Assembly: GCA_020184695.1 (NCBI GenBank)
Contig: JAANOX010000081.1
Location: 124,001 to 188,000, forward strand
Direction: 5' to 3'
Origin: Histomonas meleagridis 2922-C6/04-290x
Taxonomy: Eukaryota; Protista; Parabasalia
DNA: 64,000 bases
The notes beneath the pieces were generated by a model. That model had not been told where the DNA came from and did no database searches. It was given only the letters and a program-made list of their open reading frames with translations. A program made the position numbers and the translations under genes. The stretch's first letter is position 1, and each line of letters opens with the position of its first letter. Positions 1-64,000 of this stretch are shown here, in pieces.

Positions 1-2100
1 CCAAAACAAACATAAATCTTTTCGATCACGTTCATTTATATCTTTAGTAAATAACAATGTTCGTGATGTAGAAAAATAAGAAATAATTTGTGATGATATA
101 CTTTGTAATTCAATAAGTTGATCAAAATCTTCAAAATTGGATTTAATTGGGAAAATTTTTCCATTTATAATTAATAACGCATCATAATCATTATTTATAA
201 TTTGTTTATTTGGAATTATATAATTTATATTATCTAAAAATGAAATACGAATTGGAATTTTATAATTATCATTAAAATAATTTTTAAGTTTTGTTTCAAT
301 GATTTCTTTGTTACGTAACGAATATAACCAAATAGTTGATAATGGAAACTCTTTATCTTCATAAATATATTTAATAGATTTTAACATTTCACAAAATTCT
401 TTTTGTTTTTTTTGATTTTCTTTAATTAAATTTATTGCAATTGGTGAGTTTTCATTTAGATCAAAAACTTTTTTAGTAAATGTTTTACTATAACTAAAAA
501 TAGTATCTAAAACATCACCATTAAATTGTGGATTTAAAAACTCACGAAGAAAACTTACAAATTCCATAGCATAATACTCAATCGATTCAAGTGATTCATA
601 GCCTTCATAAAGATTTCCATTTACCCATAATGATGGCGATTTAAAACCAGTTTTGTTATACCACTCAATTTGTTTTTCTAAAGAATTCGGTATATACTCA
701 TTCCATTTCTTTTGTGTTATTTCTTCATAAGTTTCAGAAAAACATTCCTCTATATCATTACTATAATCCTTAGATGAGATTTTAGAAAGAAGTGAACTTA
801 ACGACTTCACTTCATTTATGAAACCGTTTATTTTAACGGATTTTTGATTTGATGAATTTGGAGACAAAATGACTCCAAATCTTGCAGCAAAACCTTTTGT
901 AATTAGCTTATAAACAGATATTAAAGAATCTAAATCACCTTTTAATGATGGGTCAATGATTAAAATAATATTAATAAGATTTTTTCGGATTTTTGGCGGA
1001 TTTTTTAAAACACCAAAAAGTGAAGTGAGTTTATGCTGCCACTTTTTGTAACCTTTGTCTTTTTCGAGATTATTAAGCCAAATAATTGGACCATCACGAA
1101 TATCATAGACTGGTTTAGGATTACTAAATTCTAATTGGGTAAGAAAATCAATTGATGCATTAGATAAATGAAAATTCTCTTCTAAAGTTTTTCGTAACGT
1201 TATCTCTTCATGTAATATAGTTGCAAATGTGAAAGGATCAAATGTTTCAATGGGAATTAAACGGCCATTCATAGCAAAAGCATTTTCTCCTGCTTGGATT
1301 TGATCATTATTAAATTCATCAATTTCAGCTTCAAGATCATAATCAATTTCTGTGTTAGAAACAACAGAAGCAGACACAGGCCAGTTATGTGAAATGTTTC
1401 GTAATACTTTGATTTTTTCGTTTTTGTTGATTTTATTATTAATGAATGAGAAAAATGTTTGTCGAAGTCTTTTTGGTGATAGTTGCTGAACTTGCGCGAT
1501 CCCAGTGTCGTTATGATAAATACTAGTTTCATCATAAGTTGGAGGAATAGAAGTGTTAAATGAATTTTGTGAATTTTTTACGTTATATTCCATTGAGTAT
1601 TTGAAAGGTCGCATTTCGATTCCAAAACCATTAAGTGGTTGTTTTCTATTAGTGGTACTGGGCGTTGTAGGACGAATTACACATTCATCACTCTTGATTT
1701 TGAACGATTTTGAAAAATCAATGAATTGATGACACGAAAATTGTGGTTCAAATTCATATTGAACATGTTCTTTTGCATTTTTTGTTTTACGATAAAATTC
1801 GATTCTAGGTGAAAAGTAATGAAAATTTAGTAGATATTTTAAAAATGATAATTGAAATTCTGTAAGACACCCTGAATATAATTCACTAACTTCTGCTGTA
1901 CCTTCAGGAATTTTTTTCAGATTCTTGATGGTTGAAATAAGACAAGAATATTTTTCTGGATAAAATTCATTAAAAAAATTAATTGATTCAGAAAAAGAAT
2001 CAGTTTCTTCCCAGTTTGCATTTAAAGAAATATTAATCATTTTTTTGGTTGTGAAATTCACATTATGTGAAAATGCAACAAAAAGAAGAAAAAAGATCAT
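1..2100 (-). CDS. UGGT: UDP-glucose:glycoprotein glucosyltransferase, N-terminal 700 codons; 3' end lies beyond the left window edge
   Basis: Not in the ORF track because it has no stop in the window. ATG at 2100 starts MIFFLLFVAFS (signal peptide-like). I found no stop when translating from 2100 toward position 1 (1-900 checked codon by codon). UGGT-like motifs: YFSPRIEFY, LNGFGIEMRPFKYSMEY, IIWLNNLEKDKGYKKW, IRKNLINIILIIDP, ALLIINGKIF. Confidence 0.8.
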   Translation of the reverse strand, partial: MIFFLLFVAFSHNVNFTTKKMINISLNANWEETDSFSESINFFNEFYPEKYSCLISTIKNLKKIPEGTAEVSELYSGCLTEFQLSFLKYLLNFHYFSPRIEFYRKTKNAKEHVQYEFEPQFSCHQFIDFSKSFKIKSDECVIRPTTPSTTNRKQPLNGFGIEMRPFKYSMEYNVKNSQNSFNTSIPPTYDETSIYHNDTGIAQVQQLSPKRLRQTFFSFINNKINKNEKIKVLRNISHNWPVSASVVSNTEIDYDLEAEIDEFNNDQIQAGENAFAMNGRLIPIETFDPFTFATILHEEITLRKTLEENFHLSNASIDFLTQLEFSNPKPVYDIRDGPIIWLNNLEKDKGYKKWQHKLTSLFGVLKNPPKIRKNLINIILIIDPSLKGDLDSLISVYKLITKGFAARFGVILSPNSSNQKSVKINGFINEVKSLSSLLSKISSKDYSNDIEECFSETYEEITQKKWNEYIPNSLEKQIEWYNKTGFKSPSLWVNGNLYEGYESLESIEYYAMEFVSFLREFLNPQFNGDVLDTIFSYSKTFTKKVFDLNENSPIAINLIKENQKKQKEFCEMLKSIKYIYEDKEFPLSTIWLYSLRNKEIIETKLKNYFNDNYKIPIRISFLDNINYIIPNKQIINNDYDALLIINGKIFPIKSNFEDFDQLIELQSISSQIISYFSTSRTLLFTKDINERDRKDLCLFW

Positions 2101-2149
2101 TTTATTAAACGGTCATTTAATAAAAGACGATAAGTTTAAGCTCTACATT

Positions 2150-3529
2150 ATGAAGGTTGCTATTAACATTGATGCTCATCAAACCATTCAACTAAATTTT
2201 ATTTTTGGTATTAAGGACAATGACACTCTGTCATTTAGAGATGAAGATGACGAAGAAATTATTTCAGACAAATTATCTCGTTTTTCCTCAATTAAAGTTA
2301 ATGATAATAATCCATTAAAAATAACATTAATTGGCCAACGTAGTTCGTTGGACATTACATTTGAAAATGAAAATGATGTTAGCGATTTTTTCTCATTTGT
2401 TAAAAATAGTGTAAAAAAAATGTCTGTTCTTCCAGGTCCATCTAGAGTGTTTTCACTACAATTCGAAGATCGTCCTACTGGCCTTTCATCTTATGTTGCA
2501 CCAGCAATTAAAATTATTGATAAAACTTATAATAGCGTTAAACATTTTGTCGGCTTTTCCACCAACGAAACCAAAGAAGAACAAGTCGATGAACCTAATG
2601 GAGTTACACTTGGTTATATTACTCGAAGTATCTCAGATGAAAATGTTGATGACCAAAGCAATTCCCAACAATCCAATTTACCAACAGACCTTAATGACAG
2701 CCAGCTTTATCTTTTATGGTGTAACAAACTTAATAGTTCAGAGGCCCAACTTTCTGATTATCAAAAACTTTCTGTTCAATGGAAAACTCTACTAAAAGTT
2801 CAATGGGAACATTCCTTTGCCCTCCGTAGCTTTACTGTTTCATGTGAAGCCGCCATCGAGCAATCACATATCCTTTCGAAATCACCATATGATCAATTAT
2901 CATTTAACGTATTAATATCACTTTTCACATTTCATTTTTCACGTGTTCCATTTAATTCTTTGTTTATACCATTTCTTGAGATTATTATTCAGACATTTAT
3001 TAAATCTAATGACGGAACAGATTCGTTTATAATGAACGATGACAAGACATATAACTTGGAAGAGACAAGTTCGATATGTTTTTGGGCCTTTAAAACGTTT
3101 TCCGAAATCTTTTTGATTGTTCCCAAGAAAAAAAATCCCATTCAAGAGATGTATCTTGGAGTGAAGACAACACTTCAAATGATATCACCATCGACTGCAT
3201 CGATGCTTCAAAAGCGTAAAATTAATTCATTAGACTTTTGTTCGAAAGATATTAATAATTTGTTTGTGAGAGATCGTACTTTAAAGGAATCGCAAATGTA
3301 TTTGACTGCATTAATACTTGCGGATGATAAAACAAGATTTTTGCAGTGCACTTTATGCGCAGTGTTGGCTCTGATGCAAGAAAGACTTGAGGAAACACCT
3401 GAGGGAGATATAAATGCTTTCCAGAGAATGTTCGAGTCGCAATTGCCTACAATAGATATGAAATTGATTTTATATAATGTAAAAAATTTGATGGGATTTA
3501 AAGAAGATGAAGAGAAACACGAAATATGA
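2150..3529 (+). CDS. TBC1D15/Gyp7-like Rab-GAP family protein with degenerate TBC domain
   Basis: First in-frame ATG is 2150; the track start at 2045 is a TTG overlapping the UGGT start. YQKLSVQWKTLLKVQW and FWAF resemble TBC-domain framework. The IxxDxxR and YxQ fingers are not recognisable. Confidence 0.5.
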   Translation: MKVAINIDAHQTIQLNFIFGIKDNDTLSFRDEDDEEIISDKLSRFSSIKVNDNNPLKITLIGQRSSLDITFENENDVSDFFSFVKNSVKKMSVLPGPSRVFSLQFEDRPTGLSSYVAPAIKIIDKTYNSVKHFVGFSTNETKEEQVDEPNGVTLGYITRSISDENVDDQSNSQQSNLPTDLNDSQLYLLWCNKLNSSEAQLSDYQKLSVQWKTLLKVQWEHSFALRSFTVSCEAAIEQSHILSKSPYDQLSFNVLISLFTFHFSRVPFNSLFIPFLEIIIQTFIKSNDGTDSFIMNDDKTYNLEETSSICFWAFKTFSEIFLIVPKKKNPIQEMYLGVKTTLQMISPSTASMLQKRKINSLDFCSKDINNLFVRDRTLKESQMYLTALILADDKTRFLQCTLCAVLALMQERLEETPEGDINAFQRMFESQLPTIDMKLILYNVKNLMGFKEDEEKHEI

Positions 3530-4079
3530 ACTTTATAATTAAATCATCTTTCAATTGTGTAATTTTATTTACTTTAGATATGAAGTTTGAATAAGAAAAA
3601 TTTAGGAGTTTAAAACACAGTAAACAACAATTGAATTTTTATGTTTGATGATATTAATTTCAATGGAACTTATTTAGTTTTTGATCTGATAAAAGGAAAA
3701 TTCAATTTTATTAATTATAAATTCAAGTATTTTATGAAATCGGAGAAATTCATGTGATAATTTTTCCCACATCTTTTTCTTTTAAATTTTCATAAGTTCA
3801 AGTTTTTAAAAATTATGGACAGATATGCACCTTCATTATTTATAACCAAAGAAAGCAAGCTGATTCATAGATGGAAGTAAATCATTTACTTTTTTATCAA
3901 ATGCGTGATTAATTGATAAAAATCATATTTCAAAAACATTATATATCATAAATTGAAAATATTAGTAAAAACTAGAATGAATTACATTGAAGAAAATAAT
4001 ATCTTATTCCAATGTTTATACAATTAATTGATAAGAACCGTTTTGCATTGCGGTTGTTTAGAGACCGTTAAAAGTACCA

Positions 4080-4661
4080 ATGATTGGAAATTTATACAAA
4101 TTCTTTGGTTTTAAGACATGCAAATGTTTCAACAAACCAAGAAATATTAGGATTGTTATGGTTGGAGTTCGTGCTTCAGGGAAAACAGTCATTTTGAATA
4201 GAATCAAATTAAATGAATTCAAACAATCTATCCATACAATGAATTTTAACATTGAAAATATTACATTTAAAGGGCTTGATGTGGATGTTTGGGATATTGG
4301 AGATTCTGGAGATAGAATTCGTCCTCTTTGGTGTCATTTTTATTATAATGCTGATGGATTTATATATGTTGTAGACTCTAGTGATATTGTTAATATTAAT
4401 GAATCGAGATACGTACTTAGTGAGTCTGTTTTAGAAAAGATTGAAATTCCAAATCCCATTATGCTTGTATATGCAAACAAGCAAGATCTTCCAAATTCAC
4501 ACACACCAAGCGAAATTGGAGAATCACTTCAACTAGGTAATGTTCCAAATCTTACATGGAAAGTTCAAGGAGCGAGTGCAAAAACCGGCGATGGAATCTT
4601 TGAAGGATTCGAATGGCTCATTGAACAAATCAAGGCACGTGGTTTTATATATGATTTTTAA
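4080..4661 (+). CDS. ADP-ribosylation factor (Arf/Arl) family GTPase, atypical
   Basis: GVRASGKT P-loop, VWDIG, IRPLWCHFY, ANKQDL, GASAKTGDGIFEGFEWL. Confidence 0.9.
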   Translation: MIGNLYKFFGFKTCKCFNKPRNIRIVMVGVRASGKTVILNRIKLNEFKQSIHTMNFNIENITFKGLDVDVWDIGDSGDRIRPLWCHFYYNADGFIYVVDSSDIVNINESRYVLSESVLEKIEIPNPIMLVYANKQDLPNSHTPSEIGESLQLGNVPNLTWKVQGASAKTGDGIFEGFEWLIEQIKARGFIYDF

Positions 4662-4712
4662 TGTTTAAAAAAATTTATTTTTTTTATGAATTCTGTCAAC
4701 CAAGTGAAATAA

Positions 4713-4725
4713 AAAGTGACACTTA
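4713..4725 (+). promoter_or_regulatory. AAAGTGAC (T. vaginalis M2-like) core promoter motif with overlapping ACACTT Inr-like site; probable promoter of the snoRNA host
   Basis: AAAGTGACACTTA. The same arrangement, AAAGTGACACTTT, lies directly before the ATG at 27116. Confidence 0.55.
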
Positions 4726-4808
4726 GCCAGAAAATTCTATAATAAAACACCCATACATTTTAGGGTTTTGAAAATTGGACCATTTGGCTGACCATATTTG
4801 CAAAAAGC

Positions 4809-4901
4809 GTATGTTTCTTTGCCTCTGATGATTTTTTCAGCCTTGTCGGAAATGTGATGACGCGAAGCATCTGAGGCGGATAATTATAAACTAACACATA
4901 G
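4809..4901 (+). other. Spliceosomal intron (93 nt), parabasalid type, in a non-coding host transcript
   Basis: 5' site GTATGT at 4809. ACTAACACATAG at 4890-4901 matches the fused branch point/3' splice site motif ACTAACACACAG of T. vaginalis introns with one mismatch. Confidence 0.75.
4821..4877 (+). ncRNA. Box C/D snoRNA, predicted guide for 2'-O-methylation of the SSU rRNA G in CAA(G)GCUGAAA
   Basis: Terminal stem GCCTC/GAGGC; C box TGATGA 4826-4831; guide TTTCAGCCTTG 4835-4845; D' CGGA 4847-4850; C' TGATGA 4855-4860; D box CTGA 4871-4874. Confidence 0.8.
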
Positions 4902-5260
4902 TGAATATTTAAGATCATCTTCCACAATATATTATTAATAAAATTTACTACATCTTTATTTCAAAGCTTATCTTTTTCAATTTTTTTAATATCTTTGGTA
5001 TGGAGTTATTAAAAATCCTTCCAATAGTCATTTATTCATTGAACTTAGATTTTTCAGACAGAATAAATTCTGAGGATCTGATAATAAAATTATGCTAATG
5101 TATCATATATAACGACATTTTGAAGCTCGAGATCAAAAGAACTTTTCCATCGGAAGCTAAACAGCAGCTGATCGACAAATTGAATTTTCTGACCTTTTCT
5201 CTTTGAATTTCAAATGAGGGAGGTAAAAGCAGAAAAGTAATTTCAGTTCACAAAATACAA

Positions 5261-5860
5261 ATGAATACTCCTGATAAAAGCGGATCCTTTAAAGTTATCA
5301 TAGTTGGGGAATCTTTTGTTGGAAAAACATCGATTATAAAATGTTTGACTGAAAATGATTTTCGAATTAATGAACAAAATACTGTCAATGCTTCCTACAA
5401 TGATGTCATTATTCCAACATCTCACGGGCCAGCACAACTTGCAATTTGGGATACAGCAGGAACAGAGAGATTTCAATCTTTAATTCCATCTTATACAAGA
5501 AACGCAGACGCTGTTGTAATTGTTATGTCAATGTCAGATGCTGATTCCTTTGGAAGGGGTAAGGAATGGCTAGATTGCGCTCTTAAACCTCTTTCTTATG
5601 TTCCACAATTAATGGTTCTTGTTAATAAGAGCGATCTTGATCCAGTCATCAAACTTTCTGATGTTAAGGAATGGGCTGAAGAAAAAGGTATGCTTTATTT
5701 CGAAACTTCAGCTAAAACAGGTTATCAAGTTTCAGAATCTTTCCAAAGTCTTGCTGAAGAACTTGTCAAAAATGCACAAAAAGGAAATTCCACATATTTA
5801 GAATCTACTGAAGGTATAAGTCTGAATTCTATCAATGATACCTCCAAAAGTTGTTGTTAA
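5261..5860 (+). CDS. Rab family GTPase
   Basis: GESFVGKT, WDTAGTERF, NKSD, ETSAK, C-terminal SCC prenylation motif. Confidence 0.95.
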   Translation: MNTPDKSGSFKVIIVGESFVGKTSIIKCLTENDFRINEQNTVNASYNDVIIPTSHGPAQLAIWDTAGTERFQSLIPSYTRNADAVVIVMSMSDADSFGRGKEWLDCALKPLSYVPQLMVLVNKSDLDPVIKLSDVKEWAEEKGMLYFETSAKTGYQVSESFQSLAEELVKNAQKGNSTYLESTEGISLNSINDTSKSCC

Positions 5861-5884
5861 ATCACTTTAAACAAATTTGTTTTT

Positions 5885-7291
5885 TTATTGATCACCCTCC
5901 TCTACAAATGTGTCAACTATAGTTGTAATCCTATCTATAAGATATCTTAAACTAATATCATCAGGATCCAATCCTGAATGTATTAGATCCAAAAAATCAT
6001 CATTAGCAAATTTTTCAACAGCCCATTGATTTGATGCTAGAAATGGAGCTAAGAACTCTATTATCTTACATTGAATTTCTGGATCTAGAGTCATTAATAA
6101 ATCCACAAACATTTCAACAACATCATCACTGAAAAGCTGTTCAAAATCATCGGTTTTTTGATTGAAAAAAGTTATTATCAAAAAGCCGATTTCGACTTTA
6201 ATGTGAAGTGAAGCGCCTTCGAAAACAGCTAAAATCGCACCAACTCCATTACCATTTGCAAATATCTGTGCGTTTGATCTTTTTAATGCAATGAAGTTGT
6301 TTAACAGGATAACTGCACCTCTAGAAATATTTATAGTAGGGCAATTTACCATTTGAAAAAGATCATCAATTGGGAAAAAACGCTGCAAAATTCTTTGCTT
6401 TGATTCAACTTCAGTCCTAAACATAATAGCGTAAACGTAAAGTGCTATTGAAACTATTTGTTCATTATTATCATATAAACATTTGTGAATTAGTTTAATA
6501 AACTCTTTATCTATGAAATCTTCCATATGTATATGTGAGTTTTTAAACCAAAAGTAAACACACCACATCGAGAAAACTCGTGTTCTCTCATCTCCATTTT
6601 TAATATAAAAAGGAATATATTTGAAAAACGTTGCGTTTGTTTCACTTTTAGAGATTTCAACATATCGAAGAATATTCATTAATGAAATAGGAATAAAAAA
6701 GGAATCATCCGACTCTAAACTATATGCTTTTGAAACTATGTGCGAAAAAACTTCTGTAGTGTTATCAAGAAGATATTTTGCACTGATTGATGATAAATTA
6801 TATGAACAAAGAAGAAATAAAATTTGTTGACCTTTATCAAGAAATTGATTCCGCGCATGCATTATTGCTTCTACACCATAATTATTATAAAAAAGTTGGC
6901 AAAATTGGTCTGATTTGGCTGTTAAATTAATAAATAACTCAAATATATATGGTATAAATGGAAGTGGTATTGTATGATTAGAAAGATTAATAAGAAAAAT
7001 AGCAATTTTGGATTGCATTAAAAAACTAAAGTAATTGGTGAAATCGACATTTGGAAGTGAAAAATGATATGTTACTGCTTGAATGTGATTAATCATTTCG
7101 AGTATATTTCCTAATTTATATGATTCAATTATAAGTTGAAGTTCTTGTTGATATGCCGGAAATGCTAAAAAATTTTGTTCATTTGGAACATAGTCATCAA
7201 GGTATTCATTAGAATAATCTCGTAGTTCCGAAAGTAATAAAATCCTTTTGAGGTGCGCAGATTTTGAAATTTTTTGCTTCTTGAATTGCAT
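5885..7291 (-). CDS. ARM/HEAT-repeat protein, importin-alpha-like fold
   Basis: First in-frame ATG at 7291 (track start is TTG). Helical repeats such as IFELFINLT, VFSMWCVYFW, AVILLNNFI, NGVGAIL. Confidence 0.55.
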   Translation of the reverse strand: MQFKKQKISKSAHLKRILLLSELRDYSNEYLDDYVPNEQNFLAFPAYQQELQLIIESYKLGNILEMINHIQAVTYHFSLPNVDFTNYFSFLMQSKIAIFLINLSNHTIPLPFIPYIFELFINLTAKSDQFCQLFYNNYGVEAIMHARNQFLDKGQQILFLLCSYNLSSISAKYLLDNTTEVFSHIVSKAYSLESDDSFFIPISLMNILRYVEISKSETNATFFKYIPFYIKNGDERTRVFSMWCVYFWFKNSHIHMEDFIDKEFIKLIHKCLYDNNEQIVSIALYVYAIMFRTEVESKQRILQRFFPIDDLFQMVNCPTINISRGAVILLNNFIALKRSNAQIFANGNGVGAILAVFEGASLHIKVEIGFLIITFFNQKTDDFEQLFSDDVVEMFVDLLMTLDPEIQCKIIEFLAPFLASNQWAVEKFANDDFLDLIHSGLDPDDISLRYLIDRITTIVDTFVEEGDQ

Positions 7292-7362
7292 TTTGAGATT
7301 TCTGTTCAAAATAATCGGCGTGGCATACAAAATATTAATGAAAAAAAAGTTACTTATAAAGA

Positions 7363-8535
7363 TTATTTAGGAAAATCATGACAATGGTCAATGCTTTTAG
7401 CAATGCTATGCCTAAAGTCATCGAATCTTACTAAAGTTTCATTGAACCCGCTAATTTTAACAGGTTCGCCATTAAATACATATCTCACATAAATTTGTTG
7501 ATCTTTTGCTTTCCATAACTCCATTGATAAGTATGAAGCATAAGGAGGCATGAAATTGTTCAAGTTTCCAAGTGCAACAAGAACAGCTGCAATTGTTGTA
7601 TCGTGAGCACTTAATAATGTGAACTTTTTACCATTCATTGTGGCTATTGATTCGTCTGCTGCCTTAAATGCATTCCGTAATATGTAAGAAGCAGCAAGTC
7701 CAGGTCCATACTTAAGGCGGTTATACCTTTGATATTGGAAATAACCGTTAAATTCATTGCACTTATCGACGACGGTTTTCGTGATGTACTCTGGCATTGG
7801 GTTATCGCTGCATGAGAATGCGGCTAACCATGAGCAGAAATCTTTCACGTTAGCAAGAGTGCAATCACCTCTTCCAAGATTTGTAAGCGATTCTTTTACA
7901 TATTGATATGTATCTTTCACAACAGAAAACATAACTTCACCATTTTCAAATTCTGCTTGGGCTTCATCAAGCTCTTTACATGAATAACCATTGACAACAA
8001 CAGTAGAAGCTGCTTCAGTACCAGTTTGAATTGTGATGACTTCATTTGGATTTGCAGGTTCATAAAGACCATCTATAAATGATTCTGCACTTCTAAAACA
8101 TCTGTCTATTGGTGATGCTATGAATTGAACAACTCTTGGATCTAATTTCTCTGGAAGGAATTTTAATGTATCAACTAAGTATTTGCGGAATGCTTTGCCA
8201 AGCTCAAGATGTTCTTTCATGCCCTCGGTTGTTAAGTCTCCAGTTTGACAACTTGATGGATATTCTGCATATCTTTCATCAATCTTATGGAAAACATAAC
8301 GATAATGCTTAGATGGTGATGTGGATGTTCGAGGCGCGATTAAGTCTGGTTCGTTACATGTCCATTTTCCTCTTTGTGAACGATTTAAGAAAAGTTCAAT
8401 TGGGGATCTCATTCCATGCCTTGTGATAACTTGGATATATACCATTTCCATATCATTCACAGGTTGTGCTTGGGTAGTTGGTGCAAAGCAAGCGAATTCG
8501 TCTGCTATGACAGTGCAAACGATACAAAAAAACAT
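7363..8535 (-). CDS. Histidine acid phosphatase, secreted/lysosomal type
   Basis: RHGMRSP (RHGxRxP) and AHD catalytic motifs; short hydrophobic N-terminus. Confidence 0.95.
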   Translation of the reverse strand: MFFCIVCTVIADEFACFAPTTQAQPVNDMEMVYIQVITRHGMRSPIELFLNRSQRGKWTCNEPDLIAPRTSTSPSKHYRYVFHKIDERYAEYPSSCQTGDLTTEGMKEHLELGKAFRKYLVDTLKFLPEKLDPRVVQFIASPIDRCFRSAESFIDGLYEPANPNEVITIQTGTEAASTVVVNGYSCKELDEAQAEFENGEVMFSVVKDTYQYVKESLTNLGRGDCTLANVKDFCSWLAAFSCSDNPMPEYITKTVVDKCNEFNGYFQYQRYNRLKYGPGLAASYILRNAFKAADESIATMNGKKFTLLSAHDTTIAAVLVALGNLNNFMPPYASYLSMELWKAKDQQIYVRYVFNGEPVKISGFNETLVRFDDFRHSIAKSIDHCHDFPK

Positions 8536-8584
8536 ATATCAATGTAAACCTTTTAAAAAGTGGTATCTTAATAAACCGTTTTTG

Positions 8585-9496
8585 ATGTTGCCTATTGGTT
8601 ACATTGCTTATGACAGGTATAAAGTTTTGGAAAAAATATCACATGGAGCATTTTCTGTAATTTATAAAGTATTTGACCAACAAGAACAAAATGAAAAATG
8701 TCTTAAAGTAGAAATTATTGAAGAAAATTATATTTCAATGATATTACATGAATTTAAAGTATCACAAATGTTTGACTCACCATGCTTATGCAAATCATAT
8801 GAATTTCTCCAAAATGCAATAACCATGGAATTATTGTCTGATAATTTGTCAAGTATTAGACGTAAAAGAATGAATCCACCATCAATCCCATTATTGCTGA
8901 ATATAACTATGCAATGTTTAAGAGCTATTTCTATTATGCATAATATAAATGTAATTCATTGTGATATAAAACCATCAAATTTTGTTATCCGCAAGAAAGA
9001 AAATGATTATGATATTGTTCTTTTAGATTTTGGGCTTTCTCAATATCATGATGAAGATCCCAAAATCACTGAATTTCGATTTAAACTTGATAGAAATCCA
9101 CGCTATTCCACATTACATACAATTGACACGAATGAATGGAATAAAGAAGATGACATTGGAGCATTTATTTATTCCATAAGTGATTTTTGGAAAAATGAAC
9201 TTCCATGGGATGGTCGAACTACAAAAAACACAGTTCTTGAAATTAAGCGCAATTATAACTTAAGCTTATTACTTCCAACTGAACTACATTTCCTTATTCA
9301 ATACATTGATCAATCGGCCGAATTTTTATATAAAAAAGCAGAAGAAGAACTTCAGAAATATAACAGAAATATAGATGAAGAATTTCATTATTTATTTGAT
9401 CCACAAGATAAGAATTGGAAACCTAAATTAGTGAGATATGTTTTTGAAAGGAATCCAAATCAATCCATTAAAAAAGATGATCAGCATTCAGCTTAA
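8585..9496 (+). CDS. CK1/TTBK-like Ser/Thr protein kinase
   Basis: ATG at 8585 (the track 5' extension overlaps the phosphatase gene). SHGAFS, KCLKVE, IHCDIKPSNF, DFGLS, ELPWDG. Confidence 0.85.
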   Translation: MLPIGYIAYDRYKVLEKISHGAFSVIYKVFDQQEQNEKCLKVEIIEENYISMILHEFKVSQMFDSPCLCKSYEFLQNAITMELLSDNLSSIRRKRMNPPSIPLLLNITMQCLRAISIMHNINVIHCDIKPSNFVIRKKENDYDIVLLDFGLSQYHDEDPKITEFRFKLDRNPRYSTLHTIDTNEWNKEDDIGAFIYSISDFWKNELPWDGRTTKNTVLEIKRNYNLSLLLPTELHFLIQYIDQSAEFLYKKAEEELQKYNRNIDEEFHYLFDPQDKNWKPKLVRYVFERNPNQSIKKDDQHSA

Positions 9497-9806
9497 TATC
9501 ACATCAAATTTGACTTAGGTTTGTTCGGCTGGTTATTCACACAAATCCCCTTAGCCATTGTAAATTATTGAATTGCCATTGAAAAAGCGTCATTTTTCAT
9601 CGTCCAAAAAAAACACTTTTAAATCATCAATTTCTAAATTTTTTTCTATAATTTTTGTTATTTCATGATACATCACATTTGTATTATTCTGCATAAAAGT
9701 TATTTTCGTATAACTCGATGTTAAACTTTGGATACATTTTCTCTTCATCTTTTGAAAATGTACATTTTGAGTTCAAACTGCTTCTTATTATGTGAAAAAG
9801 TAACAA

Positions 9807-9846
9807 AACCGTCATTGAATAACCGTCATTACTTTTTTACTCACTC
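9807..9846 (+). promoter_or_regulatory. Tandem AACCGTCATT (Myb-site/M3-like) plus Inr TCACTC upstream of the ATG at 9850
   Basis: Exact 10-nt direct repeat at 9807-9816 and 9821-9830; TCACTC at 9841. Confidence 0.4.
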
Positions 9847-9849
9847 ATA

Positions 9850-12800
9850 ATGTCGGAACATACAGAGATTGTTCTCGAACCACAAAGGCAAACCTTCAAA
9901 GAAGAAGGCCCGACAGAAGTCAACACCATTGAAACGACAAATGATGATGGGACAAAAAAACGAATTACTCAGATCACATCGTCAAGCCGTGAAGTTGACA
10001 CAACAACAGATGTCAAGATAACCAAAGTAAAACGAAGTGCTGAGGCAGTTTATAAGGAAGCCGATATTGATATCACTAAGACTATTATTTCAGCTAAGAA
10101 ATTCTTCGTTTATCCTTATTCTGGTGATTTCATCAGCATTGAATCCTTTGATGCTAAAGGAACTTCACCAAAAGTAGCATTTAATAAGATTATTGACGAT
10201 GAACAAACATTTCAAGCAAAGAAACTTTCAACTAAAGTCCCTCCAAAAGGAAAAAGAGCCCAAATTTTAGAAAAGGTTATGGCAGTCAAAGAACTTCTTG
10301 GAGATGATGATACTGATCTTAAGTCATCATTACAAAATGCAGTTAATACTGATGACCAAATAATGTTAGTTCCACTTCAATCCGAAATCCTTGCAAGCTT
10401 CAAGAAGCATTATGCAGAGAATCCAAAATCGAGGTTAGTTTCATTATTAACCGAAACGTTAATTTATACATCACATTTTTGTGAAGTATCCAAATATTCA
10501 CCGCGTGATGTATCTCTTGAATGCAAGAATGTTATACAACATTTAGGAGACAAACTTGACAAAGATACAATATCATTATTATCTGAAATGTCGGAACTTA
10601 CCCAAGCTGATTCAGTAGAACGTTCTCTTATAATGTCCTATGTTCAACTTTTACGTCCAATTGATCAAATCGAAGTTCAAGTTCTTCGATACATCTCATC
10701 TAATATAGAAGATTCATATCTCATTGATGGTAAAACAGATCAACAAATCCGAGTCAAGCGTTATCTTGAGCATGGAAGTGAATTTCCAAAGAAGAAGAAA
10801 CCACTTAAACCGATTGATATCAAAGAACAATTTTCAATTTGCAAACGTGCCTTTAACAAACTTCATGACATTATTGAAAAAGATGGGAAAGAACCACATA
10901 AAGAATATAGCAAATTCTTTAAAGAAGCTGCTCATTTATTTGAAGATATTGAAAAGTATTATTCATATCCAAAAGTTATTCAAAACTCAACAAATTATAT
11001 AACATATGAAGAAACACTTGAAAAAGCGTTACCAATAATTCAAGACTTAAGTAAAGATGCTAAAACTTATGCACAACGTTCAATTGAATCCTTAAAAATC
11101 TTAATTCGATTAGTTTCATATACACAAGATAATGTTATTACAATTAATTCTGCATTCCAATCATTAACTAATGCACGTACTCAATTAGAGAAAGATATTC
11201 AAGAAAGTGATGATCCTGATTTCATACATCGAATGGCTGCTATTTCAGCAAGTATCTTAAAGTTAAACACGATGATCATTCATCCATTGTTACAAGATTC
11301 TAATATCCAATCAATCCAAAAGTCAATAACAACATTACAACAAGATTTAGAATCACGTACTATATCTAATGAATTCCAAATTGCTCATTGGTTATTAGGT
11401 GCTCCACGATTAATTCAAGCGACATTAATCATTAAATTAAAAGATATCTCAATTGAAATGAAAGAAACATCAGATTTAATTAATTCGAATAAAGCAAATT
11501 ATTCTACTAATGATGTTAAACAAGCATCAGATCAATGGATTAATTTCTTAAATCGTAATTCCGATATAATAAATTCTATGTCAGCAGATATTGAACCAGA
11601 TAAAGCTACAAATGCAACAGAATTAATACAAATTCGATCATCATTTGGTACATTATTAACACGTATCGATGGATTAGGTATTGAACAAAATGTCGAAAAG
11701 ATTACTAATGATATTGAAATGGTAATTTCGATGATCCAAAAAGAAAATTATTATCATAAAGCTAAATATGATGATAAACGAGCTAAAGAAGAAAAGGCTA
11801 AATCATCAAAGTCTATGACAGGACATGTATCATTTACTACTGATAAAGATAAGAAAGATGGAACTGATAAACCTACTGATGAAATTATACAACATGAAAT
11901 GAATACGAATCTTTATCCACGATTTTATCCGCAAACTATTCGTCATCCTATATATGAATCTTGGGATCCTGAAACATTTAAAGATATTATACATGTTACT
12001 AAATCAGTACCAATTGATATGCAAATGTTAAGTAAAGTTACAACAGTTAAATTATCACGACATAGAACTACATCAAAAGTTATTAACTTATTATTTAATT
12101 CTTATATTTTAGAAGATTCTAAATCTGTTAGTCGTAATAAAGTTGAAAAACCTGAAGATCCAAAGAAACAAAAAGAAGAATTCGAAAAGATTAAAAATGA
12201 ATTTGATGATGTTCGATCAGAACCTATGAATGAACAATATGATTTTATAGAAAGATCAGTACCAATATTAAATGATATGTATTTAAATGATGATAAAGAA
12301 TTTGCTGAGAAATATGATAACTTAATCTCAAGAATTAATGATATGATAGTTGAATTAGGTACTGAAAAACGATTTATGTTACCACGAAAAGCAGTAACTC
12401 GATTATCAATTCGATTTGAAGCATTATTAGGTATATTAAATACTTATAAAGATATTGATGAAATTAAAAATGATGAAAAGACTTTATCATCAATAGAAAA
12501 TTGGATTGAATATATTAATGAATTATTACGATGTAATAAAATCATTCAAAACGCAGATGATGAAGTAGCTATAGTTGGAGCTAAATCATTTTATTATACA
12601 TATCGTAGTGGTATTTCATCCTTTACACAAAATGCCGAATTATTTGATCAAAAAGCTAAACGAAGATCAGCAGTTAACTTAACTAAATTAATATTACAAT
12701 TAACTGAAATCATCATTAAATTTAATCAATTAATTACATTCACTGAACTTTGTAGTGTTGAAGATGCACAAAAACAACTTCAAGAACTTGAAGAAGAATT

Positions 12801-15147
12801 TAATAAGAATGATGAAGTTAAAGAAATCTTTACAAGTAAATCAGCATTAATGAAACAACAACTTTCATCACCGAATATTAATTCATCAATAGCAGATAAT
12901 ATAGCACAACAATTATCATCAATTCATCAATCATTAGAAAGTAATATTAAGAATGAAGATGATAATGAATATAATTTATTTATCATGACTATAGGAGTTC
13001 GATTAAGTATAATGAATTTACATGTAAGTGATGGAGATATTGATTCTGAATTAAGTGAATTAAGTGAAATTACAATTAATGACTTTAATAACTTAATTAC
13101 ATTTATCCAAAAAGAAATTAATGATTCACCTAAAGGTGTATTAGCTACTAAATGGGTCCAATATTTAAAGGAATGTTTACATGATATTGAAGGAATTCAT
13201 TCTAATTCAGATATAGCATTAAATTCACCTACACGTTATAGTATTATGATGTATAACTTAATTGATATTTCACAATCATTATCTATTTTAGAAAATAAGA
13301 AATTCCCAATTTCAAATACACCTTATAGTCGATTATCATTACATTTAGATAAATTAATTGATTATACTCGTGCACATCGTTCTACTACTGATTCACGTAA
13401 GAAACGTTCTACTGCATTACCATCATTATTACAAGAACAATTATTAAGTACTAAATTAACAACTGATTTCACTACATCTGCATCACATTTCGATGAAATG
13501 TTTTCACCATTTTCTGATGGATTCTTACCAAATAATAATAATTTACAATCACAAATTCAAGATAATTTAGCACAAAAGATATCAATGAAAGATGATTTAA
13601 TATATTCTATTATCCAATTATTAAGTCGATTATTTAGTACACATTCGGATATATTATCACGTAATTATAACATTGGATTAACATCTACACGAGTTACATC
13701 TGAATTATTAATTAGTTTTTGTAAATCAATTATCGAATGTACTGATGAAGCTATTAAATCATTAGAAACTAAAGACATTAAACAACTTGAAGAGAAAATT
13801 AAATTACATATTAATACAATTCAACAAATCCAAAACAAATATGATGATAAAACAGTATATAGTAATTTTGGTCGATTACGTATAGTTATCTTCTCACGTT
13901 ATTGTATGGTAATATCACAATTAACTAAATTAAATATATATCATATTACTAATCAAGAAAATCAATTTGATTTCGATGAAGCACAAGTACAATTCCGATC
14001 AATTCGTCAATCATTTACTACAATCGAACGTAACTTTAATCAAACGTTAGTTGAAGAATCATTTAATCAAATCGAAGTTGTATCACGTTCAATGATTGAA
14101 GAAGATACTTCATTATTCACATCATTAGAATTATTGCAAACAGAATCGAAGTATTGCCAAAACTTACAAGAATTAGTTTCGTTATTAAATGCAGAGAATG
14201 ATGCACGTCTTTGGAAGTCTCGTGACATTGACTTGAAGCTTACTGAGATGGAATATATTAAACCTATTAAAGAAGGAGATAAAATTGCAGCAGATGACTT
14301 AAAGAAAAGTGTTGAAATTGTATATAATTCATTAATAACATTTAGGTCAACATTACAAAATAATGAAGTCGAAGTTACAACTGTTATTACATTAATGAAT
14401 TCATTAGATGAAGTTACAAATGTGTTCTATAAAGATGCTATGAATGTTGAAGGTGAAGAATGTTTCTATAATTTGGTGACTAAATTTAGACAAGAAATTA
14501 TTATTATCATTAATTACATTAAACAACAATTAATAATTGGTACTAATAACTTATGTTCTGATGAAGTTAATATTATGTTACGTTCAATTATTAATTTGTC
14601 ATTACGTATAATTAAACAACTTGATTTAATGCAACAACTTGAAGAACCGAAATTGAACTTAAGTGACTTCTTGTCAAACTTAATCAAACTTTTGTTACTG
14701 ACACGTGATGACTTGTACAACGCTTCATCGAAGTTAAGCATTCAAACTATTGAGGAATTTATTAAGTATATCGGAGGAAGTTTTGAAGTGGTAGCGAATT
14801 CTTTGTTGGTGATCAAGAATTCAAACCAAAGAATCCTGACAAAGATTTTAACAGAAAAAATTAAGATTTTGAGAAGAATAGTATTCGCCACTCAAAGTAT
14901 AATTTCATCGGGTATCGAAATTGAGACATTTATCAACGACTATAGAAACCAATTGATCGAGTCACCAGAGTTTTTGTTTAAGGCAAACTTCGAACCTTTG
15001 GTGAAGGAATTAGTGGAGTTCAAGAAGGCAATACCAAAGATAATTCCGGCTGCTAACACAATGATAAGACTGATGACAACTTTGATTGTAAAGATGAACA
15101 TTATAATTGAGCCCCATTTCGAAGAAAGACCGCTCCTTTCGTTATGA
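9850..15147 (+). CDS. Large hypothetical alpha-helical protein (1765 aa)
   Basis: Uninterrupted ORF with an Inr just upstream; mostly heptad/helical-bundle-like sequence; no family recognised. Confidence 0.85.
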   Translation: MSEHTEIVLEPQRQTFKEEGPTEVNTIETTNDDGTKKRITQITSSSREVDTTTDVKITKVKRSAEAVYKEADIDITKTIISAKKFFVYPYSGDFISIESFDAKGTSPKVAFNKIIDDEQTFQAKKLSTKVPPKGKRAQILEKVMAVKELLGDDDTDLKSSLQNAVNTDDQIMLVPLQSEILASFKKHYAENPKSRLVSLLTETLIYTSHFCEVSKYSPRDVSLECKNVIQHLGDKLDKDTISLLSEMSELTQADSVERSLIMSYVQLLRPIDQIEVQVLRYISSNIEDSYLIDGKTDQQIRVKRYLEHGSEFPKKKKPLKPIDIKEQFSICKRAFNKLHDIIEKDGKEPHKEYSKFFKEAAHLFEDIEKYYSYPKVIQNSTNYITYEETLEKALPIIQDLSKDAKTYAQRSIESLKILIRLVSYTQDNVITINSAFQSLTNARTQLEKDIQESDDPDFIHRMAAISASILKLNTMIIHPLLQDSNIQSIQKSITTLQQDLESRTISNEFQIAHWLLGAPRLIQATLIIKLKDISIEMKETSDLINSNKANYSTNDVKQASDQWINFLNRNSDIINSMSADIEPDKATNATELIQIRSSFGTLLTRIDGLGIEQNVEKITNDIEMVISMIQKENYYHKAKYDDKRAKEEKAKSSKSMTGHVSFTTDKDKKDGTDKPTDEIIQHEMNTNLYPRFYPQTIRHPIYESWDPETFKDIIHVTKSVPIDMQMLSKVTTVKLSRHRTTSKVINLLFNSYILEDSKSVSRNKVEKPEDPKKQKEEFEKIKNEFDDVRSEPMNEQYDFIERSVPILNDMYLNDDKEFAEKYDNLISRINDMIVELGTEKRFMLPRKAVTRLSIRFEALLGILNTYKDIDEIKNDEKTLSSIENWIEYINELLRCNKIIQNADDEVAIVGAKSFYYTYRSGISSFTQNAELFDQKAKRRSAVNLTKLILQLTEIIIKFNQLITFTELCSVEDAQKQLQELEEEFNKNDEVKEIFTSKSALMKQQLSSPNINSSIADNIAQQLSSIHQSLESNIKNEDDNEYNLFIMTIGVRLSIMNLHVSDGDIDSELSELSEITINDFNNLITFIQKEINDSPKGVLATKWVQYLKECLHDIEGIHSNSDIALNSPTRYSIMMYNLIDISQSLSILENKKFPISNTPYSRLSLHLDKLIDYTRAHRSTTDSRKKRSTALPSLLQEQLLSTKLTTDFTTSASHFDEMFSPFSDGFLPNNNNLQSQIQDNLAQKISMKDDLIYSIIQLLSRLFSTHSDILSRNYNIGLTSTRVTSELLISFCKSIIECTDEAIKSLETKDIKQLEEKIKLHINTIQQIQNKYDDKTVYSNFGRLRIVIFSRYCMVISQLTKLNIYHITNQENQFDFDEAQVQFRSIRQSFTTIERNFNQTLVEESFNQIEVVSRSMIEEDTSLFTSLELLQTESKYCQNLQELVSLLNAENDARLWKSRDIDLKLTEMEYIKPIKEGDKIAADDLKKSVEIVYNSLITFRSTLQNNEVEVTTVITLMNSLDEVTNVFYKDAMNVEGEECFYNLVTKFRQEIIIIINYIKQQLIIGTNNLCSDEVNIMLRSIINLSLRIIKQLDLMQQLEEPKLNLSDFLSNLIKLLLLTRDDLYNASSKLSIQTIEEFIKYIGGSFEVVANSLLVIKNSNQRILTKILTEKIKILRRIVFATQSIISSGIEIETFINDYRNQLIESPEFLFKANFEPLVKELVEFKKAIPKIIPAANTMIRLMTTLIVKMNIIIEPHFEERPLLSL

Positions 15148-15485
15148 AAGTAAACGTTGAACATTTAATTTTTGTTTTGATATCATCTGTCTAATGTTTT
15201 TATGATGGAATATTCAGTTTTCGTTTGCTATAATTTGGACACTGCACAAAAAATATAAATTTGTGAATGCGAAGGACTAAGGACTGATTTATGGAGCAGA
15301 GCTATAAATTGTCTTTTAATTACCTGAGAGGAGAATATGTTTTGTACGCTTAATTATGAAAACAGTGATTGTAACACTGCATTATTAAATATGCTTTTAT
15401 TTATGTTGTGCTAATACTCATATACGCAAAGAAATTTCATAAAATTAATATACAGTATGGAACTCATAAAGATAAGATAAGCTAA

Positions 15486-16677
15486 CATCATTCATCATTT
15501 AATGACTCATTTGAAGCAGCGATTCAATATCATCGGAATGATATCTTTCATTATCTTTATGATAATGATTCTAATAGATCTCATTTTTTAATGTTGTTTG
15601 GAAAGTTATGTATTAAGTATCATAACTATGAAATATTATCATTTTTGATTAAAGAAGGAATGCAAATTAATGAATATATTATTAATGAAGCAGCATTATA
15701 TGGAAATTTATATCTTACGAAATATTTTCTTAAAGAAAATCAACTTCCTAAAACCATTTTAATAAATGCTTCTTCTGCATCAGGAAATATTGAACTTGTT
15801 AAATATGTTTTAGATCATGAAGGAATTGATATTAATGTTTAAGATATTTAAATGTTTTATCTTCTGTTTAATCTAATAAATTGACGTTTCAAAATAACAT
15901 TTGAAAATTTTTCATTTTATTTGATATAGCACTTATGAGGGCATCTTTAAAAGATAATATAGAAATAGTTAAATTCCTTCTTGAACAAGAAGGAATCGAT
16001 GTTAATGCGAAAAATGTATTTTTGTTTTGTTTTGTGTTTTTTTAGATCATGTCATGTTTCTAAATAACACTTGGTAATTATTATAATATTTTAAAACAGC
16101 ACTCATGACTGTATCTTTTGAGTGTCATACAGAAATAGTTAAATTACTTCTTGAACACGAAAAAATTAATGTAAATGTAAAAGATATTTATTTGATTTAT
16201 TTTATATTCATTTTAATATTTTGATAATTCAAAATATAATTTGGAATTTCAAGATTTTATTTAATATAGCACTTATGATTGCTTGTGAATGGGGTAATAA
16301 AGATATTGTCAAATTAATTCTTGAACATAAAGACACTGATATCAATTCTACAAATATTTATTTGTTATGTTTTATGTTTGTTTTAATGATTTACTATTTC
16401 AAAATTATATTTGGTATTTATTTGTATTGTTTGAAACAATGCTTATGAGTGCAGCAAAAAACGTAATACAGAAATAATTAAATTGATCCTTGAGCAAAAA
16501 GGAATTGATGTTAATGGTAAATCCGAAATTTATTTTGATAATTTTATGTTCAAGAATAATATTTGGAAATTATTTTAAATATTTTTTACAGCACTTTATT
16601 TTGCTTCTAAACAAGGTAATACAGAAGTAGTCAAATTACTTCAAGAAAGGATTTCAAAGGAAAAGATGCTAATTTAA
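15486..16677 (+). repeat. DUF3447-like + ankyrin-repeat locus A: six ankyrin units separated by conserved spacers; partly decayed
   Basis: AAIQYHRNDIFHYL (DUF3447-like), then TALM..S..G..EIVKLLLE..GIDINAK-type units. The ALM-equivalent codons start at 15929, 16099, 16269, 16439, 16591 (period 170,170,170,152). Stop at 16675-16677. There is a premature TAA at 15840 and a 1-nt loss near 16460. Confidence 0.85.
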
Positions 16678-17085
16678 AATTTTGCATTTCATAATCTCTA
16701 AAATGAAAAATGCATAAAATAATATCCCTTAAATAAAATTAATCACTCTTAATTATTGTTTTGATTTATATGTATATATTAATCCCCTTTTTATTACTAA
16801 ATAATGTCAAAAATATTTTGAGTAATCATTATTAATTTACATTTTTATATAATCATTTATTGGATTTCGTAATAAAAATCATACTATTTTAATTAAACTT
16901 TTCTTGTTTAACACAGTTTTATGCATGTACCTCATAACAACACAATATTTTTTGATTCTTGTACATAAAAGCTTTTTCAGTCATAGCTACAGTGAATTTT
17001 TTCAATTTTTTTCACTTTGCCCTCATGTGTATCTCAGATTTCAATTGTTAAATAATAATAATTCAAATAAAACCACATTATATTT

Positions 17086-20000
17086 TTATTTCAACAAATT
17101 TTCTTCACTTTCCACGTAAGGGATAAAAACTATATTACCATTATCTGTCATTGCCGTCAAAATTCTTTTCTTTAATGAGTAATGCAACATAATAATTTTT
17201 GCAAAACATCGATATAAAATTTCGTCAATCAAATAATATGCCTCAAACACGTAAATTTTACCATTTGAAGTTGCCAACGCAATGAAATCGAAACCTTTTT
17301 CATTTGTCCACGTGATCCATAAGTCGACAACGAAATCGATTTTTATAGTTTTAATTTCTATTCCATTTATATTATACAAAGCCAAATAATATTCTTCTTT
17401 ACCATCGATGATATTAAAACCATTTACGATGATAAATCCCCAATTTTTAGTGATGATAATTTTCTTCGGAATCATTTTAAGTCGAATCGCATGAATTGTC
17501 GTCCCATCAAATAATGAAGAAACAATTAATGAACCATCATCAGTTCCATTAATTATAACACCAAATGTTTCATTACTATATGTACATAATATTGAACTTC
17601 GATAAGTTTTCACAGTAATTTGTGATTTATCATTATTATTATGTATTGTAGAACATGCATTATCATGTGATAACACATAATAATTTTTAGTTGTTGAAAC
17701 ATTTAATATTTTATTACGTAAAATTTCTTTGGAAATTAAATTACATTTTGTTATATCGAAATAATTTATCATATAACCAGAATTAGTTATAACTATTAAA
17801 ACGTTTTTGAAGTTATCATATAAAATCGGATTTTTTAATGATATATTTCCAATATCTTTGTTAAAGACATTAATTTCATTGTTTAAGAAATTAAATACAA
17901 ATAATTTAAGTTCATATTTATCAGTTAATATATAAAATTCAATTATTAAATCATTTTCGAATTTAAAGAAACTAAAAATTATCGAATCAATTTCTAAATT
18001 AATTTTTTTGGATGTCGAAATTATCGAATTTTTAATATTATCATTATTCCTACAACAATGCGGACTAACAAATAATTGCGGAGGAACTTGTCCAACTTGT
18101 TCAAGAGTTGTTTCTACTTCAAGTTTTCTTAATTTATCATTAATGTCTACTTTCTCCCATATATCATCATATAATTCTTCTCTATAAACATTATAATATT
18201 TTTTCGCATTTTCGCCACGTTGTTTATATCCAAATATTAAATCGATCCAATTATTTAAATTCTTAGATGCGTAACTTGATTCTAAAGCTTTACGACTCTT
18301 ATATATGAAATCCATTGGTGAATTTGCCCAATTTGGTAATACCACATTATCTATAGATGTTTCTTTAACTTTACCTAAATCGAATTCATTATTATTCGTA
18401 AGGAATTCAGGTTCGAAAAAGAATTCAGGTATTAATTCTCTATAATCATTCATTTGTGTCAATATTAAATCAAATGTACGTTTCATTGATGAAAATACTC
18501 GCGACGGATTATCAAATCGTCCGCCTTGCATATCGATATGTAATTGTGTAAATGGTTCCATACGTATTAAATATAAAAAGACTGATAAAGGTGATGAAAC
18601 ATATGTACTATAAAGAAATGGCTTAACATCAAATAATTCTAAATCTTTAATCCTTTCAAGTAACTCTTGGAACTTTTCTTTGCCTAATGATCCAATTGGT
18701 TTTGATAAATCTCGGAATATCGTTTCATCATTTAAATCAATTTCTGAATCATCAAAGTTTGTTATTATCCATGGAACTATTGGATATTGTGATGAATCAT
18801 TAAATGAACGTGATGCAATGATATTTAAAAACATTAAATATTCGAAATTAGAGATTTCATTATTTTTCCATTTTTCAGTCATTTGAAATGTATTTATAAA
18901 GTTTTGATAATTTGTTTGTTGAATTATTATTGTTTTAGGCGCTATTGATGATATTTTATTTGTGATATATTTCGACGTTTTATCCAAAAAATCAATGAAA
19001 TATGTTTTACCATTTAATAAAAATATTTCTATTGACGTTTGATGTTGTTTTCTTCTTCGCCAAAAGATATATTTTATTGATGTTAATGGGAAATAATGAA
19101 ATGATTTATCAGATAATATTTTAATATGTTTTTGCGATAAAATAAATGTAGCGTCATATGTATAATTAATTTTTATGACTTCACATTTAGATTGATATAT
19201 AGTTCGTTCATTATAAAACTTTTGATCTTTTTTTGGTTCATTAAATTTTTGTAATTCATCATCAATTGTTAATGGATGTAATTTCTTAGGCTCTTTAACT
19301 TCTTCAATAGTTATACCTAAATCCCTCATTTTAGAAGCTGTCTTATGCTTATCGAAATGTCGATTTAATTTTGTTCTAAATGGGCAAAAGTTAACATTTA
19401 ATGTATTATCACGTTTATAATGATGTTTTATATCATAAGAAACTCCCCACGGTGCATAATCAGTTGCCATTTGACTCCATAAAACTCTCCAACTCTTTGT
19501 AGTTATTTCTAAATTCTTCTTTATTATATGAGTAGTTTGAATCAAATGATTAATTGATATTAATTCATAATTGTTTTGATTATTTATGAATTTATTTAAT
19601 GATTTTTTATAACAATTCATTGAAAAGTTTCGAATATTTTGTATAATTCCTTGTGATACATTTGCTAAGTTTGGTATTGGTATGTTTAAATCATTTATAG
19701 GATTACGTTTATATAAATAATATTTAATAATAACTGAATATACTTGAGTAGATATAATATCTGATTTTTCACATAGTTTTAATATTCGTAATGATAATTG
19801 TGAATCTTCCCATTGGAATACGTTTTGGGAGAAAAACATTCTTAAGCCAAAATAATAATTCGATTGGTTTAAGTTTGAATCAATTATTTTATATTCTAAA
19901 TCATTTTCGATATCAATTTCATTTTGTTCTTTATCAAAGAAATTTTTCCAAGTTTTTATTGTATCATTTTTAACATTTGATAAAATTTGTTTATTTTCAT

Positions 20001-23000
20001 ATGTTATATTATATGGACTATCTTTAAATAGGAATATTAACGCGTTATTATGTAATTTCTCTCTACGATAAAATAAGAAAAACCAACATAAATTGAAATA
20101 TTCATTATTAGCTTCAAAATTATCATTTTCAACTAAATTTGTAATTATTTCTATAAATATTTTTTGCCATTTTTCACTATCGATATTTAAGATAATACAA
20201 ATATAATCTATAATACAAAATATATTTGTCCATTCTTTTTGTGAACATTCAGCAATAAATTTAATTATATCAGGTAATTCATAAATTATAGAACCATAAA
20301 TGACCCAAATTAACCAATTTATTGATAAACAATATTTATTTGATGGAATTAAAGCATCAAAAATTGATAAAAAGTTTTCTTTTCCTAATAAACAACCATA
20401 ATAACAACATAAAGAAAATATTTCTGGTGAATCTTGTAAAATATGTGTAATTTTTGCAAATAATGGTTTTGTAATATTATAATTATATTTTAACTCATGG
20501 AAATATATCTCAAAATGTTCAATTAATGTTAAATCTTTAAATAAATTATTTCGATGTAATTTTATTACTAATGAAATTGTTGTTAATAAAATAAATTCAT
20601 TTTCTGATAATAATAATTTATGTATTGCAGAAAAAGTTTCAGGTTTATTAATAAAGTCAATAAAAATTGTTTTATTTTTATCAATTAAATTAATTAAGAA
20701 TAATAATAAATCATAAACTTGGTTAACATCTTTACAATTTAAACAATGACTTAATATTAATATTAAATCACCTTCTGTTATTAATTTATAATAATAATTT
20801 AAAAGTATGAAAAATATTTTATTTCGAATAAAATGCAAATTATTTAAATCGAAATTTCTTTGAATAATTTCTTCGTTTTCTTGTTCATAAAATAAATAAT
20901 AACGTATTAAATCTAGAAATTCATTAAATGGTAATATTTCAGTGGGAATATAATTTTCATTTAAAAACAAGTTTTTATTCCAATATTTAACAATTTTTTC
21001 GAATTCTGTACTTCTAATCCACAATTGTAAATTTAATAAAACATCTTTAAGTAATGATTTTCTTAAATCAAAATGTGCAATTTTTTGTAATAATAAAACA
21101 AACATATTATAAAATTGAAATGTTAACCCATTAAAATTAGATGTAATTAATAAATATGATATCATTGCGAACCCATTTATATTATCGAAATGATTTTGTT
21201 GTTCTTCATCAATTAATAAAATATTTTCTAAAAGTGAAAATAATAAAACTATTTCAGATTCATCGTTACTATTTAATTTAGCAAATAATGGTAATATTAA
21301 TTCTATTTTACATACACTTAAAAACGCTTCTGGAAAATTATATATTTCTGGTGATCCAAAATATTGTTGTCTAAAATTAAATACTTTTTCAGGAGTAAAA
21401 TAATCAAAAAACTCAAAAGTTGGTTGTTTCATAAATCGCGGACCATTTTCAAATAAATATTTTATCTTTAACTTAGTTAAAGTTGGATATATTCCAAAAC
21501 AGCCAAGTTTACCATTACCATAATTCCCTCCACTAAAACGAATTATCTCTAATTCTTCAATATTTATATCTTTTTTAAATGAAACTTCTTTCGATTCTTT
21601 TAAGTCAATCCAACCTAAAAACTTTGAATTTTGACAATTAATTGTAAGTAAAAACCATTGACGAATTTTGACGTTTTCGATTAAATTTATAATTTCATCA
21701 TTAAATTTGATATAAATTGTATTATTCTTGATTCCAATTAATAGAATTTGATTGATTTCGCATATTTTTAAATCAGAATCTGATTCATCAAAATATATCC
21801 AACCTGAAAAAGAAAAAGAATTTGCTATTTCAAGTTTTTTATACATTTTCGATTGTAATACTGTATGATTTTGTAATGGAATTGTTGCACTTGGAATTTG
21901 ATAATTAGAAACAATTGAATAATTTAGGAAACGTAAATATTCTTTTCGATTTTCAGTAGTATTTAATAAAGAAATGAATTTTTGTACTATTACTGGCGAT
22001 GATATTATAATTGTTATGATCTTTAATAGATCAAGAATTTTAATTATTTTATCTTGCTCTTTAACATCTGATAATTTTTCGACAAGAAATAAATCAACTC
22101 CACTTTCATGAAAAGAAAAACAATTTTTTGTTGAATTCGAACAAAGATTTGTAAATGTATTTATTAAAATATCAAAATTTGTATCCCAAAAACATTTAAA
22201 TAACATTTTAATTAAATTTAATTGTTTAATTTCATCATCTTTAATTATATAATTTAAAAATGTATTAAAAAGTTCATTATCATTTTTAATAAAATGTTTT
22301 TCGAGTATTAAATCTTCTAATAAATTTACATATTCAATTGAAAATATCGATGTTTGACTTAAGAACTTATTATATTTAAATATATAATCCAAACAATCAA
22401 TTAATTTATTTCTATTTATAGCTTCACAAAACATATAAATCATTTTGGAAAACGTTTCTGAATATTCCGGAATATTATCAAACAATATAAATAATTGATC
22501 CAAAATTAGTTTTGCAATTATAATTCCATTTCTTTTAGGAAACATTGAACAAACTTGTTCGAAGAATATAATAAATAATTGGATGAAAGGATGTGAATGA
22601 TTTGTATTAATTTCTTTTAGAAATTTAACAATTTGATTTAATATATTTTTATATATTGATTGATCAAATATACATGACAAAAAAAATGATGTAAATATTT
22701 CATCAGCAAAAAAATTTGTAGAAATTTCATTAGATTCTAATAACATAAATAAAAGTCTAAATAAAGAAATTCGAGTTTTAATATATTTTGTATTCGGTGG
22801 ATAATTATTCATTAATAAACAATATAAACGAATAAATTTAGGATCATTTATAACAGCTTTAATTAGTTCTTCTTTCATTAATATTAATCTTTCAATTATT
22901 TCCGATAATAAATTTGGATATAAAGTAAATTTTTGTAAAAATTGGCCAAAAACATTTGTAGTTTTACATATAATCTTTAATGCAAATTGTCGTGATGAAT

Positions 23001-24264
23001 TAATCACTTTAAAGTTTGATATACAATTAAAAATTGTATAATTAGGTAAAAACAATTCATAATCAAAAAATATATCAAAAAAATCAAATGAAATTTCTTT
23101 GTTAATTAAATCAACGAAAAATAAAAACGAATTCATTAAATATTTTGATGATTTATCTTGTGGTCTGTTCTTTAATAAATTTGCAAATAATTCAATGAAA
23201 TATTTCGGATTTACTTTCTTCTCAATAAACATATGATCAATAGATACTAAAAATGAATTTACAATTGGATCACTTAAATCCTTTTTAGAAAATGGTTCAA
23301 ATTTACAAACGGGTTCTTCTAAATTAAGCATTTCAAATGATTCTGAAAATTCTGCTGAAAAGATATACGAAGTATTAAGTTGTGTAGTAGCTTCTAAACA
23401 TTCGACTTCTTCACCATTAGTTTCTGGCAATTGAAATGATGTCGTGGATTCCTCAATATATGAAACAAGTCCATTTAACACATGATTTTGTGCTTCCGTG
23501 ATAATTTCGCTTGGAAGAAGTGGAAAAAGATTAAAACATAATGATAAAGATGTTCCATTAAAATGGGAAAAAGTTGTAATAATGAATTTATATAGCTCCA
23601 TAGCAATGCTTTGTGAAAGGCTTTTTGGTTGTTCGACAAGAATAATAGTAATTAAACCAATTATACTTGCAATATGAATTGTCTCATCTGTTTTTTGGAA
23701 TTTAAAAAGATGTAATAAAAGAACTTCGTATGCAAGAGATGGAAGTTTTAAGTGTTTCGTGAAAAATGTGTAAACTGTTTTGAAAATTTCATCAAACGAA
23801 TATGAATTTTCGGTTGTAACATAAATGCAATAGAGATCAATAAAAGAATCACTTAACTGAGGGATGTCAAATTTTGATATTGTATTCATTAGTATTGGTA
23901 AATAATCGATTTTTTGGTAGATTACATAATTTTGTATAAATGCAAGAAAACAATTTGCAACATAACTAGCATAATAGGTGGTAACCTTTGGTGAGGTATT
24001 TTTAACATTTATAGCTTTTAGATGATTTTCCGATATTAAAAATGTTACAGGAAATTCGATAAAATATTCTTTTACATTTTTGTGTTTTTTTATGATATTT
24101 TTGATCTTTTTTATTTGATCATTTGTTACAGTTGGAATTTTAATTTGAGTAAAAATTCGATCAAATCCTTCTTCTTCTTTTAAATCTTCTGGATTTATAG
24201 CTGATTTTACAGCCAAAATATTGCTAATTGTCTGTTTCAGATGAGAAGAAAAATCAAAACTCAT
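17086..24264 (-). CDS. Beige/BEACH domain protein (ConA-like, PH, BEACH, WD40-like)
   Basis: YPIVPWII, RDLSKPIG, ELIPEFFFEPEFL, WIDLIFGYKQRG, GQVPPQLF. Confidence 0.97.
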   Translation of the reverse strand: MSFDFSSHLKQTISNILAVKSAINPEDLKEEEGFDRIFTQIKIPTVTNDQIKKIKNIIKKHKNVKEYFIEFPVTFLISENHLKAINVKNTSPKVTTYYASYVANCFLAFIQNYVIYQKIDYLPILMNTISKFDIPQLSDSFIDLYCIYVTTENSYSFDEIFKTVYTFFTKHLKLPSLAYEVLLLHLFKFQKTDETIHIASIIGLITIILVEQPKSLSQSIAMELYKFIITTFSHFNGTSLSLCFNLFPLLPSEIITEAQNHVLNGLVSYIEESTTSFQLPETNGEEVECLEATTQLNTSYIFSAEFSESFEMLNLEEPVCKFEPFSKKDLSDPIVNSFLVSIDHMFIEKKVNPKYFIELFANLLKNRPQDKSSKYLMNSFLFFVDLINKEISFDFFDIFFDYELFLPNYTIFNCISNFKVINSSRQFALKIICKTTNVFGQFLQKFTLYPNLLSEIIERLILMKEELIKAVINDPKFIRLYCLLMNNYPPNTKYIKTRISLFRLLFMLLESNEISTNFFADEIFTSFFLSCIFDQSIYKNILNQIVKFLKEINTNHSHPFIQLFIIFFEQVCSMFPKRNGIIIAKLILDQLFILFDNIPEYSETFSKMIYMFCEAINRNKLIDCLDYIFKYNKFLSQTSIFSIEYVNLLEDLILEKHFIKNDNELFNTFLNYIIKDDEIKQLNLIKMLFKCFWDTNFDILINTFTNLCSNSTKNCFSFHESGVDLFLVEKLSDVKEQDKIIKILDLLKIITIIISSPVIVQKFISLLNTTENRKEYLRFLNYSIVSNYQIPSATIPLQNHTVLQSKMYKKLEIANSFSFSGWIYFDESDSDLKICEINQILLIGIKNNTIYIKFNDEIINLIENVKIRQWFLLTINCQNSKFLGWIDLKESKEVSFKKDINIEELEIIRFSGGNYGNGKLGCFGIYPTLTKLKIKYLFENGPRFMKQPTFEFFDYFTPEKVFNFRQQYFGSPEIYNFPEAFLSVCKIELILPLFAKLNSNDESEIVLLFSLLENILLIDEEQQNHFDNINGFAMISYLLITSNFNGLTFQFYNMFVLLLQKIAHFDLRKSLLKDVLLNLQLWIRSTEFEKIVKYWNKNLFLNENYIPTEILPFNEFLDLIRYYLFYEQENEEIIQRNFDLNNLHFIRNKIFFILLNYYYKLITEGDLILILSHCLNCKDVNQVYDLLLFLINLIDKNKTIFIDFINKPETFSAIHKLLLSENEFILLTTISLVIKLHRNNLFKDLTLIEHFEIYFHELKYNYNITKPLFAKITHILQDSPEIFSLCCYYGCLLGKENFLSIFDALIPSNKYCLSINWLIWVIYGSIIYELPDIIKFIAECSQKEWTNIFCIIDYICIILNIDSEKWQKIFIEIITNLVENDNFEANNEYFNLCWFFLFYRREKLHNNALIFLFKDSPYNITYENKQILSNVKNDTIKTWKNFFDKEQNEIDIENDLEYKIIDSNLNQSNYYFGLRMFFSQNVFQWEDSQLSLRILKLCEKSDIISTQVYSVIIKYYLYKRNPINDLNIPIPNLANVSQGIIQNIRNFSMNCYKKSLNKFINNQNNYELISINHLIQTTHIIKKNLEITTKSWRVLWSQMATDYAPWGVSYDIKHHYKRDNTLNVNFCPFRTKLNRHFDKHKTASKMRDLGITIEEVKEPKKLHPLTIDDELQKFNEPKKDQKFYNERTIYQSKCEVIKINYTYDATFILSQKHIKILSDKSFHYFPLTSIKYIFWRRRKQHQTSIEIFLLNGKTYFIDFLDKTSKYITNKISSIAPKTIIIQQTNYQNFINTFQMTEKWKNNEISNFEYLMFLNIIASRSFNDSSQYPIVPWIITNFDDSEIDLNDETIFRDLSKPIGSLGKEKFQELLERIKDLELFDVKPFLYSTYVSSPLSVFLYLIRMEPFTQLHIDMQGGRFDNPSRVFSSMKRTFDLILTQMNDYRELIPEFFFEPEFLTNNNEFDLGKVKETSIDNVVLPNWANSPMDFIYKSRKALESSYASKNLNNWIDLIFGYKQRGENAKKYYNVYREELYDDIWEKVDINDKLRKLEVETTLEQVGQVPPQLFVSPHCCRNNDNIKNSIISTSKKINLEIDSIIFSFFKFENDLIIEFYILTDKYELKLFVFNFLNNEINVFNKDIGNISLKNPILYDNFKNVLIVITNSGYMINYFDITKCNLISKEILRNKILNVSTTKNYYVLSHDNACSTIHNNNDKSQITVKTYRSSILCTYSNETFGVIINGTDDGSLIVSSLFDGTTIHAIRLKMIPKKIIITKNWGFIIVNGFNIIDGKEEYYLALYNINGIEIKTIKIDFVVDLWITWTNEKGFDFIALATSNGKIYVFEAYYLIDEILYRCFAKIIMLHYSLKKRILTAMTDNGNIVFIPYVESEENLLK

Positions 24265-24464
24265 TTGTTTTAGAAGCCTTGATCTTTTATTGTTTTCGAC
24301 TTTTCTTTGGAGTAAACTATTTAATTTTTGGGTCGTTTTTGCATAAGAAAGCGTTTATTTTTGGAATAAGTACTTATTCGTTTGCTTTGAATTTTCTGCT
24401 TTGTGTGCACGACGCTTTTTGTGAATGCATTGTTTCGTTGTCTCATGAAAAAGTTTCATTTGTG

Positions 24465-26465
24465 TTGATTGGGAGAATTTCTTTCATTCTGTTCGCTTTG
24501 AGTCATTTTTCTAAACTAATAACAAGCACCGAAAGTAACAACACAGTTTATTTGACTGATAGATTTATAAATTTAACACTTTATAAAGAGTTGACAAAAT
24601 ATCTTGTTATTTGTAATAATTTCAAAACTATTTTCAACAACGACTTTTCACATTGGGATTTACTCATAGAAGTTAATATTTCTTCGGTAATGTCAATTGG
24701 CTCTAATGCATTTTCATTCTGTTCAAATTTAATTACTGTAACAATTGATGATAATATCAAATCAATTGGAACTTATGCATTTTCCTCATGTCCACGTTTG
24801 TCTAATGTTCGTATTAATTCAAAATTTGTTGTTTATAAAAATTTTTCTTTTTCTAATTGTAGTAAACTCAATGTAGACTTCCAAAATAACCACATTTCCC
24901 CGCAAAATAAACTTATTTTAAACTCAATAAAATATTCATACTCACCAACACTTATACAACTTGATGCAAATGCAGATTTAAATAAAATTATTGAATCTCA
25001 AACTGAAACACAAGTTCCCACATTGACATCATCATATACAACCACACAAGAAGTCACACAAACCGATTCAATAACGCATACACTCCAAAATACCATAATA
25101 TCAAACATTATTAATACTATATCGCCATCAAATACATTATCGCCTACACTTGAAATGACTTATTCGTTAACTGATATATACACTGATACTTTAGTTGATT
25201 CGTCCACATCTTCTTTATCGTATACATCAGTTTGGACATCATCTTTAATTTCAACAACAACAAAAGTTCCATCAATAACTTATGTTAATACTTTAACAAA
25301 TTCTTATACAAATGTTCAATTAATTACATCAACAAATGTTGAAACAATATCATCAACAAGATGGGTAACAATAATTAATAGAGTACCAGTAGAATCATGG
25401 TTTGAGACTACAATCACAACACTCATAGAAACAATAACAACAATATCTTCGCAAACATTATCACAAACACTTTCACCAGTATCGACATCAACAGATTCAC
25501 AAACGTTAATATCAACAAATTCTATGACATCATCAGATGTTATGGTTCCATCTATGACGAAAACAGTAATAACAATATTAAGTGATATAACGCATTCTGA
25601 ATTGTCGCAAAAATTTGTACAATCAATAACACAAGTACCATCACAAACTATAAGTCAAACAGATTCATTCGTTTTATCACCAACAATCACAACGTCCGAA
25701 ACATTAACAGATGTTCCAACACTTACATTTTTTATGGTAAATTCTATTACATACATTGATACGTACATAGAAATCGCATCAAATACATTTTCATCTTCAG
25801 ATTCATTTACGTTAACATTTTCATTTTCACACACATTTTCTAATTCAGATAAATTTACATCTTCAAATACATTTACTAAGTCAAATATGTTTAGTGCATC
25901 TAAGGACATAACATTAGAAACCAGCACAAGTACAGACGAATTCACAAATTTAACTGAAAGCAAAACAGATACAGTTACATCTAATGATTCATATTCGAAA
26001 ATTTTAACGCATACATTAACAATTACTAATACAATTACAATTAGTGTATTCATTTCGCATACATTTTTTATTTCTTTATATGACACAGGTTATACATATG
26101 TTATAAGTGAATCGATATATTACCAATATATAATTATTTCATATTCAACATATTTACAGTATTATTCAAATTTCTTTATGTTTTCTACTCAACAATATGA
26201 TTCAAATAAAGAAAATAATACAAATGTTTATATTATAACGGGAATTGTTGTCGCATTAGTTGTCATTGCTGTTGTTACTGTAATTGTTGTGGTTTTAATT
26301 CGAATTTCTAAGAGAAAAAATAAAGAAATTGAAGAAAAATCGATGGATGTAATAGAAGCAAAGAATGATAAAGTCGAAGATTTCGGAATTTTAACATTAA
26401 GTAATATCGAAGAAGATCCATTTGCAGATGATTTCAAAGAACAAAAATTTGTTTCATCTCTTTAA
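24465..26465 (+). CDS. BspA-like (TpLRR) type I surface protein with Ser/Thr-rich stalk, TM helix and DPFADDF tail; start codon uncertain
   Basis: SIGSNAFSFCSNL and SIGTYAFSSCPRL repeats; long S/T-rich region; TM IITGIVVALVVIAVVTVIVVVLI. Signal-like (L)IGRISFILFALS begins at TTG 24465; the first in-frame ATG is at 24690. Confidence 0.75.
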   Translation: MIGRISFILFALSHFSKLITSTESNNTVYLTDRFINLTLYKELTKYLVICNNFKTIFNNDFSHWDLLIEVNISSVMSIGSNAFSFCSNLITVTIDDNIKSIGTYAFSSCPRLSNVRINSKFVVYKNFSFSNCSKLNVDFQNNHISPQNKLILNSIKYSYSPTLIQLDANADLNKIIESQTETQVPTLTSSYTTTQEVTQTDSITHTLQNTIISNIINTISPSNTLSPTLEMTYSLTDIYTDTLVDSSTSSLSYTSVWTSSLISTTTKVPSITYVNTLTNSYTNVQLITSTNVETISSTRWVTIINRVPVESWFETTITTLIETITTISSQTLSQTLSPVSTSTDSQTLISTNSMTSSDVMVPSMTKTVITILSDITHSELSQKFVQSITQVPSQTISQTDSFVLSPTITTSETLTDVPTLTFFMVNSITYIDTYIEIASNTFSSSDSFTLTFSFSHTFSNSDKFTSSNTFTKSNMFSASKDITLETSTSTDEFTNLTESKTDTVTSNDSYSKILTHTLTITNTITISVFISHTFFISLYDTGYTYVISESIYYQYIIISYSTYLQYYSNFFMFSTQQYDSNKENNTNVYIITGIVVALVVIAVVTVIVVVLIRISKRKNKEIEEKSMDVIEAKNDKVEDFGILTLSNIEEDPFADDFKEQKFVSSL

Positions 26466-27063
26466 TTATTTAAGTAGATTCTGTAGTAATCAAATATAAA
26501 AAATCATTGTGAATAAACATTTTATTATTTTGTAAATTTTTTTTAATGACAATTTCACTTGGTTTTTTTCATATTGTTTCAAATCTTATTGATTTTAATA
26601 AAATTTAACAATTTTCTTCATTTAAAACAAATATTATTAATATGCATATTAAAATGAAAATATATTATTGAATTATAATTGATTTATTAAAAATATGGTA
26701 TAATTATTCATTAATAAAAATTATGGAAATCATATTTATGATTTAAAAAATATCATTGAAAAAAAAAACATTTATTAAAATAAGAAAAAATTGGATTTTT
26801 GATAATTTAGTTTTTCAGATCTATTTTAATAACCAATTATTCACCCGCTTTAAAAACATCTTTAAGTACTATTGTACTTCAGCGATTTTTGTTATTAAGT
26901 AATATTAAAGTAAAATAAAAATGTAATAGTTCTCATATAAAATTTTACATCATGATTAATTTTTTTTGCATACGACATTTTTTTGCTTTGTTACATAAAT
27001 GAGATTTTAAAATTTATTCTAATAGTAATTCCTCATTAAACATTGGTGGGCTTCGGATTAGAA

Positions 27064-27115
27064 ACGGCCGTTGACGGCGGTTATTGTAATACCAGAAGTA
27101 CGAAAGTGACACTTT
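27064..27115 (+). promoter_or_regulatory. M3-like CGGCCGTT / CGGCGGTT elements plus M2 AAAGTGAC before the ATG at 27116
   Basis: ACGGCCGTTG 27064-27073, GACGGCGGTT 27073-27082, AAAGTGAC 27103-27110. Confidence 0.5.
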
Positions 27116-28150
27116 ATGGATGAAAACTATCAAGATCCCTCAGGACGGTTCAAAAGGGGAGACGTAATAATACGAAAAGGTATTCAGGTTTCATATAGAG
27201 GGTATGATCAAAATGATGGAATTCTTTGTTTATGGAATGAAATTTATATTGAAGGCTCAACTGAAAGTGGATTTAATAACCTTATTAAAATCATTAACTT
27301 TGTTGGATCAGTTCCACATCCAAATCTTATTGGGCTATATCGTGCTTGGATCGACAAAGCAAGAAAAGTTTTTATTTATATCACTGAACTATTTTCTTTC
27401 CAATCAATTAAGAGCTACATTTCTGAAGTTGTTCATAGTCCATCACGTTCAGCAATTGGAAATTGGTGCAGTCAAATAATTGACGGGCTTGAACAATATC
27501 ATTCAAGGGATCCGCCACTAGCTCATGGAGATATATCATGTAGTAACATTTACATTGATGGATCAGATGGAATTGTTAAAATTGGTCCACCAAATCTTGA
27601 AATGATATTATTTGGAATACCACCAGAACTTGCAGCACCCGAAGTCAAATCTTCCACATCAGATCCAAAGGCAGACATTTGGCAAATCGGCCTTACCATT
27701 ATTGAGATAGCCACAGGTCATGAGCCGTATTCAGAATACACGTCACCAATGGCAAAACGTAATGCAATTGTTGATGGAATCATGCCTCAAGCCATCTCCG
27801 ATGTTTCTGACCCAATAATAGCTGATTTTATTACCACATGTTTATTACCATCAGATCAACGACCATCTTTATCACAACTCCGAGAACATATCCTTATATC
27901 TGAGAACATGAATGCAACTGTTGTTTCATCAATGCGTGAAGAAGGAGCAATTCAAAATGAAAACAAAAACTCAATAGAGAACGTTAAGCAGTCACCAGAG
28001 TTTCTCGCTCTTCTGGAGAAACAAAAGAAAGAAAAAGAAGAGCTAGTGAGACAACAGAGAAAAGAAAGGAAAGAGAAAAGAGAAGCAATAAGGTCTGCTT
28101 CCAAAAAGAAACAATCTTTGAGGGAACTGCTCAGTGAAGTTCACTCTTAG
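27116..28150 (+). CDS. WNK/NRBP-like protein, probable pseudokinase
   Basis: VSYRGYD..GILCLWNE, HPNLI..Y.AW, ITELF, DPPLAHGDISCSNIYI, KADIWQIG. The DLG motif is replaced by GPP. Confidence 0.8.
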   Translation: MDENYQDPSGRFKRGDVIIRKGIQVSYRGYDQNDGILCLWNEIYIEGSTESGFNNLIKIINFVGSVPHPNLIGLYRAWIDKARKVFIYITELFSFQSIKSYISEVVHSPSRSAIGNWCSQIIDGLEQYHSRDPPLAHGDISCSNIYIDGSDGIVKIGPPNLEMILFGIPPELAAPEVKSSTSDPKADIWQIGLTIIEIATGHEPYSEYTSPMAKRNAIVDGIMPQAISDVSDPIIADFITTCLLPSDQRPSLSQLREHILISENMNATVVSSMREEGAIQNENKNSIENVKQSPEFLALLEKQKKEKEELVRQQRKERKEKREAIRSASKKKQSLRELLSEVHS

Positions 28151-28166
28151 TTCTGAATTTTCTGAA

Positions 28167-28241
28167 AGACAAAGCGAACTCGGTGAACGAGTCCAATTGT
28201 CTGAACATTGTGCACTGCCTATGCGCTACATGGTTCAATGT
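28167..28241. ncRNA. Candidate two-hairpin structured RNA downstream of the WNK-like stop codon
   Basis: Hairpin 1 AGACAA/TTGTCT with inner ACTCG/CGAGT; hairpin 2 ACATTG/CAATGT with inner GTGCA/TGCGC. GC-richer than the flanks. Confidence 0.3.
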
Positions 28242-28462
28242 ACGCTGGGTGTATAAATACTTATATTTTTGTTATTAGTTTAAATTGCACAAATCTTCAA
28301 TTAAATAAAAAATATTTTTATAAATGATGCAATGTTTTTGTGTATTTCGCAAATTCCTTTTGAAGTACTCCGAAAATTTATCAAGATGTGGACAGAAATC
28401 AGAATAAAAAAAAATAATTTTGCGAAATCAATATTGTTTAATATTACATAAATATGTTTGTT

Positions 28463-29023
28463 TCATTGTACACTTGCTGTTGGCTCTGTTATTCCTTCAG
28501 TTATTGGGTAATTCTGTATATTTATATGATTTGTGATTTGACCTTTTTTGATGGCAGCAGCATTTGGATTTTGCATAAGCCTTATGGTCCATTTTCTAAG
28601 CTCTACAAAATTATCTTTGATAATTGGAAAGAAATTCGATAAATTTCCAGCATATTCCGAATTTGTTGGAACAGTCATGTATCCGATATTTTGAAACATA
28701 GCGTTAATAGAGGATTTACATTTGGCTAATAAAAGACGAAGTTGATGTGTGTTGATAGCCAATGCGTTATCTATCCAACATATTCCACAAACAAGACTTC
28801 GCTTCCATATGTCCGCTTCATCATGATAAACAAATGCTTTTAGTGTTGATATGATTTCTTGATTAATTTCACTTGAATGATGTCTTCGATGTTTGCATGC
28901 AGAAGAAGAAAGTGTATTACGTATTGCAATGTACTGTTGCTGATCAGCTTCATTGAGAATTTCCCAGTACATTGGCATTTGGACGGAGGGAGTTTCATTA
29001 GAAGCTTGTTTTTCTGTCTTCAT
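28463..29023 (-). CDS. IBP39-like initiator-binding domain (IBD) protein
   Basis: YWEILNEADQQQY, WKRSLVCGICW, AINTHQLRLLLAKCKSSINAMFQNIGY. In-frame ATG at 29023. Confidence 0.9.
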   Translation of the reverse strand: MKTEKQASNETPSVQMPMYWEILNEADQQQYIAIRNTLSSSACKHRRHHSSEINQEIISTLKAFVYHDEADIWKRSLVCGICWIDNALAINTHQLRLLLAKCKSSINAMFQNIGYMTVPTNSEYAGNLSNFFPIIKDNFVELRKWTIRLMQNPNAAAIKKGQITNHINIQNYPITEGITEPTASVQ

Positions 29024-29401
29024 TTTAAATGGCAAAATGGCCACATGACCCCGCCATAATCCGTTATTGCTCTGAAAAAGTTACACCAAAAAAGCTGAAA
29101 AACGAAAAAGTGCAAAACTGGTTTTCGGATCCCATCGTTTTTCTTGGGATCCTTTCTGGTTAACTTCGTATGAATCACTTCCTAAGGCCTGATCTGTAAT
29201 GTGTCTCAAGCTGGTTACTAAAAATTCATTTTTTTTCCTAATTATCGTTTAATTTATTCATTTAAATTTTACTCAGGAATATGATAATAATGAAAGACTT
29301 GAATAAGCAAATGCATCGCATTAATATGTAAACACTTCGCACTTGAGAGTATGAAATTAGATTTTGGAATAGATTTGACTTGGTTTGTTTAGATTAATCT
29401 A

Positions 29402-29788
29402 ATGGAGCAGAAACCCCTTGGCGTTGTGACAGCGGAAGAATTAGTTTCTTTAATTGACACCGGAAAGGCAATGATAATAGACTCTAGGGATTCTGATTAC
29501 GGTGAGGGTGGAGTAATTAAAAACTCTGTTCATATACCTTACTTTGGTCTAAATTTCCAAGGGTGCAAAGGAATAATGGAACGTGTAGAGGAACTTGGTG
29601 TTGATAATGTTGTTACCTACTGTAAATATGGACAACAAAGAAGTGTCAAAATGGCGAGAAGACTTGTTGATTTCTTTGCTCAATATAAACCAGACTCCAC
29701 AACCAAAATATCATATCTTCAATACGGTCTTGAAGGCTTCTTAGACAAGTACCAAGATACTGGATATGTAATTCCTCATTATTTCTGA
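29402..29788 (+). CDS. Cdc25-like/Acr2-type rhodanese-fold phosphatase or arsenate reductase
   Basis: IIDSRDSDY..GVIKNSVHIP; CX5R active loop CKYGQQR; YLQYG.EGF. Confidence 0.8.
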   Translation: MEQKPLGVVTAEELVSLIDTGKAMIIDSRDSDYGEGGVIKNSVHIPYFGLNFQGCKGIMERVEELGVDNVVTYCKYGQQRSVKMARRLVDFFAQYKPDSTTKISYLQYGLEGFLDKYQDTGYVIPHYF

Positions 29789-29987
29789 AAAAAAATATTT
29801 TTAATTACTACCAAACTTTAAGCTTAAAGAAACGCAAAACAATTGTTACTAAACACTCAACAAAAAATATTTTGTTGTCTGAAGTTGGACGATCAAATTC
29901 AATTGAATGGAATACGTTTGAATTATTTTTGATTTCGTTTTTGATGGTGTAACAATTTTTAAATTTTGTTATTTATTACATATCACA

Positions 29988-32129
29988 TTAATTATCTTTG
30001 TTTTCCTGTTCCCTTTTCTTTTTCCTTTCTTTCCTCAAATACATTGTTATTAAACTTGCGACAAAGCAAATTGTAATGATAGCCACAAATTCATCAAACC
30101 GGATAAAGGTCATTAACACAAACAATATAAAGAATGACACTGTTGTTGCTGCTTTCTTTGATCTTAAAGCTCCGCTCAAATTGATAGCACCATTTTGATT
30201 AAACACATTTTTCTTGTCTACCACTGAATCCATTACTTTCTTTTGATACAATGTTTCAAGTTCTGCATCATTATTAATTCCTACCTTTAATGGGATAAAT
30301 GGAATCTTTGCACTGACAATACGCGCCACCTTTATAAACACCTTATCAGAGAGCTGTCCTTGTGTAGCTAATGCGTGACCTGTTGTTTGAACCTTAGTAG
30401 GTTCTAACATTCTTGGAAATTTAGCACTACTACTACCTTGTTGAGGTGCACTAGTACCAACTCTAGGTCTTTGCTGTGCAGGCTGTTTTGTTTGGCCATG
30501 TAATTGCGGTAATCTTTTTGAAGTTCTTGCGCCAGAAGTTGGGGGTAATGGTGGTTCAGCAAACGAAACGGTTTTTGTGGATTTCGGTTTTTGCACTTTT
30601 TCAGGTACGTCCATGGGTCCCTTTCCCACTTTTTGACTGTCGGCCGTTTGTTTATCTTTATCTTTAACTTCATCTTTTCTATCTAAGAATTCACTCATTG
30701 AGTCAAATTGATTTGAAGATTGTAAATTATTAAAAGACAAAGAATCGCCATCATCCGGTGACATTTGTAAGAATGGTGACGACGAACTTAAGTTCAATGA
30801 GTCGAATTCATCACCATAATACGAACCGGATTGTAACATTTGAGAAGACTCATCATCAGTTTGCATTGCGAAAGGAGGTCTAAATGACGCAAGAGAATCC
30901 ATTTCATTATTCATTACCATCATTGCGGTACCTTCGAATGAGTACACGCTATCTAAAGTTAAGTCTTTTCCAGATGGTAATCTATTATTTCCGGCCAAAA
31001 TGCTTAACTTAGAATTATCTTCACTTAAGTTCGAGAAATCACTTTGTATGAGTCTTGCTGATGTTAAATCGACCGAATCTTGTAGCATTAATGATGAGTC
31101 GCTGAATGAGAATGTGCTTCCATCAGTTTCAATATTGGCGTCATTCATTTGATGTGAAAATGAATTCATCGGTGAAGTTGGTGTCAAAAAGTTCCGCAAA
31201 ACTTCTTTACGATCCATTCGCTCAGCCCGTTTAATGAATGGATGTTCCAAAAGTTGTGGAATACTCCATCGATCGTTCGGATTCATTTCCAAACAATGCG
31301 ACACGAAGTCACAAAATTCGGTCGAGTGCATAGCCGGGAAACGATATCCGGGGAAACCTTTGATCGCAATTTCGATCATAGCTTTTGTTGGTGAATATTC
31401 AACGTATGGAGGTGCACCTTCAGCGAGTTCTATAGCCGTAATACCAACGCTCCATATATCTGCGGAGAAACTATAAAGAATTCCACTGATAACTTCGGGC
31501 GCCATCCAATATGGGGTACCGACAATTGTCATTGTATGGCATGTACCGGATGCTTCAAATCTACGCGAAACACCAAAATCTGCAATACGGATTTCACCTT
31601 CTGACGTAAGTAAAATATTGGCCGATTTGATGTCTCTATGAACTATTCGATGTTTGGTATGGATTAACTCCAGCCCTTTAAGGAGATCATGGATGACAAG
31701 GGAAATCTGGTCCTCGCTGAGAACTTGTTCGTTTCTGTCCAAGATATCGCGAAACGAGCCAAGATCGCAATACTCCATAAGAATCATAAGAGAGTTATCG
31801 TACGGAACACTGCCGTAGTATTGGACTGTGTAATTGGAGCGCACTTCGCGCATAAGTTCGATTTCATGTTGAAGTTCTGATTTGGAAGATTCATCAACTA
31901 ATGTGGGATTGATAAGCTTCCCGGCTAAGATCTTCATGGAAGGCCGATGAACTATCTGGGAAACTGTACCAAAACCACCTTTGCCAATAACTTTTAATAC
32001 AGTAAATATTTCTCTGGGATTGACTGACTTATCAAACGTCCAGTTTAGCTCCTTGTCAATATGGACTTGGTGTGTAATTTGAAGGGGCTCTGATATTCTT
32101 GGTTTGGGTTGGAAAAGCTTCCCAAGCAT
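29988..32129 (-). CDS. STE20-family kinase with N-terminal CRIB-like motif and C-terminal hydrophobic membrane anchor
   Basis: ISEPLQITHQVHI; GKGGFG, LAGKLI, HRDIKSANIL, DFG, GTPYWMAPE; C-terminal hydrophobic segments followed by RKERKKKR. Confidence 0.92.
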   Translation of the reverse strand: MLGKLFQPKPRISEPLQITHQVHIDKELNWTFDKSVNPREIFTVLKVIGKGGFGTVSQIVHRPSMKILAGKLINPTLVDESSKSELQHEIELMREVRSNYTVQYYGSVPYDNSLMILMEYCDLGSFRDILDRNEQVLSEDQISLVIHDLLKGLELIHTKHRIVHRDIKSANILLTSEGEIRIADFGVSRRFEASGTCHTMTIVGTPYWMAPEVISGILYSFSADIWSVGITAIELAEGAPPYVEYSPTKAMIEIAIKGFPGYRFPAMHSTEFCDFVSHCLEMNPNDRWSIPQLLEHPFIKRAERMDRKEVLRNFLTPTSPMNSFSHQMNDANIETDGSTFSFSDSSLMLQDSVDLTSARLIQSDFSNLSEDNSKLSILAGNNRLPSGKDLTLDSVYSFEGTAMMVMNNEMDSLASFRPPFAMQTDDESSQMLQSGSYYGDEFDSLNLSSSSPFLQMSPDDGDSLSFNNLQSSNQFDSMSEFLDRKDEVKDKDKQTADSQKVGKGPMDVPEKVQKPKSTKTVSFAEPPLPPTSGARTSKRLPQLHGQTKQPAQQRPRVGTSAPQQGSSSAKFPRMLEPTKVQTTGHALATQGQLSDKVFIKVARIVSAKIPFIPLKVGINNDAELETLYQKKVMDSVVDKKNVFNQNGAINLSGALRSKKAATTVSFFILFVLMTFIRFDEFVAIITICFVASLITMYLRKERKKKREQENKDN

Positions 32130-33227
32130 TTCTAAAACCGCTTTTGATCGATGTAAACAATTGATTTTACTTCAATTACAACGAAATTTTTGAAAAAAGG
32201 TTTTGCCACCCTTTGAACGATATCGGATTTCTGTAGCTGTTGACGGTTTGAATACCATTACAGTTCATCAGACTGAGATCAATAAATCTACAATAAGGCA
32301 ATAATGGCCGAAACAAACAAACAAAAAGACTCTGCTATGAATTAGATATTCGTTCTTTTTCGAAAAATTATGAAAAATAGATATTAATTGTTTATCGTAT
32401 GATATTTACTCGATTTAATGAATAAAAAAGATTTAAAACTTGAAACACACAATATTTGATCAAAAGAAAATAAGATGTATTTTAGTAATAAAAATTATCA
32501 TTAATACGTTGTACTTTTTGGATGCATCTAATTTATAAGATCAATCTCCTTGTAGGTAGTTTGACTCAGGATCTAATGACTAATTCTTTGCAAAAATGGA
32601 TCTTCTAAAGATGCATAGTAAGACACCTTTTGCTTTAAATGAATTCATTCAATATTAAATCAGCATTGAATATTCAATCATTAAATGATCGTTGTAAAAA
32701 ACACTCTAAACCACTTTTGCCTCACATCGATAAAAAATTTTATAAAATGATCTTTTTTCCTAAAATTATTTTAAAAAGATATATAGTATTTTTATCCAAT
32801 AATTAGCTTCAAATTAGGGAGTTTGTTGTGAAATTATTATAAGAATTCAAGAATTATGCACAAAAAACCTCTCAAAATTGTTGTCTTGTCCTCATTGAAT
32901 ACTTGTTTATTGTCTAATTTTTGATTTTTGGCATTGAAAGACCTTAATTATAAAAAATTCATGAGTTGATTATCGATTTTTTTATGGAAAAGTGACGCAG
33001 GATAACCAATTATCGATGAATAAACCATTGAAAATGTAAAAAACCACTTGCTTTTTCAATAGTGTTGGCTTTTCAATATTTTTATTAGTCACAAAATCCC
33101 TTTTTAGGCAAGTTAACGTCTTTACTGGCTGAAAACCCCAAAAATTGATAACGTTGTTGGGATTTTGTCTATTGAAAAAGTTGTTTACATTCCCAGCGGT
33201 TTCTGTGAAATTTATTTAATTCTTCAA

Positions 33228-33770
33228 ATGGCCAAAGAACTGAAGATTGTTGCTGTTGGCGATGGTGCAGTCGGAAAGACATCCCTTTTGATGGTTTTAA
33301 ACAACAAGCCTTTCCCAGAACGCTATGTCCCAACCATTTTTGAAAACTACACCCAAGAAGTAACTATCCTTAATACTCCATACAAACTCCGTATCTGGGA
33401 TACAGCAGGACAAGATGAGTATGACCGTCTTCGTCCATTATCCTATAGTGGTGCTCATGTTATCTTGCTTTGCTTTGCCCTTGATTTGAAGCAATCCTTT
33501 GTTAACCTTACCGAAAGATGGATTGGAGAAGTCAAGCACTACTGTAGGGATGCTAAAATTATCCTTATTGGCACAAAGGCAGACTTGAGACAACCTGGAA
33601 ATCCAAACCATGTTTCTGACGAAGAAGCTATGCAATTCGTGAACGAACAAAAATGTGCCGATTATGTTGCTTGCTCACCAAAATCTGGCGAAGGCATTGA
33701 TAAAGTTTTCCCTGCGGCAGCTAAAGCTTGCAACCAAAAGAAGAAGAAGAAGGTTTGCACTCTTATTTAA
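33228..33770 (+). CDS. Rho/Rac family GTPase
   Basis: ATG at 33228; GDGAVGKT, YVPTIFENY, DTAGQDEYDRLRPLSY, TKAD, polybasic KKKKK and CAAX CTLI. Confidence 0.95.
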   Translation: MAKELKIVAVGDGAVGKTSLLMVLNNKPFPERYVPTIFENYTQEVTILNTPYKLRIWDTAGQDEYDRLRPLSYSGAHVILLCFALDLKQSFVNLTERWIGEVKHYCRDAKIILIGTKADLRQPGNPNHVSDEEAMQFVNEQKCADYVACSPKSGEGIDKVFPAAAKACNQKKKKKVCTLI

Positions 33771-34005
33771 AGGAGAACGCTGAATAATTTTTTTAACCAC
33801 ATTGAGAAAGTTTTTTTTTCCTTTCTTTGACAACATGCCCTTATCGTTTGTCAAAAATTGCCATATAAATAAAAACGATCGAAATTGTATTGAAAATATA
33901 CAATAGTGATTAAACTGTTGTTCTTAAAAAAAGTAAACGTACAACGCAGAAAAAAAACTTTTTTGACAAAATAGAAAACTTGTTAACGTTCAATAGTGGG
34001 AGCAA

Positions 34006-34917
34006 ATGGACATAGACAACCTCATTCAGAACTTAAGAGAACATATTCCAATTACTGAACATGAATTGCAAATGCTCTTCGATATTGCTGCAGAAATTCT
34101 TTATCAAGAAGGTGCTATAATTTCATTAAATACACCAATCACAGTTTGTGGTGATATTCATGGACAATTTTATGATCTTCTTCGTCTCTTTGAAGTTGGT
34201 GGTGATCCATCTAACGTACGTTATCTATTTCTTGGTGATTATGTTGATCGTGGCTATTATTCAGTTGAAACATTTGCACTTTTACTTGCATATAAAGTTA
34301 AATATCCTAATAGCTTTTATATGCTTCGTGGTAATCATGAATGTCGTCAAGTTAATCAAATGTATGGTTTTTATGATGAAATCATCAACAGATTTGGTCA
34401 TCCAGGTCCATATAAAATGTGCAATGAAATCTTTGATTATCTTCCCATTGCAGCCCTTATTGATGGTAAACTATTTTGTGTTCATGGAGGCTTATCACCA
34501 GATATTCGCGCAATTGAACAAATTGGAGTATATGAACGACGTAAAGAAATTCCAAGTAGCGGACCTATATCTGACCTTTGTTGGAGTGATCCTGATGAGA
34601 TTGAAGGATGGGGAATCAGTCAAAGAGGAGCTGGATATCTCTTTGGCAAGAACCCGACGAACGAATTTATTTATAATAATAAATTAAAAATGATTGCTAG
34701 AGCGCATCAACTTGCAATGGAAGGATTCCAATGGCATTTTGATGATAATAAACTTGTAACTGTTTGGTCTGCGCCAAATTATATGTATAGGTCTGGAAAC
34801 AAGGCGTCAGTGATGGTGGTGAACGAGCAGCTCGAATGTGACTTCAAGATATTTGAGGCTGTGCCTGATGACCAAAGAGTGAAGCCCGATGACTCAGTTC
34901 CACCTTACTTTGCTTAA
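34006..34917 (+). CDS. PP2A/PP4/PP6-like Ser/Thr phosphatase catalytic subunit
   Basis: GDIHG, GDYVDRG, RGNHE, HGGLSP, RAHQ, SAPNY; ends PPYFA. Confidence 0.96.
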   Translation: MDIDNLIQNLREHIPITEHELQMLFDIAAEILYQEGAIISLNTPITVCGDIHGQFYDLLRLFEVGGDPSNVRYLFLGDYVDRGYYSVETFALLLAYKVKYPNSFYMLRGNHECRQVNQMYGFYDEIINRFGHPGPYKMCNEIFDYLPIAALIDGKLFCVHGGLSPDIRAIEQIGVYERRKEIPSSGPISDLCWSDPDEIEGWGISQRGAGYLFGKNPTNEFIYNNKLKMIARAHQLAMEGFQWHFDDNKLVTVWSAPNYMYRSGNKASVMVVNEQLECDFKIFEAVPDDQRVKPDDSVPPYFA

Positions 34918-35318
34918 GAAAATAAAGACTTTCTGCTAAAGAAATAAAGAAATTTATTTTGATGTTTTTCATAAGAATGAAATATTGTTCAAAGTTTTAT
35001 TATTTTTGGAAGAATAATTATCAAAATTATATTTAAATGAGATATTTAAAGTTTGAATATGAAAAAGATATCTTTTGAATCAGCATTTTATTTGATTAAT
35101 ACTTAAATTATCCTTATACATTTTATATACATGTTTTTATATCTTCATCAGAATTTTGTTAAACAATAAAAATTTCAGTTTCAAGTAAAAATTATTCATT
35201 TTACTTGAATTATTATAAAAATTATTTTCAAAAAAAGAAATTCATTTAATTAAAACTGCCACATCAAATTTTGATGTTAAAACTAAATAAATATTTGTCA
35301 TTTAATTAATTTATCCAT

Positions 35319-36992
35319 TTAGCGCATTCCAGATCTTTTCTCCAACTTCTTCCTTAACTTTTCGGAGAATTTATCCTTCATTGATTGGTATAAATCAGAT
35401 GCAGTTGTTCTTAATCTTTCTGGAGCTTCAGCGAAACATATTATTAATGTATCACTCATCGTTTCTATTGGGAAGTCACACAACAAATAAATTCCTAATG
35501 TGAAGAACAAAGCGAAGAATGTTGAGAAAATAGCAGATACGTCCGAGTTCTCGATCATTTTACCAGCGAAGTAACCTAAACCAGCTCCACATAAAACGAA
35601 CACTAATAAATTATAAGTCAAAGCAGAACTAACCATAGAACTTTCGATCAAAACTTCGACATATCTATTGCAAGACATTTCCATGAATCTTCTGCAACCT
35701 TCTTTATAAGGAACGCCAAACAAAGCGCAATAGATCAAAGCGTATCTATTAATCCAAGAGAAACAAGACTCGATTACACATATTATACAATGAGCTATAC
35801 ATTTAAGTATTGTATATACAACTTGAGCTGCAGAATTATTATCATCGTCATTAAGATCAAGACGGATAATTGCACGACAAGCTTCGATAATAGCTAACCA
35901 TAAAGCAGCGCTTGTGCTACTACCGAAAGATGTCGTTGAAGCGCGCTTAAATGATTGCCATACAGGTGATCTCGGGTAATAAGCAGTGCCATTTAAGAAA
36001 TACCAAGTGCCTGCAAGACCTGCGCCAGTCATATACATTACGTAACCGAATGTATAAGAAATCCAATAATATGAAAATACTAAATATACATAGACAATTG
36101 CATTAACATGTTTATATTCGACGAAGAATATCATTAATGAAAATAATATGCCGATAATCATATCAACAATTGATTCGATTAATAGAACAAGAAGTAATGA
36201 TGGATTCTTCATCATTATATTTACTGAATGCTTCAGAATTGATGCCGAAAATGGTATATATTGACGATAGACGCAATAACAAATAAGTGCAATAAGTAAC
36301 AATATTCCTGGGAATATTAAATACCAATAGAGGCTAAAATGAAACATCGGATATATGATCAATACTAAGCTAATGATAACACCGATGAAGAATCCAAATT
36401 TAATGTAAACAATTGGTGCAAAACTAATATAAACAAGATGAATAGCATTGACTATTAATGCAATGAAAAATCCTACAAAAATTGCTTTCCAAAGTGAACT
36501 CTTAAACGCATATACATCAAGATCAGTTTCAGTAATTTCATTAGTGACTGAATTGGAATCATATGGATCCTTCTTAGCTGCAAGATAAATGAATACAATT
36601 AATGTGATTGCAAGATTAATGAGGAAAAAGATGACAAATATTAAATCGTTGCATTTGGTTTCTTTCCTCGTGTTGACGGAATAATTTTGTGGCTCAAATG
36701 CTTGTTGGTTATCCCAATAATAAGAATAGGCTGATTGATCACATGGAATTGTTGGTAGTTGTTCAACTTGAATTTGCTGGTAATTAATATGCTCATAGTC
36801 ATATTTGTAATTACCAATCTGTGGATGGTAATTATAAGGATTGGCTTGTACATCACCATATGGTTGGGCTGGTGGAACAGAGCCATCGCCAGGCTGATAA
36901 TTATTATTGTACGGCTGTTGGTATTGAGGTGTGCCATAGTTAGGTTGGTTAGTGCCATAACTTGGCTGATTTAACGGGGTATTCATATCCAT
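35319..36992 (-). CDS. Choline transporter-like (CTL/SLC44/Pns1) membrane protein
   Basis: About 10 TM segments; KCNDLIF, AGLAGTWYF, TTSFGS, NRYALIYCALFG..Y, DTLIICFAE; N-terminal QPxY repeats. Confidence 0.9.
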   Translation of the reverse strand: MDMNTPLNQPSYGTNQPNYGTPQYQQPYNNNYQPGDGSVPPAQPYGDVQANPYNYHPQIGNYKYDYEHINYQQIQVEQLPTIPCDQSAYSYYWDNQQAFEPQNYSVNTRKETKCNDLIFVIFFLINLAITLIVFIYLAAKKDPYDSNSVTNEITETDLDVYAFKSSLWKAIFVGFFIALIVNAIHLVYISFAPIVYIKFGFFIGVIISLVLIIYPMFHFSLYWYLIFPGILLLIALICYCVYRQYIPFSASILKHSVNIMMKNPSLLLVLLIESIVDMIIGILFSLMIFFVEYKHVNAIVYVYLVFSYYWISYTFGYVMYMTGAGLAGTWYFLNGTAYYPRSPVWQSFKRASTTSFGSSTSAALWLAIIEACRAIIRLDLNDDDNNSAAQVVYTILKCIAHCIICVIESCFSWINRYALIYCALFGVPYKEGCRRFMEMSCNRYVEVLIESSMVSSALTYNLLVFVLCGAGLGYFAGKMIENSDVSAIFSTFFALFFTLGIYLLCDFPIETMSDTLIICFAEAPERLRTTASDLYQSMKDKFSEKLRKKLEKRSGMR

Positions 36993-37374
36993 TTTTGAAG
37001 AAATTTTGTCAATTCACATTGCATAGTTTACGTAACGGCGTGCCATTTTTTTCTGAGTAATTTTCAATATTGAGTGATCGATCGACCAAATAGAAGCAAA
37101 ATGTGTAGTCATAATCATTTTGAGCTTTTATTATTTGTATTAATTTTTTTAATAAGTTGAAATACTATTAATTTTTTTTTGAAAATTAATTTATATTTAT
37201 GTGAAATTTTAAATGATTTAATGCTTTGAGTTAGATTATGTTATTTTAATTTGTTTTGTTGCTGTAATTTTGTTCAAAGTTCCAAATTATGATCGTACTA
37301 AGAATTGTGACGATTATAACCGTCCATTGAAAAAGCTGAAGAAAAAAATGTAAAAATTAACGGTCGACTTATAG

Positions 37375-37896
37375 ATGACTGAAGAAGAAAAGGAACAACA
37401 ACAACAACAAGAACAAGAAGAGCAACCAAAAATTGTTCAGCCAGCGCCATCTCCAAAAGTGTTAGAAATGATTGAAAGAACAATGAAACAGTTCTTTAGT
37501 CAAGGTGATCCAGATACAGGAGAGACTGCAACACATACATCTTTTTGTGTTTTGTATCGGTTTAATGAGGACAAATACGAAAGGTATAATGCGAGTGGCC
37601 AAGGTGTTGTTAGGATTCTTAAACATGATGATACAGGAAGATATCGTATCGTCATGAGAAGTAAAGAAGACTTCGACAAAATATACCTTAACCACTTCAT
37701 CTTGCCCGGAATGGACATTAGGGAAAAATCGCTTGAAAAAGGAAACGTTGTAATCAGATCAAAGAATTATGCCGACGGAACACTTAAGAAGGAATATGTA
37801 TTGTTTAAGTTCGCGACGCAAGAAGCTAAAGATGACTTTATCGAAAAGTATACAGAAGCGTTGAATCAAAACAAAGAAATTCTTACATCGAAATAA
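37375..37896 (+). CDS. RanBP1-type Ran-binding domain protein, divergent
   Basis: CVLYRF, G.G.VRILKH..TGRYRIVMR, YLNHFI, FKFATQE..DDF. Confidence 0.8.
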   Translation: MTEEEKEQQQQQEQEEQPKIVQPAPSPKVLEMIERTMKQFFSQGDPDTGETATHTSFCVLYRFNEDKYERYNASGQGVVRILKHDDTGRYRIVMRSKEDFDKIYLNHFILPGMDIREKSLEKGNVVIRSKNYADGTLKKEYVLFKFATQEAKDDFIEKYTEALNQNKEILTSK

Positions 37897-38479
37897 TGAA
37901 ATAATTTTTTTACACTAAAATTCTTTTTATCAATAAAACTTAATTTTACTCATTATAATATGGAAAATGTTTCAACAGAGAATTTCCAATAAATAAAATG
38001 GGAATTCGAGATATCAAATAGCTCATTCTTTCATTGGATAAATTGATATTATTACTAAAACTATTTATTTGTTTTGTTTAAAATTAATTTTAATCATTTT
38101 ACATTTCAAAATAATTTTCGGAAATTATTTAACTCAGCACTTTTGGAAATATATTCTTCAATTCATAAAGACGTTTTTAAATTACTTTCTAAGTATGAAA
38201 AGATAAATCTTAATTTTCAATATACTTGTATAGATATATGTTTTAATGGAAACTTGTAAATTGATATAAGTTGAGCTATAAATATGTTCATCTTCTTTTC
38301 CATTACCAAAATATTGATTTAGTTTATTATAAATTTAATAAAATTAAATAATTTAAAAAACTCATCTTCTCAAAAAAAAATCAAGAAATATTTAACAAAT
38401 ATTTTTAATTATAAAAATATTATTTAAAGCTCCAATCATCTTTTTGTTTTTTCCCCTGAAAATATTTGTTTACATTGAA

Positions 38480-38820
38480 TTGATTTATTACACCATGTTC
38501 ATATTTGCTCTTACAAAGTCCATTTCATTGGATGATTCTATGAAATTTTCTTGCTTGATAAAAATGATCAGAAAAATATTATGAACATGTTTAATTAGGT
38601 TTAGTGTTGCATAAAGGAATATCCAAACAAAAATTCTGATTAAATAAGATTATTAATTACTAATATTTTAAAGTTCTTATTTCATTTTGTAAAAATAAGA
38701 CACAATTCATTGCTAACTTATTGTCATTAATAATAGCACTCAATGTTTTAAATATAAAGTTTTCATGATCAATTTTTGGAATTTCTTTGCATATAGCACA
38801 AAATACAAAGTATTACTCCA
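38480..38820 (-). pseudogene. Highly decayed DUF3447-like remnant
   Basis: Fragments ICKEIPKIDHENFIFKTLSAIINDN and ARKFHR with stops and frameshifts; weak similarity only. Confidence 0.25.
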
Positions 38821-38951
38821 TAGATATATTATAAACACATATTTATTATAATAAATATATAATTATTTAGCATACTAAGATCTCTATGTAGTAAAAAATG
38901 AGTTATTAATTAGATTTTAATGGTAAAAGTTTATTATTAAAAAATAAATCT

Positions 38952-39515
38952 TCAAACATTATAACGCTTTGCACGAATTAATTTAACCACTTCAGTGTAA
39001 CCATAAAAAGAAGCTCTCATCAATGCTGTATCAAATGAATGAAACAATTCCCAAATATTATTTTTAAATACTAATATAACAAAACAAATATTAAACAGGA
39101 AATATAAATATTTTTAGTATCAATATCAATACCTTTATGTTCAAGAAGTAATTTAACTGTTTCTATTTGATTATATAAAGATGCACAAAAAAGTGCTGTT
39201 TCAAATAATTTATATAATTTCCAAATATTATTATGAAATATCAAATTATCAAATTAAACATTATCTTTGGCATTAACATCAATACCTTTACGTTCGAGAA
39301 GCAGTTAAATTTAACTATCTCTGTATGACCATAAAAAGAAGCTTCGGCAAGTGGGGTTCGAAATATTATAAATAAATATCAAACATCATCATGAAATTTC
39401 ATATTATAAAAACAATTATGAGAAAAAACAAAATAACATTTTTAACATTTATATCAATATCATCATGTTTAAGTAATGAATTAACAATCTCAATTTTATT
39501 AAATCTAAATGCTAA
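38952..39515 (-). repeat. Spacer-interrupted ankyrin array, locus B (four units)
   Basis: Units ..IEIVNSLLKHDDIDINVKN, TPLAEASFYGHTEIVK (4-nt insertion), TALFCASLYNQIETVKLLLEHKGIDIDTKN, TALMRASFYGYTEVVKLIRAKRYNV*. Spacers are 80, 63 and 80 nt. Confidence 0.85.
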
Positions 39516-39588
39516 TTATTATTCATTCATTTCGACAATTTTAACAAACACCACTTTTTAAATGTATTTTAATCGATCAAAGATGGGA

Positions 39589-39628
39589 AAAGTGACAACA
39601 TATCGCTTCATAATAACCGAAAAGTGAC
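39589..39628 (+). promoter_or_regulatory. Two AAAGTGAC (M2-like) motifs upstream of the ATG at 39637
   Basis: AAAGTGAC at 39589-39596 and 39621-39628. Further copies at 32989 (+) and 58253 (-), all intergenic. Confidence 0.5.
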
Positions 39629-39636
39629 TATGGAAG

Positions 39637-42141
39637 ATGTGGTCTAAGCAAACATATAATCAAACGCCGCCGGACAATATTTGCCAAGAAATCCAAAATT
39701 ACATTCATGACTCTCTATATCCATCATCTTCATTTGAAAATTTTATCATGAAAAAACCAAATGAACATTTTTATTTTTCTAAACCATCAAGTTATCCAGA
39801 AGAATTAAACAGACTACTAAAATCTGATAAATTTGTATCAGGATGGATTGAACAAATCCAATGTTTTTGGGTCGCTAATACAAATTTTTTATTTATATTT
39901 AACAAAGATTTTTCTATTTATTCTTTTGCTCAAATACCAGCACCCGTAGTATGCGTTGGGTATTCACAAGATTTAATAATTGTTTCTTATTATAAATCTT
40001 TATCAACATTTTCATTTCCAGAATTACAACCAATTCCATTAACATTCTCACTTCCCAGTAATGTCACAGTTACATTGATTAAGGAAAAAATTGTTGGGTG
40101 TAACGATGGTTCAATTCGACATCTTAAAATTACTAGAAATTCTGTTAATGTTTCTGGATTTCTTTCATTATCATCAGAAGATCCCATTACAGATATCATT
40201 GAAACAATCAACTATTATGTCACATTATCAATCAATAACAATATTACATTTTTTGATAAATCTAGTTTATCTATCATTTCATCAGTTCAACTCAAGTGTA
40301 TCATTTCCATCTGGTCACCAGATAATCAACAAGTCTTTGCAATAGACAAAAACACAGTCATTTTTACGGTTTCCTGTGAAAAAACCGCCATAACCGTCAC
40401 TCCATCTCAGCAACTTATCAAAGAAAAGGAATTTAAGACTGCTAAATGGGCTCTTGGCTTTTTAACAGTTATTAATCCAGCACCTTCATTTGATTATCTT
40501 CTTACTCTTCGTTTACGGCCAACTCCAATTTGTACAGCAAATTCATTATTAGGAACTGTTTCTAGTATAGGTACAACACCTTTTTATTTTCTCCTACTAA
40601 CATCTTCTGGTGTTGTAACTCTTTACGAACAACTTGAACAAGTTCAAAGTGAAGAAATTTGGAGATTTGCAAATACAGTACTTCCATTTTGGGACAAATC
40701 CATCACCAACCTGCTAGATGCCAATATTTTTTTGGAGTCTCTTAGTAATTATTCGTCATATCAAATATTATCATCTTTGGCCGAATATGTATTAACGATT
40801 GTTGATGATATTACAGTCATAACGCAACACAATGGATCCGTTGGTTATTTTTTTAAAGACTTTTTTGGTCCTGACCGTGATAATATATTTACACATATTC
40901 GCGAATTATCATTTCGTTATCGAATCAGTGCCAATGAACCCACAGATTACAACACTGATCTTGACAGGCTTATTTATTTATCTAATGAAGGTAATGAGAA
41001 TGCTACAAATCAAGCAGTGAACATCATCACCAATTCATTTGACACGTTACCAACCAAATTTATGTTATACTGTGAATTCTTACATGAGCATTGTTATTAT
41101 GAAGAGCTTATTGACTGTATTATTAAGTGGAGTCATTCGATATTACCAGACGATGTCCCATTAGGCGATGATTTACGAACATGTTTATATGATCAATTAA
41201 AACCATTTCTACACATTGCTACATCAATACAAAATCGTCAACATCCCGCAGTGATAACATTACAACGTGCACTTAATCGAAAGAATATCATCTTTCAACT
41301 TTACGTGTTGAATTACTTTGAAGAAAATTGTACTTCTGATACATTTGTCTTTTTTAAGTATAATGAAATGTTACAACAAATGAAAAGTATTTATTCCAAA
41401 CATTTACCGGATGTATATGATAAGTTAGGATTATCACAAGAAGAGTTTGAATATTTAATTAATATTTCGATTTCACAATCAGATATTCATATTGATGAAC
41501 GAATTCATTATTTAGAAAGGGCTAAAAAATTATATCCGAATAATGATAAAGTTAATATATATTTAAATTGTGCATATGCATTACATGACTTTATTTTAGA
41601 TCATTATCCACAAGTCGAAATGTATTTTTTCGCAAAAGATTTTAATGTTATCACTGAAACATTAAGTCAATTTAATGAAAATGAATTAGCGTTAAGTATT
41701 ATGTCGATTTATAACATTAAAAATTATGAAATATTTAAACGGTTCTTATTGACAATGAATAAAGAATCACTTCAACGATATATAGAAAGTAATGGCTTGT
41801 TCATACAAAGTGAAATAGTACAAATTTTATACGAAATTAATGGAATTGATATAATCGATTACTTGTTGGAAAGTGGAGTTGAGCCTTGTTACATATTCGA
41901 CATATTCCTCCAAATTAGTGATAAAGATGTGATAATTAAAAACGCAAATAAAATCGCAAATGTTTTCTCAAAATGGGAAAACATTCAAGAAGAAAGAAAG
42001 CAAAAAGTGGTCAACTTCTTGTCCGATTTGTTGGTGGAATTGGATATATACGGAGAATTGGAAATAGCCGATGAAATTAGAAAAAGAATAAATAGGTGTT
42101 TCATACAAAATAAATTTGAAGATATTTGGGATAATTTATAA
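39637..42141 (+). CDS. Nup155/Nup170-like nucleoporin (short, divergent)
   Basis: N-terminal CFWVANTNFLFIF...YSFAQIPAPVVCVG resembles the Nup155 propeller start; IFQLYVLNYF and IDERIHYLERA resemble the Nup170 C-terminal solenoid. Confidence 0.55.
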   Translation: MWSKQTYNQTPPDNICQEIQNYIHDSLYPSSSFENFIMKKPNEHFYFSKPSSYPEELNRLLKSDKFVSGWIEQIQCFWVANTNFLFIFNKDFSIYSFAQIPAPVVCVGYSQDLIIVSYYKSLSTFSFPELQPIPLTFSLPSNVTVTLIKEKIVGCNDGSIRHLKITRNSVNVSGFLSLSSEDPITDIIETINYYVTLSINNNITFFDKSSLSIISSVQLKCIISIWSPDNQQVFAIDKNTVIFTVSCEKTAITVTPSQQLIKEKEFKTAKWALGFLTVINPAPSFDYLLTLRLRPTPICTANSLLGTVSSIGTTPFYFLLLTSSGVVTLYEQLEQVQSEEIWRFANTVLPFWDKSITNLLDANIFLESLSNYSSYQILSSLAEYVLTIVDDITVITQHNGSVGYFFKDFFGPDRDNIFTHIRELSFRYRISANEPTDYNTDLDRLIYLSNEGNENATNQAVNIITNSFDTLPTKFMLYCEFLHEHCYYEELIDCIIKWSHSILPDDVPLGDDLRTCLYDQLKPFLHIATSIQNRQHPAVITLQRALNRKNIIFQLYVLNYFEENCTSDTFVFFKYNEMLQQMKSIYSKHLPDVYDKLGLSQEEFEYLINISISQSDIHIDERIHYLERAKKLYPNNDKVNIYLNCAYALHDFILDHYPQVEMYFFAKDFNVITETLSQFNENELALSIMSIYNIKNYEIFKRFLLTMNKESLQRYIESNGLFIQSEIVQILYEINGIDIIDYLLESGVEPCYIFDIFLQISDKDVIIKNANKIANVFSKWENIQEERKQKVVNFLSDLLVELDIYGELEIADEIRKRINRCFIQNKFEDIWDNL

Positions 42142-42685
42142 AATAAATATTTGATATAATATTTCTATTTGTTTTAGAAAATAATAGAAAAAATTAAATC
42201 GGTAATTCGGCAATAAAATTAATAAATTCAATTTCGGTAATACACATTGAGTCAAAGAGATATTGATGTATTTGTTGTTACGATCTTTATATATGTATAA
42301 TTTTTTTCTGTTTTAGTTCAGTTTTGATGATGTGCATTTTAAGGGAGTACTCCATCATGTCAAAAAACTCAAATTCTAGCATGTCCAGTCCAAACCTCGA
42401 TCGTTTATAATATCATACGACAAAAGAAAAATAGTCAAATTATAAGAAGAATTTAAATTTAACACTAAAAAATATTTAAAGTATTAAATAATTTTTAAAA
42501 TGATTGCGGATATTCAGATAAGAAATTATGAAACAAGATTTTTTTATAGTCATACTTAAGGTTCCTTTTTACGCTTTTCTGCAGAAGTGTTTTGGCCGAT
42601 ATAAAGTTCAGAAATTTCACTTTTTGATAGCGTTGGAAACACTGCAGCGTGAAAAGGTAAAATATGAATAAAATTACTTCGTATT

Positions 42686-43264
42686 TTATTGATCTGTGAT
42701 TTTTGACTGATCTCCAAATTTGGAGATAAGTGTTTTCCCTTGTGCTTGATTGACACTGTTGCTTGATTCTTGGAATCCGCTAAATCTGTTCTGCATTTGT
42801 TTTGAAAGAAATGCTGCTTCTTCATCTGACAATGGCTCGTTAAGAGATTTAAGTGCTGTTAGAATTTCCATTGCTTTTTCTTCGTATTGAGCAACAGATA
42901 TTGATTTGAGATGCATTTTTTCCTTGAGCTTAGCAAGGCTCTCACGTAGCTCCTCTGTTTGACGAGCGCTAAACATTCTGATAATATCTGGGGTCTTGAA
43001 TGCTTCGTTAATGGCTGCCATAGTTGCAAGTCGAAGTGCACCAAGCTGGTCAACCAATGTTATATCACCAGCTATCATCTTGTCAAGGTTGACACGAAAT
43101 TCATTGAGCTCTTCCATTGTTTCTGTTCGGGTTTCACGAATTTCTTCTTCTGTAAGTTCATCTTTCAACTCGTCTAAGTCTTTAAGTTGACACAGAAGGC
43201 GTTGCAATTGCCTTTCAACCATTTCCTTGAGGAGGGCATTTTCATTACTCATTTTTTTTGACAT
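42686..43264 (-). CDS. LZIC: LZIC-like protein (leucine zipper and ICAT-homology domain)
   Basis: VERQLQRLLCQLKDL, ETMEELNEF..NLDKMIAGDITLVDQL, AAINEAFKTPDIIRMF match the LZIC signature as recalled. Confidence 0.85.
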   Translation of the reverse strand: MSKKMSNENALLKEMVERQLQRLLCQLKDLDELKDELTEEEIRETRTETMEELNEFRVNLDKMIAGDITLVDQLGALRLATMAAINEAFKTPDIIRMFSARQTEELRESLAKLKEKMHLKSISVAQYEEKAMEILTALKSLNEPLSDEEAAFLSKQMQNRFSGFQESSNSVNQAQGKTLISKFGDQSKITDQ

Positions 43265-43385
43265 TTTGCAAAAATGGAATTATAGCACTTTTCGTAAACA
43301 AAAGTGTATCTTGTTCAATAAAAAATATCTAAAATACATTCAAGAATATTTGATTTTGATTATAATACTATGCAACAAATTTAAA

Positions 43386-43530
43386 GTCAATAACAAATGT
43401 GATTTTCCAAAAGCGATTGATTTGAGTACATTTTTACCTAAAGATTCCAAAGTAAACCATCAGTCTTTGAATTATTTGTAATTAGTAATAGTGTGGTAGT
43501 AATCATCAAAATAAAATACATTTTGGTACA
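43386..43530 (+). pseudogene. Possible ubiquitin-specific protease (C19) fragment
   Basis: VNNKCDFPKAIDLSTFL...LNYL followed by a broken V-I-V-G-S segment resembles the FPxxLDL / YxL / His-box region; contains stops. Confidence 0.3.
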
Positions 43531-44053
43531 AGAAAAATCATATTCAACATGTAAAGAGATACCATTGAACAGTAGCTAAATTTAAAAGAACTTCTGAAAA
43601 AGATGAGAGAAGAAATGAAGAATTAAATATCAATTGAGCTTATTGATGAAGATTCCATCAAAGTTAATACTTCGAAATTTGAAAATGGTTTTAATAATGT
43701 TTTAACAATACTTCAATATAAACTTGACGGCGAATTGCTAATACTAAAAAATTGCATTTTTAGAAACAATTACCAAATAAGAAGAAATTATAGATAAAAA
43801 TGAATAAAATAATATACCTATCATTACTAGTAATGATAATGTTAATCCTCAAATGTTATCAGTGAAACAATTCCTTTCATAATGTTTAGAATTGCTTGAA
43901 ATGTTCGTGATATCACATATGTTTTTTAGCTAAAAATGCGAATATTAATTATTCGATTAAAAGTGATTCAAACCCATGATTAATTTGTCATGAATAAATT
44001 AATGGAAAAATTGGATTGAAAAAAGATTCTGACATCATATAGATGTTTAATTT

Positions 44054-44060
44054 AAAAAAA
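44054..44060 (-). terminator. RNA polymerase III oligo-T terminator of tRNA-Leu
   Basis: Seven T directly after the discriminator base on the minus strand. Confidence 0.8.
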
Positions 44061-44142
44061 TGGTACCTGTGGGGTTCGAACCCACGCACCTCTCGGTATT
44101 GGGGCTTAAATCCAACGCCTTAGACCACTCGGCCAAAGTACC
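44061..44142 (-). tRNA. tRNA-Leu (anticodon TAA), 82 nt, intronless
   Basis: Acceptor GGTACTT/AGGTACC+A; D-arm GCCGAGTGGTCTAAGGC; anticodon at 44108-44106; variable arm TACC-GAGA-GGTG; T-loop GGTTCGAACC. Confidence 0.97.
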
Positions 44143-44682
44143 ATCGAAGATGGTTTCGATAGAAAGGTTAAAGAAATTAATTTTGATGAAACAAGTCGTT
44201 TTTTCCAGATAAATTGACGAAGTGGAGGAAGTTTTAAATCTGAACATCATCAAGAATAAGAGTAATGCTTATTTATATATGAAATAATTCCTGGATTTTT
44301 GGTTAAGATCAATCAAAATTTTTTTTATCGAATTAAACAGCATTAGAAGGTGTATTGTGTTAATCTGACAAAGCACATTATTATTATTAAAGATATCTTT
44401 AAAGCAATAAGCGTTTTCAATTTCTATTAACAGAAATAAAATTTATGAACAGGATATCCTGTTCATCAAATAAAGTTTTCAATTTAATACTGTTATATAA
44501 CCGAACAGTATAGAAATAATTGACAGCATCATTCAATATTTGAATATTATGGAAAATTGTATCAGAATACCGCTGAAGTTTTTTTATACAGTTCAAAATA
44601 ACGGTTATAAAAAACTGTAAAAACTGTTCTAGATGATTTTTCTAAGTTCAACTAGTGTTTATGAATTTATTATTTCGAAGCG

Positions 44683-45870
44683 TTATTGTAGGACGCTTCT
44701 CAGGATGTTTCGTGTGTCCTCCTCTGTGATAGTTTTTTTATATCCATAACTTCCACCTACTGATTTCATTACCATACTTGTAACCTCTTCGAGGTCTCCT
44801 TCTTCTATTTTTGTCTGCTCCCATTCTGATACCTTCGTTGGCATCCCAATTTTTATAATAAATTTTCTGATGCCATCGATGAAACCACGTGCCATCTCAT
44901 CCTCAGTGCCCTCACACCCAAAGACAAATGCGCCTGTTTGAGCAAGGAGTGTTTTCCTGTTTTCGAATTGGTTCTCAAGGAAAAATGGAGTTACCATAGA
45001 TAATGTTGCGCCATGGTCAATGCCATATTTTGCAGTTAATTGGTGTCCAATCTTATGTATACCCCAACACGAGTCCTTGCCAAGGTTAAAAATGAGATTG
45101 CTTGCGAATTCAGATGCAATAATTAATCTTTCTCGAAGCTCGAGTGATGCGTTTTCATTGATAACATCAGGACCAATGTCAACAAGCTCCTTAATGACGG
45201 ACATCCAAAAGTGATCCATCATTGGAGAGAGTTGTGGAGTGAGAAATTGATCGATGCAATGACATATAGAATCATAAACACCGTTTTTAAGTTGTCTACT
45301 TGGCAGCGTTAGTGTATACTTTGGATCTAAAAGTGAAAAAATAGGATATGATGAATCACTATATCCAGATAATTTTGCATTGATTGATCTCCTTGAAATT
45401 ACGAATGCATTGTTCCACTCACTACCAGTAGCAGGAAGGGTCATTACTGATGCAACAGGATATGTTTCTATTGGATGTAGATTCTTTGTGAAAAGATCCC
45501 ATGGATCAATACCATCCTCGAACTTGGAGATAAGAGCAATGTACTTTGTGCCATCAAGGCATGAACCACCTCCAACAGATAGGATTAGATCTGGCTTAAA
45601 TTTTTTAACGACTTTTGAAATTTCAACTAATCTTTCGTACTCTGGGTTTGCTGGAATTCCACCTTCCCAATGGACTGTACAATTAAGGTTATTAAGAGCT
45701 TTATTAACGTCATCACGCGCTCCATTCTTATCAATTGATCCACCTCCAAAAGTACAAAGGATTCTACTATTTGGCTTAATAAATGTAGGGATATACTTTT
45801 TTACACAATCAACTCCAAATGCAACTTGTGTTGTGTTGTTCCACAGCCAATGAGACGATGATATGTTCAT
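44683..45870 (-). CDS. Iron-containing alcohol dehydrogenase, butanol dehydrogenase/YqhD-like
   Basis: FGGGSI, VGGGSCLDGTK, TLPATGSE, DSICHCID, HKIGHQL, GIDHGATL; ATG at 45870. Confidence 0.95.
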   Translation of the reverse strand: MNISSSHWLWNNTTQVAFGVDCVKKYIPTFIKPNSRILCTFGGGSIDKNGARDDVNKALNNLNCTVHWEGGIPANPEYERLVEISKVVKKFKPDLILSVGGGSCLDGTKYIALISKFEDGIDPWDLFTKNLHPIETYPVASVMTLPATGSEWNNAFVISRRSINAKLSGYSDSSYPIFSLLDPKYTLTLPSRQLKNGVYDSICHCIDQFLTPQLSPMMDHFWMSVIKELVDIGPDVINENASLELRERLIIASEFASNLIFNLGKDSCWGIHKIGHQLTAKYGIDHGATLSMVTPFFLENQFENRKTLLAQTGAFVFGCEGTEDEMARGFIDGIRKFIIKIGMPTKVSEWEQTKIEEGDLEEVTSMVMKSVGGSYGYKKTITEEDTRNILRSVLQ

Positions 45871-46318
45871 TGAAAAATCGATGTAAAGTTTCTGTTTCAA
45901 CTTTCAATTTTTTTATATCATAAAACCGATGACAAATTCCACCACGCAAACATTTTTTTTGAATAAGATGGTTTATCTGTTTTGTATTGAATGGGTTTTG
46001 AATTCTTGGAAACTTTTCAGAAGACAAATGCTTGGATATGAAAACGAAATTTTGCAAAAACCATAAATATTCATATCTAATTTCTGGGTTATATCAAACA
46101 AACATATAAGCGTAATTCGTATTTTATCTTTTTTTCTAACATTTTTCATTTAGATCAAGAGATTCAACCTGTGATTTTCTCCCAAGAAAATTCAATGTGG
46201 GAGGTAAATCATTCAAAAAACGTTAAAAAGTGGAAATATCCACAATAAACACAACCGCCAGGCCTAAAATTGTCATTGAATATTGTGGATTGAACTTATA
46301 CAAAAAGGATTGAATTGA

Positions 46319-46747
46319 ATGCATTCAAAATCATTTCAAAGTATGACTTTCTACTACCATCCACAGCAAATGCCTTTCAACCAGTACCAAATTATGGCGC
46401 CTGTTACAATGCCCCAGGTCAAAAAAGAGCTCCCCATGGCCGAGTTGTCAATTGGACTTCCAAAACAACAATACAAATCAATGAAAGTTATTCCGGTACC
46501 TTTTGATCCTAGAATGTGTAACAACGGAAGGTTCGACAGTTTGAACGATGCTATGGTATTTATTTCTCGTCATTGTATGTATCATCACCAAAACTTTACA
46601 AAACAACTTGCACGAATGTACCTCCCGTTTTGCAGAATTTTAAACTTTGCTTATGGCGGATACTTTGTTCCTAACCTCTCAGTGAAAAGGGATTTCGAGG
46701 CTGCGTTCAACTATGCACAAAAGAAGCTCAATCTCCAAGAACACTAA
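46319..46747 (+). CDS. Hypothetical protein (142 aa), Q/P/M-rich N-terminus
   Basis: ORF with ATG and coding-like composition; no family recognised. Confidence 0.65.
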   Translation: MHSKSFQSMTFYYHPQQMPFNQYQIMAPVTMPQVKKELPMAELSIGLPKQQYKSMKVIPVPFDPRMCNNGRFDSLNDAMVFISRHCMYHHQNFTKQLARMYLPFCRILNFAYGGYFVPNLSVKRDFEAAFNYAQKKLNLQEH

Positions 46748-47373
46748 CCAACTTTCCCATAAATGTTTTCAATTTTCATTTAAATTTTTTTCAAATGCCT
46801 ATTCAAATCTGAAAAGTTTTAAATCTTCTCGTTTGAACAAGAAAATTTCGATTTTTATAATTTTTTATAAATAATATCATTCGCTTTGTAAATATGTTCA
46901 GTTAATAAGGTTTGTTATCTTGGAATAAAAAGATAAACTTTTTTCAATTTCTGACTAGTCTTTACTATCATTCAAAATTAAATGACAACTGAAAAAAAAA
47001 TTGTGTTGTAAAAATTCCCCAAGAAAACCGATGAAAATATCGTTACCGGCCAATTATTTCGGGAAGTTTCGAATTCGCGGGAACAATCGGAAATTTATTG
47101 GTGTTTGGAAACCACAAATTTTACGTTTAAGCATATACGTAAGCAAGTGACAACCACATAAAACTTAATTAGCAATTCTAAACAAATAAAAAAATATGAT
47201 AACATATTTACTCATTAATCTTATATGTGTGTACTGGCGCCAGGCATCCCTACTCAGAAGATTAATAAACATGTGCTTTTTGCTAAATACAATTTTTAAA
47301 TAAAAATGAACAAACTTTTGTTCCTAAGTAACAATAACATGTATCAGCATATCAGTAGAAGTTAAATAGCCCC

Positions 47374-48447
47374 ATGTTTTTGAATATTAGCACTAATTTG
47401 GAAGGAATGAGAAGAATTGTCAAGTGTCAAAAAATGGAAAATGCTTTGTTTGTATGTAAAACCTGTAATTCTCTATTTTTATTTTCGAAAATCAACCCAA
47501 ACCTTGATTCGGATCAAGTTAGCCTAGTTTTTTCTGTCAAGAAAAAAGAAGAAAATACAAAATATATTAATACAATTATCACCAAATTCAGCAAAAAAAT
47601 TCAGAGAGAATTTCCAATTTGCAACACATGCATGCTACGTTATTTACAGTCTTTAGCAAAACAAAGAAATTTGATTCAAAAACAAATATTATTTTTAATT
47701 AATCAAGAAAAAGTAGAAAATGCTGAGCTGGAACCGGAATATATCGAAATGTTGGGAAAAATTAGAGAAAAGGAAAAACCGAATGTGAATACACCATCTA
47801 ATGAACCGGAAAAACAACAAAATAAAAAGACGATAATTTCAAAAAGCAAAACTAAATCTATACAAAATGAGCCATCACAAAATGAAGATACCAAACCTAT
47901 GATTTTTAGTAATAATATGATCAACAATTTTTTTATTATATGCAGCTCTTTTTACATATCTACAAACTCATTTTTCGGCACAATCAATAATCAACGTATT
48001 GGGTATCTTCCGTCATTTAATATTTCATTTGATGAGATTGAAAATGGATTAAAATTCATGTGTCATCTTCTTAACTCAATTATGAAAGGTTCATCTGTAC
48101 TTTTTACTCCATCTTTAGGATATTTTAATCAAAATGGGGAAATTGTCAACATAAAAATTGATAAATTTGAATCACTAGAATCTCGTCAATTTGCTACTTT
48201 CATAGATCAACTGTTCTCGGCGAGCCATCAACTTTTCTCTGTTGCTGAGATTTGGCTAAAAACGCAAAAAAATAATGAATTTAATTTCCATAAAATCACA
48301 AATGGAACAATTGATGGTCATTCTTATACGTTTAATTCAAGTAACCCATTTGAATGGAACATTGCTATGAAGCGACTATTATTCAATTTTAAACTTGTTC
48401 AATATCTATTGCTCATAATGAAGGTAAGAAATCTCAAAACTTCATAG
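47374..48447 (+). CDS. ATG6: Atg6/Beclin-1-like protein
   Basis: CxxC pairs (CKTC, PICNTC), FFGTINNQRIGYLP..SFDEIENG, EWNIAMKRLLFNFK resemble the Beclin ECD/BARA domain. Confidence 0.75.
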   Translation: MFLNISTNLEGMRRIVKCQKMENALFVCKTCNSLFLFSKINPNLDSDQVSLVFSVKKKEENTKYINTIITKFSKKIQREFPICNTCMLRYLQSLAKQRNLIQKQILFLINQEKVENAELEPEYIEMLGKIREKEKPNVNTPSNEPEKQQNKKTIISKSKTKSIQNEPSQNEDTKPMIFSNNMINNFFIICSSFYISTNSFFGTINNQRIGYLPSFNISFDEIENGLKFMCHLLNSIMKGSSVLFTPSLGYFNQNGEIVNIKIDKFESLESRQFATFIDQLFSASHQLFSVAEIWLKTQKNNEFNFHKITNGTIDGHSYTFNSSNPFEWNIAMKRLLFNFKLVQYLLLIMKVRNLKTS

Positions 48448-48621
48448 TTCCTATAGTCATATTATCATGTTTTTTTGAACCATCCTCTACTGTAACCAGA
48501 ACTTTCTGTTTGTGAATAGCTTTTCAGTTAAGACGATGAATTTTTCAATTGCGTTTTATCTCAATCAAAACAATGAAATTGTAAACTATACAATACACCA
48601 CCAAACTTTCATTCACATTCC

Positions 48622-50199
48622 ATGTTCACCAGCTCTTCTGAGAAAGTTTTAATGGATGTACAAACAGAAAACTCTTACTCACGCCTCCAGCGTTTGAGTA
48701 ATATGGACAATGAACAGGTTAGAAAGAATGTTCATTTGACACAACCTGGTCAGAAGAAGAAAAGTCTTAATCTTCTTCCAATTATTACAGTGGCAATTTT
48801 TACAATTTTTTATGTTGTCCCAATTCTTCCATCCAATCCAACAGCTCATAGTTGTTTAGCCATATTAATAACAGCAGCATTTTGCTGGGCCACAGAAGTT
48901 ATACCATCTTATGTTACGGCCTATTTGATACCAGCTGCTAGTATTTGGCTTCGTGTAGGATATGATAATGAAACTGGTCGTCGAATTCCTACTGCTGATC
49001 TTGCTGTTCGTCTTGCCAATAAGTTCACAGATCCAATTATCTTTGTCTTTCTTGGTTCTTTAACTATTAGTGCAGGCCTTACCAAACTTCAAATTACAGA
49101 TCGTGTTTCCAACTTTTTATTATCACATATTTCACCCAAACCTGTTGTAGTTCTTATAGCCATCATGGGATTGAACTTTATTGTTGCTGCCTTTTTATCT
49201 AATGTAGCATCCACAACATTAGTATTAACATTTTCATTGCCAATTATCCGTTCATTAGATCCCGAGGATCCATTTATCAAAGCCATTCTCTTTGGCTTAG
49301 CATGGAGTGGTAATGCAGGCGGAATGCCCACAACCATTAGCTCGCCCCAAAACATTTTAGCTGTCAAATACATCAATGAGAACTTAGAAAATCCTATTTC
49401 ATTTATCCAATGGATGTCCTTTGCTGCGCCAACGTCGATTGTCTTAGTCATTCTTTATTGGGTCTATTTGATCATTCGATATCGCTCCAAGAACTCTCAA
49501 CTTTCATGTTTGACTGATTCAAGTCAAGAGTTTTTACCGTGGACATGGCGTCATACGTTAGCGGTCATCACCACAGTCACCACCATTGTGATGTGGGCCA
49601 TTCAAGAAAACTTTTCGTATGCACTTGGACATGTTGGAATTACTTCGTTAATTCCAGTGATGGTATTTTTCAGCAGTGGAATTTTAGATTCGACTGATTT
49701 CGGTACATTACGATGGTCAACACTTGTTTTAATGGGGGGTGGCTTAGCATTAGGCGAATCTATGACGTGCTCTGGTTTATTGGATATCATTTCCAAGACA
49801 ATTAGTGACACCTTGAAAGGTATTAACATTTGGTTAGTTTTGATCATCGTTATGATAATCGAAGCGATTTTGACTTCGGTAATTAACCACACTTCGGCAG
49901 CAGCAATCTTGTTCCCCGTTTTACAGGGAATCGGAGAAAGTTTGGGTCAGCCGGCATTGCTGTTGACTTTGTCGGCGCTGATGATCAGCTGCGCACAACT
50001 GTTCCATATCTCTTCTTTTCCAAACGCGCTGATATCAGGCGTGCAGGTGCACTTGAGAATGGACCCAAGCAAGCTGACAAGCGAATCGTTCTTGAACGGC
50101 ACGCAGTTCTTTTTGGTCGGTTGGCCAACTGTAATTGCTGGGATTTTAATCATAGCAAGTATAGGTTATGGAATTGTACTCGCTATGAAATTCAAATAA
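48622..50199 (+). CDS. Divalent anion:Na+ symporter (DASS/SLC13), Pho87/Pho90-like without SPX domain
   Basis: FLSNVAST, GNAGGMPTTISSPQNI, LMGGGLALG, INHTSAA, SSFPNA; many TM segments. Confidence 0.88.
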   Translation: MFTSSSEKVLMDVQTENSYSRLQRLSNMDNEQVRKNVHLTQPGQKKKSLNLLPIITVAIFTIFYVVPILPSNPTAHSCLAILITAAFCWATEVIPSYVTAYLIPAASIWLRVGYDNETGRRIPTADLAVRLANKFTDPIIFVFLGSLTISAGLTKLQITDRVSNFLLSHISPKPVVVLIAIMGLNFIVAAFLSNVASTTLVLTFSLPIIRSLDPEDPFIKAILFGLAWSGNAGGMPTTISSPQNILAVKYINENLENPISFIQWMSFAAPTSIVLVILYWVYLIIRYRSKNSQLSCLTDSSQEFLPWTWRHTLAVITTVTTIVMWAIQENFSYALGHVGITSLIPVMVFFSSGILDSTDFGTLRWSTLVLMGGGLALGESMTCSGLLDIISKTISDTLKGINIWLVLIIVMIIEAILTSVINHTSAAAILFPVLQGIGESLGQPALLLTLSALMISCAQLFHISSFPNALISGVQVHLRMDPSKLTSESFLNGTQFFLVGWPTVIAGILIIASIGYGIVLAMKFK

Positions 50200-50499
50200 A
50201 AGTTTCTTTTCAAAAGATAATTTATTGTAAATATTGAGAAGGAATTTTCTTTGTCTTATGTATGTGTGTGTCGACTTTTTATCAATTTGAGCCTTCATTT
50301 CAATACTACAAATTTATGAATTTATTTTTGTCTAAATTGTTTTTGTTGAATATTTAAATGTATTTGGACTTCAATTTGTTGCAATGAGATCTTTCGTTAT
50401 GGGCATATCAATCGAGTGATGCAATTTACGAAATTCGAAATTTGCTGCCATTTTTATTTAAAAATTTTTTAAGTTTAAAACTTAAAATCACATTAAAAA

Positions 50500-51261
50500 T
50501 TATTTATTGTTTGAGTTAGAACATAAAAATGAATATGGGCAAACGACCGAAAAGTCATTCAATTTTTCATTAGGATTAACGGCTTCGTTGTTTTGCCATT
50601 TTTTACAGTTGATTTCAAATTGCTTTGTGTCTTGGAAGAAATTTGCATTCCTTCTTTGTGTATCCAGAAGTGCAGATGCTTCTTTTTGACTCTTTTTCAT
50701 TAGGTTGTTAAATTTTGTAAGAAAAGATTCTGTTTTTTCTGGTGTTTTAGTAATTGGTAGAATATTTTCTTTTGCAAGCTGTTGTGTTACAATTTGAAAT
50801 GGCACTTGTTGAGGTAGTTCATCACAATTACACATGTCACGAATCAATCTATCTTGAAATGAGTATAAAAGTCTGTGATGTTCAAGTCTGGCTCCAAACA
50901 AAAATTTTTGTTTTGTATTTTCATAATTGGCATCAAATTCCATTTCATGGTTACTTTGGTATGGAGTTGGAAAGATTGGAAATAGAAATGGTTTTAATGA
51001 TGCAAGTTTTGGTGCTTTATTTGTTGGTGGTTCAACATCTTGTTTTAATTCTGTATCTTGAGAAACAACGCTTAGTAATAATTCTGGTTTATTTTCTACT
51101 AAATTAATGCATCTTTGTGGAGTATTATCATTATCTGAATCATTGACTTTAAAACCTGATGTTATTTCACGGATAAGCTCTGCAACACGTTGAGTTGACT
51201 TCTTATGGACAAAGGTAATCAGAAGCTCTGGTCCTTCTGTTTGACAGGCTTCGTCATCCAT
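50500..51261 (-). CDS. Hypothetical protein (253 aa)
   Basis: ATG-initiated ORF with coding-like composition; no family recognised. Confidence 0.7.
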   Translation of the reverse strand: MDDEACQTEGPELLITFVHKKSTQRVAELIREITSGFKVNDSDNDNTPQRCINLVENKPELLLSVVSQDTELKQDVEPPTNKAPKLASLKPFLFPIFPTPYQSNHEMEFDANYENTKQKFLFGARLEHHRLLYSFQDRLIRDMCNCDELPQQVPFQIVTQQLAKENILPITKTPEKTESFLTKFNNLMKKSQKEASALLDTQRRNANFFQDTKQFEINCKKWQNNEAVNPNEKLNDFSVVCPYSFLCSNSNNK

Positions 51262-51430
51262 TGTACGTACGCGAAATTAACGTTTTTCATTTAGCTAAGC
51301 AGAATTCAAATCATATTTCTGATTGTAAAACAATTATTAAAGTGTTTTACTATAACACACAGATGTTAAATGCATCTTATTATTAAAAGAAAAAGTAAAA
51401 GATTTTACAAATTTGTTAAGTAAGCGAGAT

Positions 51431-51658
51431 TTATAAATCAAACAATTCTTGAGGGAGTGGCTCATCAACTTCTTGAAGTTGATTTTGAAGGAATGATGGC
51501 TCTGGTGGTTGAATTAAATCATCATAATTATCAATTTCAGGGTTCTCTTTCCTTAACAAAATAAAAGGCTCCACTAAATAGGCGTACAGCTTATCACACT
51601 GGTCAATATATCTGTCTGTTCTCTGTTTCATCTGGAGGCATAAATCTTCAATTTGCAT
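51431..51658 (-). CDS. Small hypothetical protein (75 aa)
   Basis: ATG-initiated ORF filling the gap between two minus-strand genes; helical N-half and acidic/Pro-rich C-half. Confidence 0.5.
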   Translation of the reverse strand: MQIEDLCLQMKQRTDRYIDQCDKLYAYLVEPFILLRKENPEIDNYDDLIQPPEPSFLQNQLQEVDEPLPQELFDL

Positions 51659-51744
51659 TTATATTTTAAACGTTCATTTCTCAAAACATTAAACGTTCTC
51701 CACAGAAAAATCCCGAAAAAAGTATTTTATCAACTGGAAGTGTT

Positions 51745-52566
51745 TTATTGACCAGAAGCTGCTCTCCTCTTTGCAAATAAGGCAGCAAGTTCGTTGGCAA
51801 CTGCGGCTTGTTGAGCGCGTCCATCTTGGTTAGACATAAGTTCGATGATTTGTCTCATCTTAGAGATATAGATGGATTCTATGTAATCTCTGAAGTGAGC
51901 AGAGTTGGATTCTACGAGTTCACCAACATTAACAATGTGGTCATCATCATTTTTCCATGGTTTGGTAACTACTTTACGATCAGCAGTACTTCCTCCAATG
52001 GTAAGAGGTTGGGTAAGTCCGATGTCAATAGATATATGCATTAAGACTGATGATGTTAATGTATACGTTGCATTTGAACTTGCTTCATCAACTTCAACAA
52101 CATCGCTGCAATCAATGACGCCTTTAATCCTTTCACCAGTTCGAAGCTTTGTATCGATGTTATTCTTAATGAAAACACCAAAGCCAAATAATTTATCATC
52201 AATTTCCCAAAGATAAACAGAGCAAATACCACCTTGGAAATAAAGATGACGATATGCATTGAAGGCGTTGTTAGCTTTGATTTCGATATTCCTAAGACGT
52301 TTTGGAATTTGTTGACCATCTGGAAGAGGAGGATAGTACTTATTAGAAAGTGGTGAACGATGGCTATCAAGATCTCTGTTGAACTCACATGTTACGAATT
52401 GTCCACCAGCCTCTGGATCATTTTCAATTTTCATTGGCGTATCAACAGTGCTCAAAAGAGTATCTGTGAGATCTGGACAAAGGTGGATAACATCGTAAAG
52501 TCTGGGCTCGATTTCGGATGGTTGAACACGACGGAGGAGATCATAAACAGCGTCTTCAGAAGACAT
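51745..52566 (-). CDS. CAPZB: F-actin capping protein beta subunit
   Basis: DLLRRVQP, LLSTVDTP, CEFNRDLDSHRSP.SNKYYP, YFQGGICSVYLW, HIVNVGELVE. Confidence 0.95.
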   Translation of the reverse strand: MSSEDAVYDLLRRVQPSEIEPRLYDVIHLCPDLTDTLLSTVDTPMKIENDPEAGGQFVTCEFNRDLDSHRSPLSNKYYPPLPDGQQIPKRLRNIEIKANNAFNAYRHLYFQGGICSVYLWEIDDKLFGFGVFIKNNIDTKLRTGERIKGVIDCSDVVEVDEASSNATYTLTSSVLMHISIDIGLTQPLTIGGSTADRKVVTKPWKNDDDHIVNVGELVESNSAHFRDYIESIYISKMRQIIELMSNQDGRAQQAAVANELAALFAKRRAASGQ

Positions 52567-52825
52567 CAGAAATTTCTTGTGACAAGAAAAAGCGTCAAAA
52601 AACCGCTTTTAACTTGGAAAAAGTTGTATATAAAACAATCAATTTTTTACTTTTTGAAATAATATACGGTCTGGTGTAAGAAAGAAAAACAGTTCCAAAT
52701 AAAAATATCTTTAGATCAGATAGCAAAAATATCTTTTTGTTTATAATATATATTTACATAAATGTTTTTTCAAATAATATGTATTAATTATTTTATATAT
52801 TGGATTGTATTCTCGAATAAAAACA

Positions 52826-53320
52826 AATCATATTTTCATCAATGCATCACAATAAATGCTGAACTTGATTCAAATTATTCATTAAAATAAAAAGAAATCG
52901 ATATTAATGCTAAAAATATTATTCATTTTAATATTTTAATTTCTCAAAATAATATTTAGAAATTATTTATATTATTTGAGACAGCATTTATTTTGATATC
53001 TTCATGATTATGCAGAAATAGCTAAGTTACTTCTTGAACAAGAAAGAATTGATATTAATGTTAAAAATAATGTTTATTTTAATGATTTCAAAATAATATT
53101 TAGAAATTATTTATATTTTTTGAGACAGCAGAAATGAAAGCATCTGCAAACGGTTATACAGAAATAGTTACTACTTGAACAAAAGGAATTGAATTTAATG
53201 CTAAAAATGTTTGTTTGCTTTGTTTGGTGTTAGTTTTAACCCCCATAATAATGCTTGGAATTTATTGAGAGCAATTGCTATGCTTGCAAGCAGTTATACA
53301 GAAATAATTCAAAAAAATAT
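52826..53320 (+). repeat. Spacer-interrupted ankyrin array, locus C (decayed, about four units)
   Basis: HIFINAS..KEIDINAKN, then a 63-nt spacer, TAFIL..EIAKLLLEQERIDINVKN, a 56-nt spacer, TAEMKASANGYTEIV; several indels. Confidence 0.8.
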
Positions 53321-54589
53321 AAAATAATTTATAACTATTCTAAGATCTTTAAAATAATTATATCCTATATAATTTGCTTCGTTTATCTCAAGACCAGAAA
53401 ATTGTGCCTGAAGTATGATATGTAAAGTATTGAAATAATAAACCGTAATATTTGAATATGTTTAAATTTTAAATTAATAATAAACGTATGATATGTAAAG
53501 TTATCGACATTATAAACTTATGAAATATATTATTAATATTCTCATAATATTATGTTAAAATGCATAATGTTGACCGTTAATATTGACACTTTTGTATAAA
53601 CTATACCAAAAATATGTAGAAATTTGTAATGTTAAAAAAACACAGTATCGATAAATGGAGGCAATAATGATGATAAAAAAGATAGTACAAATGAAATTAA
53701 TTTTAATTTTGAACAAGAAAAGCATTTAATCAAATATGAAGATGGGACAAAATCTTGTTTGCAAAAAACAAATGTGGAAAGTTGTTTCTGAGATCAGAAT
53801 AATGTATGGAATTAGTAGGCAAGATTCATTTGATATTGTCATTGATAAATATACCGAATTTAATCTTAACATTGAAGAGAATGCTACAGAAAAAAATATT
53901 CCATATATTATATACCTGTTTATCTCATGAAATATATGTGCAATTTGTGTTAAATGTGATATACTATATTTGCAATACGTAGTATAAATAAAACGCTTAA
54001 TATCTATATTGCCTTGTTGTTACATGTGTGATATATGATGATTTTCGAAAATTTCATATTTTCCTCGATTTTTTATTTGTTTTAAATGAATATTTGCAAT
54101 AATAATAATGCTTTTATTCATGTGGACCTAAATAATGAAGATATCTAATAATAAACACGTTTTTAAAAAGGTATTTTTGTTTTTCAATTTCAGTTATTCA
54201 GAATGATAGCTTTGTCGGACTGACTCTTATATAACATATTTTTTCGCAAATCATAAGTTATGTTAAAGATTATTTAAAAAGACATTATCAAGAACTAATA
54301 GCAACATCTCAATTACACCATGGGGAGAAAAAGGTGCAGCTCAATATAAAATTTTATAAAATGCAGTTATTGATGGACTAGATCCTGTTACTCCTCAAAA
54401 TTTCTTAATATCTTCTCTTCGTTGTTCATCTTTTTATGCACAAGTTCTTCAATTCCAACCCACCAATGAGTAAAAAATATTAAATATAGTTATGTGCTTA
54501 TTTATATGATGTTTCATATTTATATATTTTATTTTATCCAATTTTGGTTTCAAAGGAAGCCATTTGGAATTTGTCCCATATGATACAAA

Positions 54590-54912
54590 CAATTATTTTC
54601 CAAAAGTAATTTTATTATTTCTATATAATTATTATGTATTGCAATATGAAGAAGCACTGTTCTAATCATAAAAGAATACAATTAGAATTTTTGTTCCGAA
54701 GTAATTTTACTATTTCTATATTATTATTTCTAACTGCTATATGAAGTGCTGTTTCAAATTATTAAAACATATTCCAAATTATTAAAACATATATTAAATT
54801 ATTGAAATGAATAGTTTTTGCATTAACATCAATTCCTTCTTTATCTAAAAGTAATTTTACGATTTCGATATTATTATTTTCAAATGCTATATGAAGTGCT
54901 GCTTCAAATTAT
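54590..54912 (-). repeat. Spacer-interrupted ankyrin array, locus D (three units)
   Basis: AALHIAFENNNIEIVKLLLDKEGIDVNAKT, a 60-nt spacer with in-frame TAA TAA, TALHIAVRNNNIEIVKLL, then a degenerate third unit. Confidence 0.8.
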
Positions 54913-55095
54913 TAAAACATATTTCAAACATGTTTCATTAAGAACACCAAGACGTGTGAGACGACGAAGGAGGGCAGCACCTTCAAAAATACGTTTTGTG
55001 TCGTTTTCTGGAAGCATGAGAAGGCCACGTGCAGCTTTGCGGATTTTTGCAAGAGTATAATACCTCCAAAGTTCGCGTTTGTTCTTATTCCAAAC
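54913..55095 (-). pseudogene. RPS9: 40S ribosomal protein S9 (uS4) internal fragment
   Basis: Frame 55080-54913 reads [56 protein letters not shown], matching uS4 [20 protein letters not shown]...RLFEGNALLRRL.RIGVL; no start and indels upstream. Confidence 0.9.
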
Positions 55096-55278
55096 ATCAA
55101 TTCAATACATTTTATTTGGTAAATGACCAGAAATTTTATCATGAAAATACTTTAAATGATTTTTTAGCGTGATTTTTTCTCAGCAACTTTTTGAACCCAA
55201 AGTGGTCGTTTTATCGGCATGCCTCAAAAAACGGCTACTCGAATTGAAAACTGTTCGTCATAAATCTGAAGTTAACCA

Positions 55279-55890
55279 ATGCTTAATGCTCCAAATATAA
55301 TAACAATGTCTAGAATTCCACTATTATTTGTTATAGTCTGCTTATTGTATTATAATTACAAATGGTGTTCAACGCTTGCAGTTATTATGTATTCAATTGC
55401 ATCTTTTACAGATTGGCTTGATGGTTACATAGCGAGAAAGTGGAAAATCATCACAAAATTAGGAACGTTTATGGATGCACTCATAGATAAAATTTTTACT
55501 CTCGGCGTTTTTTCAACAATGCTCATGACTGATATTCTTCCAAAACATTGCTTATTTTCAGTTCTTCTCATTATTACACGTGAATTCACAATTACTGGGT
55601 TAAGAACATTAGCAGCATCGCAAAACATTGTTATTCCAGCTCAAGGTGAAGGCAAAATTAAGACAGCACTCCAAATGATCTCCACAGTTTTCTTGCTTGC
55701 ATACAATGCCTTAAAGAACGACTTCCAATGGAGATACACATTCGATGATATTGTTTGGGTATATTGGGTTGGATATGTATTATTCCAAGCAGCTACCATA
55801 ATTACAGTTTTATCAGGTGCAGTATATCTTATCCGTTTCAGGCATGTATTTAATGAGGAAAAAGCAGTATCAAAAAAGAAAAAAGAATAA
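55279..55890 (+). CDS. pgsA: CDP-diacylglycerol--glycerol-3-phosphate 3-phosphatidyltransferase, bacterial PgsA type
   Basis: PNIITMSRI; CDP-alcohol phosphotransferase motif DWLDGYIARK...LGTFMDALIDK; REFTITGLR; GKIKTALQM. Confidence 0.9.
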   Translation: MLNAPNIITMSRIPLLFVIVCLLYYNYKWCSTLAVIMYSIASFTDWLDGYIARKWKIITKLGTFMDALIDKIFTLGVFSTMLMTDILPKHCLFSVLLIITREFTITGLRTLAASQNIVIPAQGEGKIKTALQMISTVFLLAYNALKNDFQWRYTFDDIVWVYWVGYVLFQAATIITVLSGAVYLIRFRHVFNEEKAVSKKKKE

Positions 55891-55997
55891 GGAAACAAGC
55901 AACAGAAACATTAGAAATAAACTTTACAAACTTCCACTTTTTGAATGACGGCGTTTTTGACACATCAAAATTTTGATGTTCTTGGACATTTTTCAGA

Positions 55998-56909
55998 ATG
56001 CAAACAGAACAAAATACGTCTGAACATGCTACAATTGATTTGGGTCAACAACAAGATAGTGGGGAGTGCAGTAACGACATGAGTTTAAATCAAAAAAATA
56101 ATTCCGAAATTAAAATTCATTCAAATGATAATTCTGAACAAGTACAAAATGACTTAGAGACAAATGAAACATGTTTCCAAAACGAACCGAATGTAATAGA
56201 AGTAAATGATATAATTGATCAAAATCAAAATATAGAACAAAACAATACGCAGATGATGCAACCACAGGAATTGGTTCAACAAGAAAACATACCACCAAAT
56301 ATATGTCAAAATGAAGTTCAAGAAAATCAAATGAACTCTGAAGTAACATACCAAATTCAACAACAAGAAAACGAAACTGAAATACAATATGAAGAAAACA
56401 ATAATTATATTTCTGATTCCCAAGATGTAAGTTATGGCCCATCACAAGAAGCAAATGTTGCATCGCCAATTGAGAAACTTCGAAGTGATACACCAATTGA
56501 TGAAACAATTTATACTCCGTATGCAGATTACAAACAAGAAATCAACTTAGAGGAGTTGGGAATTGAGTATGAGTACAGGAATCATTCACCAGAAAAATCA
56601 CCTTCGCCTATTAATAACATCAATGACATGGAAAACATTGAAATGCCGCATAACATCGACGAAACTCTGATCATTCCAAACGATACACTTTTCTCTTCCA
56701 CGTCCGATAAAGAAGAAGAAGACACATCTCTTTTGGTTAACCATCCGAACGAATTTGTGAACGCGCCTCAGAGTACGCAGGCAAATATTCCCAGGGCTTC
56801 ATTTCTGGATATGACTGTACATTGCATACACGAAGGAAACCTTATGCTGAAGTCGATCATTGGCCATCTCCGCGAAATCATAACGATCCTTGAAAACAGT
56901 AAAGTTTAA
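55998..56909 (+). CDS. Hypothetical low-complexity (Q/N/E-rich) protein
   Basis: ATG-initiated 303-aa ORF, predicted disordered, with a short helical C-terminus. Confidence 0.75.
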   Translation: MQTEQNTSEHATIDLGQQQDSGECSNDMSLNQKNNSEIKIHSNDNSEQVQNDLETNETCFQNEPNVIEVNDIIDQNQNIEQNNTQMMQPQELVQQENIPPNICQNEVQENQMNSEVTYQIQQQENETEIQYEENNNYISDSQDVSYGPSQEANVASPIEKLRSDTPIDETIYTPYADYKQEINLEELGIEYEYRNHSPEKSPSPINNINDMENIEMPHNIDETLIIPNDTLFSSTSDKEEEDTSLLVNHPNEFVNAPQSTQANIPRASFLDMTVHCIHEGNLMLKSIIGHLREIITILENSKV

Positions 56910-57408
56910 AACGTATACAATTTTTTTTTGAAAATTTAATTGAAGCCCTTCGACAAAAACTTTGTACTTAAAATTTGCTTCAGATTAATGTTTAAGTTCT
57001 AAAACAAATGGAAAAATTTTTTAATGAGATAATTTGCGATTGCTGAGACAAAATGTGACACCGCGCTAACTTGTAATACAATTGCTGTCATAGATATTGG
57101 ACATTAATCGGTGTCATTATTGTTATAAAGAATTTTACTTGGGCTAACTGTGATACGGAGAAATTTTGTCATAAAATAACCGAACAATTTCAATTCGATA
57201 ACGAAATTATTTTCATTCAAAATTTACGGGTATGTACGTTAAGAGACGTTAAGGCAAACATTCAAATTCAAACGAAGTCCCCTCAAAAACTATGCCTTCA
57301 AAAAATAGCTGATTATATTTCCTCTCAAAAATTCAGCTTTTATGTGGAAACGTGTTGTCAAATGACTGTTATCTCAAAATGATCTGACCACTCAGAAATA
57401 AATCATTA

Positions 57409-58020
57409 ATGAGTTATCTTTCCACGTTGCTGGAAAAATTATTCTCTGAAGAACATATTGCAAGAACACCAAGGATAGCACGATTTCTTGTTAACAGACA
57501 TGAAATACCTCTTGAGTGTATTGCGGACATAATAAATGATAAAAAGAATCCTTACAGAATTCAAGAAATTTATGGTGCTGTTCTGAAGTCACCTGTATTA
57601 CAGAAAATGTTGACAATTATTCGAGGAACAAACGTTCTTGCTCTATCATTTCCATTTGAAATTGTCCCAACAAAGTTAATTTTTACAGATATACCTCAGC
57701 AATCTCAAACTAAAGATTTTGCTGACTTCATACAAATGTTAATCGGAACCTCAAAGTTTAAAATAACAAAGTCTGGACAAAATGTGGAAGTGATTTTTGA
57801 TGAGATTATTGACGCCTTTGCGGTTGTGAGAGCTGTGCAGTATGCTACCTTTCATAAACATTATTTATCGCCAAAATTTGCAACGCATATTCTAAAGCCC
57901 CAAGCTCAAACCCCTCAAAGGTACAGAGGTAAGAATACAGGTCGTACTCAAAAAAACGACCACAATCCAAAAAACAAAAAACCAACAAACCAATACAAAA
58001 ACATACAAATATATAAATAA
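57409..58020 (+). CDS. Hypothetical protein (203 aa), possible RRM-like segment and basic tail
   Basis: Inr TCATT at 57403 directly before the ATG; no family recognised with confidence. Confidence 0.7.
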   Translation: MSYLSTLLEKLFSEEHIARTPRIARFLVNRHEIPLECIADIINDKKNPYRIQEIYGAVLKSPVLQKMLTIIRGTNVLALSFPFEIVPTKLIFTDIPQQSQTKDFADFIQMLIGTSKFKITKSGQNVEVIFDEIIDAFAVVRAVQYATFHKHYLSPKFATHILKPQAQTPQRYRGKNTGRTQKNDHNPKNKKPTNQYKNIQIYK

Positions 58021-58394
58021 TCATTGCTAATATGTTTTTTTTTTTATTTTAGGAATATTATTTTAATACATGTACTGACATTTGTACTTTGGTTTAAACC
58101 TGTTTAACCAGAAAATTTATCATATTCTGGAATGTTTTTTAATATGAACAGACTTAGTTAATATTGACATTAAGACTGATACGAAAAAATGATTATCCAA
58201 AACACACTTCTCAAAAAATGGTATCGGATGATCAATTCAGATGTTTATTATTGTCACTTTTGATAATATCTACTTTTTGAATGATGTGACATTTTTCTCA
58301 AATTTGTAAAGTATTGAAATTTCCAACTTTTAATTTACTTATAAACTGGAATTATCGCTAACAACAAAAAACAAAATTTTCTTTTACCTCAAAA

Positions 58395-59282
58395 TTAATT
58401 TGTTTTTCTACCAAACGTCAGCATTTCATATTCATACCTTGCGTATTCATTTCTGTCAATTCCGGGCAAGTAGTAACTTTCATCTGAGCAAAGATACCTT
58501 ACGATTTCTGTGAACGACGGCCGATCTGCAGGGTCAGCGCTTGTGCATCTTTTGATCAGATCCAAAAATGCAGGTTGTAATTTTGAGCTAAAGCTAAGCG
58601 CAGTGGAGTTCCCACTGTTTGTGAACGGGATTTCGCCAGAAAGAATCTCATGTATGACGATTGCATATGAATAAATATCAACACGCCAATCATAGAAAGC
58701 TTCTGTAAGAACTTCAGGAGCAATGTACCCGCGCTTGCCACGGAATAAGGTTTGGCCATTTGGGTTTTTAGGATCATAAATTTTTGAGAGATGAAATCCC
58801 CCGATGTGAGGATAGAAATTTTCATCAAGAAACACGTTCATTGGATTGATGTTCCGATGCATGATGTGGAGGCTATGTAAATATTCGAGAGCTGAAGCAA
58901 TTCCAAGAACAACGATTTGTTTACGAGTATTATTCCAGCCTTCAATGGTTTGCGTCTTACTTAAATCTAGGATCTTACGGAGAGATCCATTTGGCATAAG
59001 TTCTGTAAATAAAACTGGGAAAGGATGAGAATCAAAATCACTTAATGAAAAACCACGTAATTTGATGATGGCTGGGTGAGAAATTTGAGAAAGAATTTCG
59101 ATTTCACGGATTGTAAGTTTTTGTTCTATTTCTTTATTATATCCTTCTTTACCAACTTTAGCTGCATATTTCTTCCCAGTTTCATATTCAGTGACTTCAT
59201 AAACAACAGATTGGTCTCCTTGATCAACTTCATTACCAAGACGAAATCTATTTGTTCCGAGAACAAAATTACCCAGGCTCAT
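58395..59282 (-). CDS. TKL-like protein kinase family member, probable pseudokinase
   Basis: ATG at 59282; YAAK, REIEIL..ISHPAII, ELMPNGSL, GYIAPE, VDIYSYA, RPSF. HRD reads HRN and DFG reads GFH. Confidence 0.85.
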   Translation of the reverse strand: MSLGNFVLGTNRFRLGNEVDQGDQSVVYEVTEYETGKKYAAKVGKEGYNKEIEQKLTIREIEILSQISHPAIIKLRGFSLSDFDSHPFPVLFTELMPNGSLRKILDLSKTQTIEGWNNTRKQIVVLGIASALEYLHSLHIMHRNINPMNVFLDENFYPHIGGFHLSKIYDPKNPNGQTLFRGKRGYIAPEVLTEAFYDWRVDIYSYAIVIHEILSGEIPFTNSGNSTALSFSSKLQPAFLDLIKRCTSADPADRPSFTEIVRYLCSDESYYLPGIDRNEYARYEYEMLTFGRKTN

Positions 59283-60299
59283 AAAAGAAAAAAAAATTTG
59301 GAAAATATGATTTAAACAATAGAAAACCGTCAAAATAACGTATAGAAAACAGGCCGATAAGAATCCACCCATCTTGTGTGTAGCATCACACAAACAATTT
59401 GCATAAATCTATTTGTAATCTTTAAACACGCTTCAAAATATTTTGCTCAACAAAAAATAATTTTTGTTTCTGAATTTTATGTTTTCTTTTGTAAAATAAA
59501 AAAGGAAAACATTGTTGTCAAATTAATTGGATTCATAGTTAGATGTTGGTAAATCAGACATAATTTTAGATATACATTGCGAACTGAAGATTCTCTACTT
59601 TGTATCAAAATATTTATAATAAAAATAAAATATAAATAAAGTCCATAGAAAATATCATGATGACTTTCTTTCATAGAATTCAATCCATTAATATGTAGAT
59701 ATTTCTAAATGAATAATATTAAATGCTCAATTAGAATCAAATACATCAATCAATTGATACAACATTAATTTGAAGTTAATGATAACATCATATTCATTAA
59801 TGAATTTAAAAAACAGCGTACCAGTATAAAAAATAACATGATTTTAATTAAGCATTCAAAATAAGAGAATCTACTCAGAATTTATATCTGAATGATAAAT
59901 AATCTTGAACCTGTGGTGTGGTAAAAAATAAATTCATCTGTCAATATATATCGTTGCCCACTCAAAAGACGGTTATGGTATTGAAATACAATCAGTTCAG
60001 ATTATTTTCAAAGGGTGCGATAGAGCAGAAGGGTTAATCCTCACTGTGCATTTTCCGATGTTCTCTGTGATTACAAATCTCTATTCTCAAAATTCAGCCT
60101 TGTCTCTATTTTTTGAAAGTTTTAACTCACATATTCAATTTGGTTTATGCTTGATCTGCCCACATGACCTTCTGGCCTGAAATATTCTCACCTCAAATAA
60201 TTGACGGTTGATATTGAAAGAAAATATCCTCAATTTTCAATACGTAAATTGTGGCCATTCAACAATTCAATTGGATTTGAACGGTAATCACTTTTATTG

Positions 60300-63200
60300 A
60301 TGATCTCCATCACGTTCAACCTCAAGTCAACCAGAGGTGGCGACACAGTTGCTTACATCACAGGCAATTGCAAGGAACTTGGTAACAACGATCCAAATAA
60401 AGCACTTCCATTAGAAGCAAACGAAGGTCCATACCAAGGTCGTATCACCGTTTCTTTCGATAAGAAGACACTCGAAGGACCAGTATATTACTCCTACTTC
60501 CTTAAACCCTCTTTTGGTGGTCTTATCCAAGAATCAGTTACAAAGCGTATCATCCCAACTGTTCTTGAACAAGGATGCATTTATGATACATTCGATGCAG
60601 CTACATCCGTCAATGATGTCCTTATTCACTTCCGTGTTAGATGCCATACTTATTATGGCCAACAATTATATGTTTGTGGTGATATCAAAGAACTTGGTGA
60701 ATGGAACATTGATGGCGCACTTCTTTTAACCTTCGATGGTAATGCAGACTATTGGAGTGGTACAATTCGTCTTCCACTTTCTAAAGATCCTCGTACAGTC
60801 AACTACAAATACATCATTGCTTCATCACACGACAACTTACAATGGGAGCCAAAGGAGAACCATAAGCTTGAACTTGGACCCACAGTTGAACCATGTCTTA
60901 TTGAAATTGCAGATCAATTCAGGTGGCATGATTCCACCCTTGATGCCTTCACCCGCTCCACCTTTGTTGATGTCATTGACAGGAGAGATCACCCAACCAA
61001 AGTACCAATTATTGAGCCTGAATATAATGAACCCGGCAAAGCCATTATTTATTTCTCTGCCTATTGTCCATATGTTCGTCATTATCAAACAGTCAAAGTT
61101 GTTGGTAGCATTCCCGAATTAGGAAATTGGGATGAACATAAAGCAATTCCACTTACAGATGGTCGTTTCCCACAATGGATGGGCAAAGTTAAAGTTGACT
61201 TACATCACTTACCATTTGAGTACAAGTATATTATCTGTGGCCCATCTAATGAGAAAGCAATTTGGGAAATGGAATCAAATCGTACATATGACGGCATCTG
61301 CACAACAGTTGTAGACTCAGATTATCCACGTTCTGTCTTCATCAATGAATGGTTTGTATGTCCAAATCGTGATCTCTTCAAAGGCCTTGGCATTTATTCA
61401 CCAGTCTTTTCATTACGTACAGATCATAGCTGTGGTATTGGGCAATACTTAGATATCAAGAAACTTGTTGACTTATGTGTCAAAGTTGGTGCCTCAATGA
61501 TCCAATTATTACCAATTAATGATACCACTGATAAAGGAGAATGGGCCGATTCATATCCATATCGCCAAGTTTCATGTTTTGCATTACATCCAATTTATAT
61601 TGACTTATTAGCAATCACTAAGTTACCACCAGAATATGAAGAAGAAATTAATAAGAAGAAATATGAATTAGAACAACAACCATGGATTGATTATCCAGAA
61701 GTCTTTAAGTTTAAGATGGAAATGTTAAAGAAGATATATAAATTAGTTGATTTAGAAAAGGATTCTAAATATCAAGAATTCATTGTTAAGAATAAGAGTT
61801 GGTTACAACCATATTCATTATATTGTTATTATCGTGACTTAAATGGTACATCTGATTATAGACAATGGAAAGAACATTCAACAATTACAATGGCAGAAAT
61901 CGAAAAGATCTGTTCAACACTTACAAAAGAACTTGAATTTACAAATTGGTTACAATATTTATGTGATGTCCAATTTAAAGAAGCACGAGAATATGCAGTA
62001 CAACATCGTGTAGCACTTAAAGGAGATTTACCAATTGGTGTCTTCTTAAACTCTGTTGAATGTTGGGCTTATCCAAAGAACTTTAGAATGGATATGTGCG
62101 CAGGTGCACCACCTGATAGTTTCTCTGGCGATGGACAAAACTGGTCATTCCCTACATATGATTGGGATTATATGGCATCTGATAACTATAGTTGGTGGAG
62201 AATGAGACTTCAACGTATGGCCGAGTTATTCCATACATTACGTGTTGATCATGTCTTAGGCTTCTTTAGGATTTGGGAAATACCACGCGCTACATGTGTT
62301 CGTGGTATGTTAGGACATTACTTCCCATGCAATCCAGTCCATATTAATGAACTTAAAGCACGCGGCCTTTATAACATTGATCGTTACATTAAGCCATATG
62401 TTAGATGGCATTTATTATGTGAGAAGTTTGGTGGAGAAGCATATGAAGTATCACAAAAGTATTTCAACTCACGTGGTGTCGATGTTGGCGATGATTACTT
62501 TGACTTTAAGCCAGAATATGATAATGAAGTTAAGATCAAGAAAGCAGTTGAAGAAATTGAAGATGAGAACAAACGTAATCATTATTACCATTGTTTAATT
62601 CAACTTGTAGGTAATGTATGTTTAATCCAAGATCAAAATGATCATAATTATTATCATGTCCGTACAGAAGTTAAAATGGAACATATCGAAGAGACACCAA
62701 ATGGTCCAATCACTTATGTCTCTTCATCATGGAATGAATTACCAGAGAATGAAAAACGTGCAATGGAAGAATTATCAATTGATTTCACATACAAACGTAA
62801 CAATGCTTTATGGGTATCAAAGGCTAATCCTAAACTTGATATCCTTAAAGATAGCACAAACATGTTAATATGTGGTGAAGACTTAGGTCAACTTACACAA
62901 GAGATTCTTGACGCATTACAATCGAAGTCTTTGTTGTCATTACGCGTACAAAGAATGTCCAAAGATCCAAATCATGACTTCGATGAAATAGAATCATATC
63001 AATACATGAGCGTATGCTGCCCATCCACACACGACTCTTCGACATTAAGAGGTTGGTGGGAAGAGAATCGTCCTCTCACTGAGAAGTATTGGCACGACCA
63101 GTTATGGAGACACGACAACTGCCCATACTTCTGCGAGCCATTCGTTGTCGAAATGATCATAAAGAAGCACTTGTGGTCACGCTCGATGTGGGCAATATTC

Positions 63201-63392
63201 TTGTTGCAGGACTTGGCCGATATGGTGGACCACTTGAGGAAGCAATCGCCACAAGACGAAAGAATTAACTACCCACCTGACCCTAACCACAAGTGGAAGT
63301 ATAGGTACCCATACACAATGGACGAATTGATTAATGATAGCGAATTTACGAATAAGCTCTTTAACTTGGCTAAGGACAGTCATAGGATTTAA
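60300..63392 (+). CDS. 4-alpha-glucanotransferase (DPE2-like, GH77) with N-terminal CBM20 domains
   Basis: Inr TCACTT at 60288, ATG at 60300; QLLPINDT, KGDLPIGV, GAPPD.FS..GQNW.FP.Y.W, LRVDHVLGFFRIW, GEDLG, STHD. Confidence 0.95.
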   Translation: MISITFNLKSTRGGDTVAYITGNCKELGNNDPNKALPLEANEGPYQGRITVSFDKKTLEGPVYYSYFLKPSFGGLIQESVTKRIIPTVLEQGCIYDTFDAATSVNDVLIHFRVRCHTYYGQQLYVCGDIKELGEWNIDGALLLTFDGNADYWSGTIRLPLSKDPRTVNYKYIIASSHDNLQWEPKENHKLELGPTVEPCLIEIADQFRWHDSTLDAFTRSTFVDVIDRRDHPTKVPIIEPEYNEPGKAIIYFSAYCPYVRHYQTVKVVGSIPELGNWDEHKAIPLTDGRFPQWMGKVKVDLHHLPFEYKYIICGPSNEKAIWEMESNRTYDGICTTVVDSDYPRSVFINEWFVCPNRDLFKGLGIYSPVFSLRTDHSCGIGQYLDIKKLVDLCVKVGASMIQLLPINDTTDKGEWADSYPYRQVSCFALHPIYIDLLAITKLPPEYEEEINKKKYELEQQPWIDYPEVFKFKMEMLKKIYKLVDLEKDSKYQEFIVKNKSWLQPYSLYCYYRDLNGTSDYRQWKEHSTITMAEIEKICSTLTKELEFTNWLQYLCDVQFKEAREYAVQHRVALKGDLPIGVFLNSVECWAYPKNFRMDMCAGAPPDSFSGDGQNWSFPTYDWDYMASDNYSWWRMRLQRMAELFHTLRVDHVLGFFRIWEIPRATCVRGMLGHYFPCNPVHINELKARGLYNIDRYIKPYVRWHLLCEKFGGEAYEVSQKYFNSRGVDVGDDYFDFKPEYDNEVKIKKAVEEIEDENKRNHYYHCLIQLVGNVCLIQDQNDHNYYHVRTEVKMEHIEETPNGPITYVSSSWNELPENEKRAMEELSIDFTYKRNNALWVSKANPKLDILKDSTNMLICGEDLGQLTQEILDALQSKSLLSLRVQRMSKDPNHDFDEIESYQYMSVCCPSTHDSSTLRGWWEENRPLTEKYWHDQLWRHDNCPYFCEPFVVEMIIKKHLWSRSMWAIFLLQDLADMVDHLRKQSPQDERINYPPDPNHKWKYRYPYTMDELINDSEFTNKLFNLAKDSHRI

Positions 63393-63451
63393 GTAAAAAT
63401 TAACTCCTAAGTCAAAGTTTTCATTTGGCTGCAAACTTTTTGTAGATTCTT

Positions 63452-63685
63452 GTGAGGAATGAAAATCATTTTCGATGTGCAACGAAGCGGAGTCAATACT
63501 TCGGCGAAGGTCAAAAAATATTAAAAGATGATCCAAACCCATCAGTGAGATTACAGTTAATATTAACTCTATCTAAGTTTAAAATGCGTAAAGAAATTGA
63601 ACAACTTTATGAATTCTTGAAATTCGATCCTTATCCTCAAGTGCTTCAACAATTAGCATTTCATATGTGGTTAATGAGCACATAG
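63452..63685 (+). pseudogene. HEAT-repeat fragment
   Basis: LKDDPNPSVRLQL and LKFDPYPQV are HEAT-like; no in-frame ATG before them. Confidence 0.3.
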
Positions 63686-63773
63686 AAAAAATTGAATTAA
63701 AAATACGTTGATTGGGGTGCCTCAAAAAGAGCGGTGGACGATCAAATGTGATTCAATTCTCCATGACCAGAAA

Positions 63774-64000
63774 ATGGATTTCAGATTTTCTTTTGCTGAA
63801 GGACAGTTAAAAAGAATTGAAGAAGCAGCAAAAGAAGCAGGTGCACCAAGAGAGTCATTTGAAGAATTATTTTCTTGGGTTCAAAATTTGAAAAATGATT
63901 CTTTCCATTCAATTAATGAATTATTTGGTTGTCTCCATAAAATATATGAAATATTAAATACGTATAAGGAACCACCTGTTAACGCTTTAAATGAAAGTGA
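63774..64000 (+). CDS. 5' part of a hypothetical protein running off the right edge
   Basis: ATG at 63774, open to the window end (MDFRFSFAEGQLKRIEEAAKEAG...). Confidence 0.55.
   Translation, partial: MDFRFSFAEGQLKRIEEAAKEAGAPRESFEELFSWVQNLKNDSFHSINELFGCLHKIYEILNTYKEPPVNALNES

Follow-up and report, generated by a model that had tools for sequence, protein, structure and literature searches.

The window analysed here, i.e., a stretch of 64,000 nucleotides (64 kb) from the poultry parasite Histomonas meleagridis (a parabasalid of the tritrichomonad type), belongs to a genome of 43 Mb with about 28–29% G+C. Near its start, two genes on the same strand, an upstream ORF for an Arf-like protein (4080–4661) and a downstream ORF for a Rab protein (5261–5860), are separated by a gap of 600 nt. 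The Arf-like protein is on record in two genome assemblies only, and the closest homologue of the Rab protein (61% identity) is found on a contig, L002, which has just 98 bp upstream, too little for a comparison of synteny. In the gap lies an intron-like cassette delimited by its terminal motifs:

4809..4901, + strand: parabasalid type-A intron-like cassette of 93 nt, bounded by GTATGT and ACTAACACATAG
4809..4814, + strand: 5' splice-site motif GTATGT, which starts all three orthologous cassettes
4890..4901, + strand: fused branch site and 3' splice site ACTAACACATAG, fitting the published type-A 3' motif RCTAACACAYAG

The preliminary description had read these two signals as those of an intron, and both lie where it had placed them. 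Type-A introns have been defined by a 5' GYAYGY, a 3' RCTAACACAYAG and a length of about 56–196 nt, and the 93-nt cassette running from GTATGT to ACTAACACATAG agrees with this definition in motifs and length alike. The motif ACTAACACAYAG has a single match in the window, even when one mismatch is allowed, against a chance expectation from base composition of 0.02 exact matches per window. With a looser regular expression for introns, this cassette was again the sole return in the window, and its orthologue was the sole return in the 19 kb of metagenome contig L015, of which more is said below. On the same base composition, chance would yield 0.001 pairs of GTATGT with ACTAACACAYAG in a window of this size and about 0.7 in a genome of 43 Mb; thus, for a whole genome the two motifs by themselves do not settle the matter. 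What is decisive is the exact framing of a snoRNA by these motifs together with its conservation in two other organisms.

The snoRNA so framed is resolved into the following elements:

4818..4880, + strand: box C/D snoRNA of about 63 nt with an 8-bp terminal stem, delimited by boxes, fold and orthologues
4818-4825, + strand: 5' half of the terminal stem, TTTGCCTC, pairing with 4873-4880
4826..4831, + strand: box C, TGATGA (TGAAGA in both orthologues)
4835..4846, + strand: D' guide TTTCAGCCTTGT, 12 nt, complementary to 18S GCAAGGCUGAAA
4847..4850, + strand: D' box, a degenerate CGGA (canonical CTGA in both orthologues)
4855..4860, + strand: C' box, TGATGA (TGACGA in L015, AGATGA in Trichomonas vaginalis)
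4861..4870, + strand: D guide CGCGAAGCAT, 10 nt (T. vaginalis and L015 share a different one, CAAGAACCTAT)
4871..4874, + strand: box D, CTGA (CTGA in L015, CCGA in T. vaginalis)
4873-4880, + strand: 3' half of the terminal stem, GAGGCGGA, pairing with 4818-4825

The consensus for box C (RUGAUGA) is answered by cTGATGA at 4825–4831 and that for box D (CUGA) by CTGA at 4871–4874. An earlier reading of this element as a complete C/D snoRNA of 57 nt is upheld in that boxes C, D', C' and D are all in place and recur in orthologues, but with its terminal stem the element measures about 63 nt and not 57. The predicted fold has an energy of -22.4 kcal/mol (z = -2.75), and the 8-bp terminal stem is present in both the minimum-energy and the centroid folds; since both orthologues carry the same stem sequence, there is no covariation in it to count.

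Homology searches fare poorly with such an RNA. At gathering thresholds, Rfam returned one tRNA only in the 64-kb window, and Rfam holds no parabasalid snoRNA family. A simple C/D scan that required a strict contiguous stem missed the 4818–4880 element. Below threshold, the snoRNA matched two archaeal C/D sRNAs, sR1 (E 0.011, 19.7 bits) and sR60 (E 0.041, 20.0 bits), for which gathering scores of 45 and 50, respectively, are needed. The archaeal RNAs resemble it in their size of about 55–60 nt, in the symmetric spacing of C, D', C' and D and in guides of 10–12 nt, and sR60 further shares the guide core UUCAGCCU; at about 20 bits against 45–50, however, this is a resemblance of layout only.

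The predicted target of the D' guide, GCAAGGCUGAAA, is a universally conserved segment of 18S rRNA, with which the guide would form 11 Watson-Crick pairs and one G-U pair over 12 nt. The fifth nucleotide upstream of D' faces the leading G of the GG dinucleotide in GCAAGGCUGAAA. By our count, which runs backwards from m1acp3-pseudouridine 1191 of yeast, this G would be yeast 18S G1126; the same numbering also reproduces U1269 and G1271, which are methylated sites there. Yeast G1126 is a known 2'-O-methylated residue, and the guide assigned to Gm1126 in yeast is presumably snR41. By our count, snR41 likewise pairs with GCAAGGCUGAAA and selects the same G. In its origin it differs: snR41 is released from a polycistronic snR41-snR70-snR51 precursor, whereas the Histomonas snoRNA sits in an intron-type cassette. 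Judging from this universally conserved segment, the D' guide probably directs 2'-O-methylation of the 18S G equivalent to yeast Gm1126.

Orthologous cassettes were recovered from two further organisms. The first, in T. vaginalis, occupies chr_IV:33733092-33733204 (113 nt) and is entry 11 of a published table of 'inactive introns' (PLoS Pathog 2025, S3). The second came from a scan of metagenomes by guide and branch motif: it lies at 9268–9357 (90 nt) of contig L015 (Ga0209639_1000599), and the same locus has also been assembled in two more samples (L016 and L017). We take the organism behind L015 for a parabasalid because of the splice motif, a G+C content of 35% and a D guide that it shares letter for letter with T. 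vaginalis. The other nine of the ten metagenome matches were set aside as chance or unrelated; among these nine, two (L003 and L005) resemble snR41-type guides of other eukaryotes. In two contigs (L013 and L014) that carry a 43%-identical relative of the gene next to the L015 cassette, there is no cassette at the syntenic place.

The three-way alignment shows a mean column identity of 80% across the cassette, and its conserved elements are the stem TTTGCCTC/GAGGCGG, box C, the D' guide TTCAGCCTTGT (identical in all three), D', C' and box D. The cassettes all start with GTATGT, of which the MAFFT alignment marks G1 and T2 alone as invariant owing to gap placement, and all end in an invariant AACTAACACAYAG. 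The spacers between these motifs and the snoRNA vary in sequence and also in length: ahead of the snoRNA they measure 3, 0 and 9 nt, and behind it, up to AACTAACACAYAG, 9, 7 and 21 nt. Such a pattern, with invariant motifs set off by variable spacers in three organisms, indicates that the flanking splice signals are under selection. Outside the cassette, a comparison of the exon flanks between Histomonas and L015 gave no more similarity than shuffled sequences do (p = 0.31 for exon 1 and p = 0.42 for exon 2); a similarity in exon 1 that was apparent in a pairwise alignment was rejected, as it is not significant against shuffles. Thus, the intron content is conserved and the exons are not, which is the signature of non-coding snoRNA host genes.

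These orthologues also dispose of the notion that the motifs are a chance coincidence in AT-rich intergenic DNA. In its favour one could cite the roughly 0.7 GTATGT/ACTAACACAYAG pairs expected per genome and the sub-threshold standing of the Rfam matches; it is refuted by the recurrence of the same cassette, guide and stem in T. vaginalis and, independently, in the organism behind L015, and what probability remains to it is negligible. With its orthologues, and with an rRNA guide that appears to be aimed at a known methylation site, the snoRNA can be regarded as real.

The transcript that carries the cassette is described by the following features, in which X1–X4 denote four sequencing runs:

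4713..4720, + strand: AAAGTGAC, a putative core promoter or initiator element, its function inferred
4720..4808, + strand: putative exon 1, about 89 nt, without ATG; covered by RNA contigs of X1, X2 and X4 and not of X3
4902..4958, + strand: putative exon 2, 57 nt, without ATG; RNA contigs stop at its end with untemplated A runs
4939..4942, + strand: TAAA poly(A) signal, 16 nt 5' of the tail site
4957..4958, + strand: poly(A) addition site, with loose A9 ends after 4958 in runs X2 and X3

The evidence from RNA consists of contigs of these four runs, all from one study, aligned over 3800–6200. The libraries look poly(A)-selected, and the runs were judged to be RNA by a depth that tracks genes and falls to zero over 3881–3961 and by apparent MGI adapters at the insert ends. 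It should be borne in mind that contigs retain the dominant path only and drop minor variants, so that they attest to presence and not to absence. One X2 contig ends at 4958 and continues into A9; in X3 there is a complete insert of 4829–4958 followed by A9, with adapter on both sides, the sequence after the A9 run being recognised as what we take to be an MGI sequencing adapter. Ends of T. vaginalis transcripts are marked by UAAA 10–30 nt upstream (2026 long-read intron paper), and the TAAA in L015 has a matching offset from the 3' splice site, +37 versus +38 in Histomonas. The A9 tails after 4958, 16 nt past TAAA, therefore place polyadenylation of the transcript before the Rab gene, and the end coordinate of 4960 given in the preliminary description agrees with poly(A) addition after 4958.

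The tails bear directly on the idea that the cassette belongs to the Rab gene downstream, whose 5' UTR would then be a long one. One X1 contig is unbroken from 4000 to past 6200 and one X3 contig begins at 4940 and enters the Rab gene, as that idea would have it; against it, two runs have poly(A) tails after 4958, Rab contigs begin at 5016 in X4 and at 5047 in X2, and more than 350 nt of 5' UTR would be left after splicing. It is therefore highly improbable that the cassette belongs to the Rab gene, and the host is, as first proposed, not the Rab 5' UTR, its tail being added upstream of that gene.

Nor is there anything in the host to translate. No ATG occurs in 4720–4808 or in the 146-nt product predicted from joining 4720–4808 to 4902–4958, and the ATGs of the unspliced host RNA are confined to the cassette. 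Both of the corresponding earlier claims, namely, an ATG-free exon 1 (then put at about 85 nt, here about 89 nt) and the lack of a long ORF after the predicted splice, are thereby borne out. The host transcript codes for no protein, and the cassette is its only conserved content; as a polyadenylated RNA without a protein-coding ORF, it resembles the non-coding hosts of the UHG/GAS5 type.

The upstream boundary is less sharply drawn. The element AAAGTGAC occurs in 6 copies in the 64-kb window against 2.5 expected, and none of the six overlaps an ORF of at least 100 aa in the ORF table; three of the copies (27103 and 39589/39621) stand 1–48 nt upstream of the ATG of long ORFs. From 4713 the motif runs on as AAAGTGACACTT, and the copy that stands 13 nt ahead of the ATG at 27116 reads the same. 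Thus, the motif noted earlier at 4713 is indeed there, enriched and shunning long ORFs, and AAAGTGAC is a plausible candidate for a core promoter. What lies between the Arf-like and Rab genes is probably a short RNA polymerase II transcript with its start near 4720.

The alternative at this end is that the cassette is an intron in the 3' UTR of the Arf-like gene, carried by a read-through or alternative poly(A) isoform from near 4000. This would account for contigs that are unbroken from 4000–4007 (to 4858 in X4, to 4958 in X2 and past 6200 in X1), and the L015 cassette, too, begins just 70 nt past the stop of a same-strand ORF. In X3, however, the Arf-like contig stops at 4676 and depth is 0 over 4691–4771; the Arf-like stop codon is followed by a TAAA of its own at 4666–4669; the AAAGTGAC at 4713 is like elements immediately 5' of two ORFs; and a contig that covers two genes is no proof of a single transcript. 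The X3 gap over 4691–4771 favours a separate unit, the continuous X1, X2 and X4 contigs do not, and on balance we regard an Arf-like 3' UTR as unlikely.

As to splicing itself, the junction of 4808 with 4902 that was predicted at the outset was not seen in the contigs of the four runs, in which the unspliced form alone is present, the contigs of X1, X2 and X4 crossing 4809 unspliced and the tailed X3 insert retaining the 3' half of the cassette. This agrees with the labels that the T. vaginalis orthologue and its class carry in the 2025 S3 Table ('No RNAseq evidence', 'Not assembled, Low coverage' and 'No SJ reads'). The missing junction is to be read as absence of evidence, not as evidence of absence, because contigs keep the dominant path and a 146-nt RNA suits standard libraries poorly. 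The claim that the intron is kept in order to release the snoRNA thus stands in part: the splice signals are invariant in three organisms, but the 4808|4902 junction is missing from the contigs.

A snoRNA made without splicing, from a polyadenylated precursor trimmed to the snoRNP and with splice-like motifs that are relics or serve another role, would be compatible with several of these facts. Unspliced RNA only was found in the four runs, including the poly(A)-tailed insert that keeps the 3' half of the cassette; the class has no junction reads in T. vaginalis or T. stableri, in keeping with the published label 'inactive intron'; and in Giardia snoRNAs are derived from independent precursors by means of a dedicated 3' motif. 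Against this, 18 nt of splice signal have stayed the same in three diverged organisms, although the spacers and exons next to them have not. Mere relics could have been expected to decay, and the loss of minor variants from contigs, along with the poor capture of a 146-nt RNA in standard libraries, weakens the negative evidence from RNA. Production without splicing is, in our estimation, fairly unlikely.

The locus, then, is a non-coding poly(A) transcript carrying a real snoRNA in a conserved intron-type cassette, which is probably spliced out of it. The explanation we consider best, and hold with somewhat more than even confidence, is a non-coding polyadenylated host that starts near 4720, ends at 4958 and is spliced to release the C/D snoRNA. 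The steps might be envisaged as follows. Assembly of the snoRNP proteins on the C/D motif would come first. Through the terminal stem of 8 bp, the splice sites would then be drawn to within about 30 single-stranded nt of each other. The cassette would next be excised as a lariat by the spliceosome, and debranching would be followed by exonuclease trimming that halts at the snoRNP; the 146-nt spliced host RNA would be disposable. For folded long introns of T. vaginalis, the single-stranded distance between splice sites is 25–44 nt (Hudson et al. 2019), and the path through the Histomonas cassette with the terminal stem formed (9 + 21 = 30 nt) falls inside this range.

An intron-borne C/D snoRNA in a non-coding host is of a kind known elsewhere. 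Among animals, non-coding snoRNA host genes include UHG/U22HG, GAS5 and Drosophila dUHG, in all of which the intron snoRNA is conserved and the exons are not. The Histomonas locus shares with them a poly(A) transcript without a meaningful ORF, a conserved intron-borne C/D snoRNA and unconserved exons. It differs in having one intron, a host that would come to about 146 nt once spliced and a snoRNA that takes up some two-thirds of the intron, leaving 3 nt between itself and the 5' splice motif and 9 nt before the branch motif. A parallel may also be drawn with Giardia, another metamonad in which snoRNAs come from longer precursors bearing a conserved flanking signal; there, however, the signal is a dedicated 12-nt 3'-end cleavage motif in independent or dicistronic transcripts, whereas the signals flanking the Histomonas snoRNA are the splice signals of the organism.

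Within the parabasalids, the nearest counterparts are the sequences that have been published as 'inactive' type-A introns of T. vaginalis and T. stableri, with which the Histomonas cassette is linked by the orthology of entry 11. Carlton and colleagues (2025, S3 Table) tabulated intron-like sequences for which RNA-seq gave no support, 34 from T. vaginalis and 20 from T. stableri; they were presented as possible remnants, and neither in entry 11 nor in any of the others was a snoRNA recognised. The T. vaginalis entries were read by eye, entry 11 alone being entered in the alignment. Among entries 1–18, the long (>50 nt) type-A ones of snoRNA size, a C/D layout was in this way discerned in at least 16. 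In these, a C-like box near the 5' end and CTGA, CCGA or CAGA near the 3' end are flanked by complementary stems, and most of the long entries follow the order GTATGT, C/D snoRNA and ACTAACACACAG. Among their guides are ATTCCTCTCGT and CCCCGACGGGCGGT, which would presumably pair with the sarcin-ricin loop of 28S rRNA and with the decoding-centre strand of 18S rRNA, respectively. With at least 16 of 18 entries sharing the C/D layout, the arrangement is therefore a class.

Earlier surveys of non-coding RNA in T. vaginalis held intronic snoRNAs to be "highly unlikely", and Wang et al. (2018) excluded 22 of the 41 intron fragments of Vanacova as lying in "non-transcribed intergenic regions". The guide described here is absent from the snoRNAs listed by Chen et al. 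(2011), and snoRNAs go unmentioned in the intron papers of 2018 (Wang et al.), 2019 (Hudson) and 2026 (long-read); the 2025 paper makes the general remark that 5'-UTR introns can contain snoRNA genes. In the literature searched, no published description of a parabasalid intron-borne snoRNA in a non-coding host was found, the one trace being a passing reference by Simoes-Barbosa et al. (2008), on the strength of unpublished data, to 'intronic snoRNAs' in T. vaginalis. The supposition that the arrangement was unreported in parabasalids thus holds as far as descriptions go, but has to make room for that aside. The Histomonas locus places a known kind of gene organisation in a lineage where it was thought unlikely.

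The more general proposition would be that many of the long canonical intron-type sequences of parabasalids (in T. vaginalis, about 18 of the 57 tabulated as long type-A) are dedicated carriers of C/D snoRNAs in tiny non-coding poly(A) transcripts outside protein genes, conserved since Trichomonas and Histomonas split; that the 'inactive introns' are the missing snoRNA genes; and that release of snoRNAs is a main reason for which these nearly intron-free cells have retained a spliceosome. We see the prospects of this proposition as evenly balanced. The lack of an observed junction in three species could mean either that the spliced host RNA is too small and unstable to be caught or that the spliceosome is used in a way that leaves little ligated product.

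The locus and its orthologues show that there is a class of intron-type cassettes, itself conserved, in which nothing is conserved but a guide for rRNA modification. Sequences published as inactive introns or remnants are thereby reassigned to a function, and the class is a source of snoRNA genes that homology searches miss. Parabasalids have some tens of confirmed introns and yet have kept a full spliceosome. The release of guide RNAs from such cassettes, with a parallel in the retained snoRNA introns of yeast, would offer a testable reason for the retention of introns and spliceosome in intron-poor eukaryotes.

The putative core promoter motif of the snoRNA host transcript, AAAGTGAC, occurs six times in the 64-kb window against an expectation of 2.5:

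4713, 27103, 32989, 39589 and 39621, plus strand: matches to AAAGTGAC
58253, minus strand: match to AAAGTGAC

None of the six copies overlaps an ORF of at least 100 aa in the ORF table of the window, and three lie 1–48 nt 5′ of an ATG, the ORFs concerned being 27116–28150 and 39637–42141. Downstream of the copy at 58253 on the minus strand no long ORF was found, and thus this copy might drive another non-coding RNA. Other motifs, of the kind AACCGTT, GCGGTT and AACGGTC, are found repeatedly in the window, no more than 60 nt ahead of many long ORFs (e.g., at 4030–4075, upstream of 7363–8535 and at 9790–9850); these are similar to a known promoter element of T. vaginalis, the Myb-type M3 element. 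The sole Rfam match at gathering score in the window is a tRNA, which at 82 nt, as against a model of 71 positions, may possess a long variable arm or an intron:

44061–44142, minus strand: tRNA

RNA contigs (i.e., those of four sequencing runs judged to be RNA) also bear on the genes flanking the host transcript. For the Rab gene they begin 215–320 nt 5′ of its ATG (at 4940, 5016 or 5047), and upstream ATGs are present in 4940–5260. The RNA of this interval would represent either a Rab 5′ UTR of unusual length, or transcription running on from the snoRNA host, or a further small transcript. On the other side, the deposited model of the Arf-like gene (4080–4661) begins at 4158 and codes for 167 aa, whereas the ORF taken from 4080 gains an Arf-type N-terminus, with RNA contigs beginning at about 4000–4007; the annotation probably sets the start too far 3′.

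In the metagenome contig L015, the orthologous cassette sits in a 282-nt gap (L015:9198–9478) behind a 253-aa coiled-coil ORF. In a syntenic relative (L013, L014; 43% identical) the gap is 48 nt (L013:6090–6138) and lacks the cassette; hence, the position of the locus is not conserved among relatives. Two further metagenome contigs, which are unrelated and have 49–52% G+C, contain TTTCAGCCTTGT:

L003:1340–1400, plus strand: TTTCAGCCTTGT followed without a gap by CTGA
L005, around 3034–2981, minus strand: TTTCAGCCTTGT followed without a gap by CTGA

The 18S complementarity of the L003 element extends further, and both elements are probably guides of the snR41 type (the yeast box C/D guide for 18S Gm1126) from other eukaryotes.

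Among the ‘inactive introns’ listed for other parabasalids, the 28S sarcin-ricin loop is complementary to putative guides in entries 7 and 17, and the 18S decoding-centre strand to those in entries 8 and 13. Most of the long entries in that list (S3 Table, PMC12316389), which covers both T. vaginalis and T. stableri, display a box C/D layout, and several entries of the list are conserved between the two species.
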